This document shows, piece by piece, positions 1 to 64,000 of a stretch of DNA of 64,000 bases. The stretch lies in the IMG/VR virus record IMGVR_UViG_3300037418_004082; one strand, written 5' to 3'. The notes beneath the pieces were generated by a model. That model was not told the origin of the DNA, made no database searches, and was given only the letters and a program-made list of their open reading frames with translations. This DNA is from a virus. Position 1 is the stretch's first letter. Each line of letters begins with the position of its first letter. The translations under genes and the position numbers were made by a program.

Positions 1-1050
1 CAGCGTGGGCAACAAGGCTGACGCGACGGTGAAGTGGTCCGTCGGCGTCTTGAGCACGAAGGTCAAGCCCACGTTCGCGTAGGCATTGCGAGTCGGCAGG
101 CCGGTGTGGTCGTCGATGAACTCGCGCAACAACTGCTGCCCGCGCTCGTTCATCAGCGCGGCGCCGATGGTCGGGAACTCCTTGAACAAGGGCACGTTCG
201 TCAACTTCGCCAGGTGTAGTTGTCGTTCTGCTTGCACTGACGCCTCCGTTCGGTACGTCACGTGCATAACCTCTCCGTCACGAGGCTGGCAACCTTCACG
301 GAACGTGATCGTGCCGTTGTCGTTCACGACGTAGTCGTGACCTTCGGACTGTACAATGCCGCCCACGGTAATCACGTGAGACACCGCGTCAACAGGTAGG
401 TTGACAGTTGCAGGTCCAACGGAGACACGCGTCACAATTTCCGGTTGTATACTTTCAGCGACGTCATTCAGCATTTGCATACGCACGGGATTGTTGACGG
501 CGATACCGTAGAGGGACTGACTAAGCAGCTCACGTGCATAGCGCTGCACGTTCGACCCGAACTCCGGGTGAATCTGCCAGCGGTCCTGCGCATAGCTGTC
601 GATCGGCTCGACCTGGAGCTGCTCGCCCAGCCGCGCGGCCGTCGCCATCAAGCGCTCCAGCGTGAGCCCTTCAGCAGGGCCTGCCGCGTCCCGCACCGTC
701 GCGCTCATGCTGACACCCAGCCTGGACGGCGGGGCCGACATCGCCTGGCGTAGCAGCGCCCTATCGAAGAAGCTGTCACCACCCACCGCCCAGAGGTCCA
801 TCGCTTCCGCGTTCCGCTGGATCATCGGGCGGCCGTCCGGCCCTAACAGCGCGTGGTAGTGGTAGTCGTCGAACGAGACGGGTTGCGCGGGCGCCGACCA
901 GTGGTACGTCGCCAGGACCTGCTCGCGGTCGAGCGCCGGCAAGTCGTCGATCAGGACCTGGTCGCAGGAATAGCCCGCGAGGCCCGTACCCAAGCGACGG
1001 CTCCGGGCCGCCTCCCGCCGCGCCCGCTTGCGCTGGGACTTCCTACCCAC
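1..1050 (-). CDS. hypothetical protein, 3'-truncated by the window edge; contains an Ig-like module resembling those in the tail-fibre genes
   Basis: Hand-translated open frame from GTG at 1050 (overlapping the stop of 1043..1702) to position 1 with no stop; absent from the ORF track. Contains VITVGGIVQSEGHDYVVNDNGTITF...HVTYR. Confidence 0.75.
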   Translation of the reverse strand, partial: MGRKSQRKRARREAARSRRLGTGLAGYSCDQVLIDDLPALDREQVLATYHWSAPAQPVSFDDYHYHALLGPDGRPMIQRNAEAMDLWAVGGDSFFDRALLRQAMSAPPSRLGVSMSATVRDAAGPAEGLTLERLMATAARLGEQLQVEPIDSYAQDRWQIHPEFGSNVQRYARELLSQSLYGIAVNNPVRMQMLNDVAESIQPEIVTRVSVGPATVNLPVDAVSHVITVGGIVQSEGHDYVVNDNGTITFREGCQPRDGEVMHVTYRTEASVQAERQLHLAKLTNVPLFKEFPTIGAALMNERGQQLLREFIDDHTGLPTRNAYANVGLTFVLKTPTDHFTVASALLPTL

Positions 1051-1702
1051 GCGCCGCCCGTCCGGCCAAGAGGCCCCGCAGGTAGGCGGCCTGCTCCTTG
1101 AACCGCTCGCCACCCCGACGCTCCATCTGCGTGGCCGCCTCGCCGATGTCGAAGCGCAGCCCCACCGCCTCCGCGCACTGCGTGGTGATCTCCTTCACGG
1201 CGTCGCACTTGGTGCAGAAGCACTCATACTTGCGGATGGCCGTGGCGTAGCTTTCGCCGCTCGTCACCCAGTCGTGCGGCTCGTCAGCGCAGTCGCTGGG
1301 CCCCACGCCAGACCAGTTCTGCTCGTTCGACCAGAGCACCTCGCCCGTGATTGCGTCCGAAACCTCCTGGCGCTGGATGAGCCCAGGATGCTTCAACGGG
1401 TTCCAGTACGTGACCTTTTGCACGGCGTTCACGTGCACCGTCACGTTGAACGTCTCCATGTTCACGTGGTTGATCGAGAACCTCTCGTTGGTCGGTAAAT
1501 GGTTCACGGTGACCGAACCGTAGCCGTCACCCGGGTCTACCTCGATGGTCGCGTCCGCACCACGCATCGCGTTCACGAAAACCTCGATGGCCGGGATAAA
1601 CCGCTGCAACGATGCGCGCGAGTCCTTCACGTCCGTGATCTCGACGCCCCAGGGCAGGTTCTCGTACCAGGTCTTCGTCGAACCCTTCAACGCTGTCGTC
1701 AT
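1043..1702 (-). CDS. hypothetical protein with C-x-C-x2-C cluster
   Basis: 219-aa ORF with GC3-biased codons, overlapping both neighbours. Confidence 0.75.
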   Translation of the reverse strand: MTTALKGSTKTWYENLPWGVEITDVKDSRASLQRFIPAIEVFVNAMRGADATIEVDPGDGYGSVTVNHLPTNERFSINHVNMETFNVTVHVNAVQKVTYWNPLKHPGLIQRQEVSDAITGEVLWSNEQNWSGVGPSDCADEPHDWVTSGESYATAIRKYECFCTKCDAVKEITTQCAEAVGLRFDIGEAATQMERRGGERFKEQAAYLRGLLAGRAARG

Positions 1703-2013
1703 AGCAACCGTCCTTTCCGCTTCAAGTTCTCGCGCATCGCGGCTTCGCTTACTCGTTGAATCACGGCGCCCAGCGTGTCCTTCACGTCCTGGTTCGTGTT
1801 CTTGAACACGTAGTTAGCTATCGCCAGTGGCTCGTCTCCGATGATACCCGATATGAACGTGTCCGCAAACGCCTCGTTCACGATAGTCACGTCATCAAAG
1901 TCGATCGTGTGACGACCGTTCGCCGTGTTCGGATTAGCTGGCAACTTAGCCAACTCCCCCAGTACACGTTCTGCTTGCTCGCGCGTCACGAGCTGGGTGT
2001 CTTTGATCTTCAT
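1699..2013 (-). CDS. STAS-like (DUF4325-like) protein
   Basis: TREQAERVL...IDFDDVTIVNEAFADTFISG matches the DUF4325 pattern (LDFxGV...SFADE). Confidence 0.65.
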   Translation of the reverse strand: MKIKDTQLVTREQAERVLGELAKLPANPNTANGRHTIDFDDVTIVNEAFADTFISGIIGDEPLAIANYVFKNTNQDVKDTLGAVIQRVSEAAMRENLKRKGRLL

Positions 2014-2017
2014 CGTC

Positions 2018-4603
2018 CTACTTCTTCCACTTGCTGCTGATCTGGCCGTCCGCCTTGTTGGGCACGTGCACCAGGATGCCCGCGCCCGCCCCCTCCATCG
2101 CGGCCACGACGGCGGCCAGGCAGGCTTCGGCCTGGCTCTTCTTGCACTTGACCACCAGCTCGTCGTGCACCTGCAGCACGATCTGCCACTGGCGCATCAA
2201 CGCCACCATCGCGCGCTTCACGATCTCCGCGCCGTTGCTCTGAATCGGGAAGTTCAACGCCCGCTGGTAGCAGGATACGCGCTGGATCTTCCCGTCCTCT
2301 TCCATGGTCACCTCGCGGGGCATCACGCGCACGCGGCCCAGCGAGTTCTCCACGATGTACGGCCCGTAGCCGTTCTTGATGTCCGTCTTGATGCGCTGGT
2401 GCCAGCCGCCCACGCCGGGGAACGTGCTGAAGTAGCCGTTGCGCTGCGTCTGCGCCTCCGCGTCCGACCACACCAGGCCGTACTGCTCCCAGGCCATGAT
2501 CTTCAGCTTGGGCCAGCCCGCGCCGTACGACAAGCCGAAGTTAGGCACCTTGGCGTTGTTACGGGCCTTCACGAACTCCGGGATCTTGTCCACCTTGTAG
2601 CGCTGGTACATCTCCTCGTACGTGACGCCCATGTTACGTGCCGCGGTCAAGCAGTGCGCGTCCTTGTCGCGGATGAACAGGTCGATCATCGACGCGTCCA
2701 TCGTCCACTCTGCCAACAAGCGCATCTCGATGTTGCTCAAGTCGCAGATGATGAACGTCCACGGGTCGTTCGGGTCGTTGTCTTCACACGCTTCCGCGTC
2801 CACGCACGCGCGCAGCTCCTTCGACTCCTTCGCCTTCGACGGGATGTTCTGGAAGTTAGGTCCGCTTGACGACAACCGGGACGTGCTGGTCTGGTACTGG
2901 TTGAAGCTCGCGTGCACGCGCTTCGTGACGGACGACACCTTCGTCAAGAAGGACAACGTGAAGTCCATCATCTTCGTGACGGACTTCCAGCGCAGGATCT
3001 TTCGGATGACCTCGTGGTCGATGTGCCGCTTCAGCTCCGCGCCGCGGTAGTTGGGCAGGGGGATGCCGCGCGCGTTCAGCTTCGGCACCATGTACACCTG
3101 CGAGCCCAGCTTGACCTCCTCGTCCGGGTGGTCCTTGAGCATCGTGATCAGCTCGTGCTCCAGGCGCTTGGCCTCGTGCAGCAACGCGATGTGCGTGCGC
3201 ATCGCCTGGCCGCGGTTGATGGGGATGCCGTGCAGCTCCATCCGCGCGATGGCCTCCGCCACGTCGCACTCCAGCTTGAACAGGTACGGCCAGGGCGTGC
3301 GACCTTGACGGTCACGGTGGGCGTGCAGCTCCTGCAACTGGTCCCACGCCAACCGCGGCATCCACATCGCGTCGAACGCGGCGTACACGACCTGGCGGGG
3401 CGAGAGGTCCTGGTGGATCCTGAAGGTCGCCTGCGGCTCCGGCGGCATCGGCTCGATCTTCTTCAGGCGCTTGTAGGCCGGGTCGTTCAGGTGCGCTTCG
3501 CAGAGCTGCTTGGTGTTGGCGCCGCTGCCCTTGAGGTAGGTAGGGGGCGCGTTGCAGCCGTCGAACATGCAGATGTTCACCCGGTTCTTCACCGGGTCCT
3601 TCTCCGGCTCCACGCGTTCCACGAAGCCCTTGCGGCGGAAGCTGGTTCGCAACGCCGGGTCCTTGTCCATGAGCTGGCCGTAGCGGCGCTGGATGACCGA
3701 GCCCAAGCCGATGCAGCTCGCGTCGAAGTCCATGCGGGTGACCTCGCCGAAGCCGTAGCCTTGGGCCAGGATGTACTCCGCAGCGATGCTGTCGTGGACG
3801 CTGTCCATGTACAGGTCCTCGCCGAAATACTTCATGAACCACTTGCGTTCGAACGAGCTGTTGTGAATGATCTTCGTGCACGCGTTCTCGCGCAGGTACG
3901 CTTCGAAGAACTCCACGTCCTTCACGTCAAGTAGCGTCTGCGGGAAGTCGAGGTGCACGACATACACGTGGTTGTTCAGCTCGACCTGCACGGTCGCGAC
4001 TTCACCGTCCCACGGGTTGATGACGCCTTCGGTTTCGATGTCGAGCCCGCTGTACTGGGGACCCGTCCACTTCCAGTTCGACAACTGCTTGCGCTTGCCG
4101 TTCGCGTGCTGCCCGATGATGAACGTCGAGAAGCAACCGCGCATGAACGAGAAGTCCTTCACGACGGTGACGTTGGCCGGCACGGTGAACACGTGCTCGA
4201 ACCCGTCGGGACCGTAGTGAGCGCCCATGGGGAGGGGCTCCGGCACGCGTACGACTTCGAGCACGGGAAGCGTGGGGGTGAGCGTGCCCTGGAGCTGTTG
4301 CACGAGCGTCGCGTTCTGCTGACGCGCTTCAACCGGGGAGACGACGCCAGCGGCAGCGTAGGCGGGGTTCGCGGGCGTCCAGGGGTTCTGGCCTTGGGAG
4401 GCTGCGAGGACGTTGTAGGCGGCGGGCACCTGGGCGGCGGGGACGACGTAGGGCTGTTGTTGCGTGACGGGCGTGCCCGGGAGGACCTGGAACTGCGGGT
4501 TAGAGGGGTAGGGGGTAGGCGCCGGGGCACTCTGGGCAGCGACCGACGGCCCGCCGATGGTGGGCGCGAGGCTGTTGGTGGGGAACTGGGGTGCGAAAGT
4601 CAT
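2018..4603 (-). CDS. polA: DNA polymerase, family A, with 3'-5' exonuclease
   Basis: ExoI GLDIETEG, ExoIII YAAFDA, motif A CDLSNIEMRLLA, motif B RNNAKVPNFGLSYG, motif C QVHDELV. Confidence 0.96.
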   Translation of the reverse strand: MTFAPQFPTNSLAPTIGGPSVAAQSAPAPTPYPSNPQFQVLPGTPVTQQQPYVVPAAQVPAAYNVLAASQGQNPWTPANPAYAAAGVVSPVEARQQNATLVQQLQGTLTPTLPVLEVVRVPEPLPMGAHYGPDGFEHVFTVPANVTVVKDFSFMRGCFSTFIIGQHANGKRKQLSNWKWTGPQYSGLDIETEGVINPWDGEVATVQVELNNHVYVVHLDFPQTLLDVKDVEFFEAYLRENACTKIIHNSSFERKWFMKYFGEDLYMDSVHDSIAAEYILAQGYGFGEVTRMDFDASCIGLGSVIQRRYGQLMDKDPALRTSFRRKGFVERVEPEKDPVKNRVNICMFDGCNAPPTYLKGSGANTKQLCEAHLNDPAYKRLKKIEPMPPEPQATFRIHQDLSPRQVVYAAFDAMWMPRLAWDQLQELHAHRDRQGRTPWPYLFKLECDVAEAIARMELHGIPINRGQAMRTHIALLHEAKRLEHELITMLKDHPDEEVKLGSQVYMVPKLNARGIPLPNYRGAELKRHIDHEVIRKILRWKSVTKMMDFTLSFLTKVSSVTKRVHASFNQYQTSTSRLSSSGPNFQNIPSKAKESKELRACVDAEACEDNDPNDPWTFIICDLSNIEMRLLAEWTMDASMIDLFIRDKDAHCLTAARNMGVTYEEMYQRYKVDKIPEFVKARNNAKVPNFGLSYGAGWPKLKIMAWEQYGLVWSDAEAQTQRNGYFSTFPGVGGWHQRIKTDIKNGYGPYIVENSLGRVRVMPREVTMEEDGKIQRVSCYQRALNFPIQSNGAEIVKRAMVALMRQWQIVLQVHDELVVKCKKSQAEACLAAVVAAMEGAGAGILVHVPNKADGQISSKWKK

Positions 4604-4649
4604 GCGAATAAGCTCCGGTGCCGACGGGCGCTGAACCAGTCAGGCAAAC

Positions 4650-4659
4650 ATTATACCCG
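4650..4659 (-). promoter_or_regulatory. -10-like element (CGGGTATAAT) upstream of polA
   Basis: Perfect TATAAT in the intergenic gap 47 nt before the polA start; the same decamer occurs at 43286-43295 (+). Confidence 0.55.
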
Positions 4660-4675
4660 ACCGGGTGTTCGAGTT

Positions 4676-5044
4676 CTAGTCCTTCGAGGGGTCTGGTGGC
4701 GCGGTTCCTGCCAAGGCAGTTGCGATGTGCACCTTCAGCCAGGACACGAAGCCCTGGGGGTCGGTCACGGCGTCCGCGCACTTGCCCAGGTAGACGAGCC
4801 AGGCACCCAGGCGCTCCGCCTCGCTCACCGGGACGGTGTCGCGACCTGCTATCGTAGGCGCCATGTCACCCATCTCCTCCGGTTCGTAGTACCAGCAGGC
4901 GCCCGGGATGTCGTGGTCCTTCCGGCACTGCGCGACCAGGATCATGGCCGCCAGCACATCGAGCCCCGTGTCGATCACCTCGCGGCCACCGGTGAGCTGC
5001 TGCAGGAACACGACCCTGAACGTGGGCTTCGGCTTGTCGGCCAT
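4676..5044 (-). CDS. hypothetical protein
   Basis: 122-aa ORF preceded by GGAGG. Confidence 0.75.
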   Translation of the reverse strand: MADKPKPTFRVVFLQQLTGGREVIDTGLDVLAAMILVAQCRKDHDIPGACWYYEPEEMGDMAPTIAGRDTVPVSEAERLGAWLVYLGKCADAVTDPQGFVSWLKVHIATALAGTAPPDPSKD

Positions 5045-5056
5045 GTGCGCCTCCTT

Positions 5057-5287
5057 CTACGCCAGCAGGCGCTGCTTCCAGTTCGCCTTGCACCACTTCG
5101 CCCACCAGTTGAAGCAGGGCATCAGCTCCTGCTTGGTGGCAGGGTCGTCGAGCACGGCCAAGAACGTCGTCAGTTCGTCCTGCTCCCATCCCGACCAGAA
5201 GAGCTTACGGCAACACGGCAGGCACAGGACCAGGTCCTCGACCAGTTTCTCGCACGGGGCCTGGCAGGCTTCGCAGACCTCGCTCAC
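5057..5287 (-). CDS. small Cys-rich hypothetical protein
   Basis: 76 aa with CEAC...C...CxxC; overlaps the upstream gene. Confidence 0.7.
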   Translation of the reverse strand: MSEVCEACQAPCEKLVEDLVLCLPCCRKLFWSGWEQDELTTFLAVLDDPATKQELMPCFNWWAKWCKANWKQRLLA

Positions 5288-5715
5288 CGATTCTCCCTCC
5301 GTACGTCACCCGCCTGCACGGGCCTACCAAAGCCGAAGCCGGCGAAGTCGAGCGTGTCGGGCTCTTTCCGGCCACCGGGAATGACGCGGTTGACCAAGCC
5401 CACGAACTCCTGCCCGTTCCACGGAATGGTCACCACGTCGCCTACGTGCAGCACCCGCGGCGACTGGAAGGAGCCGAAGCCCAGCGCCGTGGTGACACGG
5501 GCGCTGACGTTGTAGGTGCGGGGCTCGTCACGGAGAGGTGCCGGGGGCCGTGGGAAGCCCCGTCCGCCGAACCGGTAGTCGATGGTCGGAGGCGGCTTCT
5601 TGCTCTTCGGGTCGATCGGACGTGTCACGCCGTGCCAGCCGCGGTAGAGCCAGCAGGGCCAGCACTCCGTGTCCGACGCCAGATACTTCACCGAATTGCA
5701 GTTCGTGCACACCAT
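5284..5715 (-). CDS. hypothetical protein with N-terminal Zn-ribbon
   Basis: CTNC...CWPC. Confidence 0.7.
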   Translation of the reverse strand: MVCTNCNSVKYLASDTECWPCWLYRGWHGVTRPIDPKSKKPPPTIDYRFGGRGFPRPPAPLRDEPRTYNVSARVTTALGFGSFQSPRVLHVGDVVTIPWNGQEFVGLVNRVIPGGRKEPDTLDFAGFGFGRPVQAGDVRRENR

Positions 5716-5724
5716 GAGCGTCAG

Positions 5725-6081
5725 CTATTTGGCGATGCCACGCGTCGGGAAAGGGAACGGACTCCACGTAACACCACAGTGCTCGCACGTGTGGCTCGTG
5801 TGCCGCACCATGGTAGGTTCGTCAACGTGCTTCTCGCCGCACGTGGGGCAGTCGAGCCGACAGTCCATACCGTTGTGGTTGATGTCCGCCGTGATGGCGT
5901 CCAGGTCTGCCTTCAGCGACGCGAACTGCGGGTAGTTAGCAAGTGCGTTGGCGTAACCCACGAGACCGTAGAACGCGAACGGGTCGCGCTCGTATTCGAA
6001 CGTGAACGTCGGGCCGACGGGCTTGCCGTCCGCACGTGTTACCTTGTACTTGTCGAACAAACCCTTGCCGTGTTCAGGCAT
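5725..6081 (-). CDS. phage protein with C-terminal Zn-binding motif
   Basis: CPTCGEKH...HTSHTCEHCG. Confidence 0.75.
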   Translation of the reverse strand: MPEHGKGLFDKYKVTRADGKPVGPTFTFEYERDPFAFYGLVGYANALANYPQFASLKADLDAITADINHNGMDCRLDCPTCGEKHVDEPTMVRHTSHTCEHCGVTWSPFPFPTRGIAK

Positions 6082-6433
6082 CTTTCTTCTCCTCTGCTTG
6101 GGCGGGTGGCTTCTTGCCGGCCTGGTGTAAGAGGTCGTCCATCATGGCCTTGGTCAGAACCGTGGTCGCGTGGCGGCCGTTCTCCGTGACCGCGATGTAC
6201 CAGCGGTTCTTCTTGTTGCCGCAGGCCAGATACCAGGATTCGAGCAGACCCCAGCCCTCCTTCGGGTAGAGCCAACGCTTGAAGTGCTTGGGCCGACGCA
6301 GCCGGGTGTTCTCCCACAGCATTCGCATCAACAACGTACGTGCAGAGTCTCGTGACGCTTTAGGGTCAACACGCTCGATGTAGCGCTTGACGGCGTGAGC
6401 AGACACGGAGACACCACGCATATTGACGAGCAC
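6074..6433 (-). CDS. basic protein, DUF4258/RelE-like (candidate BECR-fold RNase)
   Basis: SAHAVKRYIER N-terminus and TTVLT C-terminal strand; same pattern as 49090..49452. Confidence 0.55.
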   Translation of the reverse strand: MLVNMRGVSVSAHAVKRYIERVDPKASRDSARTLLMRMLWENTRLRRPKHFKRWLYPKEGWGLLESWYLACGNKKNRWYIAVTENGRHATTVLTKAMMDDLLHQAGKKPPAQAEEKKDA

Positions 6434-6434
6434 G

Positions 6435-6785
6435 TTACACGACCTGCAGCATCTTGTCCGTGACGTTAAACAACGAGATGACCGCTGCCTCGTGAGCCGG
6501 GTTGTACGTCCCTTCGATCACGATGGCCTTGCCGTCCTCGTCGGCGGGCTCGACGATGACGCCACGGTCGGCCAACCATTTCTTGAGTCGCACGACTTCG
6601 TGCACGAGGCGGAAGTGGTTACCCACGACGATGTGCACGTACGGATAAGGCTGATCGCACTCGAACTCGTGCGTCTTGCCGTCGCCGGAGTCGCGCGTGT
6701 CGAAGCCGTCGGCGCGCAGGGCCTTGACCAGCTCGCGGATGCCGGGGTTGAGCTTGGAGGTGTCGATCGGTTCAATGTTCGTCAT
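6435..6785 (-). CDS. hypothetical phage protein
   Basis: Start moved to ATG 6785 (MTNIEPID); contains PGIRELVKALRADGFDTRDSGDG. Confidence 0.7.
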   Translation of the reverse strand: MTNIEPIDTSKLNPGIRELVKALRADGFDTRDSGDGKTHEFECDQPYPYVHIVVGNHFRLVHEVVRLKKWLADRGVIVEPADEDGKAIVIEGTYNPAHEAAVISLFNVTDKMLQVV

Positions 6786-6908
6786 CGGGTGTCTCCGGTC
6801 GTACGGGTGGCGTGATCGGGATCGTGCTCGCGTCGGGGTTGGCACGTCCACACGCGCCGCAGAACACGTCCTTGTCGAAGTTGGCCCAGAAGCACTGGCA
6901 CTTCCACG

Positions 6909-7211
6909 TCACCAGGCACCTCCGCTGAAGTAGCGCGCCGTGATGCGCGTGTACGAAGCGATGTGCGGACCACCCTTCACGACAGACACTTGACGTGCGG
7001 CCATGTGACCGCCTGTGATACGCCCCGTAATCTCGCCATCGCGCTCGTTGTCCATCAAGTGCACGCCGCTCTCGCCTTCCGCGAACAGATAGATGGCACG
7101 GTCCGGGAACTTGGCCCGCAACGAGTCCATCTCCTTGGCGATGGCCTCGAAGTGGGCCCTGATGCGCTCGATCTCCGGCGCCTTGGCGAGCTTGGTGTCT
7201 TCGTTGCTCAC
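6909..7211 (-). CDS. hypothetical protein
   Basis: 100-aa ORF overlapping the upstream stop. Confidence 0.7.
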   Translation of the reverse strand: MSNEDTKLAKAPEIERIRAHFEAIAKEMDSLRAKFPDRAIYLFAEGESGVHLMDNERDGEITGRITGGHMAARQVSVVKGGPHIASYTRITARYFSGGAW

Positions 7212-7366
7212 CCGCGCTTCTCCATCTCGATCAGGCGCTCCAGCTCGCTCTCGCGCCGCTCCGCCGCGTACTGCTTCTCCTTGAGCCGCAGGACGGACGC
7301 CTTGGCGCGCTTGATCTTGTCACGCACCTGGCGCAGCTCGTACCGCAGGTCCGACAGGCGCGACAT
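7208..7366 (-). CDS. small coiled-coil protein
   Basis: MSRLSDLRYELRQVRDKIKR...; TGATG coupling to the upstream gene. Confidence 0.65.
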   Translation of the reverse strand: MSRLSDLRYELRQVRDKIKRAKASVLRLKEKQYAAERRESELERLIEMEKRG

Positions 7367-7608
7367 CAGCGCAGCCTCTTGCGGAACAAGTAGTGCGTGG
7401 TGCTGTAGGTGCCGGCCGCCGCGTAGGGCTCCCAGCCGGCGTCGAGCTTGGCTTGCACCTGGGACCAGTCCGTGACCTCGCACATCGCCCACGCGGGCTG
7501 CGCCGCTGCTCGTGCCTGGGCGGACGCGTTGAGGATCATGCAGCCGGCGCCGATGAGCACGCCGAGCGTCATACCCGTGAGCGTGCCCATGAACGTGTGG
7601 CCCGACAT
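7366..7608 (-). CDS. membrane-anchored DUF4177/DUF1737-like protein
   Basis: N-terminal hydrophobic helix, then LDAGWEPYA...YLFRKR. Confidence 0.6.
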   Translation of the reverse strand: MSGHTFMGTLTGMTLGVLIGAGCMILNASAQARAAAQPAWAMCEVTDWSQVQAKLDAGWEPYAAAGTYSTTHYLFRKRLR

Positions 7609-7838
7609 CAGCGTGCCCTCCGACGCAGGAAGTACGTCTTGTGGTAGGTGGTCTCCGACCCCGCGAAGGGCTCCCAGCCCTCCTTGAGGTACTGCTTCAA
7701 GTTCTCGAAGTCCTCCGTCACGGCGACGTCCCACTTGGGAGGCACTTCGGCGTGGGCTTGATGTGACGAGATGACCCAGCACAGGGCTGCGGGCACGGCG
7801 AACAACCAGACCGGCGGGAAAGTTAGGATGTCTTTCAA
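7608..7838 (-). CDS. membrane-anchored DUF4177/DUF1737-like protein (paralog)
   Basis: TTG start after AAGGAGA; hydrophobic helix, then LKEGWEPFA...YFLRRR. Confidence 0.6.
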   Translation of the reverse strand: MKDILTFPPVWLFAVPAALCWVISSHQAHAEVPPKWDVAVTEDFENLKQYLKEGWEPFAGSETTYHKTYFLRRRAR

Positions 7839-8035
7839 CAAGGATGTGTCTCCTTCACGTGTAGACGACGTGACGGTAGCGTGTACTCGATCGACACCTT
7901 CATACCGTACATCTCTGTGATGCGATTCCACGAAGAGTAACACGGCTTGTCACGTAGCCGGTGCACGCGTTCTTCGATCGTGCCGTCGGGCATCTGGATC
8001 ATCACCTTGAACGCGATGATCCTGGGGCGGTCCAC
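7835..8035 (-). CDS. hypothetical protein
   Basis: 66-aa ORF filling the gap between neighbours. Confidence 0.5.
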   Translation of the reverse strand: MDRPRIIAFKVMIQMPDGTIEERVHRLRDKPCYSSWNRITEMYGMKVSIEYTLPSRRLHVKETHPC

Positions 8036-8215
8036 CTAGAAGTCCCGGCCCCTGCGAAGGGCCTGCGTCATCTCGACGTTCGCGCGGGTCAGGTCCATGT
8101 TCTCGCGACGTGCATCACGCAGCGCACGCTCTGCTTCGTCGCGCTGGTGTAGCACAACGAAGAAGCCCACGGTCAACAGCGTGGTCGTCACGACGTAGTA
8201 CACGACGGCCCACAT
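8036..8215 (-). CDS. small membrane protein with coiled coil
   Basis: MWAVVYYVVTTTLLTVGFFVVL... transmembrane helix. Confidence 0.65.
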   Translation of the reverse strand: MWAVVYYVVTTTLLTVGFFVVLHQRDEAERALRDARRENMDLTRANVEMTQALRRGRDF

Positions 8216-8216
8216 G

Positions 8217-8666
8217 CTACTTGCTCCCCGATAAAGGCTTCGACATCGTCTTGGCCCACTCCACCGCGTGACGCACGGCGAACAGCAGGGAGTCACCGTA
8301 CGCGTAGCCGATGTACGAGCCGCCCGTGAGGTCGCCGTCCTCGTCCACCACCGGCGTGTGGACCTCGATCAAGAAGCCCAAATAGCCCGCGTTCATCACG
8401 AAGTTGACGAAGTCCTCGAAGCTGTCGATGCGGTCGCCGTCGTAGTCGTCGCTCTCCTGCCACTCGATGGCCTTCGCCAGCTCCGGGATGGCCGCGCGCA
8501 CCGGCGCGAACGCCTTGCCGTCGGGCTCCGCGTTGAGCACCAGCTCGTCGTCGAGGTCGCTCTCGTCGTGCGCCGCGAGCGCGCCCAGGTGGATGATGCG
8601 CATCACGCGCACCGCGTTGTCCTGGCACAGGTCGCGGATGAGGATGTGGTCGTTGTTCTGGCTCAT
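8217..8666 (-). CDS. acidic hypothetical protein
   Basis: Start MSQNND at 8666 after GAGGA. Confidence 0.7.
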   Translation of the reverse strand: MSQNNDHILIRDLCQDNAVRVMRIIHLGALAAHDESDLDDELVLNAEPDGKAFAPVRAAIPELAKAIEWQESDDYDGDRIDSFEDFVNFVMNAGYLGFLIEVHTPVVDEDGDLTGGSYIGYAYGDSLLFAVRHAVEWAKTMSKPLSGSK

Positions 8667-8869
8667 TTCTTCCTCTTCTTGCTGGTCTTGGGCGGCTCCG
8701 GGGTAGGGGCGCTCTCGTTGATGGTCAGGTCCGCCCAGCTCTTGAGCAAGCCCAAGCACAGGCCCACGTCGCCGTGGTCGCCCTTCTTGAGCGAGTTCTC
8801 CAGGCGCGCGAGCGTGTCCTTCGACAGCTTGGCGGTCTCGTGGATCGTGGTGAGCTTCTGCTGCGACAT
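8663..8869 (-). CDS. hypothetical protein
   Basis: MSQQKLTT...; translationally coupled to neighbours. Confidence 0.65.
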   Translation of the reverse strand: MSQQKLTTIHETAKLSKDTLARLENSLKKGDHGDVGLCLGLLKSWADLTINESAPTPEPPKTSKKRKK

Positions 8870-9183
8870 CAGTAGGGCTTCTTTCCATGCGTCACGAAGA
8901 AGCTGACGCCCACCTCTTCGAGATACGGGATGCCCAGCACCTCCGCCATGATGGCGCCGTGAACACGCAGGTACTTCACCTTGGCCTTCGTGTGCTTGCA
9001 GTTCGGCTTCACGCCGGGCGCCAGCTCCATGAACCCACCGCCCTTGCCCTCCTTGTAGTGCAGACGAAGCACCACGTCGCTGCCACGATCGTGCAGCTTG
9101 ATGTGCTGGTCGTGGTAGTCCTTGTCGTGGGCCTTGTTCCTGGCAACTTCCGTGAGCGCGGCGATCATCTCGTGACTGCTCAT
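8869..9183 (-). CDS. hypothetical protein
   Basis: MSSHEMIAAL...; coupled start/stop. Confidence 0.7.
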   Translation of the reverse strand: MSSHEMIAALTEVARNKAHDKDYHDQHIKLHDRGSDVVLRLHYKEGKGGGFMELAPGVKPNCKHTKAKVKYLRVHGAIMAEVLGIPYLEEVGVSFFVTHGKKPY

Positions 9184-9422
9184 TACGTGTTGGTCTCCTT
9201 GTTGGCTCGCGTCCCGCCCAGGTCGGGTGCATTGCCGATGCCTTCGAGCTGCGCCACACGACCTTCCAGCTCGATGATGTGGTCGATCAGCCGGTTGAAC
9301 ATCGCGCGGGTGTCTTCGTCCATCCACGGGTTCCGGGTTCGTTCGAGCACCGGCAGCTTGTCGTGTTCGGGGCACCGGGCGTAGCTGGAGTGGCCGGTGC
9401 AGCCGCAGACGAACTTAGGCAC
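9183..9422 (-). CDS. hypothetical protein
   Basis: 79 aa with CGC...C..H. Confidence 0.6.
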   Translation of the reverse strand: MPKFVCGCTGHSSYARCPEHDKLPVLERTRNPWMDEDTRAMFNRLIDHIIELEGRVAQLEGIGNAPDLGGTRANKETNT

Positions 9423-9651
9423 CGCTTCCGCCCTCCACCTTGTTGGGTGGCGGGAACATTGTCTGGATGTCCTGCATCGCGAACGTGCGCTCCACGCCGC
9501 GCTCCCCGTCCACCGCGTTCATCAGCCACTGGGGCTGTGGATGGTGCTCCGTCTGGCCGAACCAGATGCACTTGGGCAAGACCCGGCGCACGGCCACCTC
9601 GCCACGGTAGTTCTTGTACACCATCGTGAGGATCTGGCTAGGTTCGTGCAT
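9415..9651 (-). CDS. stand-alone WYL-like domain protein
   Basis: YKNYRGEVAVRRVLP..IWFG.TEHHP.PQWLM.A.D..R...RTFAMQDI, typical of solo phage WYL-like proteins. Confidence 0.7.
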   Translation of the reverse strand: MHEPSQILTMVYKNYRGEVAVRRVLPKCIWFGQTEHHPQPQWLMNAVDGERGVERTFAMQDIQTMFPPPNKVEGGSGA

Positions 9652-9799
9652 CCCGGGCCTCCTTCTTGAACGGATCCCGCACGACCACGCAGCTCCGCGG
9701 CTGCACCTTGCCGGGCACCCGGATCTTCGGGCCGGCGTTGCGGCACACCCACATGTAGGGCTCGATCGGTTTGGCCTTGGGCCCGCGCTTCCGTGGCAT
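9638..9799 (-). CDS. small basic hypothetical protein
   Basis: Hand-translated 53-aa ORF (MPRKRGPKAKPIEPY...) filling the gap. Confidence 0.55.
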   Translation of the reverse strand: MPRKRGPKAKPIEPYMWVCRNAGPKIRVPGKVQPRSCVVVRDPFKKEARDART

Positions 9800-10155
9800 C
9801 AGCGCCAGTCCGTCGGGCGGTCCTGACGCAGCGCGGCCAGCAACCCCTGCCAGAGCTTCGCCGTCGCACGACCGTAGCGATCACGCACCTCGCGCACGCG
9901 ATCCAGCAGGTGGCCCCGGTGCTCCCGATAGAACGGCCCGCTCACCGCGTTGCTCACGGTCCAGACCTTGTTGGGCGGCGTGGTCAGCTCCACCTCGCGC
10001 AGCCGCGCCAGCGTGCGGCCGTTCTGGTTGAACAGCACGGCCGTGTACCCGGCCTCCCGGGCCTTTGCGATCGTCAGCCCGTCGATAGTCTCCGGCAGCT
10101 CGCCGGCTGCTTCCAACTGCTCGAACGTGCGGATGCCGTAGTCCTTAGTCTCCAC
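9799..10155 (-). CDS. hypothetical protein
   Basis: 118-aa ORF coupled to neighbours. Confidence 0.7.
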   Translation of the reverse strand: METKDYGIRTFEQLEAAGELPETIDGLTIAKAREAGYTAVLFNQNGRTLARLREVELTTPPNKVWTVSNAVSGPFYREHRGHLLDRVREVRDRYGRATAKLWQGLLAALRQDRPTDWR

Positions 10156-10474
10156 GCGTGCGCTCCAGGCGGTTGCGCTTCACGAGCTTGCGGCCCTCGC
10201 GCAGCGTGCGCCACGTGGTCATGCCCTCGTCGGCCTCCGCTTCCGTGCGGTAGAACGCGTTCTCGCACAGCTCGTCGTCCGCGTCCACTTCCTCGACCGT
10301 CCACGGGTACGCGTACTCGTGCAGGTCGTCGGTCTCCTGCATCGTGTCGCAGTCCTCGTCCTCGAACGCGTCCACGATCGTGAAGGCGATCTCGCCCTTC
10401 TTGTCCTCCGGCAGGTACGCCTTCACGGCGTCCCAGATCTTGCCGGCCAGTTCGGATCCACCAGACCATCCCAT
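10145..10474 (-). CDS. acidic hypothetical protein
   Basis: 109 aa; GAGGA RBS. Confidence 0.75.
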   Translation of the reverse strand: MGWSGGSELAGKIWDAVKAYLPEDKKGEIAFTIVDAFEDEDCDTMQETDDLHEYAYPWTVEEVDADDELCENAFYRTEAEADEGMTTWRTLREGRKLVKRNRLERTRGD

Positions 10475-10486
10475 CCTGTTGTCCTC

Positions 10487-10654
10487 CTACTTCTTGGTTG
10501 ACGCGTACTGACTCGTGAGCGTCAGCACCTGCTTGCCAGCACGCGTCGCTTCGTCCAGCTTGAGGGCCCCTTCAGACCCGCCGCCACGTGAAGCCTCGAC
10601 GGCCTTCACGAGGTCGTTGAGCGTGTCGTACAACAACCGCGCGTCGTTCAGCAC
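10487..10654 (-). CDS. small hypothetical protein
   Basis: GTG start overlapping the primase stop (VLNDARLLYD...). Confidence 0.55.
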   Translation of the reverse strand: MLNDARLLYDTLNDLVKAVEASRGGGSEGALKLDEATRAGKQVLTLTSQYASTKK

Positions 10655-13600
10655 TACTTCAGCCTCCCATCGGCGAGCGCCACGCCGCGCTCCGTCACGC
10701 AGTACACGTACATCCCGTCGCCCTGGAAGCTCGCCACGTTGTTCGTGTTCGTGCGGCTCCACTTGCCGGGCTGGTTCTTCCGCCCCGGCTGCGACAAGAT
10801 GTAGCCACGTGCGGCCCAGTCGTTGGCGATGCTGATCTTCAAGTTGAACTGGCGCATCACGTCTTGCTGCACGCGCGAGTTGACGACCAGCTCGTACTTG
10901 CTGTCGTTCGGGTACATCAACTGCTGGCCGCGGAACGCGATCATACCCTCGTTGTTCATCGCCACGTCGGGCGACGTGCCACCCGCGCCCCAGTTCGCGT
11001 TCTTGATGCGCTCCATGAACGCGGTGAACGCCTGGTCGCACACGTCGGCCTTCTCTTCGATCGACGCCTCGCGCGTGGGGATGATGGAGCGGATCAAGTA
11101 GTCCATCGTCTTGCTAATGGGCAGCGCCACGCCCATCACCTCTTGCAGGACCTTCAAGCCCTGCGTGATGGCGGCTACAATCCGCTGGTCGTCGCCCACG
11201 AACGGCACGCCGCGCGTGCCCAGCCGGGCGTCGCGCTGCTCGACCTCCAACAAGGCACGCTCCAGGTTGCCCGGCACGTTATACCAGCGCTCCAGCTCCA
11301 CGCCGACCACGCCGTAGTGGTGCTCGAACACGCGCTGCGCCCGCTTGGTCGCGGCGACGTCCGGCAGCGCGTAGTCCTCGCTCAAGATGATGGTGCGGTT
11401 CCGCGCGCCCTTCTCCAACTGCGACGCGAAGTTGACCTCGCTGTTGACCATGTTCACGCCCTTGCGCGTCTCGCCGCCCTGGGCCTGCAAGGTCTTGGAC
11501 GAGGTCGTGCGGCGGTTGCCGTTCGCGAGCGAGTACAGCACGGCGTCCGCCTCCGCGGTGCTCGCCAACCCGCCCACGCCGCCCTGCTTGCGCTGGAACT
11601 CGTCCACGATCAGCGGCAGGTCCTGCATGTTGATGGCCTTGTCCTCCGTGCCCTTCATCGTGGACGAGGCACCGACCATCGCGTCCTTCTTGGCGTTGCA
11701 CCAGATGGACGTGGCCCACTCCGTGACCGTGTTCTTGCCCTTCGACGACTCCGTCGCGATCAGCACGATCGGATTACGCACGTGCAGCCAGCGAATGAGA
11801 GGCGCGCACGCCGACAGCGCCATCATCACCCACATCACCTTGTACTGCTCGAAGTCTTGCTGCGCGTGCCACTCGAACGACTCGCGCCACGGCTCCAGCT
11901 TGCCACGACGACTCAACATCGGGCCGATCACGACGTTCATGTCGGGCTGCGTGTCGTGGTACACGACGAGGCGCGGCCTATCCAGCTCGCTCTTCACGCC
12001 GGGCAAGTCGGTCGGAATCTGCCAACCGTACTCCGTCACGACGGGAATCAGACCGTTCGCACCAAAAACGGCCACCGTGTCGTTGAAGTATTCCGTGAAC
12101 TTGAGGGCGCGCGACGCGTCCACGGGGAAGTTCGGCAGCGCGTCCCACTTCTTGGCGAACAGGTCGGACACCTTCACCCAGGCGCTCTCGTCGCCGATGT
12201 TCGACCCCCACTTCACCTCCGCCCACTGCTGACGGCTCTTCGGGTCGATGCCGATACGCGTGACCCAGATGGGCTGCGGGCTCAACGCCTCGCGGTCGAT
12301 GAACTTGTTCTGGCCCACGCCCTTCTCGACCACCTTGTACGTGCCCTTGCGGTCCAGGTCGTACTTCGCCGTGTCGATCACCGTCTCGAACTGGTCCCAG
12401 ATGCGCGCCGCACGCTGATCGGACGAGCCGGCCAAGCCGTTCATCGACAGACCGCCGCCCCCGGGCATGGCCATCCCGCCTCCCCCGGCGCCACCCAACT
12501 GGCTGTCTCCCTCCCACGGCGGGGCGGCGGACTGGCCGGGCGCACCGGGCGGGGCCTGTAGCACGACGTGCTCCGCGACCATCGCCTGGTCGAGCTGCCC
12601 GTGCTTGGCCTCGACCAACGTCAGCGCCTGCTGGCGATCCTGCAAGGGCAGCGCGTTCACCTGCTGCAGCACCTGCGGCATCGGCGCCGCCGACAGGAGG
12701 ATCTGGTTCTGGAACTGCTGGAGGCTGGGGGCCGGCGGGAAGCCGACCATCTGGTGGACCTCGAACTTGGCCTGCTGCCACGAGAGCTGCTGACCGCTGC
12801 GTGCGAGCTGCGCGTTGCGCAAGCGGTAGTGGAACGTGTAGATGCCGCCGCCCTTCATGCCGTTGCCCGCGCACTCGCTGAAGCACACGTACATGCCCGT
12901 GTTCTTGTCCACGCAGAAGTTCTTCGGGTTGGCGCCGCCGTGGATGGGGCACGCGCACTTCCACTCGCTGCCGTGGTCACGGAGCTGGGGCAGGATGGTG
13001 CGGTAGTAGCGATCGATCTGCTCGCGCGTCCACGTGCCCGGGATGTGGGCCTGGTTCTTCTTGGGACGGCCGGGGCCTGCCGGCGCCTTGACGTTGAGCA
13101 CCGTGGGGTCGATGTACATCCACGGGTCCGACGCGTTGCCCTCCAGGTAGACCGCACGTCGTTCGACGGCCTCCGGCGGGGAGCTGGGCAGGTAGAAGAA
13201 GCGGTTGGCCTGGTTGCAGCTCGTGTCCATGCCCGCCGTGAAGCTGGCGCTGGTCAGGCCGCACTGGGCGAGTGCTTCGGTGAACGCCTCCTCGAACACG
13301 TGCGACGGCACCGGCTCCGCGAGGAAGATGATGACGCGGAACTTGGGCCAGGCCGGCGTGTGGTTGTGGCTGGTGACGAGGATGGACTTGAAGCCCGCCG
13401 TGCGCAGCATCGTCTCGACCGTGTCGAACGTCACGGGGTTCGGGATGCACTCCTTGATCTTCACGGTCTTCGTGGGATCGGTCGGGTGTGGGAACTTGCG
13501 CTCGATGCTGTTGTCGTAGTCGATGACGACGAGGTGCGTCTCGACGACCTGGTTCTTCTTGCGCGACGACGAGTCCTTGAAGAGCGACGGGCAGAACAGC

Positions 13601-13740
13601 TCGACGTCGGTCTTGTTCGGCGTGATGCGATGCGTCGTGAAGAGCTTGACGAAGTCGTCGAGCGACGCCTCCTTGGCGTACGGATCGGTCGCGTTCGTGT
13701 GCGACATCGTCGAATAGTGGATCGTATCCGCGCTCGACAT
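10654..13740 (-). CDS. primase-helicase: AEP-like primase domain, CHC2 Zn finger, DUF927/SF3-like ATPase
   Basis: VIDYDN, TSHNH..PKFRVII, FFYLPS (AEP-like); CPIHGG..F.V...YVCF..C (CHC2); ATESSKGKNT (Walker A-like) and LIVDE (Walker B). Confidence 0.85.
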   Translation of the reverse strand: MSSADTIHYSTMSHTNATDPYAKEASLDDFVKLFTTHRITPNKTDVELFCPSLFKDSSSRKKNQVVETHLVVIDYDNSIERKFPHPTDPTKTVKIKECIPNPVTFDTVETMLRTAGFKSILVTSHNHTPAWPKFRVIIFLAEPVPSHVFEEAFTEALAQCGLTSASFTAGMDTSCNQANRFFYLPSSPPEAVERRAVYLEGNASDPWMYIDPTVLNVKAPAGPGRPKKNQAHIPGTWTREQIDRYYRTILPQLRDHGSEWKCACPIHGGANPKNFCVDKNTGMYVCFSECAGNGMKGGGIYTFHYRLRNAQLARSGQQLSWQQAKFEVHQMVGFPPAPSLQQFQNQILLSAAPMPQVLQQVNALPLQDRQQALTLVEAKHGQLDQAMVAEHVVLQAPPGAPGQSAAPPWEGDSQLGGAGGGGMAMPGGGGLSMNGLAGSSDQRAARIWDQFETVIDTAKYDLDRKGTYKVVEKGVGQNKFIDREALSPQPIWVTRIGIDPKSRQQWAEVKWGSNIGDESAWVKVSDLFAKKWDALPNFPVDASRALKFTEYFNDTVAVFGANGLIPVVTEYGWQIPTDLPGVKSELDRPRLVVYHDTQPDMNVVIGPMLSRRGKLEPWRESFEWHAQQDFEQYKVMWVMMALSACAPLIRWLHVRNPIVLIATESSKGKNTVTEWATSIWCNAKKDAMVGASSTMKGTEDKAINMQDLPLIVDEFQRKQGGVGGLASTAEADAVLYSLANGNRRTTSSKTLQAQGGETRKGVNMVNSEVNFASQLEKGARNRTIILSEDYALPDVAATKRAQRVFEHHYGVVGVELERWYNVPGNLERALLEVEQRDARLGTRGVPFVGDDQRIVAAITQGLKVLQEVMGVALPISKTMDYLIRSIIPTREASIEEKADVCDQAFTAFMERIKNANWGAGGTSPDVAMNNEGMIAFRGQQLMYPNDSKYELVVNSRVQQDVMRQFNLKISIANDWAARGYILSQPGRKNQPGKWSRTNTNNVASFQGDGMYVYCVTERGVALADGRLK

Positions 13741-13782
13741 GGGACTCCAGCGGTGAAGCGAAAGGGAAGCGAAAGGGGTGGG

Positions 13783-14058
13783 CTAGGAGGCGACCGCGTC
13801 TCGTTCGACGGCGACGATCGCCTCCGCCTCGCTGTCGATCCAGAGTTCGAGGGGGTTGGCGCCGAGCACGCGGCAGATAGCGAGGTAGATGCTGGTTTCG
13901 GGCTGGCGCTTGCCGCGCTCGTAGCGAGACAGGTACTCCTCGCGCAGCATCTTGGGGTTGCCCTGGTCGTCGAGGTAGCGCACGCGCATCGCCAGCTCGT
14001 GCTGGGTGAGGTTCAGGGCCGTGCGAGCAGCGATGCAGGCTTGGGCGTTGAAGGGCAT
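13783..14058 (-). CDS. XRE-family HTH regulator
   Basis: ARTALNLTQHELA...LSRYERGKRQP...ICRVLG; start moved to ATG 14058 after GAAGGA. Confidence 0.85.
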   Translation of the reverse strand: MPFNAQACIAARTALNLTQHELAMRVRYLDDQGNPKMLREEYLSRYERGKRQPETSIYLAICRVLGANPLELWIDSEAEAIVAVERDAVAS

Positions 14059-14376
14059 GCGGGGTCCTTCTGCGAGGAGGGTGGGAGGGGGAGGGGTATT
14101 TATTTTGGCCGCGTGGCCGCACGCATAACTTTCGCCGCACAAAAGTTGAAACCCTTCGGGCTCCTGGTGTTTCCGGGTCCCGGGTGATGCGTGATGCGGC
14201 CGGGGGCGGTCGGAAATGAGGGGGAGGGGGTGTTTGTGCTTGGGGCGTGAGAGGGTGCGGGTGGGATGTGGATGGGGTGCGAACTTGAGGCGGGTCCCCG
14301 GGTCGGGAGCCTATCTTCGCAGATGCCCCGATACCTGTCAAGAGAGCATGGGTGAACAAACTTTGTCGTTGAGACT

Positions 14377-14577
14377 ATGGTGTCGTGGCTCATGATGATC
14401 GGACGACGCGGCGTCGAAGAACGGCTGGAGGTTCATCGTCGCTGGGTCAACGAGTCAGGCGATCTGCATTCATATACATGCGAGGCGTTGGTGGATGGGG
14501 ATGAGAGGGCTAGGAAGGCGGTTGTTTTGACCCGGAAGGTCTCGGAGTACCCGCCACCCACCCACGGAGGGAAATAG
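14377..14577 (+). CDS. possible small hypothetical protein
   Basis: 66-aa ORF with plausible composition but no clear RBS. Confidence 0.3.
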   Translation: MVSWLMMIGRRGVEERLEVHRRWVNESGDLHSYTCEALVDGDERARKAVVLTRKVSEYPPPTHGGK

Positions 14578-14891
14578 GGTAGTTAGAGAGTGGTTGGGTG
14601 AGGTGCTGGAGTGGGGGAGTTAGGGTATGGATCGGTGGATTGGGTGGTTGGTGGGTGAGATCGGAGGGCGCCCATGTAGGTGCCGCGGGGTGTTCGGATC
14701 TCGAACGCTTGTTTGCACGGTTGCCTGCTGATCACCATTTTTATTTTCGCAACTTTTTCGATCGCCGGCCGCCGAAACAACAAAGCTATAGGGAGAATCC
14801 AGAAAATAACCACCCACCCCCTGGAACAAGAACACCATACGAGGACCGCCACCAACAACACCATAGGGAGAACAAGGGGGAGGGGGTCCCC

Positions 14892-14960
14892 AATTAAATC
14901 ACTATATATATATATATATTTTATTTGATAGTCTTACAAAATAAATAAATAAATAGGAAA
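14892..14960. repeat. AT-rich tract with (TA)8 and AAAT repeats
   Basis: (TA)8 at 14903-14918 and aaaataaataaataaatag in a GC-rich genome. Confidence 0.9.
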
Positions 14961-15048
14961 GGTTGGTGACGTCTTGTCGTTGGTATATCAACTCACGCTG
15001 TAAAATTCGGCGGCGTGCCTGTTTCGAATTTCGATGGTCCACGGGGTC

Positions 15049-15107
15049 CGGCCCGCAAACCCAGTAGGTTCGTGTCACATTGGCGCGGATACGTGGTTTG
15101 CGGGCCG
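15049..15107. repeat. 13-bp perfect inverted repeat
   Basis: CGGCCCGCAAACC (15049-15061) and GGTTTGCGGGCCG (15095-15107). Confidence 0.9.
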
Positions 15108-15166
15108 TGTTACGTGCTGGTGATCGGAGGGGTCCCCTGGTATTTTATCGCGCACGTCTCGTACGT

Positions 15167-15293
15167 GTGGAACGGGTGTTCCACAAACACGCGAAATTCG
15201 ATGGGGTCCTCGACCGAAAAGTGGAACGGGTGTTCCACACGCGCTCGTAATTCGAGGGGGTCCTCGTCGTGTTTGTGGAACGGGTGTTCCACA
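15167..15293. repeat. three palindromic GTGGAAC-GGGT-GTTCCAC boxes at exact 54-bp period
   Basis: Copies start at 15167, 15221 and 15275; both spacers contain AATTCGA(T/G)GGGGTCCTCG. Confidence 0.95.
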
Positions 15294-15529
15294 TGCGCGG
15301 GGAGGGGGTGGGGTATTTTCGGGACGTCGAACGCGTCGTTGGGGAGGGTCTATAATTATGAACAAAATAAGAAAGGTAAAGTTGCGGTTAAACTGTACAA
15401 AATAAATTCAAGGGGGTCCCCCTCGCGCACGGCCCGAAAATTACAGGGGGACCCCTGCGCGAACGCATGAAAAACGCGTGACCGAACACGAAAACCGTGT
15501 CGATCACGCGGGGGAGGGGGTCTAATTAT

Positions 15530-16837
15530 TTATTGAACGAGCACGAGTTCGTCCGCCGCGCGGGTGATCCCCGTGTACAAAAGTTGCCGACGCGTGTTCT
15601 GGTCGCCGAAGGGCTCGTAGATGTATATGACACGCTTCCACTCGGAGCCCTGGCTTTTATGACATGTGATGGCGTAGCCGTACTCCAGGTTGTAGTGCGG
15701 GTTGTGGTTGTCCGGCTTCACCTCGTCCTGGGGCTCGAACCAGTCCAGGCTGCAGACCAGCTCGCGGAACTCGTGCTGGGTGTCCTCCCAGCCCTGGACG
15801 CTCAAGTAGAGCGTGCGCTCGTGGCGGTCCACGTCGCGGCTGGGCACGTCCTTGAGGACGCGGCAGTGCCAGCCGTTGATCAGCGGGAGGCCGCCGTTGG
15901 TGCTGCGCTCCTCCCAGTCGTTCTTGCGGTTGATCAGCTTGTCGCCCTTCTTGGGCAAGCCCTCGAACCCCAGCATCTGGCGCATCACGCCGTTCAGGTG
16001 GTCCTTGGTGCGGTTCAGCCCGCAGATGATCTGGTCCGCGTGCTGCAGGTCGCTCTGCATGAGGTAGTTGTAGGGGATGACGCGGAACTGCGGGCTGTAC
16101 ACGCCGTAGGGGAGCTGGTAGCCCTGGCGCACCTGCATGCTGGCCCACAGGATGGGGTTGTCCGCGGCCTGGCGGTGCACCTGCGTCAGCACGGCATCCG
16201 GCTTCTGCAGGAACGGGTTCATGCGGTCCTTGACCGGCGGGAGCTGCTCCGGGTCGCCCAGCAGCAACACGGGCGTGCCCAAGGAGAGCAGGTCCGCGAG
16301 CACCTTGCGGCTGACCATCGAGACCTCGTCCACCACGAACAGCCGCCACGGGATCGTGTCGGGCGTGCGCAGCTTGAAGCCCTTCACACGTTCCTTCTGG
16401 CGCCCCGTGTGCGGACACGTGTACTTCTCCGTGATGGGCACGTAGATGGTCTTGTGAATGGTCTCGGCGGGCGTGCCCTTGTTCGTGAGCACGAGCGCGG
16501 CCTTGCCGGTATACGTCATGTACTGCACGTCGTTCGGCTTCAACCCCAGGGATTCGATGGCCTGTTTCAAGACCGTGCTCTTGCCCACACCCGCGTAACC
16601 CGCGACGGTGAACACGAGCTGTTGTAACCGCAAGTGGTTCCACCAGTAACGAATCTGCTTGACCACGGACTCTTGCTCGCGCGTCAGCGTGATGCTGCTC
16701 GATGGCAAGATGATACGCGGCTTGTCGTCGTCAGGCAGCACGAGCTTCGTTGGAACGGACGTAGCCTTCTCCTGCTCGCGTTGCGCCTTGTAGGCCGCGG
16801 TGACGCGGGCGATGGCGGTCTCGAACCTGTCGGTCAT
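15530..16837 (-). CDS. SF1B helicase, Dda/RecD-like
   Basis: GYAGVGKST, VVDEVSMV, GDPEQLPPV, HRQA, YAITCHKSQGSEW, YTGITRA; start MTDRF at 16837. Confidence 0.92.
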   Translation of the reverse strand: MTDRFETAIARVTAAYKAQREQEKATSVPTKLVLPDDDKPRIILPSSSITLTREQESVVKQIRYWWNHLRLQQLVFTVAGYAGVGKSTVLKQAIESLGLKPNDVQYMTYTGKAALVLTNKGTPAETIHKTIYVPITEKYTCPHTGRQKERVKGFKLRTPDTIPWRLFVVDEVSMVSRKVLADLLSLGTPVLLLGDPEQLPPVKDRMNPFLQKPDAVLTQVHRQAADNPILWASMQVRQGYQLPYGVYSPQFRVIPYNYLMQSDLQHADQIICGLNRTKDHLNGVMRQMLGFEGLPKKGDKLINRKNDWEERSTNGGLPLINGWHCRVLKDVPSRDVDRHERTLYLSVQGWEDTQHEFRELVCSLDWFEPQDEVKPDNHNPHYNLEYGYAITCHKSQGSEWKRVIYIYEPFGDQNTRRQLLYTGITRAADELVLVQ

Positions 16838-18387
16838 AGGTGCCTGATTCTTTCGTACTTGAACGCGGGTTCGGTGCCGTAGATCGCCATACGACGCGAG
16901 AAGTGGGCTTCGAGGGTGCGGTGCTTGTCGTCGAACTCCTCCACGAAGGCCACCGTCTTGCCGTTGTAGGTCGGGTCGAAGCGGTTCTTGCCGTCCGTGG
17001 TGCGCAGCGGGCGGCCGGTGCGCTGCAGGGCACGCGTGCTGCTCTTGCCACCGCCCGCGAGCGCGACCACATCCAGCTCCGGGATGTCGAGACCCTGGTC
17101 GGCGAGCGTGGTCGCGATGATGACGTTGATCTCGCGGTTGCGCATCTGGTCCCACAGCTTCTTGCGCTTGGTCTTGCTCACGCGAGAGCCCACGACGAGC
17201 GTGCTCTTGGGGATGAACTTCTGCAGCGCCTGGCCATGTAGGTCGTGCTTCACGAGCACGAGCACCGTGCGATTGTACAAGCTCACGTGCTCGTTCACGA
17301 TGTTCGCTATGATCTGATGACGCTTATCGTAGTCACGGATGAACGTCTTGTACGCGAAGTCGAAGTCACCGAAGTCCTTCGTGCAGCCCGGCGGCGGGGG
17401 TATCTCGTGGATGCGCACGAGCGGCGGCACCAACCAGCCCAGGTCGATCAGCTCGCTCGCCGTGATGGTGTGCACGATGGGGCCACACGCGGCCTGGATG
17501 AGGATGTCCATCCCGTCGTCACGCCAGGGGCTCGCGGAGAGTCCGCCCATGAAGCTCACGCGGTTGAACAGGCTCACGCACTCGAACGGCGTCTTGGCGC
17601 CCAGGCTGTGGCACTCGTCAAACATCGCGGCACGCGTCTGCGTCACGAGCTTCTCGACGACGGGCGCGCTGCTGGGCATCTCGTACGGCACACCCTTTGT
17701 GTTGAGCACGCCGTTCTTCGCACGATAGTAGCCGTGAACGCTGTCAACGCTCACGATGTTGATGAGCTTTAGGTCGCACTTACCGCCACCGATCATCCCG
17801 ATGGGCTCCGGGGCAAGTGCACGCTGGAACTCGTCATGTGCTTGTAAGAGCAGGTCGTTGTTATCGTTCACGAAGAACGCGAACGGAACACGTAGTGTCT
17901 GCGCGATCTTGATGGACGTCTTGGTCTTGCCCGCGCCAGTGCCCGCGCGCAGCACGCCACCCACACGAGGATGAATGAGACCCGTCGTGGGCAGCATGTA
18001 GCCCATGATCATTTTCATTAGTGCAATCTGCTGATAGGCCCGGAGCTGGACGACGTGCTCGTGGTCCAGGTGCGCCAGGTGCTCCAACGCCGGGTCGGGC
18101 GCGAGCGGCAAGATATTGTTGTAGAGTTGCACGGGGGCCTGGCACAGCGCGAGATGTTCAAGCAGCATGTGCACCAGGCCCGTGGGCACGGTGTGCACAG
18201 AGAGGTACGGTGCGTGACGGTTGAGCACCGTGACGTGACCGTCCCACTTGCCACTCTTCACGTCGGGGTGTTGGTGCGAGTTCGGAATCGTGTAGCCGAC
18301 TTGTCGCTGCAGATACGTCTCGACGGGACTCCCAAAGGGAATCCCGTAGACGACCGTCGTGAAAGGGTGGATGTCGATGGAGATCAT
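16834..18387 (-). CDS. SF2 helicase, UvsW-like
   Basis: GTGAGKT, FDECH, LSASP, QGLDIP, QRTGRPLR. Confidence 0.9.
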   Translation of the reverse strand: MISIDIHPFTTVVYGIPFGSPVETYLQRQVGYTIPNSHQHPDVKSGKWDGHVTVLNRHAPYLSVHTVPTGLVHMLLEHLALCQAPVQLYNNILPLAPDPALEHLAHLDHEHVVQLRAYQQIALMKMIMGYMLPTTGLIHPRVGGVLRAGTGAGKTKTSIKIAQTLRVPFAFFVNDNNDLLLQAHDEFQRALAPEPIGMIGGGKCDLKLINIVSVDSVHGYYRAKNGVLNTKGVPYEMPSSAPVVEKLVTQTRAAMFDECHSLGAKTPFECVSLFNRVSFMGGLSASPWRDDGMDILIQAACGPIVHTITASELIDLGWLVPPLVRIHEIPPPPGCTKDFGDFDFAYKTFIRDYDKRHQIIANIVNEHVSLYNRTVLVLVKHDLHGQALQKFIPKSTLVVGSRVSKTKRKKLWDQMRNREINVIIATTLADQGLDIPELDVVALAGGGKSSTRALQRTGRPLRTTDGKNRFDPTYNGKTVAFVEEFDDKHRTLEAHFSRRMAIYGTEPAFKYERIRHL

Positions 18388-18740
18388 CAGGCTTCTGGAT
18401 GCGGATTAAGTGCGGCGGCTTGTACTCGTTCGAGTACATCGCGGGGCAACAACGACATGATGCTGCGTATCTCATCGTACTTAACAGGGACGTATTCGGT
18501 CAAGCACGTCCTCTTAACCAGCACCGCACGAAGCACCACCGAACCCATCACACGTTCGGCCTCGCTGGGTACACGCTCTGCCACGGCATAGCACGTGGTG
18601 CACCGCCACTTGCCGTCCTGCGTGAACGAATTGACCGACCCGGACGTGCCACCCATCGTGTTGCCCATGGTGAAGGGGTTGCCGTTGGTGAAGCTCACGT
18701 GGCTCTCATCGGTAGGGCAGCGTAGCAACTTGGGATCCAT
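18387..18740 (-). CDS. hypothetical protein with Zn-ribbon
   Basis: RCP...H...WRCTTC; coupled to the helicase gene. Confidence 0.6.
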   Translation of the reverse strand: MDPKLLRCPTDESHVSFTNGNPFTMGNTMGGTSGSVNSFTQDGKWRCTTCYAVAERVPSEAERVMGSVVLRAVLVKRTCLTEYVPVKYDEIRSIMSLLPRDVLERVQAAALNPHPEA

Positions 18741-18856
18741 AGTACCTCCATCGTGTGGTATGGCTCGCTGTCACCAGGCCATAACACACGCAAACGCGTT
18801 ATCGTGTGACAAGGGCCACCACCCGAAGGTAGTGGCCCACGTAAGGGTGGCGTGGC

Positions 18857-20008
18857 TTACGGCGTCAACGACTCCAGGGCCTCGACCGCCGCCTCCAGGT
18901 TGGCGTCGAAGTTGGCGGGGTCCAGCAGGTAGACCTCCGTCAGCGCGGCCAGGGCCTTGAGCTGCACGGGCGACAGCGCACCGCTGGACGACGCGGGCGC
19001 GGGCTGACCCGCGGCAGCAGCCTGGGCCGCCGCTTCCTTCTCCTGCTTCTTCTTCAGCGCGGTCTGCTGGCGCTTGGTCAGGGGCTTGCCGTCCGCGCCC
19101 ACCGGGACCGCCGGCAGCGCGGGCGCACCCGCGGGCTGGCCGGGCAGGGCCTGGGGGTTGAAGGTCGGCATCGCCTGCACGCCCGTGTCCACGGGCGCAG
19201 CGGCACCAGGCACCGCGGCCTGACCGCCGGGGAACGCACCGGGTTGGGCTTGCCCGAACTGGCCGTTCGGCTGGGCCTGGTAGTTCCACTGCGGCTGCTG
19301 GGCGTTGGGGTCCACCGCCGGGGGCGTGAAGCCCGCGGGCGCGCCCTGGGGCTGGAAGCCCTGCTGCGGAGGCGCCTGGTACTGCACCTGCTGCTGCGGG
19401 GGCTGCGCGGCCTGCTGGAGCAGCGCGAGCGCGTTGGGGGAGGGCGGCTGCTGGGCCATGTCGGACACCAGCTTGTACAGGTGCGCGGTCTGCTCCGGCG
19501 TCCAGGGCTGGGCCACGAGACCCTGGCTGGTCATGAACTGCTGGAGGTACTGCGGGTTGGCAGCGCCGATCACCTGCATGTAGAACTGGTGGAACTCCTG
19601 GCTGATGGGGTGCTGGGGCGCCATCTGCTGGAAGATCTGCGTCACCGCATCCACGTTGGCCGCGGGGTACGCAGGCGCCGCTTGCGTGGCGTTGAAGGTC
19701 GGGGTGGTCATGGGTTGAACTTCTCCGTTGGGACCCACCGGCAGGGCGGCGGGAAGAGGGGTGCCATCCAGGTTGACGAGGGTGGTGGTTTCGACCGTGA
19801 TGCTGCCCTCTTCGAGATCAGCACCTTCGGGCACGACCACCATGTAGAGTTGGCCCGTGGGCTTGAGCACGTACGTCGAGAGGTTTTGGACCGGCGTGCC
19901 CGCCTTGTGGCCGTTGGAGTCCACGGCGAGCTTCAGGGTGGCCCCGTTCATGTAGTCGATGCTGGTGAGGTTGTTCATGAACGTCTCGACGGCTTGGTTC
20001 TTCGCCAT
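18857..20008 (-). CDS. protein with long Q/P/A-rich disordered region
   Basis: 383 aa; globular-looking N-terminus then low-complexity sequence. Confidence 0.85.
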   Translation of the reverse strand: MAKNQAVETFMNNLTSIDYMNGATLKLAVDSNGHKAGTPVQNLSTYVLKPTGQLYMVVVPEGADLEEGSITVETTTLVNLDGTPLPAALPVGPNGEVQPMTTPTFNATQAAPAYPAANVDAVTQIFQQMAPQHPISQEFHQFYMQVIGAANPQYLQQFMTSQGLVAQPWTPEQTAHLYKLVSDMAQQPPSPNALALLQQAAQPPQQQVQYQAPPQQGFQPQGAPAGFTPPAVDPNAQQPQWNYQAQPNGQFGQAQPGAFPGGQAAVPGAAAPVDTGVQAMPTFNPQALPGQPAGAPALPAVPVGADGKPLTKRQQTALKKKQEKEAAAQAAAAGQPAPASSSGALSPVQLKALAALTEVYLLDPANFDANLEAAVEALESLTP

Positions 20009-20026
20009 GTTCTTGATCTCCTTGCG

Positions 20027-21160
20027 TTACGCGACGTTCTGCATGCTGGCGAGAACGGCTTCGAGTTGCTGGGCCTGCGCGGGCTGCAGGAGGCCCACGT
20101 CGCCCACCCCGAACGTCGTCATGACGTACTGGTTGAGCTGCGGGATGGCCATGCCCTTCTGGGCGGCGGTGCCGGTGATGCGCGCCACGGTGGCCGGGTC
20201 GAGCGCCATGCCGGGGACGGGCATCCCGGGCGCGGGCATGCCGGGCTGACCCATCGGTTGGCCCATCGGCATCGGAGGCGGCGCGCCCATCGGCATGCCG
20301 GCCATCGGCTGCTGCTGGTTGAACACCGGCGCACCCTGGGGCTGCGGCAACGGCTGCGGCGCGAAGCCGGGCATCGGCGGGGGAGCGCCCATCGGCATCG
20401 CCTGCGGGGGCTGCGCGTACTGCGGAGCGGCCTGCTGGTACTGCTGCTGCTGCTGCTGCGGCTGCGCCATCGGCGCGGCGCCACCGCCACCTTGCCGGCG
20501 CTGGATCTCCGCCATGACCACGTTGCGCTTGACCATGTCCGGCGTCTGGCGGTCCTGGAGCGTGAGGTTGTTGTAGTTCCACATCAGGTCGTCCATGGAG
20601 ATGGACGGATCGCTGACGTGCTTGCCGGAGTGCTTGCCCCACTTGAACATGCCGTCCCAGCCACCCTGGCCGCCGCCTTGAGGCGCCTGCTGGTACTGGG
20701 GCGCCGCACCGGGCTGCTGGAACTGCTGCTGCTGCGGCTGGAACTGACCCTGCTGCGGGGCCTGCGACACGCCGCTCTCCAGGGCTTCCTGGTCGAGGTT
20801 CAGCGCGAGCGACAGCGCACGGCTCGTGCCGCGCGTCTCGGCGAGCGCCACGAGACGACCGCTCACGCGTCCGCCGGTCTGCGTGTCCGCGTCGCCCAGG
20901 GCTTCCCACTTGAGCAGCGGGCCCTTGTGCTCCGTGTCCGTGTAGAAGCGGAAGAAGAGCGTGACCTTCACGATCACGAGCATGTTCGGCGGCGCGGGCG
21001 GCAGCACGAGCGTGCTGTCCATGCCGACGAGGATGAGGCCGCGATCCGTCGCGTCGCGGTGCGCGCGGGTGAGCATGGCCTGGGCCGTGGGCACGTTGCG
21101 ACCTTGGATGTTGGTCGTGCCCATCGGCTTGAGTTGGCCCAGTGGGGCGATGGTACTCAT
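20027..21160 (-). CDS. putative Rad52/Sak-like single-strand annealing protein with DUF3820-like motif
   Basis: ALGDAD...LVALAETRGTSRALSLAL; FKWGKHSGK...LMW; C-terminal LNQYV..TFG.....L...QAQQL. Confidence 0.5.
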   Translation of the reverse strand: MSTIAPLGQLKPMGTTNIQGRNVPTAQAMLTRAHRDATDRGLILVGMDSTLVLPPAPPNMLVIVKVTLFFRFYTDTEHKGPLLKWEALGDADTQTGGRVSGRLVALAETRGTSRALSLALNLDQEALESGVSQAPQQGQFQPQQQQFQQPGAAPQYQQAPQGGGQGGWDGMFKWGKHSGKHVSDPSISMDDLMWNYNNLTLQDRQTPDMVKRNVVMAEIQRRQGGGGAAPMAQPQQQQQQYQQAAPQYAQPPQAMPMGAPPPMPGFAPQPLPQPQGAPVFNQQQPMAGMPMGAPPPMPMGQPMGQPGMPAPGMPVPGMALDPATVARITGTAAQKGMAIPQLNQYVMTTFGVGDVGLLQPAQAQQLEAVLASMQNVA

Positions 21161-21169
21161 AGCGTTGCG

Positions 21170-21325
21170 CTATTCCTTTCGTTCGAGGTGAGCGTCTAAC
21201 ACGCGGCGCACGTATTCAGCGAGAGGTATGCCAAGTTTATCGGCACGTTCTGTAAACTCTTTGTGCTGCCGCTTCGTCAAGTTGATCGACAACTTCTTGA
21301 ACTCTAGCGGTTGTTGACGTGCCAC
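21170..21325 (-). CDS. ribbon-helix-helix (CopG-like) protein
   Basis: Hand-translated 51 aa: KKLSINLTKRQHKEFTERADKLGIPLAEYVRRVLD; RBS AGAGGAGG. Confidence 0.8.
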   Translation of the reverse strand: MARQQPLEFKKLSINLTKRQHKEFTERADKLGIPLAEYVRRVLDAHLERKE

Positions 21326-21459
21326 ATGCGTGAACGCCTCCTCTCTTCACTTGTTGGGATGCGACTGTAGTGCGTTTGATAACCCGGGAAGGTTACCGCT
21401 CGACCTAACTATACACGTGGCTCACGTAACCGTCAAGCAAGTTTGACGTAAAGCGATGT

Positions 21460-21494
21460 AAAGAAAACGCCCCGCTCTCCGAAGAGAGCGAGGC
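21460..21494 (-). terminator. intrinsic terminator after the histone-like gene
   Basis: 11-bp stem GCCTCGCTCTC/GAGAGCGGGGC with UUCG loop, followed by GTTTTCTTT. Confidence 0.85.
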
Positions 21495-21520
21495 ATTCAC
21501 GTGTATGGAGGTTGGAGAGG

Positions 21521-22087
21521 TTACGAAGCGGTGCCGACCGCCACCTTGCCGGCATCCTTCGCGGGCGCCTTGTCCGCGGCCTTGGCAGGCGTCGCCGCCT
21601 TGGTCTCGGTCTTGGCGGACTCCTTGGCAGCAGGGGCCTTCTCCGCGGCGGGCGCCTTGGTGGCGTCCTTCGCGGGAGCCTTCGCGGCCGGCTGCTTCTC
21701 CGCGGCAGGGGCCGAAGCACCCTTCTCACCACGCTTGGCAGCGGCGCGGGCCGCGCGGTCTTCCTTCTGGTACTGCTGCGGGGTGATCTCCGCTTCGGCG
21801 CGACCGGCCTTCTTCTGCTGCTCGGCCCAGGTGGCGTACGCCTCCTTGCCGACGCCGACCGGCCAACCCGGCGGGGGACCACCGCGGCGCTTGCGCTTGG
21901 CCTTCTTGACCTCGACGACGACCGCCGGGGGCTCCGGGAAGAACTTGTTGTGGGTGTCCAGGAACTGGCCGTACGCCGCGGTGGCGTCGGTCAGGGTGAT
22001 GGCCGCGCCACCTTCGGTGGTCGCAGCACCAACTCGGCTCACGAGCTGGCCGAAGACTTCGAGGGCCTTCTCTTCGGTGATGGGCAT
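21521..22087 (-). CDS. histone H1-like, Ala/Lys-rich DNA-binding protein
   Basis: KKAKRKRRGGPPPG and a C-terminal run of PAAEK/PAAK/PAKD units. Confidence 0.7.
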   Translation of the reverse strand: MPITEEKALEVFGQLVSRVGAATTEGGAAITLTDATAAYGQFLDTHNKFFPEPPAVVVEVKKAKRKRRGGPPPGWPVGVGKEAYATWAEQQKKAGRAEAEITPQQYQKEDRAARAAAKRGEKGASAPAAEKQPAAKAPAKDATKAPAAEKAPAAKESAKTETKAATPAKAADKAPAKDAGKVAVGTAS

Positions 22088-22169
22088 GGGGACTGCTCCT
22101 TTAAGGTAGTGGAACTTGGTTGCTGGTTATCTTACGTCGTGACCGTCTCGTGTGTCAACGTGCGTGCAC

Positions 22170-22937
22170 TTAATTTTTCGCAATCTCGATCGTCATCGCC
22201 GCGTTGCGTGCACCGTCGAGCGACACCTTCTTGCCGAACAGGTGGCCGTTCTGCCGCATGTTGTCTTGCATTTCACGTGCCAGCTTGAGGTGCGCGTGGT
22301 CCACCTTGTCCTTCAAACCGAACGAACCGTCGAGGATCGCGATCAGGTTCACGAGATCGAAGCCGCAACCGCCCAGGGCCGCGTACCTCTCTTCGGGGCG
22401 CTGCGGGTGGAAGATGAACAGGCTGGGCGGAAGCACGCGCATCTTGCCGGTGGACTCCCACACGTGCACGGGCACGTTCTGCTCGTACAGCGCCTGGTGG
22501 ATGAGGTTCGCGTTGGGGAAGCGGCACTTGCAGACGGGGTCGTACTCGAAGACGGCGCGCCCCTTGGCATCCAGCCCCGCGATGCGCTCCTGGGGCGCGT
22601 GGTGGCAGAAGTAGAACTGCGGGTCGGGCACCTCGCACTTGCGCAGCATCGTGAGCAGCTCCTGCTGCACCTTCATGTAGCCGGCCATGTCCATCTGGCC
22701 CATCTCGATGTAGGGCGCCATGTCGATGGCGATGGGCGTGGCGCCCCGTGCCAGGCACTGCTCGCGGATGAAGTCCACCACGGGCATGATCAGCTCTTGC
22801 TCGCCGACCTTGGTGGGCACGGGCGGTGCCATCCCGTGCTTCTCCGCGTAGGCTTGGCCCACTTCCTTCTTGAGCCGTCGCACGACGCCGTCGATGGTGA
22901 AGACGATGGCAGGACGCTTCTTACTCTTGATCATCAC
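22170..22937 (-). CDS. GmhB/HisB-like HAD-fold protein with degenerate catalytic motifs
   Basis: PAIVFTIDGVV (cf. FLDRDG), FYFCHHAP (cf. YYCPHHP), CKCRFP (cf. CxCRKP). Confidence 0.7.
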   Translation of the reverse strand: MMIKSKKRPAIVFTIDGVVRRLKKEVGQAYAEKHGMAPPVPTKVGEQELIMPVVDFIREQCLARGATPIAIDMAPYIEMGQMDMAGYMKVQQELLTMLRKCEVPDPQFYFCHHAPQERIAGLDAKGRAVFEYDPVCKCRFPNANLIHQALYEQNVPVHVWESTGKMRVLPPSLFIFHPQRPEERYAALGGCGFDLVNLIAILDGSFGLKDKVDHAHLKLAREMQDNMRQNGHLFGKKVSLDGARNAAMTIEIAKN

Positions 22938-23833
22938 GACCTCATGTACTTGGCGAGATGGGCGTCTCGCGTGTTCTCGAACTGGGTAGGCGAGGCGAGG
23001 TCCACGACGTCGCTCATTTCCATCCGTCGGCTCGCCCGGCGCTGACGGTACGGGAAGAAGATCTCCACGATCGCACGCGACGGCGCGTCCGTGACGTAGA
23101 GGTGGAAGAAGTAGCTGCGTCGCAACAGGTTCTTGAAGTAGCGCACGTCACGTGGCCCACCCTTGGGGTTCGCGAAGAGCTTCTTCTTCCACGTGGCAGG
23201 GCTTGCCTTGGGATTGAACAGCTTGACGCCCGTCAGGGCCTTCACGTGCTCGTACACCCACTGGAACTCGCGCTCCGACACGAGCTGCCCGAAGATGGTG
23301 GGCCCACGCTTGCCGCGCACGAAGTCGCCCAAGGTGAAGTCCACCAGGGCTTCGAGATTGCCGTCTGCACGTTCTAACATGTAGAGGAAGAACGCCTCCA
23401 CGGACTTGGAGTCCACGGACGCTCGCAGCACGGCAGGTGGCGTATCCAGGGGCTCCTCGACCAGCAGGGTCTGCAGCTCCTTGTAGGACACGTCGAACGG
23501 GTGGTCCTTCACGAGCCCCTGCTCGTGGATGTAGGCCAGGAAGCCTCGCAGGTGCAGCAGCTTCAGGCACATCGTGCGGGAGGCGTGCTTCGTCACGGAG
23601 AGCACGCGGATATAGCGGTCTACGACCTCGCGGTTGATCGCGCCCACGTCGTCGATACGCTGGGTGGCGAGCCACGCGATGAACTGCTTGCCGCTCAATC
23701 GCGTGTGCATCCACTCCATCTTCGAGAGGCAGTTCTGCTTGCGCAGGTATGCCATCAGGACCTCGTCGATGGGGTGGGCTGCAAACCTATGCCTGACGCG
23801 CTCTTCGAGGTACTCCTCGGAGACGGCCTTCAT
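22934..23833 (-). CDS. XerC/D-like tyrosine-recombinase-fold protein, probably inactive
   Basis: Core-binding pattern (LRGFLAYIHEQGLVKDHPF) and box II remnant NLLRRSYFFHL; R-H-R-H/W-Y set incomplete. Confidence 0.6.
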   Translation of the reverse strand: MKAVSEEYLEERVRHRFAAHPIDEVLMAYLRKQNCLSKMEWMHTRLSGKQFIAWLATQRIDDVGAINREVVDRYIRVLSVTKHASRTMCLKLLHLRGFLAYIHEQGLVKDHPFDVSYKELQTLLVEEPLDTPPAVLRASVDSKSVEAFFLYMLERADGNLEALVDFTLGDFVRGKRGPTIFGQLVSEREFQWVYEHVKALTGVKLFNPKASPATWKKKLFANPKGGPRDVRYFKNLLRRSYFFHLYVTDAPSRAIVEIFFPYRQRRASRRMEMSDVVDLASPTQFENTRDAHLAKYMRS

Positions 23834-23837
23834 CGGA

Positions 23838-24275
23838 TTAGCCGGTCGTCTGCTGCAGGTACTCCTGCGCCGACGGGTGCATCAGCGCCTCCGTCTGGTA
23901 GCCGCCCGCCTGCAGGGCCGCCAGCAACGCGTTGACCTGCTGCTCGTGCTTGTCGGTCACGAGGATGTCGGCCGACGCGATCAGGTCGATCGCCGCGTTG
24001 ATGATGTTGGTCTGCTTGTCGAGCTGCACCAGGACCGTGGGCCACGTGTTCTTGACGGCCTTGATCAGCACCGCGTTGGCCTGGGCCTCCGCGTCCGTCA
24101 ATCCCGACACGTGCCCCACGAACACCGGGTCGCCCACGTTCGGGTCCTTCTCGTCCACGGCCACCACCATGTAGACCGGGGGCGCGCCCTCTTCCGAAGG
24201 GGCGGTCGTCAGCTCCCAGCGCTTGCCGGTGGTCGCGTTGACGATGTCGTCGAACTGCTTCTGAATCGTGCTCAT
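23838..24275 (-). CDS. Ead/Ea22-like phage protein
   Basis: EAQANAVLIKAVKNTWPTVL resembles the ANA-x-FI motif; start MSTIQK. Confidence 0.5.
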   Translation of the reverse strand: MSTIQKQFDDIVNATTGKRWELTTAPSEEGAPPVYMVVAVDEKDPNVGDPVFVGHVSGLTDAEAQANAVLIKAVKNTWPTVLVQLDKQTNIINAAIDLIASADILVTDKHEQQVNALLAALQAGGYQTEALMHPSAQEYLQQTTG

Positions 24276-24661
24276 GCGCGCGTGTCCTTCTTCTCTTCCT
24301 TCTTGTCGCGTTCGGCCTTTTCCATCTCGCGCAGCTTGGTGCGGAAGCGATTGTGCAACGCCTTCGCCGCCTTGTCGCGCTTGAACGTTTTCGCGTCGAT
24401 GCCCTCGCGCAAACTTTGCACGAGTACACGTACGTCTTCGATGTCGAGAGGCTCTCCGAACATCCCGGTGATGTCGATGGGCACGTTCTCGTCGTCGCTG
24501 TCCACATACCACGCCATATCACGTGGCACATAGTTGAGCTGTTTCGTGGTTCCCACGAGGTAACCGTGTGCCGATTGCGTGGCTCTCACGTGATCGGTCG
24601 AGGCCACGTTAAGAGGCACATTTACGATCTTGTCGCCGTTGATGATATTGAGTCGGATCAT
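24272..24661 (-). CDS. hypothetical protein
   Basis: 129 aa; first gene of the leftward block. Confidence 0.7.
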   Translation of the reverse strand: MIRLNIINGDKIVNVPLNVASTDHVRATQSAHGYLVGTTKQLNYVPRDMAWYVDSDDENVPIDITGMFGEPLDIEDVRVLVQSLREGIDAKTFKRDKAAKALHNRFRTKLREMEKAERDKKEEKKDTRA

Positions 24662-24856
24662 CTCACGTGATTCTCTTGTGACACTGACGTGTCGTGTTGT
24701 GAAACGAATGTGATGCGAATGTGATGCACGTGATGCGACACGTGTGGACGTGAACTTTTCTAACGAATGTCACGTTTTTAATCAGCAGTTGCCTGCTAGT
24801 GTATAATAGCTCACAATTGAAGGCTTGTCATCGTATCACTTTCGGAGATCATTCGC
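24662..24856. promoter_or_regulatory. divergent promoter region with TATAAT and tandem GCATCAC motifs
   Basis: TATAAT at 24802-24807 (+); three GTGATGC units at 24710-24738; the point where coding strand switches. Confidence 0.7.
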
Positions 24857-26107
24857 GTGCTGCATAAAGTCTGGAGTGGGGCCGTCCGTTACGTGGCCCT
24901 GGGTCGTCTGGCGGCCCAAGATGGTAAGTTTCTCGTCCACGACGTGGGGGTTGACGACACGCTCTCCTTGCGCCTGCCTGGCGAAACGTCCGATCCCGTG
25001 AGCATCAAGGCGATCCGCGCACACACCAATGACGTCTTGGAGGTCGCGCAGATCCCCGACGTCGAACCGTCGGACGAACAGGTGTTCGAACTGACGATCG
25101 AGCGCACCATCGTGCACGGCAAGTGCATGGAGTGCGCGCAGCAAGGACTCGTGCGCGAAGGCTTCAAGCCCGGCACGATCGATGGCAAGTTGACGCTGTT
25201 GCCGACGCACCGTCACTGCCAGTGGAACGGTTCGATCCTGCCGGACGGCTACATCGGCAACTACTCCGACGACGCGCGCACCATGATGGAACAGATGCTG
25301 CTCGCGACGGGGCAAGCGCGCCTGTCGTTCCCGATCGCGCGTGGCAAGAAGACGGTGCGCATGCACGTGCTGACGTTCGCGGAGAACGACGCGGTGCGCG
25401 AATGGCAGGACGACTTCCTGCGCAAGAACAAGGACGCGTCGGACGTCGTGTACTTCGAGCAGCAGACGCGTGCGCACCTCGCGCTCGCGCTCGACGACGA
25501 CGGCAACGGCAAGAGCCCCGCGCTCGCGCTCGCCAACGTGGACGTCAACAAGTTCTCGATCTTCCAGCAGCTCTTGCTGCGGATGGCGCACTTCGGCCAG
25601 TACCCCGACGCGTTCTACCGCAAGCTGACCGACATCTCCGCGCGCATCGACGGCCTCGCCGAAGAGGTGTGCGCGCAGCGCATCGACGACGACATCAGCG
25701 AGGACGATCTGCTGCAGCTCGGCGAGGACCTCGTGCACAGCGAGCCCGTGCTGCAGGCCATCAAGGTGTTCGGCGGCCGCAGCGAGCTGTACTTCACCGC
25801 GGTCAACAAGGACGTGATCGACGCGGCGGACAAGTGGGCGGAATCCATCATCACCCAGATCCGCAAGGAGCAGGGCGGCGACGTGCTGACCGTTCGCGAG
25901 AACGAACTGCGTTCCATCGCACGCTTCGCGGCGGAGTTCCGTGGCGACGCGCGTGTGTCGTTCGACGAGTCGAGCACGTTCGACGAGCGTCTCGGTTACT
26001 TGACGGAGCTGTGCCACCCGTTGTGGAACATGTACCTGCACGCGGGCAACGTGTGGCGTCAGCGCGCTCACCGTGCGATGGGGGTCGATACGCTGGGAAA
26101 GTCCTAG
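24857..26107 (+). CDS. putative tail assembly chaperone (gpG-like short product)
   Basis: 416 aa ending CTG GGA AAG TCC TAG, with an in-frame G GGA AAG slippery heptamer. Confidence 0.6.
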   Translation: MLHKVWSGAVRYVALGRLAAQDGKFLVHDVGVDDTLSLRLPGETSDPVSIKAIRAHTNDVLEVAQIPDVEPSDEQVFELTIERTIVHGKCMECAQQGLVREGFKPGTIDGKLTLLPTHRHCQWNGSILPDGYIGNYSDDARTMMEQMLLATGQARLSFPIARGKKTVRMHVLTFAENDAVREWQDDFLRKNKDASDVVYFEQQTRAHLALALDDDGNGKSPALALANVDVNKFSIFQQLLLRMAHFGQYPDAFYRKLTDISARIDGLAEEVCAQRIDDDISEDDLLQLGEDLVHSEPVLQAIKVFGGRSELYFTAVNKDVIDAADKWAESIITQIRKEQGGDVLTVRENELRSIARFAAEFRGDARVSFDESSTFDERLGYLTELCHPLWNMYLHAGNVWRQRAHRAMGVDTLGKS

Positions 26108-26460
26108 ACACCACGTGGGGCAGCTTGCGCTCGCAGGCTTACCTACGTGGCGTCAAGCTTCCACCACGCCACAGCTTACAAGACGCGTACATGCAACTGG
26201 CACTTCAACGTGAAAACGAACGACGTCTTGATGAAGTCAATGTTATAATTCATGCGTTGTGGGCCACCGTTCCGTCTGAAAGTCAAAAGACCTTCATCGA
26301 AGCGACCATGAACACGGCCAAGAGCATCTTCAAGTCCCTTTTCCCGTTCGCCAACCAGACGCCCAAGAGCACGGTGGATCGCGATCAGGAGCAGGCCCGA
26401 TTGCTTAAGAAGCTGATCGACGGGAAGGGCTTCAAGATCGAGATCGAGGGGGACAAATGA
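26095..26460 (+). CDS. -1 frameshift extension (gpGT-like)
   Basis: GGGAAAG at 26095-26101; -1 frame stays open (GKVLDTTWGSLRSQAY...IEGDK*) and ends overlapping the next ATG. Confidence 0.75.
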   Translation, partial: GKVLDTTWGSLRSQAYLRGVKLPPRHSLQDAYMQLALQRENERRLDEVNVIIHALWATVPSESQKTFIEATMNTAKSIFKSLFPFANQTPKSTVDRDQEQARLLKKLIDGKGFKIEIEGDK

Positions 26461-26723
26461 CGTCGGCGACGGTCGCTTACACGGCCTACACGTACCACAC
26501 ACGTCTCGACCACGAGGCCGCCTTGCGTCAGATGGAGACGATGACGGAGGTGCGTGCCGGTGACGTGATCGTGCTGTACCACAACGCTCGTCGGCACGGC
26601 TGCTACCGCGTGGCGAAGGTCCGTGACCCTTACCTGAAGCTGGTTCGCATTCCTTGGAAGAAGTTCATGCGAGCGCCCAAGCGTCTCGCTTCGATCCACA
26701 TTGGCACCCTGATCGCACCCTGA
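26457..26723 (+). CDS. hypothetical protein
   Basis: 88 aa; ATGA overlap with upstream stop. Confidence 0.7.
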   Translation: MTSATVAYTAYTYHTRLDHEAALRQMETMTEVRAGDVIVLYHNARRHGCYRVAKVRDPYLKLVRIPWKKFMRAPKRLASIHIGTLIAP

Positions 26724-26737
26724 AAGGAGCATCTCCC

Positions 26738-28231
26738 TTGAACGTTCGCGTCGCCGACGAGCCGTTGGTCTTCACCGACAACAACGGCCAGCCCATCTTC
26801 ACCATCCAGCCCGATGGCAAGTTCCTGATCGGCGATCAGGAGATGCCGATCCCCGCCGTGCAGCAAGCGATGTTCGCGCAGTTCGCGCAGGCGTTCGTGG
26901 AGTCGAACGCCAACCAGGGCAAGACCATCTTGAAGATCACGAGCCACGCCGCGCGCATCGTGACGGATCTTCAGGCCGCGATCGGGGACGGCGAGCCCAC
27001 CGCGGAGCAGAAGCTGTTCGCGCTGCAGGCCCAGGTGTTCCCGGAGGTGGAGTTCGCGTTCGACCCCGCCACCGACGGCAACGTGGACATCTACATCGGC
27101 CTGCTGGAGCGCTTGAAGCACAACTTCTACAACGCGATCCAGATGGCGGAGTTGCGCGCGATGGCGAAGGCCAAGGCCGACGAGCAGAAGGTGCGTGACC
27201 TCGCCGCCAACCAGGTGGTCGAGAACGGCGCGGACGTGCTGCAGAACGGCGAGCCGATGAGCGCGCCCACGGAGATCGCGCGTGGCAGCACGAACGGCAA
27301 GACGCGCGTCACGAACGAGGACGGCAGCGAGTACGTGCCGGAAGCGTACCAGCCCGTCAACCCGCCGGTGGACGCGCCGCCCATCACGCAGGAGGACATG
27401 ACCTTCCTGTCCGGCCAGCCCATGGAATCGCTGCCGGAGCTGGAGGGCGAGGACGCCGCATCGCTGCAGCGCGGCATCGACCAGGCCGCCAACGGTGAAG
27501 GCCGCGTGCTCGACCTGAACGAGCTGCCCTACGAAGGTGATGATCCCGACCTCGTCAACGCCGCCATCGCCGCGGGTGGCATCGTCGTGGCCGGCAAGAT
27601 CATCACGCAGGACGGCTCGTACGAGACGTTCAAGCGCGCATGGGAAGGGACGAACGAGGACGCGGTTCGGATGCTACTGTCCAGCGCGTACCCCGACCAC
27701 CACGTGACCTGGTCGTGCGAGCAGGTGACCGAACCCGCGGACCCTCTCGATGCCGCGTCGGCGGCGACGGAAGCTGCGAGTGCTACTTCCGATGCGGCCT
27801 CGACGATCCCCTCTGGTGAACCGCACGTGCTCGTGGACGAGGCGGGCAACCGCACGCTCTCGTCCGCGGGTGAAGCGTTCTTGCGGTCGTCGGGCGTGGA
27901 CGATGCGGGTATCGCGGACATTCGGGCCAAGCTGGCGGCACGCACGCAATTTGAGCTGATGGCGGAGGTGAAGAAGCTGCAGGAGGCCGCCACGAGCACC
28001 GCGAGCCCTACGGTGGACACGTCTTCTACATCGAAGAGCGAACCTGTCTCGGATGCGGCGCCGACCTCTCCTACCGAAGCGACGAGCACGTCTGCCGCGG
28101 TTGAGGAGGTGGGCACGACCAACGACAGCCCTACCAGTGCCTCGCCTGTGGACGAGGCTACGAACGACGGCCCTGCCCAAACTGCTTCCCAAGAGTCGTC
28201 CGCGGGTACGGACGAAGCGGCATCGTCATAA
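26738..28231 (+). CDS. acidic protein with S/T/A-rich disordered tail
   Basis: TTG start after AAGGAG; ~497 aa. Confidence 0.8.
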   Translation: MNVRVADEPLVFTDNNGQPIFTIQPDGKFLIGDQEMPIPAVQQAMFAQFAQAFVESNANQGKTILKITSHAARIVTDLQAAIGDGEPTAEQKLFALQAQVFPEVEFAFDPATDGNVDIYIGLLERLKHNFYNAIQMAELRAMAKAKADEQKVRDLAANQVVENGADVLQNGEPMSAPTEIARGSTNGKTRVTNEDGSEYVPEAYQPVNPPVDAPPITQEDMTFLSGQPMESLPELEGEDAASLQRGIDQAANGEGRVLDLNELPYEGDDPDLVNAAIAAGGIVVAGKIITQDGSYETFKRAWEGTNEDAVRMLLSSAYPDHHVTWSCEQVTEPADPLDAASAATEAASATSDAASTIPSGEPHVLVDEAGNRTLSSAGEAFLRSSGVDDAGIADIRAKLAARTQFELMAEVKKLQEAATSTASPTVDTSSTSKSEPVSDAAPTSPTEATSTSAAVEEVGTTNDSPTSASPVDEATNDGPAQTASQESSAGTDEAASS

Positions 28232-28319
28232 CGTAACCAGGTAACAAACGAGGTGGGTGCCGTGTGCGCCCACCTTTCTCACATTAGCAGTTCATTCGAT
28301 TCACGTTCAGGAGGATGGT

Positions 28320-28499
28320 ATGGCACGTCGTGCGAGCAGCTATTACGTCATCGACCTCACCGGACGCATCGTTGCGGTGAGCAGAGACTACAAAACCACG
28401 AACCCCAACGCGGAGGTCTACACGTCACGCACGGCGGCCAACGATGCGTTGCGCCTGCGCTTGCAACTCGCTGACGACGAGGAGCTGTCCTACGGCTAG
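28320..28499 (+). CDS. small hypothetical protein
   Basis: MARRASSYY... after GGAGG. Confidence 0.65.
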   Translation: MARRASSYYVIDLTGRIVAVSRDYKTTNPNAEVYTSRTAANDALRLRLQLADDEELSYG

Positions 28500-28557
28500 T
28501 CATTGACACGTCACGTGTGTTATGCTTGCTCGTAGGATGACGTACAACGGAGGAACC

Positions 28558-29190
28558 ATGGACGAAGTAGCATACCCGCCCGCGCCCTATCCGCTGGGCG
28601 AAGTGGTGCGCAAGGTGATGCGCGAGCGTGGCATCGGCCTGCGCCAGATGAGCGAGTTGGTGGGCCTGCGCGCCGCCAAGTTCTGCGACTACATGCGCGG
28701 CAAGGAGAAGACGCCCGTGAGCGTCGCGGCCAACATCGCCAAGGCGCTCGACATGTCCATGGGCGAGACGTTGCACCTGCAGGAGCTGTGCGAGGTGCCG
28801 CTGCCCGACTGGGAGGCCATCGCCAAGAAGCAGCGCGAGCTGGAGGACGAGGGCAAGCTCATCGTGTTCCGCAACACGCGTACGGTGATGGATCGCGCCA
28901 TCATCAAGGCGATGGACGAGAAGCTGCAGGAGTTCCACGACTTCATCGCCATGAACGGCTGGTCGGACCCCAACTCGTTGATGGAGCTGGAAGAGCTGCT
29001 CGACAAGACGGACTACGTGCCGCTGCGTAAGAGCGCCATCCGCACGGCCTACATGGCGTACTTCCTCAACAACCCGCCCGTGGCCTTGCCCCCGCAGCTT
29101 GACAACCTGCCGCTGCCCTACAAGGCGGAGGACATCCCCACGCTCACGGAGCTGCTCGACAACATCCAGCAGGGCAACGCCGATGCCTAA
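28558..29190 (+). CDS. XRE-family HTH protein
   Basis: LGEVVRKVMRERGIGLRQMSELVG...DYMRG...AANIAKAL. Confidence 0.75.
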   Translation: MDEVAYPPAPYPLGEVVRKVMRERGIGLRQMSELVGLRAAKFCDYMRGKEKTPVSVAANIAKALDMSMGETLHLQELCEVPLPDWEAIAKKQRELEDEGKLIVFRNTRTVMDRAIIKAMDEKLQEFHDFIAMNGWSDPNSLMELEELLDKTDYVPLRKSAIRTAYMAYFLNNPPVALPPQLDNLPLPYKAEDIPTLTELLDNIQQGNADA

Positions 29191-29509
29191 CGGTGCGTGT
29201 GTCTTCACGCCGTTCGAGGAGCGCTTCCTGCTGGAGCCCGTCAAGACCATCACCAACGCCGGGATGGCGCTGGAGTATTCGTGTGAACTGCAGGACCTCG
29301 TTAAGCAGCGTGCACGTGTGAACACGAGCGGCCAGGTGTACCTGCTCATCTGTTCGCGTATGCGCGAGCTGGAGTTCGAGCTGAAGTTGTGGCGTTTGAA
29401 CAATCCCACGACCACGACGATGCTAGACGATCCGCGCACGGACATCTATTACAAGAGCACGCGTACCAACCCCAAGTACCCCGACATCAAGACAAGGAGA
29501 CTCACGTGA
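29183..29509 (+). CDS. hypothetical protein
   Basis: MPNGACVF...; overlaps upstream stop. Confidence 0.65.
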   Translation: MPNGACVFTPFEERFLLEPVKTITNAGMALEYSCELQDLVKQRARVNTSGQVYLLICSRMRELEFELKLWRLNNPTTTTMLDDPRTDIYYKSTRTNPKYPDIKTRRLT

Positions 29510-29868
29510 CCGCCTTCGACGACTTCATCAACAAGAAGCTGCCCACGTCGCAAGACAAGAAGCAGCTCAACGACCTGGCGCTGTCCACGCCCAACGGCGG
29601 CGACATCCTGTTGGGCCGCAACGCCAACCAGGCAGGGCCTTTGGAGTCAGGCACCGTGCCGATCGCCAAGCTGCCGCGCGAACGCCAGACCATCGACGCC
29701 AGCTCGATCAGTCAAGCCCTCGATCAAGAGGCCGTGCTCTCGACGCTGCGCGCGGACGAGCAGATCCGCAAGACGGCCAAGCTGCACGCCAGTGACGAGC
29801 GCCAGCAAGAGGACGACACGTCGATGGTCAAGTACGGCGACCAGGCCGACGACACGGAGGGCGTGTAA
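29506..29868 (+). CDS. hypothetical protein
   Basis: GTG start after AGGAGA. Confidence 0.7.
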   Translation: MTAFDDFINKKLPTSQDKKQLNDLALSTPNGGDILLGRNANQAGPLESGTVPIAKLPRERQTIDASSISQALDQEAVLSTLRADEQIRKTAKLHASDERQQEDDTSMVKYGDQADDTEGV

Positions 29869-29869
29869 C

Positions 29870-30715
29870 ATGGAGACGTGGCAGAAGGAGTTCGCGCGTC
29901 TCGTTGACGCCTACAACACCGCACGTGACAACCACGCGGGCCTGCGCAGCTTGGGTTCGGTCGGCAACGAGGAAGTCCTCGCCGAAGCGTCCAAGGTGCA
30001 GACCGCCGCGTTCGACGCGCTCGTGGCGTACGTGGAGCGTGGCGTCGTTGCCGGCCCCGGCTTGGAGAAGGTGAACGGCACGTTGAGCGTCGCGCCGACC
30101 CTCGCCGGCATCTTGAACGTGGACCTCAAGGGTGCGTGGGGCGGCATCACGCTGGCCGACGGCTCGAACATCGTGCCCGACGCCAACGGCAACCTCGTGC
30201 ACGCGCCCGCCGTGCCCCAGAGCAGGCTCCTCGACGACGGCACGGGCAAGACGATGGACCAGCTCATCAAGGAGCAGGCCCAGGCGCTCGTGGACGGCCC
30301 GGCGCACAAGGCCGCGCTCAAGCTGGCCGACACCCTGCTCGCGCACCCCCAGCCCACCATCTTCGACACGCCGGAAGATCTGGCCGGGATGCTCGAAGAT
30401 CTCGCCGCGCTCGCCCCGGAAACCCTGCATCGCGGGCTGCGGAACATCATCGCGGACGAACTCTTCAACACGCGCGCCAAGCTGCACGAGCTGGCGTCCG
30501 ACCTCCAGAAGGAGACGCTGCGCTTGCGTCAGCGGCTCGACCAGAACGGCATCAACCACAAGGACATCGCCAAGAACTGGTACAACGTCAACCCGCCCGC
30601 GTTGCCGCCTGGCGACCCGATTGGCGTGAAGGTGGTGACCATCGACACGCCCAACGGCCCGATGCAGGCGTTCGAGCAGGTGACGATCACGGCCGACGTC
30701 CAGGAGGGCGAGTAG
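29870..30715 (+). CDS. hypothetical protein
   Basis: METWQKEF... after GGAGG. Confidence 0.75.
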   Translation: METWQKEFARLVDAYNTARDNHAGLRSLGSVGNEEVLAEASKVQTAAFDALVAYVERGVVAGPGLEKVNGTLSVAPTLAGILNVDLKGAWGGITLADGSNIVPDANGNLVHAPAVPQSRLLDDGTGKTMDQLIKEQAQALVDGPAHKAALKLADTLLAHPQPTIFDTPEDLAGMLEDLAALAPETLHRGLRNIIADELFNTRAKLHELASDLQKETLRLRQRLDQNGINHKDIAKNWYNVNPPALPPGDPIGVKVVTIDTPNGPMQAFEQVTITADVQEGE

Positions 30716-31072
30716 ATGACGACGCTGTTCGAACGCGCCCTGATCACCCTCGGCGAATGCTTCGCGGGCAGTTCGGCGGCCGTCAAGGACTCCTTCTGCC
30801 ACGTCGTCTTTGAACTGCGTGGCCTCGACGGCAAGGCCATCCTCGACCTGCTGAAGCCCAGGCCCGCCAACGAGGACGCGCTGAACATCGACTACCTGGC
30901 GTGCCAGATGTACAACGCGTACGGCGAGGAGTGCGACTTCAAGACGTGGGACGGCAAGCCGATGCCCACGTGGGACGACCTCGTCACCAGCGGCTCCAAC
31001 GTGGTCGATCGCTGGAAGGCGTCGGCGACGCGTGCGTACCGCATCGTCAAGGAGCACTTGACCAATGGATAA
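30716..31072 (+). CDS. hypothetical protein
   Basis: 118 aa abutting the upstream stop. Confidence 0.75.
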   Translation: MTTLFERALITLGECFAGSSAAVKDSFCHVVFELRGLDGKAILDLLKPRPANEDALNIDYLACQMYNAYGEECDFKTWDGKPMPTWDDLVTSGSNVVDRWKASATRAYRIVKEHLTNG

Positions 31073-31820
31073 CATCCAGACCACGCTGTCTCATGACGAC
31101 GCTGGTGTGCACGTCGTCAACAACAAGGGGGTTACGCTGCACACCGTGTCGTGGGACGTGCTGCACCGTTGGCTGTACGTGGACTACCGCCAGTTGGAGA
31201 ACATCAAGCGCAACAGCTCGTGGGTCGAAGGGTTCATCTTGCGCACGGCACGTGTCGAGATGCACCACAGCTTCGAGGGCCCTAAGCTGTCGCTGGTCGT
31301 GGGAGGCTCCAAGTACGACGAGCGCTACAGCGTCAAGCTCTCGCACGAGCAAGCCGCGGAACTGATCTGCCGCGAGCTGCCCGACGAGGCGAAGAGCTTC
31401 TACATCGCCGACATGCGCATCCGCGAGGTGCCCAAGCAACAGGAAGACTGGGCGCGCTACGGTGAGATCGGACCGCGTAGCGGTACAGGCTTCCGCTACA
31501 CCGTGTTCGACACGCGCCAGGAAGCGGAGGCCGCACTCGTCGAGATGCTGCAGGATCTCATCAACGACGTGCGCAAGAACGCGAAGGGCGTGACCATCAC
31601 GCTCAACGGCACGCCTCACGTGCTGGAGAACGCGCTCGTCACGTACGACGTCATTCGCCGTCTGCTGGGCCACAGCGACGATGACGTCGCCCACCCGCTC
31701 TACAGCGTCACATATGCGAACGCTGCCAACCCGTTCGCGGGCATCCTGGCGCCGGGCGACGCGGGCGTGGTCGTGATGCCTGGCACGCGCTTCGAAGCAA
31801 CCGTCACGGGCAACGCGTAA
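31065..31820 (+). CDS. protein with C-terminal multi-ubiquitin (beta-grasp) domain
   Basis: VTITLNGTPH...VTYDVIRRL...YSVTY...GILAPG...VVVMPGTRFEATVTGNA matches the Multi_ubiq pattern. Confidence 0.7.
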   Translation: MDNIQTTLSHDDAGVHVVNNKGVTLHTVSWDVLHRWLYVDYRQLENIKRNSSWVEGFILRTARVEMHHSFEGPKLSLVVGGSKYDERYSVKLSHEQAAELICRELPDEAKSFYIADMRIREVPKQQEDWARYGEIGPRSGTGFRYTVFDTRQEAEAALVEMLQDLINDVRKNAKGVTITLNGTPHVLENALVTYDVIRRLLGHSDDDVAHPLYSVTYANAANPFAGILAPGDAGVVVMPGTRFEATVTGNA

Positions 31821-31823
31821 CCA

Positions 31824-32204
31824 ATGGCTCGCGAATGGAACGACGGCGCGCTGCGCACGCGCCTTGCCAAACTGATCGAGCAGGTGTGCTCGACAGAAAC
31901 ACGCAAGGTCACGTGCAAAGTTGGCGACATTCGTGGTAGTGTCGGTGGCCGTCGTAACTTATTCGATGCGAGCTACGTGTGGACGGCTCGTGTAAGCGTC
32001 GAGGGCGAGCACTCGCGCGAGCTGGGTTGCTACCAGACGATGAAGCAGTGTGTACGAATGGGATTCGTGTTGAGTATTTGCGAGACCTATGGCGACTGGG
32101 AAGCGCTCGCGTTCGGCGAGGTTGACGGTCGCTGGGGCAGCAAGATGACCGCCGACAAGAAGCGCGAGCTGAACGTCGTCGTGCCGAAAGGAGTACGCCT
32201 GTGA
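31824..32204 (+). CDS. hypothetical protein
   Basis: 126 aa with lower GC3 than neighbours. Confidence 0.65.
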   Translation: MAREWNDGALRTRLAKLIEQVCSTETRKVTCKVGDIRGSVGGRRNLFDASYVWTARVSVEGEHSRELGCYQTMKQCVRMGFVLSICETYGDWEALAFGEVDGRWGSKMTADKKRELNVVVPKGVRL

Positions 32205-32785
32205 AGCTACATGTAGGCGGCCTGTGTCAGGGGTGCGGCAAGTGGCGCCAGCCCATCTGCGTCACGCGCAAAGGCGTGCACCAGGTCGTGTGGATGTGCC
32301 CGGACCAGGTCGTGAAGCTGCAGCACGAGCAGCCCGCACGCAACAACGTCGTGGTCGTGGGAGACGACGGGCCGCGTGGCGTGTGGAAGGATCCTGGCGA
32401 CAACGACTGGTGGTTCGGCGTGACCAAGGGCGAAGGCCCGGACGGCGGGCACAACGACAACGTGAAGCGTGCGAACGCGGAGCTGGAGCGTCGCCGCGAG
32501 GCCGGCATCCCGACGCCGCACACGCTCACGCTCGAACAGGTGCTGGAAGAGATCGGCAAGCCGTACGTGAAGATCGAGGCGGACTGGCAAGCGACGATCG
32601 ACTTCACCAAGGATCCGGCCACCATCAGCGTGGACCCGAACCTCACCGTCACGTACACGGGGGAGCAGATGGTCCAGGTGAACCTGGACGAGCCCTACAA
32701 TGACCGCCCCATCGTCAGCTCGATGGGTGCGGAGGACGAGCCCGGCTACGACGACGGCCCGATCGGCCGACCGTTCCACGATTAG
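32201..32785 (+). CDS. hypothetical protein with N-terminal Zn-ribbon
   Basis: CQGC...C...CP. Confidence 0.7.
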   Translation: MKLHVGGLCQGCGKWRQPICVTRKGVHQVVWMCPDQVVKLQHEQPARNNVVVVGDDGPRGVWKDPGDNDWWFGVTKGEGPDGGHNDNVKRANAELERRREAGIPTPHTLTLEQVLEEIGKPYVKIEADWQATIDFTKDPATISVDPNLTVTYTGEQMVQVNLDEPYNDRPIVSSMGAEDEPGYDDGPIGRPFHD

Positions 32786-32799
32786 AAGGAGACAAGCGT

Positions 32800-33315
32800 A
32801 TGAGTATCGGGCTGGGCCTCGTCTGCACGGGCCTCTTCATCGTAGGGTTCGTGTGGGGCTGGGAGAAGCGCAACCAGGTGCTGCGCCTGACCGGCGCGGA
32901 GTTCGTGGCGCGTAGCTATGAGCAAGCTGGCTACCCGCTGGTCGAGCGGCCCGCGCAGCCCGATCGCACGCACCACGTGCACAATGACGAGCGCTGGAAG
33001 CACGGCCGCTGTCACCACGGCCTGTGCCTGGAGCCCGCGGTGGGCTACTTCGTGAAGGACGAGTTCCTGCTGACGCACGACCCCGTGCCGTCCACGCTTC
33101 CGTTGATTCCGCTCTGCACGGCCCACAACGACCGCCACACGCGCGTGGACATCGAGACCTTCCACGAGCACGTGCACCAGATCGTGCTCGACCTGCGCAA
33201 GAAGGCGTTGGAGGACGGCATCATGCAGGAGCTGGACAAGCCCGCCCCCGCCGACACTGCCAACTACCGTCCCATGGACCACGGCGACTGGGTCACGAAA
33301 AACTTCAACTCATAA
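32800..33315 (+). CDS. membrane-anchored hypothetical protein
   Basis: N-terminal transmembrane helix; His/Cys-rich body. Confidence 0.7.
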   Translation: MSIGLGLVCTGLFIVGFVWGWEKRNQVLRLTGAEFVARSYEQAGYPLVERPAQPDRTHHVHNDERWKHGRCHHGLCLEPAVGYFVKDEFLLTHDPVPSTLPLIPLCTAHNDRHTRVDIETFHEHVHQIVLDLRKKALEDGIMQELDKPAPADTANYRPMDHGDWVTKNFNS

Positions 33316-33380
33316 GGTTTACGTTCGCATCCCACTCGACATCTATCACATGTAACCCCTTCGCATCACAGGAGAGCCAC

Positions 33381-34493
33381 GTGTACAAAGCGTACAAGGA
33401 GATGAACTTCAAAGCAGAAACCCTGCTGATGATCAAGCGCGCCAACGAGTTGATCGCGGACTACGCGCAAGATGGCTTGATCCTCAACCTGCGTCAGATG
33501 CACTACCAGTTCGTGTCACGTAACTGGTACGCCAACACCGACAAGAACTACGACCTGTTGGGACGCACGCTCACGAACGCTCGCGAGTGCGGCCTCGTGT
33601 CGTGGACGGCGCTGGAGGATCAGGAGCGCGAGCTGGTGACGCGCCCGCAGTGGAAGAACGCGCAGCGCTTCATGGAGATCGTGATGCCGCAGTTCCACAT
33701 CGACATGTGGGACAACCAGCCGCGTCGCGTCGAGGTGTGGGTCGAGAAGAAGGCCCTCTTGAACGCCGTGCGACGCGTGTGCCACCCGCTCGACGTGCCC
33801 TACATCGCGTGCAAGGGCTACATGTCGGCCACGGAAGAGTGGCTCGCCGGCCAGCGCATCAAGCGGTACGCGGAGGTGTTCGGCCAGGAGACCACCATCA
33901 TCTACCTGGGGGACCACGATCCCTCGGGCATCCACATGACGGAAGACCACATCACGCGTCTCGCGCGTTTCGCGGAACGTCCCGTGGATGTGCGCCGTGT
34001 CGGTCTGAACTACGACCAGGTGCTGCGCTACAAGCCCCCTACCAACCCGACCAAAGACAAGGACTCGCGCTCGCCGGAGTACATCGCCACGTTCTGGGAC
34101 GCGGAGCCGACGGACTACTGCTTGGCTTGCGGCGACACCAAGCACGCGCCTAACGAGGATTGCGCGAGCACGGCGCCGTGCTGGGAGCTTGACGCGTTGT
34201 CGCCGCGTCTCATCTCGCTCATCGTGAAGCGTGCAATCCTCGACGTGCGAGACAACGATGCGTGGGATGTGCGCGTGGAGTTCTTCAAGCAGGAGCAGCT
34301 CAAGCTCGCCAAGGCCGCCAACATGAACGTCGAGGACCTGGAGACCGACGACGATCCGCTGTACTCTTACGAGGAAGAAGAGCTGGACGACGAGCACGAA
34401 GAAGAGGATGACGAGAGCGAGGAAGAAGCCGAAGACCGCGCTCGTCGCGAGTACACCGGTGACGACGGCGTCAGCGACCCGTTCGACGACTAA
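33381..34493 (+). CDS. Topoisomerase VI-A/Spo11/JetD-like TOPRIM protein
   Basis: LRQMHY, VEVWVEK, YLGDHDPSG, RVGLNYDQV, WELDAL; GTG start after GGAG; acidic tail. Confidence 0.8.
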   Translation: MYKAYKEMNFKAETLLMIKRANELIADYAQDGLILNLRQMHYQFVSRNWYANTDKNYDLLGRTLTNARECGLVSWTALEDQERELVTRPQWKNAQRFMEIVMPQFHIDMWDNQPRRVEVWVEKKALLNAVRRVCHPLDVPYIACKGYMSATEEWLAGQRIKRYAEVFGQETTIIYLGDHDPSGIHMTEDHITRLARFAERPVDVRRVGLNYDQVLRYKPPTNPTKDKDSRSPEYIATFWDAEPTDYCLACGDTKHAPNEDCASTAPCWELDALSPRLISLIVKRAILDVRDNDAWDVRVEFFKQEQLKLAKAANMNVEDLETDDDPLYSYEEEELDDEHEEEDDESEEEAEDRARREYTGDDGVSDPFDD

Positions 34494-34538
34494 CGCTCGT
34501 ATGGTATGATGTGTCCTTCGCACAAAGGAGGACGCATC

Positions 34539-34847
34539 ATGACCCGTATCACCGCCGCTTCCCTCGCCGTCGTGCTCGCCGGCACCTTGATGGTCGTCAA
34601 GCCTACCAAGGCCAACGACGTGGACCGCAGCACCTACCGCAGCGACACCGGCATCACCACGCCCATCGTCGCCAACCGGGGAGCTTCCCGCGAGGTCTGG
34701 GAATACAAGGTGGAGGAGTTCCCGCTCGCCAAGGACAAGCACTTCGAGGTGTGGCTTAACGAGCGAGGCAAGCAGGGTTGGGAAGTTTGCGGCGGCTCGC
34801 CGTTCCTCAACCGCTTCATGTTCAAGCGGCGCACGTACCGCTTCTAG
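34539..34847 (+). CDS. exported DUF4177-like protein
   Basis: Signal-like N-terminus; WEYKV...LNERGKQGWEV...FMFKR. Confidence 0.75.
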   Translation: MTRITAASLAVVLAGTLMVVKPTKANDVDRSTYRSDTGITTPIVANRGASREVWEYKVEEFPLAKDKHFEVWLNERGKQGWEVCGGSPFLNRFMFKRRTYRF

Positions 34848-34898
34848 TTCACACGGTTCGCATCACGTTCGACGCACATTCGCATCAAGGAGGTTCAC

Positions 34899-35108
34899 AT
34901 GAACGGCCGCGTGGTTGGCTACAAGATGCACCCGGACACGCCTTTCGTTGGCGATCCGCCCGTGCCCCAGAGCCCCGATGGCACGACGCCCATCATGCCC
35001 CTGTACGACACGTTCACGATCGAGGTGCGTGCGACACGTGGCAGCTACGAGCACGGCGCGCTGCTGCAGAAGATGCAGTACGGCACGGAGTTCCACGTCA
35101 ATGCCTAA
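34899..35108 (+). CDS. small hypothetical protein
   Basis: 69 aa after AAGGAGG. Confidence 0.65.
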   Translation: MNGRVVGYKMHPDTPFVGDPPVPQSPDGTTPIMPLYDTFTIEVRATRGSYEHGALLQKMQYGTEFHVNA

Positions 35109-35454
35109 CTTCGCGATCACCATCCCCAAGGCGTTCTCCTGGGACGACTTCATGCGCGAGATGGACGTGCTCGCGAACAACATGGGCGAGACCAAGAACG
35201 TGCGCTTCCAGGGCAAGCCGCAGATGATGCAGCCCGGAGACCGCATGTACATCGTCTACGACGGCTTCGTGCGGGGCTACCTGGTGTACGAGGGCCACGT
35301 GTTCCTGCCGTCCGACTGGACGTGCTCGACCACCCAGCGCAAGATGAAGGCGGGCCACTACATGCGCCTGCGCGGCCCCTGGACGGAGACGCCCAAGTGG
35401 CCCATGCAGGGCTTCCAGGGCTACCGCCGCTACACGCCGCCGGAGGCCGTCTGA
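35101..35454 (+). CDS. hypothetical protein, possibly PUA/ASCH-like
   Basis: QPGDRMYIVYDGFVRGY. Confidence 0.6.
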   Translation: MPNFAITIPKAFSWDDFMREMDVLANNMGETKNVRFQGKPQMMQPGDRMYIVYDGFVRGYLVYEGHVFLPSDWTCSTTQRKMKAGHYMRLRGPWTETPKWPMQGFQGYRRYTPPEAV

Positions 35455-35888
35455 TGTTCTGGGTCACCGTGCTCGCGTGTTGGCTAGGCTACTGCATCTT
35501 GTTGACGGGTGTCGTGGTCATCTTCACGGTCTTCGCGGCCGTGCTGTTCGAGACTTTCAACAAGTACATCGAGCGCTTCTTCCAACCATCACGTAACTCG
35601 TGGCTGCTCTTCAACTTCTTGTTGTGGCGTGCGTACAAACGCAAAGACGTCGAAAACATCGACCACCTCGAAGACGGTTTGCGTAAAGCACGCAACTACG
35701 ATCGTGACGTGCACTCCCTGCAGAACGCCATCCACCTGTTGGTGGGCGCGCTCGACAACGATGGCACGAGCAACTATACGGTGGAAGAAGCGATTCGTCA
35801 CGCCGTGAAGACGTCGCACGAGGCCAAGACGAGCTACGCGCCTATGCCGCGCATCCCGAAGGACAAGTCGCGTGCCCAGGAACCGTGA
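35454..35888 (+). CDS. membrane protein
   Basis: Long hydrophobic N-terminus; TGATG coupling. Confidence 0.65.
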   Translation: MFWVTVLACWLGYCILLTGVVVIFTVFAAVLFETFNKYIERFFQPSRNSWLLFNFLLWRAYKRKDVENIDHLEDGLRKARNYDRDVHSLQNAIHLLVGALDNDGTSNYTVEEAIRHAVKTSHEAKTSYAPMPRIPKDKSRAQEP

Positions 35889-36237
35889 CGCCTACACGTC
35901 GGACGGCAAGTTCTACCTGGACGAGAACGGCGAGATCACCAAGCAAGCCAGCATCGACGCGGAGAACGATGGCTTGCTGGGCCACATCCGCATCTTCAAC
36001 ACGCACAGCATCTGCCTGATGGACCGCCAGACGCGCAACTCTCTCGACAATTGCCGCACAGCACCCATCGAGTTCCAGCAGGACTGGAAGCCGGACGAGA
36101 TGATGCGGTTCGCGCTGTGCGTGCTGCGCGCCAACGGCACGCCGGCCGCGCTCTTCGCAGCAGGTCAGCTCCAGGCGATGATCAAGGGAATGGCCGGCGA
36201 TAACTCGCCCGTGCTGGGAGGCGACGGTGCCACGTAA
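35872..36237 (+). CDS. hypothetical protein
   Basis: 121 aa. Confidence 0.65.
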   Translation: MPRNRDAYTSDGKFYLDENGEITKQASIDAENDGLLGHIRIFNTHSICLMDRQTRNSLDNCRTAPIEFQQDWKPDEMMRFALCVLRANGTPAALFAAGQLQAMIKGMAGDNSPVLGGDGAT

Positions 36238-36376
36238 GAAGCAGAGCGCCATCGAGCGCTGGGAAGAAGCCGTGTCGCACGCGACGGGCTACGGCTGCGA
36301 CCCCGACGTGATCGCGAAGATCCAGGCCGACGAACAAGACCGCCTCAACGGCGGCGATGAGGAGGACGAACGGTGA
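36227..36376 (+). CDS. small hypothetical protein
   Basis: Hand-translated 49 aa (VPRKKQSAIERW...) after GGAGG. Confidence 0.6.
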   Translation: MPRKKQSAIERWEEAVSHATGYGCDPDVIAKIQADEQDRLNGGDEEDER

Positions 36377-37320
36377 CGACGAACCGTAAAGGCGGCAACG
36401 ACCAACCCGTGCCCAACAAGTGCACGTGTAGCAAGGGTGACGACGCCAACTACCACGACAACGACTGCGCCACGCGATTCGAGCCGCTGTGCACGTCGCT
36501 CAACCACGCGCCGGGTTGCGGGCACCTTGGACCCGTTACGTCCGACGACATCAAGCTCGCCAACATCACGTGCAGCGAGTGCCGCCACGTGAATACGCAC
36601 GCCGAAGGTTGTCCTGCCGACCCCGCTCGTCAGCTTTCGGACCTGAACGTGCACCAGGGCGGCGCGCTCCCCACGCCGGAGACGGACCCGGAGAAGTTCA
36701 ACCCGCAGGGGAAGTTCGTGTGCGAGGACTGCGGCTACCTGGGCCGCAAGCACGCCAAGCTCTGCCCGGAAAACCCGGAGACCATGCGCAAGGCCACGCC
36801 CACCGACGAGTTCATGTACATGCTCAAGAACTTCCTGAACGGAATGCCCGCCCAGGACCGCGACAACATGATCTCCGGCGTCACGTTCCGCCTGCAGGGT
36901 ATGGGGCCGGACGACTTCGTGGCCCGCCTGTACGAGGCGTCCTGCAAGCCCCCGGAGCCGACGGAGGAAGCGTTCGAGGATCTGCTCAAGACCTACACGG
37001 AGCACAAGCGGGAGCGTGACCGCCACGACGAGAAGATGCGCATGGCGTACGACAGCTTGCTGCCCCGCGCACTCGACGCCTATCGCGCAAAGCTGGCCCA
37101 GAGCGGCGAGCAGCTCGTGGCCGTCTCGTTGAAGGGGTTCAACCCGGCGCGTTCACACGGCAGCGTGCAGGCATCACTGACCAACGCCGAAGCACGTGCG
37201 TGGGTGCAGGCCGCGTGCATGGCGTACGCGAACCAGAACCTCGCGCAGTACGGGTTCGTGCAGCACTACACGGTGTTCGGCTCTGCCGCGCGCAAGGACG
37301 ACTTGAAGGAGAACCGGTAG
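36373..37320 (+). CDS. protein with repeated Cys/His Zn-binding motifs
   Basis: Four C...H-x3-C units in the N-terminal half. Confidence 0.75.
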   Translation: MTTNRKGGNDQPVPNKCTCSKGDDANYHDNDCATRFEPLCTSLNHAPGCGHLGPVTSDDIKLANITCSECRHVNTHAEGCPADPARQLSDLNVHQGGALPTPETDPEKFNPQGKFVCEDCGYLGRKHAKLCPENPETMRKATPTDEFMYMLKNFLNGMPAQDRDNMISGVTFRLQGMGPDDFVARLYEASCKPPEPTEEAFEDLLKTYTEHKRERDRHDEKMRMAYDSLLPRALDAYRAKLAQSGEQLVAVSLKGFNPARSHGSVQASLTNAEARAWVQAACMAYANQNLAQYGFVQHYTVFGSAARKDDLKENR

Positions 37321-37695
37321 ATGCGCCAGCCCAACGACCTCCCCGCCCACATCGTCCCGCTCTGGCCCGACAGAATGTTCTCGGCGGAAGACTTCCACCC
37401 GTTGATCAAGAAGGTGGTCGAGAACTACCGGTACATGGGCTACGCGCCATGGGACGAAGTACCGCCGTACAAGCATGTCGTCGGCACGACGGTCTTCCAC
37501 ATCGTGTACGACAACAACCACATGATGTTCGGCATCTTCGAGATCAAGCCGATCACGCTGGACTTCACGCGAACCCCTCATCCGTCCTTCACGATCCCCT
37601 TGACGGATGTCGCCCCGACGAAGGATGATGGTGGCAGGCAAGCAGGGCGCCTGGCCCCGGAGGATCTCCACCAGCCTGGCGTCCTGCAGCTCTAA
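37321..37695 (+). CDS. hypothetical protein
   Basis: 124 aa after AAGGAG. Confidence 0.65.
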   Translation: MRQPNDLPAHIVPLWPDRMFSAEDFHPLIKKVVENYRYMGYAPWDEVPPYKHVVGTTVFHIVYDNNHMMFGIFEIKPITLDFTRTPHPSFTIPLTDVAPTKDDGGRQAGRLAPEDLHQPGVLQL

Positions 37696-37738
37696 ACCCG
37701 CATCACATCCGCATTTCATTCGCATCACGGAGGGTCCA

Positions 37739-38149
37739 ATGGGCCGCAGTAGCTCGTCGTCCTCGTCTAGCTCCAGCTCGCGCTCGTCCAGCAGCTCCAG
37801 CTCGTCGCGCTCCTACAGCGCGCCGGTGCAACGCGTGACGATCAACAAGACGGTGTACGTGGCACCGGTGCGTCAGACGACGCTTGTTGTTCAGCCCGTT
37901 CGGCCGACGCTCGTCGTCGCGCCGCGCCCGGTGATCGTCCACGACCACACCACCTACATCCACCATGATCAACCCGTCATCGTTGACGGGCCGGCGCCGG
38001 CTCTGCCGGTCGTCGTGCAGCCGCAAGCCCAGCCCGTGCCCGTCTACGCGTCGCAGCCCGACATGCACTGGCTGTTCTACTTGCTGCTCGTCGCCCTCGG
38101 CATCGCGGTGGTCACGGCTTTCATCGCGGTGCGTTCGAACAGGAGCTGA
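37739..38149 (+). CDS. poly-Ser, Pro/Val-rich protein with C-terminal membrane anchor
   Basis: MGRSSSSSSSSSSSRSSSSSSSSR...; C-terminal transmembrane helix. Confidence 0.75.
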   Translation: MGRSSSSSSSSSSSRSSSSSSSSRSYSAPVQRVTINKTVYVAPVRQTTLVVQPVRPTLVVAPRPVIVHDHTTYIHHDQPVIVDGPAPALPVVVQPQAQPVPVYASQPDMHWLFYLLLVALGIAVVTAFIAVRSNRS

Positions 38150-38151
38150 TC

Positions 38152-38442
38152 ATGGCAGGCAACAAGCCCGGTCCCAACAAGGGCGATCCGCGGATGTCCG
38201 CGGCTGGCAAGAAGGGCGGCGAGACCGTCAAGCGCGAGCGTGGCCCGGAGTTCTTCAAGAGCATCGGCCAGAAGGGCGGCAAGGCGACGGCGGAGAAGTA
38301 CGGCCCGGAGTTCTTCAGCCAGATCGGCCGCAAGGGCGGCGAGAGCCTGAAGCGCACGCACGGCGTCGAGTTCTACACCAAGATCGGGCGCAAGGGCGGC
38401 GCGAGCACGCGCACCAACAAGCGCAAGCGCGGCGAGGACTAG
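38152..38442 (+). CDS. KGG-repeat general stress protein (GsiB/YciG/Em-like)
   Basis: 20-aa repeats: KGG..T...RGPEFF..IGQKGG...YGPEFF..IGRKGG...HGVEFY..IGRKGG. Confidence 0.9.
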   Translation: MAGNKPGPNKGDPRMSAAGKKGGETVKRERGPEFFKSIGQKGGKATAEKYGPEFFSQIGRKGGESLKRTHGVEFYTKIGRKGGASTRTNKRKRGED

Positions 38443-38510
38443 CGTCGTGTGGACGCTGAACCTGCCGCCGTTCTTCGTCCCCTTCGTGGCGCGTCCCTGG
38501 TGGATGCGCC

Positions 38511-38729
38511 ATGGGTAGGGGGATGGGCTTGCCCGGCATCGCGATGGCCGTGGCCCTGATGCTGGGCTGTGACGTGTCGCTGCCTGGCTTTGGGCGGGGA
38601 CGCAAGGCACGCACGCCCAAACCCATCGACGTGACGCCAGGCCCGCCGACGTACGACGTGCAATCGTACCACGAGCAGAACAGGGGCAAGGCCAAGAAGA
38701 AGCCCCGCAGCAAGCGCAAGAGGAAGTAG
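38511..38729 (+). CDS. small basic protein, possible lipoprotein
   Basis: Hydrophobic stretch ending MLGC; basic tail. Confidence 0.5.
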   Translation: MGRGMGLPGIAMAVALMLGCDVSLPGFGRGRKARTPKPIDVTPGPPTYDVQSYHEQNRGKAKKKPRSKRKRK

Positions 38730-38730
38730 C

Positions 38731-38997
38731 ATGAGCACGCCGAACGAACAGCCGACCTTCAAGGGTCTCGTCAAGGACATCGTGGTCGCGTGCGTGTCGT
38801 TCGCGATCCTGTGGCCCGTCATCGTGACGTTGTCGGGCTTCCTCGACAAGCCGCCCGTCTACGAGTACAAGGTCGAGACGTACCTGTCGTGGTGGGCGGA
38901 AACGCAGGCCAAGCAGCTCAACGACCAGGCCAAGCTCGGCTGGGAGTTCGTGGGCGTCGAGCGCGGCTTCTTCTACTTCCGCCGCGTGAAACACTGA
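38731..38997 (+). CDS. membrane-anchored DUF4177-like protein
   Basis: Transmembrane helix; YEYKV...LNDQAKLGWEFV...YFRR. Confidence 0.75.
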   Translation: MSTPNEQPTFKGLVKDIVVACVSFAILWPVIVTLSGFLDKPPVYEYKVETYLSWWAETQAKQLNDQAKLGWEFVGVERGFFYFRRVKH

Positions 38998-39380
38998 TGG
39001 GTAAGTTCTCGCTCGTCAACTACCTGCAGTTCACGCTCGTCGCACCTGGTGAAAGCCAGGAGCGCGTGCAGACGCTGGTCGAAGCCATCGCGCGTGACGT
39101 GAAGGCGTCGATTCACCGCCACGTAGGTATCGGCACCGAACGCGGCTACGCGGAGCGCGTCGTGCTGGGCACGGGCCCACGCCACATCGCGAGCATCCTG
39201 CTCAAGCTCACGCCCGTCATCCAGGAGGGCACGCGTCAAGCAGCCGAGCGAACTGCACTCCGCCACGCGAACGAACTCGCGCGGGAGCTGGAGCGCGTGT
39301 TCCGCACCACGTACGGCTACGAGCTGGCCGTGCGTGTCGAGCCCGATCCGACTGATGATGCCCTTGCGAGAGTCGTATGA
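38997..39380 (+). CDS. hypothetical protein
   Basis: MGKFSLVN...; TGATG coupling. Confidence 0.65.
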   Translation: MGKFSLVNYLQFTLVAPGESQERVQTLVEAIARDVKASIHRHVGIGTERGYAERVVLGTGPRHIASILLKLTPVIQEGTRQAAERTALRHANELARELERVFRTTYGYELAVRVEPDPTDDALARVV

Positions 39381-39787
39381 CGAGCAAGGAGGTCCCCATG
39401 TCCCACGATCGTGAAGAGCTGCCCGAAGAGATGTTCTGCGACCTGCACGGGTTCGCGTTCGAGCTGATCGATGTGATGGAACTCGTGGACGAGGACGGCG
39501 CGAAGGAGCTGGTGGGTATCGTGCTCGTCGCGGAGATCGACGGCCAGGACTACGCGCTGTGCGCGGCAATGAAGGACGAAGAAACCGTCCAGCATGACGA
39601 GGACGGCGCGATGGTGCTGTTCGTCATGCGCATCGACTCGCAGAAGGAAGGCGACGAGGTTCGCCACTTCTACACGGGCATCGGCAACACGCTGCACGCC
39701 ACGTACGTGCTGCGTTGCATGCAAAACCTGGTGCAGGGTTACGACGAGGGCGAGAACGCCAAACCCGACGACGAGGAGACCACGTGA
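39377..39787 (+). CDS. acidic protein, DUF1292-like
   Basis: ELVDEDG.KE...AEIDGQDYAL...LFVMRI. Confidence 0.45.
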   Translation: MTSKEVPMSHDREELPEEMFCDLHGFAFELIDVMELVDEDGAKELVGIVLVAEIDGQDYALCAAMKDEETVQHDEDGAMVLFVMRIDSQKEGDEVRHFYTGIGNTLHATYVLRCMQNLVQGYDEGENAKPDDEETT

Positions 39788-40107
39788 TCACCATCTGCTT
39801 GACCATCATGGTCGTGGCGTTCATCGCGGCCACGTGCTACGAGAGCACGCGCCCGGAGCAGCCCCCGGCGCCGCACGACTGCAGCATCCACGGCCACAAC
39901 TACCAGCCCGCGTACGACGAGTCCGGCGGCCAGGACATCGACTTCAAGCTGCCCCAGGCAGGCCCGTTCCTGTCCGGCGCGGAGGTCGTGCGGATGGTCC
40001 AGATGTACACCGATGCCCTCAAGGCCGCCGGCCCGCACACCCGGACGTACGTCCACAGCGTCTGCACGTTCTGCGGCCTGACCGTGGACCGCCCGGACAA
40101 GAAGTAG
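39784..40107 (+). CDS. membrane-anchored phage protein
   Basis: Transmembrane helix; C...GHNY...C.FCG. Confidence 0.7.
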   Translation: MITICLTIMVVAFIAATCYESTRPEQPPAPHDCSIHGHNYQPAYDESGGQDIDFKLPQAGPFLSGAEVVRMVQMYTDALKAAGPHTRTYVHSVCTFCGLTVDRPDKK

Positions 40108-40116
40108 GAGGCTCCC

Positions 40117-40794
40117 ATGTTCGACCCCGCGATCTTCGCCGCCGCGTACGGCCTGATGCACGCCTTGCACGGCGTCGCCGACTACTGGCTGCAGACCGAC
40201 TGGCAAGCCCAGAACAAGAGCAAAAACTTCCAGGCACTAAACACGCACGTGCTCGTGTACTCCATCGTGATGGTACTGGTGTTCTTCCCGTTGAGCCTGA
40301 TGGGTTGGCACGAGCCCTTCTCGTGGACGGGCTATGCGTTCGGCGCGTGGATCTACTTGACGCACGCGTTCATGGACACGCGCAAGCCCATCGCGTGGTT
40401 CTGCGAGAAGACCAAGGGCTGGTCACGTGACGGCAAGGTGCACGTGACGCACACGCTCGAAGAGCTGATCAGGATGCAAGGTGCGGCCGTCGTGAACTGC
40501 GCGGCCCAGCTCCCTTACATGGGCGGCTCCGACCCGTCCAAGCCCGGTACGCTGCCGCCCTTCGTCTACGCGTCGGACGTCAAGAAGTTCTACGCCTACC
40601 GCCCACGCGCCGCCTCGTCGCTCGACACCGACTACGAGCTGGGTGGCTGGGTGCCGTTCGAGCCGGCCACGGGCTACGCGCGCGAGCTGACCCCGCTGGA
40701 GACGGCCGTGCGGCTGCACGTGACCATCGCCATGGACCAGAAGTTCCACTACCTCACGCTCGCCATCGCGGCGTTGTTCCTGTCCTGGAAGTAA
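40117..40794 (+). CDS. DUF3307-like membrane protein with internal insertion
   Basis: HGVADYWLQTDWQA..K, H...Y, THAFMDT, DQKFH. Confidence 0.8.
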   Translation: MFDPAIFAAAYGLMHALHGVADYWLQTDWQAQNKSKNFQALNTHVLVYSIVMVLVFFPLSLMGWHEPFSWTGYAFGAWIYLTHAFMDTRKPIAWFCEKTKGWSRDGKVHVTHTLEELIRMQGAAVVNCAAQLPYMGGSDPSKPGTLPPFVYASDVKKFYAYRPRAASSLDTDYELGGWVPFEPATGYARELTPLETAVRLHVTIAMDQKFHYLTLAIAALFLSWK

Positions 40795-40805
40795 GGAGAC
40801 CCGTC

Positions 40806-41030
40806 ATGCCCAACATCCTCGTCGTCACCAACGCCGCCGTCAACCGTGTCGTCAAGATCAACTTCGCTAACGTGTTGAGCTATTTCGCGCACGACAAGAA
40901 GCTCGACACGCCCCCTGACCGTAAAGGCGCCAAGCCCGTGCACGCTTGGGTCGTCCTCGTCACGGGCGAGCAAGTTCCCGTGACGGACACGGTCGAGCAG
41001 ATCGACAAGAAGATCGCCAACTTCACCTAG
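40806..41030 (+). CDS. FlbD-like small protein
   Basis: KINFANVL...LVTGEQVPVTDTVEQIDKKI. Confidence 0.45.
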   Translation: MPNILVVTNAAVNRVVKINFANVLSYFAHDKKLDTPPDRKGAKPVHAWVVLVTGEQVPVTDTVEQIDKKIANFT

Positions 41031-41089
41031 CATCCCACATGCTGTGGACGACCCGTCGCACACAGCGACCCATCAGAGAGGCCCCTCCC

Positions 41090-41398
41090 GTGAAGTACAT
41101 CGTCAAGCAGTTCGAGGTCGATGCCGTCCAGCTCAAGGGCGCGTGCACGATCCCCAACACCGCCAACCCCGACCAGCCCATCGAAGGCCAGGCCGGCGAC
41201 TGGCTGATCATCATGCCGAACGGCCACCAGGCCATCTTGTCGGACGAGAAGTTCCACGAGGCGTACGAGCTGCCGGCCGCGCCCAAGCGCCGCTCCTCGC
41301 CCACGCCCGCCGACGGCGACAACACCAACCCCACGCCGCCGGCCGCGCCCAAGCGTGGCAATGGCAAGAGGACCGCGGCGCCCGCGGAGGCGGAGTAA
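41090..41398 (+). CDS. PGDYG-like phage protein
   Basis: VDAVQ...GQAGDWLII...LSDEKFHEAYE. Confidence 0.6.
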   Translation: MKYIVKQFEVDAVQLKGACTIPNTANPDQPIEGQAGDWLIIMPNGHQAILSDEKFHEAYELPAAPKRRSSPTPADGDNTNPTPPAAPKRGNGKRTAAPAEAE

Positions 41399-41467
41399 GA
41401 TGCCGGTGTGTCCGTTCTGCAAGGAGCTGACCGTCTGCGTCTGCACGCGCCGTAAGGTGGCGCGCTG

Positions 41468-42016
41468 ATGTCGGCCGACGTGGAGAAGGGCCGCATCGAA
41501 CTGCGCCGCACGATTGGCCCTGGCGGCGAGCTGGTGCTGACCACGCTGGAGCTGCCGGAAGGCTCGCCGCCGCACCTGCTGGTCGGCAAGATGGGCTGCA
41601 CGTCGCACGGGATGCTGAACTACCAGTACAGCGGCCCCGTGCCGGAGCTGGTGAACCCGGTCTGCACGCCCTGCGAAGGCCCCGGGGTGCAGCTCGTCCG
41701 CCGCTTTATGGGGCCGGGCAAGCTCGTGCTCTCGTTCCACAACAACCTGGACCGCGAGCAGGACTTCTGGTTCGAGGGCTGGCTGAAGCCACAGACGGAC
41801 CTGGAGATCCTGCCGCCCGCCCGCGGTAAGTCCAAGCGCCAGGCCCGCCTGGACGCCAAGAAGGCCGCCGAAGACCAGGTCGCTCGCGACGAGGCCAAGA
41901 AGCTGGGCTTGCCCACGGACGCCGACGAGGTGGACGAGGAAGAGCGCGAGGACGACGCGCACGGCACCGGCACGCCCCCGCCGATCAAGCGGCTCGAACT
42001 GCCAGGGAAGGACTAA
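41468..42016 (+). CDS. hypothetical protein
   Basis: 182 aa. Confidence 0.75.
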   Translation: MSADVEKGRIELRRTIGPGGELVLTTLELPEGSPPHLLVGKMGCTSHGMLNYQYSGPVPELVNPVCTPCEGPGVQLVRRFMGPGKLVLSFHNNLDREQDFWFEGWLKPQTDLEILPPARGKSKRQARLDAKKAAEDQVARDEAKKLGLPTDADEVDEEEREDDAHGTGTPPPIKRLELPGKD

Positions 42017-42020
42017 GCCC

Positions 42021-42257
42021 ATGACCACTACGTTCGAACAGGTTCAGCAGATCGTGGTCGATCAACTGGGCGTCGATCCCGACCTCGTGCACGACGGTGC
42101 CGATCTCGTGCAGGACCTGGGAGCGGACTCGCTCGACGTGGTCCAGATCGTGCTCGACGCCGAAGATAAGTTCAACATCGAGATCCCCGACGAGACCGCG
42201 AGCGAAGTCACCACGGTGAGTGACCTCGTGGCCCTCGTTGACAAGACGAAAGGCTAG
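42021..42257 (+). CDS. acpP: acyl carrier protein
   Basis: DLGADSLD phosphopantetheine attachment motif; acidic 78-aa four-helix pattern. Confidence 0.93.
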   Translation: MTTTFEQVQQIVVDQLGVDPDLVHDGADLVQDLGADSLDVVQIVLDAEDKFNIEIPDETASEVTTVSDLVALVDKTKG

Positions 42258-42266
42258 GTAGTTCAC

Positions 42267-42812
42267 GTGCCCCGTACCCTCACCAACACCACGCTCGACG
42301 GCGCCAAGAAGAAGATCCCCGACCTCGAAGTGTTCGGCGGCGACGACTGGAAGCTGCTCAACAAGGCGTCCAGCGAAGAAGAAGGCTGGATGAAGACCAC
42401 CAAGGCGTACGAGATCCCCGGCGTCGGGTGCCTCGTGCAGTGCGAGACGATGCAGCGCAACGGCGACAGCGTCCAGATCGCCACCATCGACCAGGCCGAC
42501 GAGAACGTGATCAAGTCGTTCCGCGATCGCGCGGAGGCCGAAGGCGGCAAGCTGGTCAACGAGCGCAAGTACGAGCACTCGTACATCAAGGGCCAGGCGC
42601 AGTCGCCGTTCTCGCCGCCGTCCAACCACCCGGAGATGCAGGGCGAGAAGGTGACGACCACGCTCGTCGAGTTGACCTTCGCCCACAAGGGCCAGTGGTG
42701 GGCGTTGTCCGGCGGCGACCCGACCTTCGTGCCCGGCGTGCGCATCGACACGCAGTACGACGCGGACGGCAAGACCGTGATCAGCCGGAAGCTCGTCAAG
42801 ATCGACTCGTAA
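42267..42812 (+). CDS. conserved phage protein
   Basis: VFG.DDWKLL.KASS..EGWMK.TKA.EI.G.GC.VQ...FVPGV.I. Confidence 0.7.
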   Translation: MPRTLTNTTLDGAKKKIPDLEVFGGDDWKLLNKASSEEEGWMKTTKAYEIPGVGCLVQCETMQRNGDSVQIATIDQADENVIKSFRDRAEAEGGKLVNERKYEHSYIKGQAQSPFSPPSNHPEMQGEKVTTTLVELTFAHKGQWWALSGGDPTFVPGVRIDTQYDADGKTVISRKLVKIDS

Positions 42813-42822
42813 CCGTTTCCGT

Positions 42823-42870
42823 GCGGCCGCGCTGGATTCTAATCGAATCCGGGGCGGCCGTCATCGTTTT
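42823..42870 (+). terminator. putative terminator hairpin
   Basis: GCGGCCGC..TGGATTC/GAATCCG..GCGGCCG followed by CATCGTTTTT. Confidence 0.5.
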
Positions 42871-42896
42871 TGCAAGCCAGGGAGGATAACTAAACC

Positions 42897-43268
42897 ATGG
42901 ACCCGTACCGCAGACCGACCCCGGAACTCGACCATCCCGACGAGGAGGTGAAGCCCATGCGCCCGCGCAACAAGATCCTGCAGGACACCGCCGGCCACCC
43001 GAACCACGTGATGATCGAGGTGTTGCTCGACGTCCGCGACCACCTGGCCGACGTCAAGACGCATCTCGCGCAGATCCAGGCGCGCCAGGACAAGACGCTG
43101 GAGAAGCTGGACGAGATCTACCACGAGCTGCCGCCACGCTCCGACGCCGACGACGCCATCAAGGCGATCAAGCAACTCGCGGGCGAGGTCAGCAGCGAGC
43201 TGGAGGGTCCTCGCGCGCTGGACGTGTTCTGCAGCGCACTCCTTCGGGAAACGCCTCACGAGAACTAG
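42897..43268 (+). CDS. coiled-coil hypothetical protein
   Basis: 123 aa after GGAGG. Confidence 0.7.
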   Translation: MDPYRRPTPELDHPDEEVKPMRPRNKILQDTAGHPNHVMIEVLLDVRDHLADVKTHLAQIQARQDKTLEKLDEIYHELPPRSDADDAIKAIKQLAGEVSSELEGPRALDVFCSALLRETPHEN

Positions 43269-43326
43269 GCAAAACATCAGACAAGCGGGTATAATGGCCT
43301 CCGTATCGCATTCGCATCACATTCGA

Positions 43327-43932
43327 ATGGCGGAGGCCGTCGTGCTGGAAGATGAAGATTGGCGAGCCCGTGCGCTCGCGGCAGAAGAACGTGCCACGTC
43401 GGCCGAAGCCAGCGTCATCAAGTTCATGCAGAGCAAGGACGAGTGGCACGCCGTTGCCATTCGTGTGACGGGCGAACGTGACGAGGCGCGCAAGGCGTTG
43501 ACGGCAGCGGAAGAAGCGAAGGCCGACGCCAACCGCTGGTGCACGCACTGGCAGACGATGGCCCACACGTTGATGGACGTCAAGAACGACGTGCAGGGCA
43601 TCTTGATCGAGTTGGTCAAGGTCAAGGACCTGAAGGACACGCAAGGCAAGACGCCGGAGTACGAGGAGCGCCAGCCCAAGGTGTGGCAGGCCGCTCGTAT
43701 GCACGTGCTGTCGGCGATGCGCGACTGGCTGCGCCCCGGCGGCCCCTCGGAGTACCTGCCCCCGCCCGACAGCTACGCCGGCCAGCTCGCGCGGATCGAA
43801 GCGGCCGCGCACACGCTGATGGACGTCATCACGAAGGCGCGCCGCGCACCCGACAACATGACCGAAGAGGAGGCGATCCAGGTGCTCGCCGAAGCCTGCG
43901 GTCGCACGTTCTACCGTCGCCCTACACCATAG
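43327..43932 (+). CDS. coiled-coil hypothetical protein
   Basis: Start placed downstream of the CGGGTATAAT element at 43286. Confidence 0.7.
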   Translation: MAEAVVLEDEDWRARALAAEERATSAEASVIKFMQSKDEWHAVAIRVTGERDEARKALTAAEEAKADANRWCTHWQTMAHTLMDVKNDVQGILIELVKVKDLKDTQGKTPEYEERQPKVWQAARMHVLSAMRDWLRPGGPSEYLPPPDSYAGQLARIEAAAHTLMDVITKARRAPDNMTEEEAIQVLAEACGRTFYRRPTP

Positions 43933-43944
43933 GAGGACCTGCCC

Positions 43945-44211
43945 ATGTCGTTCCACCCGCGCGATCTCCTGGCCATGGGCGATACGCTCGCCCAGACCAC
44001 CGGCTTGCCCAGCCAGGCCAAGCTGCAGCACCAGTTCCTGGAGGAGGCGCTGCCGCAGGCCACGCCCGACTTCGTGTGGAAGACCACGATGAACGGGCAG
44101 AGCTGCGAGCTGACGCTGGCAGAGTGCCGTGACTACTACAAGGAGCTGTGTGAACGGCTGGAGTTGAAGCCCAAGGCTACGTGCCTGACGACGCAGGAGA
44201 ACGCGGAATGA
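43945..44211 (+). CDS. hypothetical protein
   Basis: 88 aa after AGGAGG. Confidence 0.7.
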   Translation: MSFHPRDLLAMGDTLAQTTGLPSQAKLQHQFLEEALPQATPDFVWKTTMNGQSCELTLAECRDYYKELCERLELKPKATCLTTQENAE

Positions 44212-44675
44212 ACGCGCAAGAATGGGAAGACGAGAGCAACCGCGTGCTGCTGATCCTGCGGCCGCACATGACGGATCGTCAACGAGACCACGTGAACGAC
44301 TTCATCGACGAGGTGAAGGCGGAGCTGACGAAGCAGCCGCTCAACAAGACGTGGAAGGAAACGGCCGACCACTTCCACACGTTGTTCGCTCGCGAGAACA
44401 AGCCGCGCTTCAAGGCCACGAACACGTTGAACGTCGTGTTCCAGTTCATGGGCTTCGCGCAGCGTTGGGTGCCGCCGTCGGACCTGACCATCGAGAGTGC
44501 GCCCAACCGGCGCACGCACCGCTTCGAGGTGGAGATCGAGGCGTCGCTGCGTGGCGGCGGTCCGACGGGTGACCAGCGGCCCACGAAGGAGCAGATCCAG
44601 AACGTGGCCTACAACAAGCTCAAGGCCAGCATCGGGCTGACCGACATCGAGTTCGTCAAGGTGACGGTGCTCTGA
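44208..44675 (+). CDS. hypothetical protein
   Basis: MNAQEWED...; ATGA overlap. Confidence 0.7.
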   Translation: MNAQEWEDESNRVLLILRPHMTDRQRDHVNDFIDEVKAELTKQPLNKTWKETADHFHTLFARENKPRFKATNTLNVVFQFMGFAQRWVPPSDLTIESAPNRRTHRFEVEIEASLRGGGPTGDQRPTKEQIQNVAYNKLKASIGLTDIEFVKVTVL

Positions 44676-44947
44676 TGCCGATCGACGGCTGGCACCTGTG
44701 CCTGGACAAGCTGCAGCACCCCGACGACCAGCAAGACGCCCGGCTCGCACTGGCGCGCGAGCTGGTCCCGCTCGCCGACCAGATCCTGTGCGCCAAGATG
44801 ACGCTCCGGGAGAAGGTCAAGGCGCGCGAGGACGCGGAAGCGGCATACAAGACGGCGTGCGACGAGGAGGCCGCCGCGCAGTCACGCTTGCTGACGCTGC
44901 AGACCGCATACGACAACCGCGTGAAGGCCGGGGTGATCGCGCCGTGA
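44675..44947 (+). CDS. coiled-coil hypothetical protein
   Basis: 90 aa, coupled. Confidence 0.65.
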   Translation: MPIDGWHLCLDKLQHPDDQQDARLALARELVPLADQILCAKMTLREKVKAREDAEAAYKTACDEEAAAQSRLLTLQTAYDNRVKAGVIAP

Positions 44948-45195
44948 AGAAGCTGCGGCGCGTCTGGCGCAACGTGCGAGCGCTGTGGGTCCACTGCCCC
45001 AGCCTGCGCCTGCCGATGGTCGTGTGCGTGCTCGCGTGGGTGGCCCTCATCGTGCTGGGCGCTCGACTTGGCGTGGACTTCGTCAAGATGTGGGTCGCCT
45101 GCCCCGACCTGCACGTACAGATGACGTTCGGCGCCATCGCACTCGTAACCTTCGAGGTCTGGTTCTTTCGTTGGGCGTTGCGCAAGGAGAAGTAG
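44944..45195 (+). CDS. small two-TM membrane protein
   Basis: Two hydrophobic helices; GTGA overlap. Confidence 0.65.
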   Translation: MKKLRRVWRNVRALWVHCPSLRLPMVVCVLAWVALIVLGARLGVDFVKMWVACPDLHVQMTFGAIALVTFEVWFFRWALRKEK

Positions 45196-45198
45196 CAC

Positions 45199-46440
45199 GT
45201 GGTCCTGTCGGTCATCAACCAGCTCGAACAAACCAGCGGCAACGCGCGCATCGAAGCTTTGCGTGCTGGTGACAGCGAGCTGTTACGCACGATCCTCTTG
45301 TACACGTACAATCCGCGTTGGACGTACGGCATCAAGCAGGTGCCGGAGTGGTCGTGTCACGACGAGCGCTGCGGCCACAACCTGACGATCGAGCAGTGGC
45401 TCCGACTGTTGGACCGCCTGGCCGCCCGGGAGCTTACGGGCCACGCGGCCCAGCAGGCGGTGGCTGCTGCTCTCCACGGGCTGGCGCACGTCGGTGGACC
45501 TCGCCTGGTCGATCTGTGCACGCGGGTGCTGCTGCGCGACCTTCGCGTGGGGCTCAACACCAAGAGCATCAACAAGGTCTTCCCGGACCTCGTGCCCGTC
45601 CACCAGATGATGCTCGCGCAGCCCTACGAGGAGAAGCGCCTGGGCGATGACGAGTTCTTCATCATCGACTGGAAGAACGACGGCTTCCGGTGCGAGGTGA
45701 AGGCCGACGCGCACGACGTCGAGCTGCTCACGCGCAACGGCAACATCATCAAGGGCTTCGACCAGGTGCGCTTCGGCGTGCAGGAGCTGGTCAAGGTCGT
45801 CGGCGGGGACTTGAACCTCGACGGCGAGCTGATGGTGCCGATGTTCGTGGACGAGGACGAGGGCGTGGATCGCGCGGCCGCGATGCCGAACGTGCCCCTC
45901 GTGCTGTTCGACCTCATCAGCACGAACGCGGTGACGGAGATGAACGAGAGCACGCCGCTGCACCGCCGCCTCGCGTTCATGCAGAAGTACGTCAATCTCG
46001 TCGCCAACCCGTTCGTGCACCACTCGCCCGCGTACGTGTCGAACAACCGATCGCACATCGACATCTACTTCCGTCACGTGCTCGACCAGGGCGGCGAGGG
46101 CGTGATGGTCAAGCGGTACGCGTCGCCGTACGTGCGCAAGCGCAGCTACGACTGGATGAAGTACAAGCCCACGAAGGACATCGACCTCGTCATCCACGGC
46201 TGGTTCGAGGGCGAGAAGGGCAAGAAGTTCGAGGGCACGTTGGGCGGCTTCCTCGTGATGCACGGGGACGTCGAGGTGCGCGTGCCACCCGGCAAGGGCA
46301 TCAAGGACAAGAAGCGCCACGAGCTGTGGGAGAAGCGCGAAGCGTGCGTCGGCCAGACGCTGGAGATCCAGTACCTGGAGGAGACGCCCGACGGAAGCTT
46401 GCGCCACCCGCGTTTCGTCCGTCTGCGAGCAAACAAGTAG
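45199..46440 (+). CDS. ATP-dependent DNA ligase
   Basis: Motif I DWKNDGFR, III LDGEL, IIIa LFDL, IV EGVMVK, V WMKYK, VI PRFVRLR. Confidence 0.95.
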   Translation: MVLSVINQLEQTSGNARIEALRAGDSELLRTILLYTYNPRWTYGIKQVPEWSCHDERCGHNLTIEQWLRLLDRLAARELTGHAAQQAVAAALHGLAHVGGPRLVDLCTRVLLRDLRVGLNTKSINKVFPDLVPVHQMMLAQPYEEKRLGDDEFFIIDWKNDGFRCEVKADAHDVELLTRNGNIIKGFDQVRFGVQELVKVVGGDLNLDGELMVPMFVDEDEGVDRAAAMPNVPLVLFDLISTNAVTEMNESTPLHRRLAFMQKYVNLVANPFVHHSPAYVSNNRSHIDIYFRHVLDQGGEGVMVKRYASPYVRKRSYDWMKYKPTKDIDLVIHGWFEGEKGKKFEGTLGGFLVMHGDVEVRVPPGKGIKDKKRHELWEKREACVGQTLEIQYLEETPDGSLRHPRFVRLRANK

Positions 46441-46473
46441 GCGAGCTGATAATCCAACCGGAGGGCTAAGACC

Positions 46474-47307
46474 GTGTTGGATCAACTCAAGGCCGATACC
46501 CAGGCCGTCGTCGCGGGGTTGCGTAACGACCTCAAGACCACGCAGACGCAGCTCGACGAGGTTCGCAAGTTGACGCGCGAGACGCTGGAGCGGATGTACT
46601 TCTACGCCGGCAAGGCGAAGGACGCGGAGGATCGCAACGTCGTCCTGACGGCGCGCATCCGCGAGCTGGAGGACGAGCTGGTCAGGCTGCGCCCCACCGT
46701 GGAGGTGAGCAAGCCCAAGGAGCCCGTCGTCCCCGTGGCAGAGCTGCGCACGCCGCAGACGCTGCCGGTGAAGGTCCTCACGAAGTGCGCCAACTGCCCG
46801 GCGCAGTTCGAGCGCGGCCACGGCTACTGGGGCGCCTTGTGCAACGACTGCCGGGCGACCGTCAAGCCGGCACTGGAGGCCAAGAAGGCGGGAAAAGCGT
46901 CGAGCGACGCGGCACCTGGTGGTGAGAAGCCGGCGCCTAAACCCAAGCAAGCCAAGCCGGCCGACAAGCAGCCACAAGCACCAGCTTACACCAGCACGCG
47001 CGGCCTGGTCAAGTGCGTGAGCTGCTCGAACAACAAGGTGGACTTCGAGAAGGAAGGCCCGCGCTGCCGGGCGTGTCGCGAAGACATGGCTCCGGCCAAC
47101 CCGCTGCCCAAGCGCACCGGCGCGATCGTCGCGGCCTACGCGGACAAGCCGGCCTGCGCGTCCTGCAAACATGCCCAGAAGTGCCCGTACTGCAAGGTTC
47201 CAACGGGCAAGCCGTGCGAACACCTGGAGCTGGGCTTCATCTGCGGCTTGTCGAAGGCGAACGCTTGCGTGCCGACGGTCTTCGGCCACCTGCGCGAGCC
47301 GTCGTAG
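46474..47307 (+). CDS. coiled-coil plus multi-CxxC protein
   Basis: N-terminal heptads and at least six CxxC pairs. Confidence 0.75.
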   Translation: MLDQLKADTQAVVAGLRNDLKTTQTQLDEVRKLTRETLERMYFYAGKAKDAEDRNVVLTARIRELEDELVRLRPTVEVSKPKEPVVPVAELRTPQTLPVKVLTKCANCPAQFERGHGYWGALCNDCRATVKPALEAKKAGKASSDAAPGGEKPAPKPKQAKPADKQPQAPAYTSTRGLVKCVSCSNNKVDFEKEGPRCRACREDMAPANPLPKRTGAIVAAYADKPACASCKHAQKCPYCKVPTGKPCEHLELGFICGLSKANACVPTVFGHLREPS

Positions 47308-47386
47308 TTGGAGCACTTCACGAACCGTAACAGATAATTCAACCAGTCCGTGTGACGTTTCGTGCGCACACGAAAGCGAGGCTGGT

Positions 47387-47524
47387 ATGCCACAACTGAA
47401 CGGCGAACCCGACCGGTTAACGTGGCGCGAGTTCGCGTTGGTGCTCTTGTGTTTGCTCGTGTGCCTGACATCCGAATGCAATCGCGTGCCACCTCCCGTG
47501 TACTATTCGCCCTACGAACGATGA
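47387..47524 (+). CDS. small membrane protein
   Basis: 45 aa with one transmembrane helix, downstream of AGATAATTC. Confidence 0.5.
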   Translation: MPQLNGEPDRLTWREFALVLLCLLVCLTSECNRVPPPVYYSPYER

Positions 47525-47535
47525 AGGAGACGTAA

Positions 47536-48090
47536 ATGAAACGCTGGATGACGTACTTGCTGTTGGCACTGATGGTGCTGCTGTCGTTGACGCCGCTCGC
47601 GCAGTCGAAGACCACGCGTGAGCCCGTGCAGAAATTGATCCACGCCACGATCACGGACGTACACGACGGCGACACCGTCACGGCGCTGGTCGATCCATTG
47701 ACCGTGCTGCACGTACGTTTGTTGGGTATCGACGCACCGGAGCTGAAGCAGGCGCCCTGGGGCGTGAAGTCGCGCGACACCTTGAAGGCCCTCGTGATGG
47801 GCAAGCTCGTGGCGATCATCGTGATGGACGCGGACCACCCGACCGACGTGTACGGCCGCACGCTGGCCTACCTGTGGGTCGGCAGCACCATGGTGCAGGA
47901 GCAGCTCGTGCTCGCGGGCATGGCCCAGACGAAGTTGTACGGCAAGGCGCCCAAGGACTTCCAGCGCCTGGTGGCGGCGGAAGCGATGGCGAAGGCAGCG
48001 CACGCGGGCTTGTGGAGCGACGAGGCGTTCATCGCGCCGTCGGACTGGCGCAAGCAGCACCATGTTGGGAAAGCCGGCGCCGGGAGATAA
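47536..48090 (+). CDS. thermonuclease (SNase-like) with signal peptide
   Basis: DGDT, VRLLGIDAPE, DVYGRTLAY, GLWS. Confidence 0.93.
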   Translation: MKRWMTYLLLALMVLLSLTPLAQSKTTREPVQKLIHATITDVHDGDTVTALVDPLTVLHVRLLGIDAPELKQAPWGVKSRDTLKALVMGKLVAIIVMDADHPTDVYGRTLAYLWVGSTMVQEQLVLAGMAQTKLYGKAPKDFQRLVAAEAMAKAAHAGLWSDEAFIAPSDWRKQHHVGKAGAGR

Positions 48091-48117
48091 TCCAGGTATG
48101 AGCGCTCAACGCGTTTG

Positions 48118-48390
48118 AATAGCCGAAAGGCGCGGGGAGGCGGTAGTGGTGCACCGCCCGTCTTCCTGTCTCTGGGGGCTTGACGCAGAGTGCCGCCGCA
48201 GCGTAGTCTGCACGTAGGTGATGATAGCCGGCCTGCCTGCCGGAGGGAGCCTTGGGTCGTCGGGTCGAAGCGCGCGAGCGTGATGGGACCAACCGCGTGG
48301 GGGACGGCCGCACCTGGCGGGGTCGGTGTCCACGTGAACCGCTGCGAGCGCGAGGCGCGGCTCTTGGGCAAGGCCGAACGTGCTTTTCTC
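48118..48390 (+). ncRNA. unclassified structured RNA
   Basis: Non-coding; hairpins GCC-GAAA-GGC, GGCGGT/ACCGCC, CTCTG/CAGAG, CCGGC/GCCGG; follows AGATAATCC at 48085. Confidence 0.5.
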
Positions 48391-48482
48391 GGCGAAGCAA
48401 GCTGCAGTGCGCCACGCCGGAGGTGGCAGGCTCCCGTTCCAGGAGCCCGGGAAACCCGCAGGTTCGACTCCTGCCTTCGCCA
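48391..48482 (+). ncRNA. tRNA-like RNA A
   Basis: 7-bp acceptor GGCGAAG/CTTCGCC and canonical T-arm GCAGG-TTCGACT-CCTGC; three interior hairpins, no canonical D or anticodon loop. Confidence 0.7.
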
Positions 48483-48518
48483 CTTGACGAACGCGATGGT
48501 CGTCTGCTAAAGTAGCTC

Positions 48519-48590
48519 CGCGCTGTAGAGCAGTGGCAGCTCGCGTGGCTCATAACCACGAGGTCGTCGGTTCAAGTCCGATCAGCGCAA
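48519..48590 (+). tRNA. trnfM: tRNA-fMet(CAT), initiator type
   Basis: Cloverleaf with C1:A72 mismatch, CTCATAA loop, TTCAAGT T-loop; CCA not encoded. Confidence 0.9.
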
Positions 48591-48593
48591 CTT

Positions 48594-48724
48594 GCCGGGC
48601 CGCTTGGCGTGGGTTACCGTTTTGGACAGTGATCCCCACGTCGAACTTTTGTCTGGCAAACCTCTGGGGGTGGGAGTGAATCCGGCTGCTAAAGCGGCCC
48701 CGGGAGTAGCACCCGGTTCCCCCT
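48594..48724 (+). ncRNA. structured spacer RNA
   Basis: GGGCCGCT/AGCGGCCC 8-bp pairing, GTGGG/CCCAC stem, CCGGG-N7-CCCGG T-arm-like hairpin. Confidence 0.45.
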
Positions 48725-48730
48725 TCAACG

Positions 48731-48856
48731 TAAGCACTAGCTACAAGCCGTGTCGCGAGGCACGGACACCGCCCGGGTGACCGGGGTTCACGGTGGGCAG
48801 AGCGACTTGAGGGGCAACCCTCTTGCGGGTTCCCGGTTCGAGCCCGGGGTGCGTAC
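48731..48856 (+). ncRNA. tRNA-like RNA B
   Basis: Acceptor TAAGCAC/GTGCGTA (6 of 7 paired), T-arm CCCGG-TTCGAGC-CCGGG, GAGGG-GCAA-CCCTC at the anticodon position. Confidence 0.6.
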
Positions 48857-48858
48857 AG

Positions 48859-48930
48859 GCTCCTCTAGCTCAACGGTAGAGCGCTCGCCTGATAAGCGGG
48901 AGGCACCAGGGTCAGTACCTGGGTGGAGCA
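48859..48930 (+). tRNA. trnI: tRNA-Ile(GAT) with non-canonical T-loop
   Basis: GCTC/GAGC D-stem, CTCGC-CTGATAA-GCGGG anticodon arm, T-loop GTCAGTA, one U-U in the acceptor stem. Confidence 0.8.
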
Positions 48931-48932
48931 CT

Positions 48933-49036
48933 GCCAAGCCGAACGTACGGACCGCGACCGCAAGGCGTAGGGACGTCGGACGTGACCCGACCCGCAAGGG
49001 CGGGGGTAGGTTAAAGAAGTCCTGCCGGCGGCACCA
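48933..49036 (+). ncRNA. tRNA-like RNA C ending in encoded ACCA
   Basis: GCC(AA)GCCG/CGGCGGC acceptor-like stem plus ACCA; GTAGG/CCTGC T-like arm; two GCAA tetraloop hairpins. Confidence 0.5.
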
Positions 49037-49089
49037 ACTTCGGGTTCCGTAACCATCCTGCACTCACGGCGGATAATCCTCTTAGAGGG

Positions 49090-49452
49090 TTGCCCGCCGT
49101 GAGTGTTTCTGTTACGCCACACGCCATCCAGCGCTACATCGAGCGCGCGTTCAACACGTCGCCCGACGCGGCGGCCAAGTTGATCATGAACTGCGTGCTC
49201 ATGGCCAAGGGCCGCAAGAAGCGTGGCCGGGACATGCTGATCCGGCGCGTGCGCATCCTGGACGGCCGGGGCGTCGAGCACTTCTACCTGAAGTTCGTCA
49301 CGCCCCAGCGCAAGCGCGTGTACCTCGCGGTGGACGCCCGGCTGTCGATCGTCTACACCGTGCTGACGCTGGAGATGTTCAAGGATCTGATCGGATCGCC
49401 CAGGCCGCGCACCGCGAAACGTCGTGACGACGCGGAGTTAAGCGACGATTAA
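49090..49452 (+). CDS. basic protein, DUF4258/RelE-like (candidate RNase)
   Basis: TPHAIQRYIER...YTVLT; same pattern as 6074..6433; preceded by GGATAATCC. Confidence 0.6.
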   Translation: MPAVSVSVTPHAIQRYIERAFNTSPDAAAKLIMNCVLMAKGRKKRGRDMLIRRVRILDGRGVEHFYLKFVTPQRKRVYLAVDARLSIVYTVLTLEMFKDLIGSPRPRTAKRRDDAELSDD

Positions 49453-49484
49453 TATTACGTTACAAGAAAGTTATCCAAAACCCG

Positions 49485-49514
49485 TTGACGGATCGGGAGC
49501 GGTCGCGGTAACGT
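49485..49514 (+). promoter_or_regulatory. sigma70-like promoter
   Basis: TTGACG-N18-TAACGT directly upstream of the structured non-coding block. Confidence 0.55.
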
Positions 49515-50040
49515 ATGAGAGTCCCGGTTGGGACGACGCTCTGCTCCCGGTTGTGTCGGGTGCGCTGCACGGTTTCCTCCTCTGGTGAGCTTGCCGCCTT
49601 CGATGGTAGTAGCTACCCGGCGAAAGGAGCCCAACGTGCGCCCTCCATGACCCCGACGAACGTCGAGTCCACCCTCCCGGAACTCGATCGGTTCTCCGAA
49701 CCCTCCCCTGGGTTCGCGCCGACGGAACGATGCTCTCGGCTCTCCTGCTTCGGCGGGGCCCAGAATCGGGAGCTATCCGCTTCACTCGCCCACGTGTGGT
49801 GCCTGGCAGCAATGCCTACTCCGTGCAAAGCTCGTGACGCGCGAGATGTCGTTCTGGCCCAGGTCCTGGTGTCGCGGCCAGGTTCCGTGCTTCCTCGTGT
49901 TGCAGGCTCGACGGCGATTAAAAGGCTGCTACCTCCGAACGCGGCATCCGGTGCTGCTGGCCCTCGTGGTCCGCGCGCCCACCGCAGGCAATCGCCAACC
50001 GACCCCCGTCGAGCCTCGTGCCCGGCGGGGTGTTTCGTTT
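49515..50040 (+). ncRNA. ~520-nt large structured RNA, unclassified
   Basis: cUUCGg at 49744-49757, GGCA-GCAA-TGCC at 49805-49816, 11-bp long-range helix 49904-49914/50006-50016, plus GGCGATT/AATCGCC. Confidence 0.65.
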
Positions 50041-50091
50041 GTGACGCTTCGTTACAAGTTCGAAATGTGACGGTTCATAAAGCTTGTCTGA

Positions 50092-50100
50092 TGATATACT
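50092..50100 (+). promoter_or_regulatory. extended -10 element
   Basis: TG-A-TATACT upstream of the AAGGAGG RBS of 50122. Confidence 0.5.
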
Positions 50101-50121
50101 CGTCAGAAGGAGGGCCGTCGC

Positions 50122-50385
50122 TTGTCGTTGCTGAACCACCGTCGCTACCACCTGGTCACCACCGTCGAGCAGAACAGCTCCGTGACCAAGAGCGTCCCCG
50201 CCCTGAAGATGGTCGTCAACGGTCCAACGTCCGCGGGCGCCATGCAGGCGTTGCAGGCCAAGCTCTCCAACTTCGCGATGAGCGTGCACGCGGGCGAGCG
50301 TCGCCTCCCCAAGTCCGACGCGCGCCCCGGCTTGGAGTACCTGGCGTTCGACCTGGTGATGGAGCACGATCTCGCGCGTCGCTAG
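50122..50385 (+). CDS. hypothetical protein
   Basis: TTG start after GAAGGAGG; 87 aa. Confidence 0.7.
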   Translation: MSLLNHRRYHLVTTVEQNSSVTKSVPALKMVVNGPTSAGAMQALQAKLSNFAMSVHAGERRLPKSDARPGLEYLAFDLVMEHDLARR

Positions 50386-50418
50386 ATAATTGGATCGTCG
50401 CAACCCTACGCGAGGTCC

Positions 50419-51876
50419 ATGATGCCCCTCCTGCACGATCCCGTCGTCATCTTCGTGAAAGCCGCGAGCGACGACTTGACGGCTACGCTGCTCGCCATCT
50501 CCGAAGCCGGCCTGCAGAAGAGCGCGAGCCAGTCGCCCGACGCCGTCGGCCTGGCCATGTACAAGGTCGCCGCGGAGCACGGCTTCGACCTGGACGACCT
50601 GATCGAGAAGCAGGCGGACTTCGAGCTGGCGAGCCACTGGCTGATGGGCTGCGAGCTGGCGAAGGCGGCCGGGCTGCTCACGCCGGGCCAGGCCCACGCG
50701 TTCGAGATGGAGAAGGCCGCGCTCGTGGAGCAGGCGGCCCGCGCGGGCGGCGCGTTCATGAACGCGGTCAAGGCGGTGGTCAACCCCGTCAAGAGCATCG
50801 CGGGCAAGGTGCGCGCCGGCATGCAGGACTATCAGCTCGCTCGTGCGATCAACAAGAGCGAGGTGAACCCGGCGGCCGTGAAGGCGCCCACGCCCACCGT
50901 GGCGCAGGGCTCGACGTCGCGCGGCCTGTACCAGGACAACACGAACGCGGCCAAGGCGCAGGCCGGGCGCGCGAACGAGAACTACTTCCGTGGTCGCGAG
51001 GCGTCCACGCCGCAGCACTTCAACCAGCTCGCGCACGCGAACGATGCTGCGCGTTCGCACGCGCAGCAGACGGCTGGCATGAACGCCGTCCACGTGCAGA
51101 ACCACGACGCGGCCGCCGCGGGCGTGCCGCACACGATGACCCCCGTGCAAGCGCCGGCCGGTCCGTCGAACATGCCCCACGTGCCGGCCATGGCCCCGCA
51201 CCAGCAGCCCATCGGCACCCAGACGCCCGACGCGTTCAGCCTGGCTCGCGGCCGGGGCACGCTCCTGCGTCACCAGGCGGAAGCCCAGCGCGGGCCTATC
51301 ACGGCCCAGCAGTACGCGCACGCCAACAGCGCGTCGCCGCGCCCGACCCAAGGTCAGGCCGCGATGGCGATGGGTGGGCACGACCAAGCCGTCGCGGACT
51401 TCCACGCGCAGCGCGCCGCCAAGGGCTTCGGCAAGGGCGCCCCGGTGGAGAACGGCACGCCCGCGGGCGGCCCCGGCCACCTGACGCCCGAACAGCAGCA
51501 GGCCGTGCGCCAGCTCCGCATCGAGCAGCAGGGCAAGTACCACCCGCAGCCGCAGCAGGGCCCGGAGCCTGCGCCCGCTCCCGCCCAGCCGCAGCACCAG
51601 GAGATCCCCTTGCTGCAGGGCCACGCGGCCGGCAACGGCGCGCCCACCGGTCCCGCGGATTCCGCGCTGGCGAACGCGCCCGCTCCGACCAACCAGCTCC
51701 ACCAGGACTGGGAGGCCGCCAAGAACTGGATGCGCCAGCCCGTGCACCCGAACGCGGGCGGCATCACCCGCGGCCACGCCGCACTCGCGCTGGGCACCGC
51801 CGGGGCGGGCCTGGGAGCGGGCATTGTCGGCAGCGCCGTGCTGGCCGGCAACCACGCGCACCGGCAGCAAGGTTAG
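50419..51876 (+). CDS. putative virion (internal/ejection) protein, Ala/Gln/Pro-rich with C-terminal Gly-rich hydrophobic helix
   Basis: 485 aa; ends TRGHAALALGTAGAGLGAGIVG. Confidence 0.6.
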   Translation: MMPLLHDPVVIFVKAASDDLTATLLAISEAGLQKSASQSPDAVGLAMYKVAAEHGFDLDDLIEKQADFELASHWLMGCELAKAAGLLTPGQAHAFEMEKAALVEQAARAGGAFMNAVKAVVNPVKSIAGKVRAGMQDYQLARAINKSEVNPAAVKAPTPTVAQGSTSRGLYQDNTNAAKAQAGRANENYFRGREASTPQHFNQLAHANDAARSHAQQTAGMNAVHVQNHDAAAAGVPHTMTPVQAPAGPSNMPHVPAMAPHQQPIGTQTPDAFSLARGRGTLLRHQAEAQRGPITAQQYAHANSASPRPTQGQAAMAMGGHDQAVADFHAQRAAKGFGKGAPVENGTPAGGPGHLTPEQQQAVRQLRIEQQGKYHPQPQQGPEPAPAPAQPQHQEIPLLQGHAAGNGAPTGPADSALANAPAPTNQLHQDWEAAKNWMRQPVHPNAGGITRGHAALALGTAGAGLGAGIVGSAVLAGNHAHRQQG

Positions 51877-51887
51877 AGGAGACGGAC

Positions 51888-52472
51888 ATGCAGCAGAACC
51901 AGGACGTCGCGGAGCAGGTCAAGCAGGCGTTCGCCGCCGACCCGTACTTCCAGAAGATGGAGGTCCTCAAGGCCGCCGGCCAGCTCGCGCCGGAGACCTT
52001 GCACCTGTACGAGCAGGAGAAGGAAGCCGCGTTCGAGGCACTGACCCGCCCGTTCCGCGCGCTTTCGCGGGGCGTCGGGGCCGTTGCCGACTCGCCGATG
52101 AAGGGCCAGATGGGGCTGGGCGAGCGCTTGAGCACCGCGCTCAAGGCGACGCGCCAGAGCATGGGCGTCCTCAAGAAGGAGGACGCCGCGTCGGCCGCCG
52201 CGGCCCAGACCATGAAGCAGACCCGCCAGCAGGCGGTGCTCGACGCGCACGCGAAGCAGGACGGCTCCGGCAGCGCCGCGACGTTCACGCCGCCGTCGAT
52301 GATGGACAAGGCCCGCCACTTCTTCGGCAAGCCGCTCGACGCCAACGACCCCAAGGGCTTCACGCGCGGCCACGCGGCGATGGCGCTGGGTGGTCTCGGC
52401 GCACTGGGCGCGGGCACCGGCGCCGTGGCGCACCACTTGATCGCAGGTGGTCAGCCGTCGCCCGACACGTAA
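51888..52472 (+). CDS. putative virion protein sharing its C-terminus with 50419..51876
   Basis: MQQNQD... after AGAGGAG; ends TRGHAAMALGGLGALGAGTG. Confidence 0.65.
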   Translation: MQQNQDVAEQVKQAFAADPYFQKMEVLKAAGQLAPETLHLYEQEKEAAFEALTRPFRALSRGVGAVADSPMKGQMGLGERLSTALKATRQSMGVLKKEDAASAAAAQTMKQTRQQAVLDAHAKQDGSGSAATFTPPSMMDKARHFFGKPLDANDPKGFTRGHAAMALGGLGALGAGTGAVAHHLIAGGQPSPDT

Positions 52473-52491
52473 AAGCCAAGCAAGCTAACGC

Positions 52492-52527
52492 AGTCCTACG
52501 TCAACCTTGACGTAGGACTTTTTGTTT
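52492..52527 (+). terminator. intrinsic terminator
   Basis: 13-bp perfect inverted repeat AGTCCTACGTCAA/TTGACGTAGGACT followed by TTTTGTTT. Confidence 0.85.
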
Positions 52528-52549
52528 GGGCGCGTTCCTGCACGTCTGT

Positions 52550-52558
52550 TGATAATTC
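52550..52558 (+). promoter_or_regulatory. putative phage late-promoter motif TGATAATTC
   Basis: Identical 9-mer at 54131, 56201 and 61447, each 25-45 nt before a gene start. Confidence 0.65.
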
Positions 52559-52602
52559 CTCCAGCCATCTGATCGACCCCACACGTGTAATGGAGGTTCC
52601 GC

Positions 52603-54072
52603 ATGCCGGACGCTGGTATTTTCAACGGTACGCGCATCAAGGACAACTCGACGCCCGACGTCAAGCTGCAGACCATCTCGTCTGCCGGCAAGGTTGCCAA
52701 CAGCGCCACCACGGCCACCAACCTGAACACCGCCTCGGCGATCGTCGCCCGTGACGCCAGCGGCAACTTCGCTGCCGGCCTCATCACCGCTTCCTTCAGC
52801 GGCGACGCCTCCCTGGCGACCAACCTGAACGCCTCGAACCTCGCGTCGGGCACCGTGCCGCTCGCCCGCATCAGCGGCATCACCAACACGGAGATCGCGG
52901 CCGGCGCGGCCATCGTGGACACCAAGCTGGCGACCATCTCGACCGCCGGCAAGGTCGCGAACTCCGCCACCACCGCGACCGCGGCGGCCACCGCTTCCGC
53001 CATCGTGGCGCGCGACGGCTCCGGCGATGCGGCCTTCCACCAGATCACCGTGGCAGTGGACCCCACCTCCGCGCTGCAGGTCGCCACCAAGCAGTACGTG
53101 GACGGCATCGCGACCGGCCTGGAGCTGAAGGCGTCGGTCCGCGCGGCCACCACCGGCGCGCTGCCCGCCAACACCCGCACCGGCAACGTGCTGACGGCCT
53201 CCGCCAACGGCGCGCTCCCCGCGCAGGACGGCGTGACCCTGATCGCGGGCGACCGCATCCTGGTCAAGGACGAAGCGACCGCCGCCAACAACGGCATCTA
53301 CACGGTCACCAACGCCGGTGGCGCCGGTGCCGCGTTCGTGCTGACCCGCTCGGCCGACGCCGACAACTCGCCCGGCCAGGAAGTCTCGGCCGGCATGTTC
53401 ACCTTCGTCGAGGAGGGCACCACCCTCTCCGACACCGGCTGGGTGCTGGTCACCAACAACCCCATCACGCTGAACACGACCTCGCTGTCGTTCAGCCAGT
53501 TCTCCGGCGCCGGCCAGATCGTCGCGGGCAACGGCATCTCGAAGTCGGGCAACACCCTGTCGGTCCTGGCCGATTCTGGTGACGGCTCGATCGCGGTGAC
53601 CGTGTCGGGCGTCAAGGTGGCCGCGAACGGCATCAGCAACAGCCACATCGCGACCAACGCCGCGATCGTGGACACCAAGCTGGCGACGATCAGCACCGCC
53701 GGCAAGGTCGCGAACTCCGCGACCACTGGTACGGCTTCGTCCAACGCCAACACCCTGGCGCTGCGCGACGCCAACGGCCGCACCCAGTTCGCCGACCCGT
53801 CGGCCGCGCAGGACGCCGCGACCAAGAACTACGTGGACGGCAAGATCGCCGGCACCCTGGTGGACAACGAGGTGCCCACCGGCACCATCAACGGCACCAA
53901 CCCGACGTTCACGCTGGCGCACTCCCCGATCTCGGGCTCCACCCACCTCAACGTGGACGGCATCTCCCTGATCGAAGGCGTGCACTACACGCTGACCGGT
54001 TCGACGCTGACCTACGGCACGAACCTGCAGCCCGCCACCGGCGAGACGCACCGCATCTCCTACCGCTACTAA
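52603..54072 (+). CDS. tail-fibre-like structural protein
   Basis: ATKQYVD, RILVKD...NNGIY, LTRSADAD; three KLxTISxAGKVANSATT repeats. Confidence 0.75.
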   Translation: MPDAGIFNGTRIKDNSTPDVKLQTISSAGKVANSATTATNLNTASAIVARDASGNFAAGLITASFSGDASLATNLNASNLASGTVPLARISGITNTEIAAGAAIVDTKLATISTAGKVANSATTATAAATASAIVARDGSGDAAFHQITVAVDPTSALQVATKQYVDGIATGLELKASVRAATTGALPANTRTGNVLTASANGALPAQDGVTLIAGDRILVKDEATAANNGIYTVTNAGGAGAAFVLTRSADADNSPGQEVSAGMFTFVEEGTTLSDTGWVLVTNNPITLNTTSLSFSQFSGAGQIVAGNGISKSGNTLSVLADSGDGSIAVTVSGVKVAANGISNSHIATNAAIVDTKLATISTAGKVANSATTGTASSNANTLALRDANGRTQFADPSAAQDAATKNYVDGKIAGTLVDNEVPTGTINGTNPTFTLAHSPISGSTHLNVDGISLIEGVHYTLTGSTLTYGTNLQPATGETHRISYRY

Positions 54073-54091
54073 TCCTAGCGGGGCTCCAGGA

Positions 54092-54123
54092 GGGCCGGGC
54101 GACCCATAGGGGTTGCCCGGCCC
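54092..54123 (+). terminator. GC-rich hairpin between fibre genes
   Basis: GGGCCGGGCGACCC/GGGTTGCCCGGCCC; weak U-tract. Confidence 0.5.
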
Positions 54124-54175
54124 TTCCGGCTGATAATTCCTTTGAAACACGCGCGCCACGCGCGGGGAGAACGTG

Positions 54176-56170
54176 ATGGCCGACGCCGGTATCTTCAACG
54201 GGACGCGCATCAAGGACAACACCGTCCCGGACATCAAGCTGCAGACGATCAGCACCGCGGGCAAGGTCGCGAACTCGGCCACGACGGCCACGAGCGCCAA
54301 CACGAACTCGGCGATTGTCGCACGTGACGGCAGTGGCGGCTTCAGCGCGGGCGCGGTGAGCGTCACGACGTTGACCACCTCGACAACTGCCGTGAACGCC
54401 AACCGTGCCGCCAACGTGGTGGCACAGGGTGGTTCCGGCGGCGCGACGAACGGCGGCGGCAACAGCGTCTTGTTCGGCCACTCGAACTCGGGTTTCACGG
54501 CGACGCTCGGCGCGTTCAGCGGCCTGGGCTACCCGTTGCTGGGCTTCTATTGCTACCACTCCGCCACCGCGAGCACGATGAAGCGCGCGTCGGCCACGAA
54601 CCTGCCCTCGCTGCTGTACGTGGACACGAACGGCAACCTCGTCTACCAGACCGCACCCGCGGGCACCGTGGACGCCGACATCACGAACTTCACGACGCGC
54701 CTGCAGATCGCGAACACCGGCCAGGTGACGATTGGCGACGGCAGCGGCATCGCCAACCTGGCCGCCGGCAACCTCGCGTCCGGCACCGTCCCCTTGGCGC
54801 GCTTGAGCGGCATCACGACGAGCCAGCTCTCCGCCACCGCGGGCATCGTGTACGCCCAGCTCTCGATCGCGAACTCCATCGTGAACGCCGACATCGCGGC
54901 CGCTGCCGCCATCGCCTACAGCAAGTTGGCCTTGGCGAACTCCATCACGAACGCGGACCTCGCGGGCAGCATCGCCGACACGAAGCTGCTGACCATCAGC
55001 ACCGCGGGCAAGGTGGCGAACAGCGCGACGACCGCGACCAACGCCAACACGGCCAGCGCCATCGTCGCGCGTGACGGGTCGGGCAACTTCGCGGCCAACA
55101 TGATCAGCATCGGTGGCACGCCCACCAACGGCACCGACGTGGCGACCAAGGCGTACGTGGATGCGGCCGTGCAGGGCCTCGACGTCAAGGCCAGCGTGCG
55201 CGTCGCGACGACCGCCGCATTGACCGGCACGTACGCGTCCGGTCCCCAGACCTTCACGCTGACCGCCACGGGCGTGCTCACGATCGACGGCGTTGCCACC
55301 GTGCTGAACGACCGCATCCTCGTGAAGGACCAGGTAACGGCTTCGCAGAACGGCATCTACACCGTGACGACCGCGGGCGCCGTGGGTGTGGCCGCGGTAC
55401 TCACGCGTGCGAGCGACATGAACACCTCCGCCGAAGCGTCGGCGGGCTCGTTCACCTTCGTCGAGGAAGGCACCGTCAACGACAACAGCGGCTGGGTGCT
55501 CACGAGCAACCAGCCCATCACGCTCGACACCACGTCGCTCGCCTTCACGCAGTTCAGCGGCGCGGGCCAAGTGATCGCCGGCAACGGCATCTCGAAGTCC
55601 GGCAACACGTTGAGCGTGCTCAACGCGGACGGCACGATCAGCGTGACCGTGTCCGGCATCGCCGTCGCCACGGGCAGCATCAGCAACACCCACATCGCGA
55701 CGGGCGCGGCCATCGCCTACAGCAAGTTGTCGCTGGGCAATTCGATCGTCAACGCCGACATCGCCGCGGGCGCCGCCATCGTGGACACCAAGCTCGCCAC
55801 CATCAGCACGGCGGGCAAGGTCGCCAACTCCGCGACGACGGGCACCGCATCGAACACCGTCAACACGCTCGTGCTGCGTGACGCGAATGGCCGCACGCAG
55901 ATGGTCGATCCCTCCGCCGCGCAGGACGTGGCGACGCGTAACTTCGTGGATACGCGTCGTGTCAGCGAGGTGCCGTCCGGCACGGTCAACGGTACGAACC
56001 AGACGTTCACGTTGTCGAACACGCCGCGTACCGGGTCGCTCGACCTGTTCTTGAACGGCATTCGCCTGGAGCTGACGACGCACTACACGCTCTCCACGAA
56101 CACCATCACGTTCGTGTCCGGCTTCCAGCCCGATGCCACGGAGAACTTCCGGGCCAACTACCTGCTCTAG
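54176..56170 (+). CDS. tail-fibre-like structural protein, paralog with inserted module
   Basis: Same N-terminus (DAGIFNGTRIKDN) and repeats as 52603; extra segment after residue ~55. Confidence 0.75.
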   Translation: MADAGIFNGTRIKDNTVPDIKLQTISTAGKVANSATTATSANTNSAIVARDGSGGFSAGAVSVTTLTTSTTAVNANRAANVVAQGGSGGATNGGGNSVLFGHSNSGFTATLGAFSGLGYPLLGFYCYHSATASTMKRASATNLPSLLYVDTNGNLVYQTAPAGTVDADITNFTTRLQIANTGQVTIGDGSGIANLAAGNLASGTVPLARLSGITTSQLSATAGIVYAQLSIANSIVNADIAAAAAIAYSKLALANSITNADLAGSIADTKLLTISTAGKVANSATTATNANTASAIVARDGSGNFAANMISIGGTPTNGTDVATKAYVDAAVQGLDVKASVRVATTAALTGTYASGPQTFTLTATGVLTIDGVATVLNDRILVKDQVTASQNGIYTVTTAGAVGVAAVLTRASDMNTSAEASAGSFTFVEEGTVNDNSGWVLTSNQPITLDTTSLAFTQFSGAGQVIAGNGISKSGNTLSVLNADGTISVTVSGIAVATGSISNTHIATGAAIAYSKLSLGNSIVNADIAAGAAIVDTKLATISTAGKVANSATTGTASNTVNTLVLRDANGRTQMVDPSAAQDVATRNFVDTRRVSEVPSGTVNGTNQTFTLSNTPRTGSLDLFLNGIRLELTTHYTLSTNTITFVSGFQPDATENFRANYLL

Positions 56171-56233
56171 CCCCGGATGGGGTGAACCACCACCGCCTGC
56201 TGATAATTCAAACGGCACGCACAGGAGACACGC

Positions 56234-57343
56234 ATGGCGTACGATTCGACCGGACCCGGGGCCCACATCCCGGTCAAGCGCATCAAGCCGATCACCGCCG
56301 ACTGGATCGGCGATGCGAATGGCACGGGCACGAACCCCAACCTGCAGGGGTATCTCGATCTGCGTCGCCGCTACCGCGGCAACGTGGCGAACGTCGCCGC
56401 GCTCCCCAGCTCGAACCTCGTGAACGGTGACTGGGTCCTGGTGCTCGACGACGGCAGCGGAAGCCCGGCCATCAAGGTCTACGACCTGGCGAGCACGAGC
56501 TGGAAGTCGATCTCCAGCGGTGGCACCGCGGGCGTGGACGGCGCGTACGTGCTGGTCTCGCCGACCTCCACCAACGTCTACCCGCTGCCCTACTCGAAGC
56601 TGAACGAGAAGGTCTTCCTGGGCGGCATCCCGCAGGTACAGGGCACCGACTACACGCTCGACGGCGCCGGCAACTTCAGCTTCGTGGGCGGCCAGCCGGC
56701 CTCGAATCTCGACGTCCTCGTGACGTGCTCCACCACCTACACCGCGAGCAGCGCGGGCGGCGGCGCGATGTCCACCCCCGTGATCGTGGCGGCCGACGCC
56801 GGCACCAGCAACGCGACCTACACGCTGCCGGGCTCCGGCCTGAACGAGTGGGTCTTCAAGGGCGGCGCGGTCCAGGTGCTCGGCACGGACTACACGAAGT
56901 CGAGCGGCAAGATCACTTTCGTCGCGGGTAACATCCCGGCCACGTCGCCGTCGGAGCCCGTGATCATCTCGTGCTCGATCGCGCCGATGCTCGGAACCGA
57001 CGCGGTCACGCTGGGCGGCCACGCGAGCACCTACTTCAAGCCGGTGGACACCGTCGTGAAGCAGACCGGTCTCGCGTCGAACCACACGATGGCCGCGTGG
57101 GAAGCGTTCCTGCTCACGTTGACGGGCCCGACCACGAACAAGGTCGTCGTGCCCGCCGCGAGCACCGCCGGCCAACAGGTGACCATCAAAGACGTGGGCA
57201 ACAGCTTCGGTGCGTACAACGTGCAGGTGATCCCCAGCGGCACGGACACGATCGAAGGCGACACGAGCGGCATGCTGATGAACCAGAGCCGGATGTCCAT
57301 CACCCTCATGTCGGACGGCGTGGGCGGCTGGTGGCTGATCTAA
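56234..57343 (+). CDS. structural protein with tandem Ig-like modules
   Basis: Two F.GG..QV.GTDYT units; C-terminal IKD.G...I.G...DTI.G module. Confidence 0.7.
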   Translation: MAYDSTGPGAHIPVKRIKPITADWIGDANGTGTNPNLQGYLDLRRRYRGNVANVAALPSSNLVNGDWVLVLDDGSGSPAIKVYDLASTSWKSISSGGTAGVDGAYVLVSPTSTNVYPLPYSKLNEKVFLGGIPQVQGTDYTLDGAGNFSFVGGQPASNLDVLVTCSTTYTASSAGGGAMSTPVIVAADAGTSNATYTLPGSGLNEWVFKGGAVQVLGTDYTKSSGKITFVAGNIPATSPSEPVIISCSIAPMLGTDAVTLGGHASTYFKPVDTVVKQTGLASNHTMAAWEAFLLTLTGPTTNKVVVPAASTAGQQVTIKDVGNSFGAYNVQVIPSGTDTIEGDTSGMLMNQSRMSITLMSDGVGGWWLI

Positions 57344-57355
57344 GGAGACGAGACG

Positions 57356-58294
57356 ATGACGTACATCCCCGGTTCTTCGGCCGCGGCCAGCCAGACCGTC
57401 TTCCCCTACGCGGGTAACACGGCCTTGCCCGACCTCTACGTGCCTGCAGGCCAGAGCGTCAACCACGACAGCACGAAGCAGTACAACGAGATCTTCGTCG
57501 AGAAGGGCGGCACGCTCACCATGTCGGGCTCGCTGGCGATCATGAAGATTCGCTGCCTGACCCTGATCGTGGCCGGCACGGTTCACGTGGACGGCCTGGG
57601 CTTGGCTGGTGGCGCGGGTGCCGCGGCGCCCGGGGGTACGTCCCAGGTGTCCGGCTCGTCGGGCACGGCCGGCACCGGCGTGAATGGTAACGCGTCCGCG
57701 GGCGCTGGCGGCACGGCGTCCGGCGCGGCCGGTCAGCAGTGCGGTGGCGGTGGTGGCGGCGCGGCCGGCACGCACAACACCGCGGGTACGACGGGCACCA
57801 CCGGTGCGACCGGTTCCAGCGGCGGCGCGGGTGGCGCGGGCGGCTCTTCCGCCGGCAGCACCTACAACGAAGCCACGGGTGGCCGCTTTGGCTCCGGTGG
57901 TGGCGGTGGCGGCTCGGGCGGCGTCGGTGCGGGCGGTGGCCTGGGTGGCAGCGGCGGCGGCGCGGGCGGCGCGGGCGGTGGCATCATCGACATCTTCGCC
58001 CAGACGGTGACGATCCTCGCGGGCGGCATCATCTCGGCCAACGGCGCCAACGGCACCACGGGCGCGGCCAGTGCGGTCAACGGCACCAACAATGGCGGCG
58101 GCGGCGGTGGAGGTGGCGGCGGCGGTGCCGGCGGCACCGTGAAGGTCCGCTACACCGGCACTTACACCAACAACGGCACCGTGCGTGCCAACGGCGGTTC
58201 GGCGGGTTCGGGCGGCAGCAGCAGCACGGGCGGTGTCGGCGGCGCGGGTGGTGTCGGCGGCACGGGCGTCGTGGACGTCGCGCAGACGACGTAA
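57356..58294 (+). CDS. Gly-rich fibre-like protein
   Basis: Poly-Gly tracts; IDIFAQTVTI...ISANG. Confidence 0.75.
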   Translation: MTYIPGSSAAASQTVFPYAGNTALPDLYVPAGQSVNHDSTKQYNEIFVEKGGTLTMSGSLAIMKIRCLTLIVAGTVHVDGLGLAGGAGAAAPGGTSQVSGSSGTAGTGVNGNASAGAGGTASGAAGQQCGGGGGGAAGTHNTAGTTGTTGATGSSGGAGGAGGSSAGSTYNEATGGRFGSGGGGGGSGGVGAGGGLGGSGGGAGGAGGGIIDIFAQTVTILAGGIISANGANGTTGAASAVNGTNNGGGGGGGGGGGAGGTVKVRYTGTYTNNGTVRANGGSAGSGGSSSTGGVGGAGGVGGTGVVDVAQTT

Positions 58295-58304
58295 GGAGTA
58301 GCCG

Positions 58305-58619
58305 ATGTCTCGCAAGGGAGCACGTAACGCGACGCGTCGCGCCATCACGAACGTCTCGACCGCCACGTACACCGTCAAGTCGGACGACGATTACATCTGC
58401 GTGAACCGCAACGGCGCCGTCACGCTCACGCTGCCGGGCACGCCCACGCAGGGTGACGAGTACGAGATCAAGGACGATGGTGGCTTTGTGTCCGCGTCCC
58501 AACCTCTCACGCTCAACGGAAACGGCAAGCTCATCGACGGCGCGAGCACGTTCGTGATGGACGGCGCCAAGTCCGCGATCAAGGTCACGTACAACGGTAC
58601 GCAGTACAACGTCAGCTAA
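58305..58619 (+). CDS. small structural module protein
   Basis: TLTLP..P..GDEYEIKD..G...L..NG..IDG, as in the C-terminus of 56234. Confidence 0.7.
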   Translation: MSRKGARNATRRAITNVSTATYTVKSDDDYICVNRNGAVTLTLPGTPTQGDEYEIKDDGGFVSASQPLTLNGNGKLIDGASTFVMDGAKSAIKVTYNGTQYNVS

Positions 58620-58630
58620 GGAGCATCACC

Positions 58631-59524
58631 ATGGCCTACCCCGGAACTTCGAGCGCGAGTTCGGCGACGAGCGGTTTGTCTTCGGGCACCGTCCTGAACG
58701 ACCTGTACGTCAGCGCGGGCACGACCGTCAACCTCGACAGCCTGACCGACAAGCAGTTCAACGAGGTCTTCGTCGAAAAGGGCGGCACGCTGTCCGTCGC
58801 CGCGGCGTCGTCTGCCATCCTCAAGCTGCGCTGTAAGACCCTGGTCTTGAACGGCACCATCTCCGTGGACGCCAAGGGCAACCCCGGCGGCACCGGTGGC
58901 GCGACCGGCACCAGTGGTGGCGCGGGCTCGCCGGGTAGCGCGGGCACCGGGCCCAACGGCAACAACGGGGCCGGTGCGGCGGGCGCCTCGGGGGCCAACG
59001 GCGGTGGCGGTGGCGCGGGCGCATCGCACGGCAGCACGGGCACGAACGGGACGGCTGCTGTTCAAGGTGGCGCGCTTGGCGGCACCGCTGGTGGCAGCTA
59101 CACCGAAACCTCGGCCGGTCGTCAGGGTGGCGGAGGTGGCGGTGGCGGTGGCGCGGGTGCCGCGAACTCTTCGGCCGGCAATGGTGGCAATGGTGGCAAT
59201 GGCGGTGGCGTCATCGACATCCTTGCCCAGGACATCACGATCGGCTCGGCTGGCGTGATCACGGCCAACGGCGGCGGCGGCGGAGGTGGCGGTGGCGGCT
59301 TGACCGGCTCGCCCAACTTCGGCGGCGGTGGTGGTGGTGGCGGTGGTGGCGGTGCCGGCGGCACCGTGAAGATTCGCTACACCAACTCCTACACCAACAA
59401 CGGCACCGTGCGCGCCAATGGTGGTGCAGCCGGAACGGGCGGCACCAACCAGTTCAGCTCCGCGAGCGGCGGCAACGGCGGCGCGGGTGCGAACGGCATC
59501 GTGGACGTCGCGCAGACGACCTAA
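58631..59524 (+). CDS. Gly-rich fibre-like protein, paralog of 57356
   Basis: Shares NE.FVEKGGTL, LKxRC.TL, TVK.RYT..YTNNGTVRANGG and VDVAQTT*. Confidence 0.8.
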   Translation: MAYPGTSSASSATSGLSSGTVLNDLYVSAGTTVNLDSLTDKQFNEVFVEKGGTLSVAAASSAILKLRCKTLVLNGTISVDAKGNPGGTGGATGTSGGAGSPGSAGTGPNGNNGAGAAGASGANGGGGGAGASHGSTGTNGTAAVQGGALGGTAGGSYTETSAGRQGGGGGGGGGAGAANSSAGNGGNGGNGGGVIDILAQDITIGSAGVITANGGGGGGGGGGLTGSPNFGGGGGGGGGGGAGGTVKIRYTNSYTNNGTVRANGGAAGTGGTNQFSSASGGNGGAGANGIVDVAQTT

Positions 59525-59554
59525 CGACATCTGATACGAAAGGAACACCGTCCC

Positions 59555-60139
59555 ATGCAAGTCATCGTGGTTCAGTCCCAGCACGACGCGGCCTCCCGCG
59601 CTCTGGTCGCCGCTCTCGAAGCGGCCGGCGCGCAGGTCACCCTGCTCGACGCCTACAGCCCGGCGGACGAAGCGGCCGTCAACGAGCTGCCCGTGCAGGT
59701 GACGCACCTGCCCTGCGTGGCGATCAAGCACGGCGCGACCGTGGTGGCAGAGCTGCAGCACGAGCTGCTCGACGTCGCCTCCGTGGTGGCCTTCGCCAAG
59801 GGTGTCCTGCCCGCCGTGATCGAGGTGCCGCGCGTGAACTGGGTGACGGGTAGCCCCGTCCAGCTCAAGGCCGTCTCGTCGTCCTCGTCGGACGCCGCGG
59901 CCGTGCGCGTGTCGGTGGACGGCGCGGCCGTGGCCCAGGCCACGCGCACCGTGGTCACGCCCGCCGAAGACCCGGAGGATCCGCCGGTCGTCGCGCACGA
60001 GCCCGTCTCGTTCGTGAACGGCGTCGCGACGTTCGACGTGACCTTCGCGGAGCCCGGCACGCACACCGTCACCATCGGCGACTTCGTCGCGACCTTCGAA
60101 GTGGCCGAAGCGCCGCCGGCTCCCGCGCCCGAAGAGTAA
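59555..60139 (+). CDS. hypothetical protein, thioredoxin-like N-terminus and Ig-like C-terminus
   Basis: VTHLPCVAI cis-Pro-like motif without CxxC; GVATFDVTF.EPGTHTV. Confidence 0.5.
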   Translation: MQVIVVQSQHDAASRALVAALEAAGAQVTLLDAYSPADEAAVNELPVQVTHLPCVAIKHGATVVAELQHELLDVASVVAFAKGVLPAVIEVPRVNWVTGSPVQLKAVSSSSSDAAAVRVSVDGAAVAQATRTVVTPAEDPEDPPVVAHEPVSFVNGVATFDVTFAEPGTHTVTIGDFVATFEVAEAPPAPAPEE

Positions 60140-60163
60140 GCCCACCACGAGGAGCACCCGCCC

Positions 60164-60595
60164 ATGCCTGGCATTCACGAGCAAGAAGTCAAGAGCCTGG
60201 AGACCGCTATGTTCGAGGCGTCGGGGTCCTACCCCAGCACGTTCACGAACATCGGTCCCGCGTTCGTCGCGCCCTACGACCTCACCGTCGTGAGCGTCGA
60301 GGTGATCGTGGAGGCCAACGGGTCGGGCGGTGGCTACAGCGAGTTCGACGTCGTGGCCGGTGCGTCTGGTAACGCGCCTGCCACGATCCTCTCGACCAAG
60401 CCTCGCGTGCCGGGTAACGGCGGCGTGTGGGGTAGGTCGGGCGTGACGGCAAGCAGCGTGGCCGCCGTAGTGAACGGCACGGGAAACTACGCGAAGGGCA
60501 CGATCTTCTCGTGCAACATCACGTCGGCTGGCAACCAGCCGCCCACCACTAACCCGGTTTCGGCGACGGTCGTCATGACCTACAGGAGGCAGTAA
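60164..60595 (+). CDS. putative structural beta-sandwich protein
   Basis: 143 aa after GAGGAG. Confidence 0.65.
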   Translation: MPGIHEQEVKSLETAMFEASGSYPSTFTNIGPAFVAPYDLTVVSVEVIVEANGSGGGYSEFDVVAGASGNAPATILSTKPRVPGNGGVWGRSGVTASSVAAVVNGTGNYAKGTIFSCNITSAGNQPPTTNPVSATVVMTYRRQ

Positions 60596-60598
60596 GCC

Positions 60599-61102
60599 AT
60601 GGGTACGTTCAACACTGGCAGCACCGGGGGCTCTATCTCCGCTGTAGGTTCCGTCCGCGACCTGTTCACGGTGGACAAGCACAAGGTCCTCAACCTGACG
60701 TCTGGCTCCTACACGGTCCCGGCGGGCAAGACTTTCTACATGATCGCCGCCTACATGGTGACCGCGGCGGGCGCGGCCCGCATCATGTACACGCCGTCGG
60801 GTGGCTCTGCCACGGCCTTGATGGGCAACATCAACGTCAACACCGCCAAGGTGGTCTGCGACACCCTGCCCATCGTAGGCGGCGCCGCGGGAGTCTACCC
60901 GAACGCCTTGTGGTCCTACCCGACCCCGGGCACCATCACCACCAGCGCCGCGCCGGGCCAACTCTCCGACCCGGCCGCCTTGCCCGCTTCTACTGCTCTC
61001 GTCACGCGCGTCGCGGGTTGGTATATCCACGCGTTCCCCGCCGGCACCGTGATCGCGAACGAGTCCGGCATGGCCGCCCAGATCCAGGGCTTCGAAGTCT
61101 AA
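60599..61102 (+). CDS. putative structural protein
   Basis: YTVPAGKTFY...FPAGTVI. Confidence 0.65.
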   Translation: MGTFNTGSTGGSISAVGSVRDLFTVDKHKVLNLTSGSYTVPAGKTFYMIAAYMVTAAGAARIMYTPSGGSATALMGNINVNTAKVVCDTLPIVGGAAGVYPNALWSYPTPGTITTSAAPGQLSDPAALPASTALVTRVAGWYIHAFPAGTVIANESGMAAQIQGFEV

Positions 61103-61116
61103 GGAGGACATCGCAC

Positions 61117-61410
61117 ATGTGGTTTATCATCGACGGGGAGACGCAGATGCGGATGTCGAACGCCAACGACGACGTCATCAAGGACGCGCTGGTCGGGCAC
61201 TACCCCACGGCCACGCTCTACCGCCACGCGTCGGACGCCGACCACGCCGCGGCGCTCGCGCACCTGGATGCGGGCACCGTGGAGGACGGCGTCTTCCACT
61301 CGGCCAACAACACGGGCAGCGTGAACCTCGCGGTGAACCCGCCGGTGTTCGAGCTGCGTGACGCCGACGACACGGTGGTCGCCAGCCAGCCGTTGGAGCT
61401 GGTCTCCTAG
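61117..61410 (+). CDS. hypothetical protein
   Basis: MWFIIDG... after AAGGAGG. Confidence 0.7.
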   Translation: MWFIIDGETQMRMSNANDDVIKDALVGHYPTATLYRHASDADHAAALAHLDAGTVEDGVFHSANNTGSVNLAVNPPVFELRDADDTVVASQPLELVS

Positions 61411-61436
61411 CAGCCAACCATATTTATCGTCTCCCG

Positions 61437-61474
61437 GACCCGCGCCTGATAATTCCACCAGGCGCGGGTCTTTG
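61437..61474 (+). terminator. 12-bp hairpin overlapping the TGATAATTC motif
   Basis: GACCCGCGCCTG/CAGGCGCGGGTC followed by TTTG. Confidence 0.65.
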
Positions 61475-61493
61475 TCGTGTCGGGAGACGGTCA

Positions 61494-62018
61494 ATGTTTG
61501 CCTGGTTCGTGAAGGGTTTCAATTGGCTCAAGCTGTGCTGGTCCGCCGTGATCAGCGCGTGCTTCCGCTTGGAGCGCCGCGCGATCGGCCCCTTCGCCTC
61601 GCCCGTCGAGGTCTGGCAGTACCTGGAGCGGCACTACACCTACACCGGCGACAAGCTGCTCGGCATGAACGTGGACTTCTACATGGACCCGTTCAAGTTC
61701 CAGACGGCCATGGAGCTGGGCAAGGCCAAGGACCTGCCGATCGACTGCGACGACGTGGCGAGCTGGGCGTACCACGCGCTTCTCACGGTGCCGAACTGCA
61801 AGCCGCGTGTGATGGTCCTGCATGACGCGCCGCCGTACGACGGGTGCCACTGCATCTGCGTGTTCGAACTCGACGGCAAGTACGGCGCGATCGACACGAA
61901 CGGCTTGTCCACGCTGCCGGACCTCTCGGAAGCGACCATCTGCGCCCACTGGAAAGCGTTGTACGCCGCTTCCCACTACGAGTACCACACGGCAACGGTG
62001 GTCACGTGTCCCTGGTAG
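61494..62018 (+). CDS. transglutaminase-like cysteine protease (BTLCP-like)
   Basis: IDCDDVA (cf. GDCEDYA), HCICV, AIDT give a Cys-His-Asp triad. Confidence 0.7.
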   Translation: MFAWFVKGFNWLKLCWSAVISACFRLERRAIGPFASPVEVWQYLERHYTYTGDKLLGMNVDFYMDPFKFQTAMELGKAKDLPIDCDDVASWAYHALLTVPNCKPRVMVLHDAPPYDGCHCICVFELDGKYGAIDTNGLSTLPDLSEATICAHWKALYAASHYEYHTATVVTCPW

Positions 62019-62038
62019 ACGAGAAGGAGCGCCCGGCC

Positions 62039-62329
62039 ATGGCGAACGAGAAAGAGATTCACGACGCCCTGACCGCGATGGAGCACCGCAACCAGGAGCG
62101 TCACGAGGCCCAGATGGCGATCCTCCAGGGTCGTCACGACGACAACGGCCAGTGGCACCCCGGCATCGCGCCGCGGCTTGTCGAGCTGGAGAAGTGGAAG
62201 CTGCTCAAGGAGCAGCAGGACCTGGAGCACGCCAAGCACCAGCTCACCTGGAAGCACGGCGCGGCCATCACGTTCCTGTCGGTGGGCCTCTCCAAGCTCA
62301 TCGACTTCATCAGCACCCACATGAAGTAA
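62039..62329 (+). CDS. putative holin / XhlA-like coiled-coil plus TM protein
   Basis: Coiled coil, then a C-terminal hydrophobic helix; directly upstream of the endolysin. Confidence 0.55.
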   Translation: MANEKEIHDALTAMEHRNQERHEAQMAILQGRHDDNGQWHPGIAPRLVELEKWKLLKEQQDLEHAKHQLTWKHGAAITFLSVGLSKLIDFISTHMK

Positions 62330-62340
62330 GGAGGCTCGTC

Positions 62341-63000
62341 GTGAGCACCATCACCCCCATCAAAAGCTTCGACATCTGCAGCGACGGCTTCGGCGAGATC
62401 GACCTGCCGGGCTTCGGCACGATCTCGCACTGCAGCGAGAACGACCAGCGTCACGGCGACTTCCTGCCCGTGAAGGGCACCGTCATGCACTGGACCGCCT
62501 CGTCCAACCGCATGCTGACCTTCGACGGCTACCACTTCAACATCGCGGACAACGGCAAGGAAGCCGCCGTCATCAAGACGCTGGGCGTGAGCGAGAAGGG
62601 CAAGCACCTGTGGGGTCGCAACACCCACTTCGCCGGCTTCGCGTACTGCGCGACGGCCGACGACAGCAAGCCCAACTACGGCCCCGGCGCGCCGACCGTG
62701 CGCCAGCGCGTCGCGATGCAGACCGTGGTCGCGGAGTTCTGCGCGTGGCGCCGCGTGGATCCGCGCGTGATGATCGAGGTCCAGAAGATGGCGTCCAACG
62801 CCTCCAGCATCTGGGCCGTGGACGGCACCATCAAGGTGCCCACCGTCGCGTCGCACCAGACGTTCGCCATCCCGGACGGCTACGGCCGCGAGCGCTGGGA
62901 CACCGGCAAGCTGCTGCCGGAGGACGCCAAGGCGATCGTCGCGATCTACCTGGACCTCAAGGCCGGCAAGCGCCAGTTCATGTTCAAGCACCTCTTCTAA
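62341..63000 (+). CDS. endolysin, N-acetylmuramoyl-L-alanine amidase (Amidase_2/T7-lysozyme-like)
   Basis: VMHWTA, YHFNI, HLWGRN, Q..AM..VVA, SHQ...RWD. Confidence 0.85.
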   Translation: MSTITPIKSFDICSDGFGEIDLPGFGTISHCSENDQRHGDFLPVKGTVMHWTASSNRMLTFDGYHFNIADNGKEAAVIKTLGVSEKGKHLWGRNTHFAGFAYCATADDSKPNYGPGAPTVRQRVAMQTVVAEFCAWRRVDPRVMIEVQKMASNASSIWAVDGTIKVPTVASHQTFAIPDGYGRERWDTGKLLPEDAKAIVAIYLDLKAGKRQFMFKHLF

Positions 63001-63032
63001 ACCCTGCTCGTCAGGTAGAAAGGACCTCCCCC

Positions 63033-63341
63033 ATGACCCCCACCCTCCAGCAAGCCCTCCAGGTCGCGCCCCTCGTGCTCGGCCCCATCGCCTCCGCCGG
63101 CCTCCAGGCCATCAAGAACTCGCCCGTGCCGCTCAACGCCGGCCAGGTCGCCACGCTGCGCCTGGTGCTGGCGCTGACGTCGATCGCGTGCGGCGTCGGC
63201 CTGGCCTGGCTCGGCGGCTCGCTCGCCACCTTCGACCTCAACGGCGCGGCCACCGCCGCCTGGGACGCGATCCTGATGTACGCGTCGGCTTCCGCCGCGT
63301 ACGAGCACGTGGGCAGCGGCGAGAAGCCCGCCCAGCCGTAA
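63033..63341 (+). CDS. putative holin
   Basis: 102 aa with 2-3 hydrophobic helices, right after the amidase. Confidence 0.6.
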   Translation: MTPTLQQALQVAPLVLGPIASAGLQAIKNSPVPLNAGQVATLRLVLALTSIACGVGLAWLGGSLATFDLNGAATAAWDAILMYASASAAYEHVGSGEKPAQP

Positions 63342-63365
63342 CTCCAGCCCAGGGAGGCAGCATCC

Positions 63366-64000
63366 ATGTCCGAACCGACGCCGCACGGCTACAGCTCCGA
63401 AGCCGCGCAGAACCAGATGGTCGCCCTCACCGAAGCGCTGCTCGCGCTCGCGGCGGGGGACGGCCTGAAGGCCACCATCACCAACCCGTTGGTGGTGCAC
63501 GACCAAGCGACCGTCATCATCAACGATGGCGCGAACGTGGACGGCGTCGATGCGACCATCCGCGGCACGGTGGCGCCCAACGCCACCGACGCCACGGTCA
63601 AGGAGCTGGCGGTGAACGACCGCGACGTCGTGGCCGCGCTCGCCAGCCTGCTGACTTCCCTGGGCACCCTCAACACGACGGCCGGCGCGCTCGCCACGGA
63701 GGGCAAGCTGTCGGACGTGGAGCTGGCGGTGGGCACCACCATCACGCTCCTGGGCGACGTGATCGACCTGTTGACCGCCATCGGCACGGGCCAGGCCACC
63801 GCCGCCAATCAGACCGCCTTGAACAACGCCGTCGGGGCGGTCAAGACGGCCGTGGACGCCACCACCACCGCCATCCAGGCGACGACGACGTCGGTTGGAA
63901 CGGTAAAGAGCAGCGTAGATGCTGTGAAAACGTCCGCGGATACCATCAACACCTCGGTTCTGGCCGTGCAGGCGTCCGTGGACGCGGCGACGGCGGCAAT
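63366..64000 (+). CDS. Ala/Thr/Val-rich helical structural protein, 3'-truncated
   Basis: Open from ATG 63366 (after GGAGG) to the window end. Confidence 0.75.
   Translation, partial: MSEPTPHGYSSEAAQNQMVALTEALLALAAGDGLKATITNPLVVHDQATVIINDGANVDGVDATIRGTVAPNATDATVKELAVNDRDVVAALASLLTSLGTLNTTAGALATEGKLSDVELAVGTTITLLGDVIDLLTAIGTGQATAANQTALNNAVGAVKTAVDATTTAIQATTTSVGTVKSSVDAVKTSADTINTSVLAVQASVDAATAA

Follow-up and report, generated by a model that had tools for sequence, protein, structure and literature searches.

What does an orphan soil phage of ~64-65% GC do with about 1.67 kb of non-coding DNA arranged around two tRNA genes? A reading of the letters alone had described the locus as a module of tRNAs, tRNA mimics and two large structured RNAs built around a small candidate RNase. 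Our analysis of the window (the whole stretch of DNA analysed, 64,000 nt) points instead to a tRNA operon of the kind known from phage T4, with additional stable RNAs derived from tRNAs, a reading to which we assign a probability of about one in two.

Extent and setting of the non-coding island

The non-coding DNA comprises 48091-49089 and 49453-50121. Codon periodicity is absent from both stretches in the GC3 plot; the longest parts of the window without such periodicity are these two and an origin-like region. Their GC content (0.61-0.65) is at the genome level, which sets them apart from the origin-like gap and from the AT-rich segments with promoters. A 985-aa ORF at 49515, the first 600 nt of which are a high-GC artefact, and a 78-aa ORF at 49834 were both rejected as genes, as neither has a GC3 signal or was called by JGI. 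ARAGORN also led us to reject a tmRNA at the island.

47536-48090: SNase gene, directly upstream of the island (PF00565, E 2.7e-21)

This is the thermonuclease gene that had been placed immediately upstream, and the assignment holds. Because the N-terminal segment of SNase is hydrophobic and resembles a signal peptide, the protein is, judging from its sequence, probably exported and not a member of an RNA module. PADLOC, applied to the flanking proteins, matched SNase alone (to its SNc+LTD model), and known defence families were rejected for these proteins. Matches among 43 further window proteins were limited to HTH families and DUF3307. None of the 53 window proteins scanned matched Ro/TROVE, RNA ligase, Pnkp or CCA-enzyme families, and RNA-repair, Ro or CCA-enzyme partners were rejected on this ground.

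True tRNAs and tRNA-like elements

48391-48482, plus strand: tRNA-like A
48519-48590, plus strand: tRNA-fMet (CAU)
48592-48727, plus strand: structured spacer S
48730-48857, plus strand: tRNA-like B
48859-48930, plus strand: tRNA-Ile (GAU)
48933-49036, plus strand: tRNA-like C, the weakest element

The island holds non-decoding tRNA-like RNAs interspersed among real tRNAs. Membership of RF00005 (gathering score 29 bits) is limited to 48519-48590, at 62.9 bits, and 48859-48930, at 52 bits; ARAGORN agrees, confirming both tRNAs of the sequence-only reading. The first carries initiator marks (a C1xA72 mismatch and A11:U24), the second is itself odd (a U6xU67 mismatch and the T loop GUCAGUA), and CCA is encoded in neither. 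Even at E<=10, A, B and C went unmatched by the tRNA model of Rfam and for this reason are not filed as tRNAs.

Element A was found much as it had been described, with a perfect 7-bp acceptor, a D-like 5-bp hairpin, a 6-bp stem with the 7-nt loop CGUUCCA, a mini variable stem and a canonical T arm (loop UUCGACU), followed by discriminator A without CCA. Its acceptor is Watson-Crick at all seven positions, which 1.7% of random positions equal (p 0.017), and the element folds at an MFE of -44.2 kcal/mol (z -2.3, MFE frequency 0.45). ARAGORN calls a cloverleaf at 48401-48483 as an aberrant tRNA-Glu. The anticodon-type loop has G33 and C37 in place of the U33 and purine 37 of a tRNA. Element B, also borne out, combines a canonical T arm (loop UUCGAGC) with an 8-bp acceptor-like stem containing one mismatch and three GNRA-capped hairpins (GCGA, GUGA, GCAA). 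Its 3' end abuts tRNA-Ile, its T arm stopping 10 nt before that gene, and its folding z is -1.9 on the plus strand versus -0.6 on the minus strand. ARAGORN called B only once the threshold was relaxed, and the acceptor of B, paired at 6/7 positions plus one further pair, does not reach significance by itself. GNRA hairpins occur at 4/kb in the island versus 0.72/kb in the window, an approximately 5-fold enrichment, and three of them sit in B.

For C, the ACCA end is indeed encoded, but the element itself is weak: its 7-bp acceptor has an AA bulge, its T-like 5-bp stem carries a 10-nt loop, and neither Rfam nor ARAGORN calls it. It also has two GCAA hairpins; its sole support is a folding z of -2.0 (versus +1.3 on the minus strand), obtained with boundaries picked after folding. 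Neither B, with its GNRA tetraloops, nor C has an anticodon arm. The structure seen after tRNA-fMet stands up (spacer S, z -2.3 versus -0.6 on the minus strand) and consists of a long hairpin, S1 (48592-48659), and a three-way module, S2 (48665-48727), with an 11-bp closing stem and a hairpin of 5 bp and a 7-nt loop beside its 3' strand. In S, B and C alike, fold strength favors the plus strand.

We took a minihelix to be a T stem of 5 bp capped by a UUCRANN loop, a stacked 7-bp acceptor and an unpaired discriminator. A has this in full, B has the T arm and 7/8 acceptor pairs, and C has it in part, because its loop is 10 nt. Of four T-arm motifs on the plus strand of the 64 kb, three fall inside the island, within 400 nt, and the four T-arm-like motifs elsewhere in the window have no acceptor partner. 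The 3' context of the tRNA-likes also matches that of the real tRNAs (discriminator A, then CUU or CUG). The acceptor/T-arm minihelix is a recognition element for RNase P, RNase Z and the CCA-adding enzyme. Since it is kept and this 3' context is common to both, it is reasonable to infer that RNase P and RNase Z release the tRNA-likes.

Promoters and the two large pieces

48086-48093, plus strand: GATAATCC motif, overlapping the SNase stop codon
48130-48172, plus strand: stable hairpin after the SNase gene
48180-48209, plus strand: sigma70-like promoter P1, TTGACG-N18-TAGTCT
48216-48390, plus strand: untranslated leader of ~175 nt, upstream of tRNA-like A
48484-48513, plus strand: sigma70-like promoter P2, TTGACG-N18-TAAAGT, with TG before the second hexamer
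49485-49514, plus strand: sigma70-like promoter P3, TTGACG-N18-TAACGT, after an AT-rich segment
49520-50040, plus strand: predicted ~520-nt untranslated transcript, from P3 to a terminator-like hairpin
50005-50040, plus strand: terminator-like GC hairpin with U-rich tail

Promoters, transcript starts and processing sites are predicted here from consensus sequences. The NGATAAT motif noted earlier is present as GATAATCC at 48086 and again at 49072. GATAATYY has 8 matches in the window where 0.83 are expected, all on the plus strand and at gene or operon starts, and the copy at 48086 is a candidate phage-type (-10-only) promoter for the island; the CGTTACAAG motif is not enriched. The sigma70-like pattern has 4 matches in 64 kb versus 0.43 expected, three of which lie in the island. 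P1 has a predicted start near A48216, the -10 of P2 stops 5 nt short of the mature tRNA-fMet 5' end, and P3, which is the promoter previously seen before the downstream piece, has a predicted start near 49520.

The claims of large structured RNAs fared less well. The first, of ~270 nt, is not supported: 48092-48390 has a folding z of +0.44 versus dinucleotide shuffles, the sliding scan is also positive over 48216-48390, and the leader has neither codon periodicity nor an Rfam match. This piece is better read as a post-SNase hairpin, a promoter at 48180 and then the ~175-nt leader. The hairpin, which is paired in both MFE and centroid folds (sliding-scan z -2.1 at 48060), is possibly an SNase terminator or a processing site. 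The ~520-nt piece likewise finds no support as a structured RNA, with a z of -0.57 versus dinucleotide shuffles and no Rfam family; it shows no codon periodicity and carries no JGI gene on an identical contig. Across much of both large pieces the sliding-scan z is positive. The terminator-like hairpin, also delimited as 50013-50040, reaches z -2 to -2.75, and within it 50006-50016 can instead pair 11/11 with 49904-49914. As regards folding in general, the helices of the locus may partly reflect its 65% GC content, which counts against a T4-type reading.

These data bear on the possibility that A, B and C are functionless pseudo-tRNAs left from a once larger cluster, the rest of the island being promoter, leader and terminator DNA. 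Such decay would accord with the degeneracy of tRNA-Ile itself, with the resemblance of A to a tRNA-Glu(UUC) into which 10 nt were inserted and whose anticodon loop is spoiled, with large pieces no better folded than shuffles and with the absence of an Rfam family for the extra RNAs. However, A, B and C have helices with scarcely a mismatch, cleaner than those of tRNA-Ile, and B has gained its GNRA-capped hairpins instead of losing structure. Moreover, 1.67 kb of useless DNA at genome-level GC would be unusual for a dense phage genome, and three-quarters of the window's sigma70-like promoters are concentrated here. We consider decay unlikely, though a serious contender.

A small protein with a RelE/ParE-type fold

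49099-49452, plus strand: gene for a 117-aa protein (120 aa from TTG 49090), GC3 0.89

The protein named as a small candidate RNase does begin with a helix bearing H-A-x-x-R-Y-x-E-R. Six remote homologues share the invariant residues H8, A9, R12, Y13, E15, R16, Y63, A77, D79 and T87, and helix 1 is where the conserved polar residues are found. In its AF2 model (pLDDT 86; 48.6 for a single-sequence model) the protein has the RelE/ParE (BECR-type) toxin fold, with the topology beta-alpha-alpha-beta4. Nearly all of the top 20 PDB structural matches are RelE, ParE, HigB, YoeB, YafQ or PrpT proteins at Z 5-7.7, a middling range (Z <8) in a list that is nonetheless coherent; PrpT (Z 7.7, rmsd 3.5, 83 aligned) and Thermus RelE (Z 7.1) lead, followed by ParE, YafQ, HigB2 and YoeB. 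Foldseek against the PDB gave only E~0.1. ESM Atlas neighbors include DUF4258 and ParE_toxin clusters (TM 0.47/0.68 to a DUF4258 cluster). No Pfam, PADLOC or PDB sequence match was obtained, RelE/ParE sequence profiles included, and the resemblance to DUF4258 (PF14076) is structural only, with no HMM match at E<=10. On neither side of the gene does the window contain a small ORF as an antitoxin candidate. A type III (ToxIN-like) toxin-antitoxin system was rejected, 47900-50121 containing no direct-repeat family and no tandem repeat other than a weak 11-nt array inside a downstream CDS.

The sequence-only reading had joined this protein to the RNAs in one module, in which the tRNA-likes would either divert host anticodon nucleases or tRNA-sensing defences, as decoys or sponges, or serve the protein as scaffolds. 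The linkage is not conserved. A paralogue lies at 6074-6433 on the minus strand, and since neither it nor any of the six homologues, which come from four other phage contexts, has a tRNA or a large non-coding gap alongside, a conserved RNA-protein module is not supported, which speaks against decoys or scaffolds. In favor of such roles are the retained acceptor/T-arm surface with abnormal anticodon loops, the RNase-toxin type of fold next door, and the known ability of phage tRNAs to counter defences aimed at tRNAs (PMC10264068; PMC11464382). In our reading of these reports, however, the known cases are decoding-competent tRNAs with subtle loop changes and not anticodon-less mimics. With the Ro/TROVE, RNA ligase, Pnkp and CCA-enzyme families also missing from the scanned window proteins, we regard decoys or scaffolds as very improbable.

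A hairpin over the start of the toxin-fold gene

49060-49106, plus strand: hairpin of 21 pairs, -36.4 kcal/mol, z -8.1, MFE frequency 0.81
49072-49079, plus strand: second GATAATCC motif, in the 5' arm of this hairpin

This hairpin, also found as inverted repeat I1, is the strongest signal of the sliding scan. It buries two signals of the 117-120-aa gene that lie in its 3' arm, AGAGGG (49084-49089) as ribosome-binding site and GUG (49099) as start codon; folding of a transcript that begins at 49084, and so lacks the 5' arm, leaves the start region open. The promoter-in-hairpin design recurs at 61418-61500 (z -8.6). We infer that the hairpin acts as a T4-style block on translation of read-through transcripts. 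Found twice in the window, such a gate suggests the T4 strategy of separating early from late translation.

The same start region raises the possibility that B is an antisense regulator, or RNA antitoxin, of the RelE/ParE-fold gene, 48812-48823 pairing with 49084-49095 of an mRNA started from the second GATAATCC promoter and blocking translation. The former segment, which spans the loop and the 3' arm of hairpin 3 in B, is complementary to the latter at 12/12 positions, the match being centered on a GNRA loop of B and on the ribosome-binding site (P 0.0013, 3000 dinucleotide shuffles), while 16 other start regions reach <=9; a protein antitoxin gene beside the toxin-fold gene is also lacking. 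Yet the observation is post hoc, and because each segment belongs to a local hairpin and the two hairpins have similar GAGGG/CCCUC arms, a common hairpin composition may account for the match. Complementarity of the island RNAs to the paralogue's start region is 6 nt at most, and the protein, known from its model, is a putative toxin only. We consider this regulation quite improbable, but the significance of the match makes it a concrete and genetically testable hypothesis. The more general proposal, that A, B and C form a new class of phage anticodon-less tRNA mimics (GNRA-decorated minihelices) that are processed by the host and act in trans as defence decoys, or in the case of B as a tRNA-shaped antisense antitoxin, is in our view improbable.

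Searches for relatives

No close relative of the phage was found in any collection searched. Matches by blastn ('distant') against 50,697 phage records were confined to tRNA-Met. In IMG/VR, the 120-aa protein, SNase, the 485-aa neighbor protein, the DNA polymerase and the family alignment all drew a blank, and the family alignment of the 120-aa protein found nothing in JGI metagenomes either. An exact 25-mer of A (T arm plus acceptor) had no match in GTDB genomes, no homologue of the 485-aa protein was found, and the best ligase homologue is 35% identical, from a locus without tRNA. All copies found, on other contigs of the phage, are 100% identical, and the phage's own pieces, contigs from four partial DNA sources, contain no sequence variants. 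Among public runs, no RNA data set is listed as containing the phage. With every copy identical and no homologous loci, the T4-type reading gains no support from covariation. We present the locus as a lead and not as a result: a putative cluster of ncRNAs, plausible at present, in a phage without relatives.

Proposed account and comparison with known systems

In the T4-type operon that we favor, GATAATCC at 48086 and the sigma70-like promoters at 48180 and 48484 would drive a plus-strand precursor. This precursor would carry decoding initiator Met and Ile-GAU tRNAs together with three or four tRNA-derived RNAs (A, B, C and perhaps S2), in which the minihelix is kept and a usable anticodon arm is absent. 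The tRNA-likes would probably be cut out as discrete stable RNAs, as processing enzymes recognise the minihelix and the 3' context is common to tRNAs. Read-through transcripts would be translationally silent, with ribosome-binding site and start hidden by the -36 kcal/mol hairpin, whereas transcripts from the gene's own GATAATCC promoter would lack the 5' arm and leave the start region open. Downstream, P3 may give rise to a ~520-nt untranslated RNA or leader ending at the terminator-like hairpin.

Kinship with GOLLD, ROOL or YrlA, raised earlier, is not borne out. Rfam yielded no match besides the tRNAs at gathering threshold, and no covariance model of GOLLD, ROOL or any further large ncRNA or ribozyme curated in Rfam 15 matched, either there or at E<=10 on 0.7-2.4-kb pieces with relaxed filters. 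As with GOLLD and ROOL, long non-coding stretches adjoin phage tRNA genes, but folding here is not above shuffles. YrlA, a bacterial Y RNA (RF02553), is sometimes phage-encoded and shares a non-decoding, tRNA-like T-arm/acceptor module; however, its cmscan scores here are 18.7 and 17.7 bits versus a threshold of 69, the best match straddles the A/tRNA-Met junction instead of covering one element, and the scanned window proteins include no Ro/TROVE. The 117-aa protein is like the RelE/ParE superfamily and DUF4258 in topology, structural matches and Atlas neighbors, and unlike them in sequence, in the polar residues of helix 1 and in having no adjacent antitoxin gene. Defence-escaping phage tRNAs (anticodon-loop variants; a T5 tRNA versus PARIS) are likewise phage-encoded tRNA-family RNAs with altered anticodon loops in tRNA clusters (PMC10264068, PMC11464382). 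Those, however, are functional decoding tRNAs, unlike A, without U33 and purine 37, and B and C, without an anticodon arm.

The closest parallel in layout is the tRNA region of T4, where a precursor of ~1.75 kb contains eight tRNAs plus the species I and II RNAs, and where the start region of the embedded segB is occluded by a hairpin that prevents late-protein synthesis from early transcripts (PMC2330249). Our locus shows the same co-oriented tRNAs interleaved with extra small structured RNAs other than tRNAs and the same linked protein gene, in or beside the cluster, with Shine-Dalgarno and start codon within a hairpin (PMC2330249); it would also share the single long precursor with multiple promoters. 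Unlike the T4 region, it has only two true tRNAs, lies in a high-GC phage and shows no sequence similarity; its extra RNAs are overtly tRNA-shaped with GNRA hairpins, and its gated gene has a predicted RelE/ParE fold where segB encodes a GIY-YIG homing endonuclease. To our knowledge, the function of extra stable RNAs of tRNA clusters such as T4 species I and II has been unknown for decades. If the tRNA-likes are stable processed RNAs, they would provide a second and very different example beside species I and II, with elements that are clearly tRNA-derived yet unable to decode.

Overall reading

We read the island, the mostly non-coding tRNA region at ~48086-50121, as a tRNA operon of the T4 type that also carries extra stable RNAs derived from tRNAs, together with a toxin-fold gene gated by a hairpin, and place the probability of this reading at about 0.5. 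The sequence-only reading of the same locus is largely real in its tRNAs, tRNA-like elements, promoters and protein, and unsupported in its two "large structured RNAs".

Genomic context and coding status

The window is a dense phage genome (64% GC) encoding a DNA polymerase, a primase-helicase, a Dda-type helicase and an ATP-dependent ligase, the last 35% identical to its closest homologue. The same sequence is present in soil and rhizosphere metagenomes, where the contigs carrying it reach 193.6 kb, and all other copies found are identical to the window. The phage is an orphan. Pfam searches with 43 further window proteins returned HTH and DUF3307 only, and the 485-aa gene adjoining the island has zero homologues among 5.8 billion proteins.

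Real genes in the window carry a codon signature of GC3 ~0.9 and GC2 ~0.4. Codon periodicity is absent over 48091-49089 and 49453-50121 and present over 49090-49452 and from 50122 on; the first two stretches, in which GC stays at genome level, are non-coding, and together with an origin-like region they are the longest non-periodic stretches of the window. A 985-aa ORF from 49515 was rejected as a gene, its first 600 nt being a high-GC artefact; JGI annotates none there on an identical contig. Elsewhere, a 1.2-kb region (13981-15181) has low GC (0.56), no codon periodicity and strong GC skew. Two further regions, 57511-58381 and 58831-59491, have very high GC (0.71-0.76) without clear codon periodicity and may be non-coding, or coding with unusual composition. 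The thermonuclease (SNase) gene directly upstream of the island, which matches the PADLOC SNc+LTD model, begins (47536-47610, plus strand) with a basic residue pair and then ~17 hydrophobic residues ending in A-Q-S, a start resembling a signal peptide and suggesting that the nuclease is probably exported.

tRNAs and tRNA-like elements

Alongside its two true tRNAs the island holds three tRNA-like elements (A, B and C) that have no usable anticodon arm.

tRNAs and tRNA-like elements of the island
48391-48482, plus strand: tRNA-like A; acceptor 7/7 Watson-Crick, a result reached at just 1.7% of random positions
48519-48590, plus strand: tRNA-Met(CAU); Rfam 62.9 bits
48730-48857, plus strand: tRNA-like B; canonical T arm and 8-bp acceptor-like stem with one mismatch
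48859-48930, plus strand: tRNA-Ile(GAU); Rfam 52 bits; U6xU67 mismatch and odd T loop
48933-49036, plus strand: tRNA-like C; bulged 7-bp acceptor, two GCAA hairpins, 10-nt "T" loop and encoded ACCA

Both tRNAs that had been proposed from the sequence are confirmed by Rfam 15, which assigns nothing else in the island; tRNA-Met is the initiator, to judge from its C1xA72 mismatch and A11:U24. Relaxed Rfam searches with 0.7-2.4-kb pieces yielded nothing but noise beyond these two. The precedents invoked earlier, GOLLD, ROOL and YrlA, went unmatched (YrlA scored 18.7 bits, its threshold being 69), and neither the standard nor the relaxed searches found a T-box, ribozyme or tmRNA in the island.

The tRNA-like elements are likewise largely borne out. 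A T-arm pattern (5-bp stem plus UUCRANN loop), scanned over the 64-kb window, has four plus-strand matches, three of them inside 400 nt of the island (A, tRNA-Met and B); at the four T-arm motifs located elsewhere in the window, an acceptor partner is missing. Every helix of A is perfect (z -2.3), and its MFE structure makes up 45% of the ensemble. ARAGORN reports A as an aberrant tRNA-Glu(UUC); its anticodon-type loop, CGUUCCA, is without U33 and without a purine at 37, and ten additional nucleotides precede the D-like arm. In B, the T arm and acceptor-like stem stop 2 nt short of tRNA-Ile, and the D and anticodon arms are replaced by three GNRA-capped hairpins, a hairpin type ~5-fold enriched in this stretch; its acceptor on its own is statistically non-significant. 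Support is weakest for C (z -2.0). The spacer at 48592-48727 folds more stably than shuffles (z -2.3), and the spacer, B and C all fold better on the plus than on the minus strand. CUU follows the discriminator in A, tRNA-Met and C (in C, after the encoded CCA and one A) and CUG follows it in tRNA-Ile, contexts that suggest shared 3' processing. We consider it somewhat unlikely that A, B and C are decay remnants.

Promoter-like motifs

The promoters of the sequence-only reading also largely hold. The 64-kb window has four matches to TTGACG-N17-19-TANNNT where 0.43 would be expected, three of them in the island; the -10 hexamer of the one at 48484 lies 5 nt ahead of the mature 5' end of tRNA-fMet. 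The fourth, TTGACG-N17-TATAGT at 21408-21436 (minus strand), is the only one in the window outside the island. GATAATYY has eight copies between 46448 and 61455, against 0.83 expected, all on the plus (coding) strand and each shortly before a ribosome-binding site or the RNA island; those at 48086 and 49072 lie on either side of the tRNA cluster. This motif likely represents a -10-only promoter class.

The proposed large structured RNAs

Two large structured RNAs, of ~270 and ~520 nt, had also been proposed, and as specially structured pieces they are unsupported: against shuffles, 48092-48390 gave z +0.44 and 49521-50042 gave z -0.57, and a 120-nt sliding scan was positive in z across 48150-48360 and 49710-49920. 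Because thermodynamic z-scores are a weak test on long GC-rich RNAs, special structure in both pieces is not shown rather than refuted. The first breaks up into three parts: a hairpin that follows the SNase gene, a promoter at 48180, and ~175 nt of leader. A sigma70-like promoter at 49485 precedes the second, which runs to a terminator-like hairpin at 50013-50040 and is therefore probably transcribed. Within it, 49904-49914 is 11/11 complementary to 50006-50016, a pairing that might rival that of the 5' arm in the terminator-like hairpin (50005-50040); there may be a terminator/antiterminator choice where the 520-nt transcript ends.

The 117-aa protein

Exhaustive HMMER searching with the 117-aa protein (49099-49452, plus strand) recovered six remote homologues, 32-47% identical, with an invariant H-A-x-x-R-Y-x-E-R motif, Y63, A77, D79 and T87. 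There was no family match at the sequence level. An AlphaFold model on the homologue alignment (pLDDT 86) has best VIA-align matches that nearly all belong to toxins of the RelE/ParE superfamily, led by PrpT (Z 7.7) and Thermus RelE (Z 7.1) and continuing with ParE, YafQ, HigB2 and YoeB; DUF4258 and ParE clusters are among its Atlas neighbours. A paralogue at 6074-6433 (minus strand; 34% identity, E 5e-11, HHalign probability 98.7%), with T in place of D79, is placed among small genes of the replication region, and homologues in four other phage contexts adjoin neither a tRNA nor a large non-coding gap. The small protein of the sequence-only reading is real, and its linkage to RNA is not conserved, which argues against a decoy or scaffold module of RNAs and protein, the least probable alternative we weighed.

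Only one quantitative link joins the RNAs to the protein: 48812-48823, spanning the loop and 3' arm of the third hairpin in B, is 12/12 complementary to the ribosome-binding region of the 117-aa gene, 49084-49095 (P 0.0013 in 3000 shuffles; 9 nt or less at 16 other start regions). The match would favor B as an antisense regulator, but it was observed post hoc, and we hold this role improbable.

Predicted start-occluding hairpins

In our preferred reading, of a tRNA operon with a gated toxin-fold gene, the gate is the strongest structure found, a hairpin at 49060-49106 (-36.4 kcal/mol, z -8.1, 81% of the ensemble). GATAATCC lies in its 5' arm; the 3' arm includes both the AGAGGG ribosome-binding site of the 117-aa gene and that gene's GUG start. 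If transcription read through from the tRNA operon, this start region would be buried in the hairpin; in the predicted fold of a transcript from ~49084 it is open. The gate would be the T4 solution, as at the hairpin-occluded segB start in the tRNA region of that phage, where the mechanism is reported to keep late proteins from being made off early transcripts (PMC2330249). A nested hairpin at 61418-61500 (plus strand; -46.4 kcal/mol, z -8.6), with GATAATTC in its apical loop and an outer stem that pairs with both the GGGAGA ribosome-binding site and the AUG start of the 61494 gene, is by its predicted fold a second instance of a promoter-in-hairpin translational gate.

Follow-up and report, generated by a model that had tools for sequence, protein, structure and literature searches.

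Between a tRNA island and a three-gene operon of an uncultured phage lies a stretch of about 520 nt (49515-50040) that a first-pass annotation had described as an ornate non-coding RNA with its own promoter, either ROOL/GOLLD-like or of a new class. The question raised by this locus is whether it holds an RNA gene at all, and of what kind, or whether it is a protein gene, the remains of one, or the leader of the operon that follows. The window, i.e., the whole stretch of DNA analysed (64,000 nt of IMG/VR record IMGVR_UViG_3300037418_004082, GC 64.7%), carries replication genes (family-A DNA polymerase, primase-helicase, helicase, ATP-dependent ligase and a staphylococcal-type nuclease) and, among the genes from 52603 on, matches to tail-fibre and head-decoration families; with both replication and virion genes present, it is therefore part of a phage genome. 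In the protein collection, the 485-aa protein of the downstream operon is assigned to several contigs, the longest of which has 193,568 bp. The DNA polymerase is less than 30% identical to that of any deposited phage, and the nearest relative of the ligase among 5.8 billion proteins is 36% identical. As judged from these sequences, the source is an orphan, high-GC, uncultured phage. The features on which the analysis draws are as follows.

48519-48591: tRNA-Met of the tRNA island, upstream of the studied stretch
48859-48931: tRNA-Ile of the tRNA island, upstream of the studied stretch
49453-49484, plus strand: left flank, part of a 48%-GC segment (49453-49514)
49485-49514, plus strand: promoter-like site, with TTGACG at 49485-49490, an 18-nt spacer and TAACGT at 49509-49514
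49515-50040, plus strand: non-coding core, GC 65.8% (C 35.2%, G 30.6%, U 20.7%, A 13.5%)
49521-49534, plus strand: 5' hairpin GUCCC-GGUU-GGGAC at the presumed RNA start, -8.5 kcal/mol, pairing probability 0.78
49662-49688, plus strand: hairpin with the C-rich loop CCACCCUCCCGGA, pairing probability 0.85
49698-49715, plus strand: hairpin with loop UCCCCU adjoining the preceding one, pairing probability 0.99
49732-49773, plus strand: long irregular hairpin capped by a cUUCGg tetraloop (49744-49757), pairing probabilities 0.72-0.86
49904-49914 (AGGCTCGACGG) with 50006-50016, plus strand: 11-bp perfect long-range complement, pairing probability about 0.49
50001-50042, plus strand: terminator-like hairpin, stem 50004-50011 with 50023-50030, then UGUUUCGUUUGU
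50043-50121, plus strand: right flank, part of a 48%-GC segment (50041-50121), with the start signals of the 87-aa gene

The tRNA-cluster context claimed for the stretch was confirmed, both tRNA-Met and tRNA-Ile being located 0.6-1 kb upstream of the non-coding unit, with a 120-aa gene (49090-49452, plus strand) separating them from it. The island itself (48100-49040) has more non-coding sequence than these two sound tRNAs account for. At 48357-48483, ARAGORN calls two tRNAs that overlap, both oversized and one on each strand (Glu-UUC, 83 nt; Arg-CCG, 100 nt), neither of which was confirmed by the Rfam tRNA model. A very stable hairpin at 49060-49107 (-36 kcal/mol; windows over it have z about -5) encloses GGATAATCC together with the 120-aa gene's ribosome-binding site and start, and may control transcription or translation of that gene.

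To ask whether the stretch is translated, we trained a codon log-odds score on 18 genes of the phage that had been called with confidence. Across 49360-50169 the score was negative in all six frames (best frame -0.26 to -0.45 bits per codon), as it also was in the tRNA island, whereas the real genes tested scored +0.3 to +1.1 bits per codon, two genes of atypical composition lying at +0.3 to +0.6. Third-position GC was flat from 49400 to 50080, compared with 0.85-1.0 in the flanking genes, and no third-position GC periodicity was seen in the stretch; a faint excess (0.72-0.76) was found in a single frame over 49476-49700. The ORFs within the stretch (35-113 aa, plus an open frame of 202 aa) scored -0.3 to -1.1 bits per codon and had no Pfam match at E up to 1, and the 202-aa frame had no homologue among 5.8 billion proteins. 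On L001, a second contig of the same phage, public gene calling placed no gene in this stretch. The stretch is thus without coding, as the first-pass annotation had it, by codon log-odds, periodicity, Pfam and homologue searches alike. The same annotation had taken a 985-aa ORF starting here to look spurious, and rightly so: it is an open frame in GC-rich DNA that runs out of frame across two real genes and coincides with a real gene only at 51888-52472.

These data make it very improbable that the stretch encodes a protein, or several small proteins, of unusual composition. Such a reading could point to the presence of the 35-113 aa ORFs and the 202-aa frame, and to AAAGGAG at 49623-49629, but the start codon that follows this motif yields 4 codons only, the translations show the abundance of Arg, Cys and Trp that random GC-rich frames have, and every candidate ORF scores negative where even the atypical genes of this phage score positive; the empty Pfam and homologue searches stand against it as well. 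Elsewhere in the window, about 1.6 kb at 14011-15630, between minus-strand replication genes, also has a negative coding score in six frames, with low GC (0.55-0.56) and a strong GC skew (+0.28); it may represent an origin or some other element that does not code. A replication origin or iteron array was considered for 49515-50040 too and dropped, as the stretch has only short two-copy repeats and high GC.

The composition of the core changes sharply at both ends. The segments beside it have 48% GC each (62 nt before, 49453-49514, and 81 nt after, 50041-50121), and these low-GC flanks coincide with the promoter and with the start region of the next gene. Of nine non-coding stretches of at least 300 nt in the window, only the core and the tRNA island (0.65) keep genome-level GC, the other seven having 0.50-0.59. 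The distance from promoter to terminator is about 520 nt within a gap of 669 nt. To our knowledge, the large structured RNAs known so far seldom combine more C than G with as little A (13.5%).

GC at the level of coding sequence is also what a recently decayed gene would keep. The stretch could thus be inert remnant DNA, i.e., a decayed gene or an inserted segment kept as a spacer between the early RNA and DNA-metabolism genes and the virion genes, with end signals that serve the neighbours or arise by chance. We consider this rather unlikely. Consistent with it are the faint third-position GC excess noted above, fold statistics like those of random GC-rich sequence (see below), an exact 9-nt direct repeat, CGTTACAAG, that flanks the unit (49458-49466 and 50050-50058, with no other copy in the window), and a 17-nt identity between 49829-49845 and coding sequence elsewhere in the window (1978-1994, minus strand; E 0.01 within the window). 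The latter site lies where a minus-strand ORF starts (ATG at 2012), and the identity may be due to chance or be the trace of a past recombination. On the other hand, no frame has a positive codon score even locally, the longest frame has no homologue in the protein search given above, and by our estimate about one such 9-nt direct repeat is expected by chance per 700 nt. The composition, moreover, changes exactly at the promoter and the terminator, and useless DNA is usually lost quickly from phage genomes, which we count against a remnant. A mobile insertion with a 9-bp target duplication was dropped as a candidate, since one such repeat is expected by chance; by eye, the ends carry no convincing terminal inverted repeats.

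The promoter claimed for the unit, TTGACG-N18-TAACGT, is present directly upstream, as would befit a stand-alone bacterial-type RNA gene. It fits the host-type form TTGACN-N17/18-TAnnnT, which is typical of high-GC bacteria; its -10 hexamer, TAACGT, matches TATAAT at 3 of 6 positions. Matches to the pattern are over-represented in this genome. TTGACG-N16-19-TAANGT is found at two places in the window, compared with 0.03 expected, at 49485 and at 48484, the second being TTGACG-N18-TAAAGT, which ends 5 nt before tRNA-Met in the same layout as at 49485. The looser form TTGAC-N16-19-TANNNT occurs 8 times against 1.5 expected and is likewise enriched over shuffles. All three of its plus-strand sites (48180, 48484 and 49485) are in the RNA island, and three minus-strand sites fall, by comparison with the ORF map, in gaps upstream of early minus-strand genes. 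From this promoter, transcription would start near 49520-49522, at the foot of the small 5' hairpin. The 120-aa gene upstream has no hairpin behind its stop codon (window 49361-49480, z +0.69), and transcripts from upstream should therefore also enter the core.

At the 3' end, the terminator-like hairpin, which spans 50001-50034 ahead of UGUUUCGUUUGU, has a predicted energy of about -20 kcal/mol (50000-50042) and was listed by a terminator scan, and the window 50001-50120 has a fold z of -3.8. Its U-tract is interrupted, and the number of terminator-like sites in the region equals that expected from shuffles. Beyond it lie the signals of the 87-aa gene, namely an extended -10 (TGATATACT, 50092-50100), a ribosome-binding site (GAAGGAGG) and a TTG start at 50122. 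This gene opens an operon of three (87, 485 and 194 aa) that closes with a strong terminator at 52492-52519. In both of the other contigs of this phage (L001 and L002) that terminator has a CC to GG change at 52505-52506, which we place in its loop, so that the stem is kept. Direct repeats of TGTGACGSTTC at 50040-50050 and 50066-50076, the copies 26 nt apart, are located just upstream of the extended -10; the repeat resembles GTTGACGGATC in the promoter at 49484 and may be a candidate binding site for a regulator.

A promoter of constitutive type, then a terminator, then genes is also the layout of a regulated leader. The promoter at 49485 could in that case drive the three-gene operon through a long leader whose terminator acts as a checkpoint, read through only once a phage factor has modified the polymerase. 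The late leader of phage lambda (PR'-6S RNA-tR') follows the same logic. That the operon meets its own strong terminator not before 52492-52519, and lies on the same strand as the virion-protein genes beginning after it (matches from 52603 on), would suit such an arrangement. Yet the first gene of the operon is preceded, 22 nt before its start, by an extended -10 of its own, and in a read-through RNA a predicted hairpin at 50087-50107 would partly cover its ribosome-binding site. The virion genes further downstream have a copy of TGATAATTC each (4 exact copies in all). We identified no antiterminator gene, and 520 nt is long for an element of this kind. We hold a leader to be unlikely. TGATAATTC itself looks like a candidate late promoter. 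Its four exact copies (52550, 54131, 56201 and 61447) are all on the plus strand and precede virion gene starts by 33-53 nt, and with one-mismatch copies at 46447, 47332 and 26243 there are 7 matches in total compared with 2.05 expected; it is absent from the studied stretch.

How well defined would an RNA from this unit be? Each structural element listed in the first-pass annotation was found at or within 1 nt of where it had been placed, including GTCCC-GGTT-GGGAC at 49521-49534 and the GGCA-GCAA-TGCC hairpin at 49805-49816. The long-range arrangement, in which an 11-bp helix was to enclose a second one, held in part. Both pairs of complements are there, the inner being GGCGATT (49913-49919) with AATCGCC (49990-49996). 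The inner pair, however, overlaps the 11-bp helix by two bases, and its pairing probability is 0.02, against about 0.49 for the outer, and in the pairing ensemble the 11-bp helix and the terminator hairpin are mutually exclusive.

The term "ornate" was not supported by comparison with chance. The minimum free energy of 49510-50045 on the plus strand is -228.8 kcal/mol, compared with -221.7 +/- 7.6 kcal/mol for dinucleotide shuffles (z -0.94). Of same-size windows of the genome, 10.5% have at least two UNCG/GNRA hairpins and 11.6% a perfect helix of at least 11 bp, so that both the tetraloop hairpins and the long helix are within chance rates. Windows of 120 nt inside the stretch have z from -1.5 to +1.6, a test that is weak either way because real tRNAs score no better in GC-rich DNA. 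The ensemble of pairings is diffuse, the best pairing probability being 0.3-0.55 on average, and has well-defined local elements at 49521-49534, 49662-49688, 49698-49715, 49732-49773 and 49950-49979. Single-sequence statistics thus give no support for a fold of unusual stability or definition. The minus strand was rejected as the source of an RNA, as it has no signals and a whole-stretch z of +0.74.

Two of the well-defined hairpins carry C-rich loops, and the core as a whole has 5 copies of CCUCC, the complement of the GGAGG ribosome-binding core. The copy in the 49662-49688 loop is unpaired with a probability of 0.98, and another spans the stem-loop junction of the 49698-49715 hairpin. At least 5 copies are found in 21 of 2514 other windows, and about 1.7 would be expected (estimate) from the composition of the core itself; the excess is modest, was noticed after the fact and is largely explained by the C-rich composition. 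By analogy, the loops suggest pairing with G-rich ribosome-binding regions, as in regulatory RNAs with C-rich loops, for example 6C RNA in Actinobacteria and RsaE/RoxS in Firmicutes. The resemblance to these RNAs is in the loops (CCACCCUCCCGGA and UCCCCU here) that can pair with G-rich ribosome-binding sites, whereas they are about 60-120 nt long and the present unit matches no Rfam family. A trans-acting antisense target inside the window was dropped, the best complementarity being 15-16 nt with E 0.12 or worse.

Comparison with known RNA families was done by cmscan against Rfam 15 (4227 models), using the gathering threshold on the whole window and E up to 10 on 2.3 kb and 686 nt. At gathering score, the whole window gave two tRNAs only. 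At E up to 10, the 2.3-kb and 686-nt searches gave noise only, with no match to ROOL (which we take to be RF03087), GOLLD (presumably RF01998), OLE, RNase P or tmRNA, and ARAGORN found no tmRNA in the whole window. The reported absence of RNase P and tmRNA signatures therefore agrees with Rfam and, for tmRNA, with ARAGORN also. The ROOL/GOLLD-like assignment, in contrast, fails this covariance-model check, which the first-pass annotation had itself proposed, and a resemblance in context and size is what is left of it.

That resemblance is to phage- or prophage-encoded RNAs often found near tRNA islands, ROOL averaging 581 nt and one studied GOLLD member sitting downstream of a tRNA-Met (bioRxiv 10.1101/2024.12.08.627333; PMC5737381). 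Like ROOL, the unit is located in a phage with tRNAs nearby and is of similar size (~520 nt against about 580 nt). ROOL, however, is defined by multistem junctions and pseudoknots, and differs from this unit, which has no covariance-model match, very much in host range and GC content. With GOLLD the unit shares a phage setting near tRNAs and, with one studied member, a place downstream of a tRNA-Met, but many GOLLD members exceed 800 nt and have a universally conserved 3' domain, whereas the unit is ~520 nt in a 669-nt gap and has no model match. A further comparison is with phage T4, whose tRNA cluster encodes the stable RNAs C and D, which are not tRNAs and are co-expressed with the tRNAs. 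These are also encoded beside phage tRNA genes; they are about 120-140 nt long and processed from a tRNA precursor, whereas the unit described here is about four times longer and has its own promoter and a protein gene between it and the tRNAs.

Searches for relatives of the locus covered DNA, neighbouring proteins and other contigs of the phage. In 50,697 phage records, neither blastn with the stretch nor megablast with 20 kb gave a match at the DNA level, and tblastn with the neighbouring proteins of 485 and 120 aa was empty or uninformative there. Pattern scans of IMG/VR (485-aa, 120-aa and DNA polymerase proteins, and an alignment of the 120-aa family) found no relatives of the flanking proteins, and neither did scans of JGI metagenome contigs and GTDB genomes with the 120-aa family alignment. 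A word-based protein search with the 485-aa neighbour returned its own cluster only. Contigs carrying relatives of the ligase (L003-L006, at most 36% identical) were not syntenic.

An exhaustive profile search placed the 120-aa neighbour in a family of 14 representative clusters with the motif HAxxRYxER...YTVLT. A paralogue at 6074-6433 (minus strand) is about 30-34% identical to the protein of 49090-49452, and neither of the two had a Pfam or PHROG match. The best foreign match (44% identity) is on a 799-bp contig and the next (41%) is in another gene context without a long gap; homologues of this family elsewhere are not beside long non-coding gaps. Two further contigs, L001 and L002, represent the same phage at 99.7% identity, and L001 alone covers the stretch. 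The phage is present in JGI samples 3300037420 and 3300037471. L001 shows zero differences from the window over 47647 to 50331, which is no evidence of constraint, because the 2.9 kb at 42419-45332 are equally free of differences.

On sequence grounds, then, 49515-50040 is real as an untranslated unit; its limits are sharp and the signals at its two ends plausible. Because no protein is encoded while a promoter-like site and a terminator-like hairpin stand at its ends, it is probably an RNA gene. We infer from this that it is transcribed, and with it the stability of the RNA and any role that it may have. Our preferred explanation, a stand-alone early non-coding RNA, is tentative, and we put it just short of an even chance. 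According to it, the stretch would be transcribed separately, as a non-coding unit that closes the phage RNA island on its 3' side. Host RNA polymerase would start near 49521 from the TTGACG-N18-TAACGT promoter and make an RNA of about 520 nt that is GC-rich, C-rich and A-poor, beginning with the small 5' hairpin. Transcription would end at the hairpin and U-rich tract of 50001-50042. Transcripts of the tRNAs and the 120-aa gene would probably run in too, because no terminator separates these from the stretch. The product would act as RNA rather than as message, with several local hairpins, two of them displaying C-rich loops containing CCUCC. The most concrete guess at a mechanism is that these loops might pair with G-rich Shine-Dalgarno regions, or act by decoy binding.

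A more far-reaching proposal is that the unit opens a new class of large non-coding RNAs in phages. Its RNA would parallel ROOL and GOLLD in function and have an ornate, defined tertiary or multimeric structure of a kind that folding a lone sequence does not bring out, and it would be made early by host polymerase beside the tRNA island of a deep-branching lineage of high-GC jumbo phages. We regard this as improbable: one sequence cannot show a new class, and no test that was run supports it. For the present, the locus is a lead in an orphan phage genome, with support that extends to an untranslated, probably transcribed unit. The interest of the proposal lies in the fact that ROOL and GOLLD, found beside phage tRNA islands, form RNA-only cages. 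If it were true, a third, unrelated RNA of similar size and setting in a very different lineage would point to selection for such RNAs in this setting, and the phage would offer a further system in which to seek the function of large RNAs beside tRNA islands.
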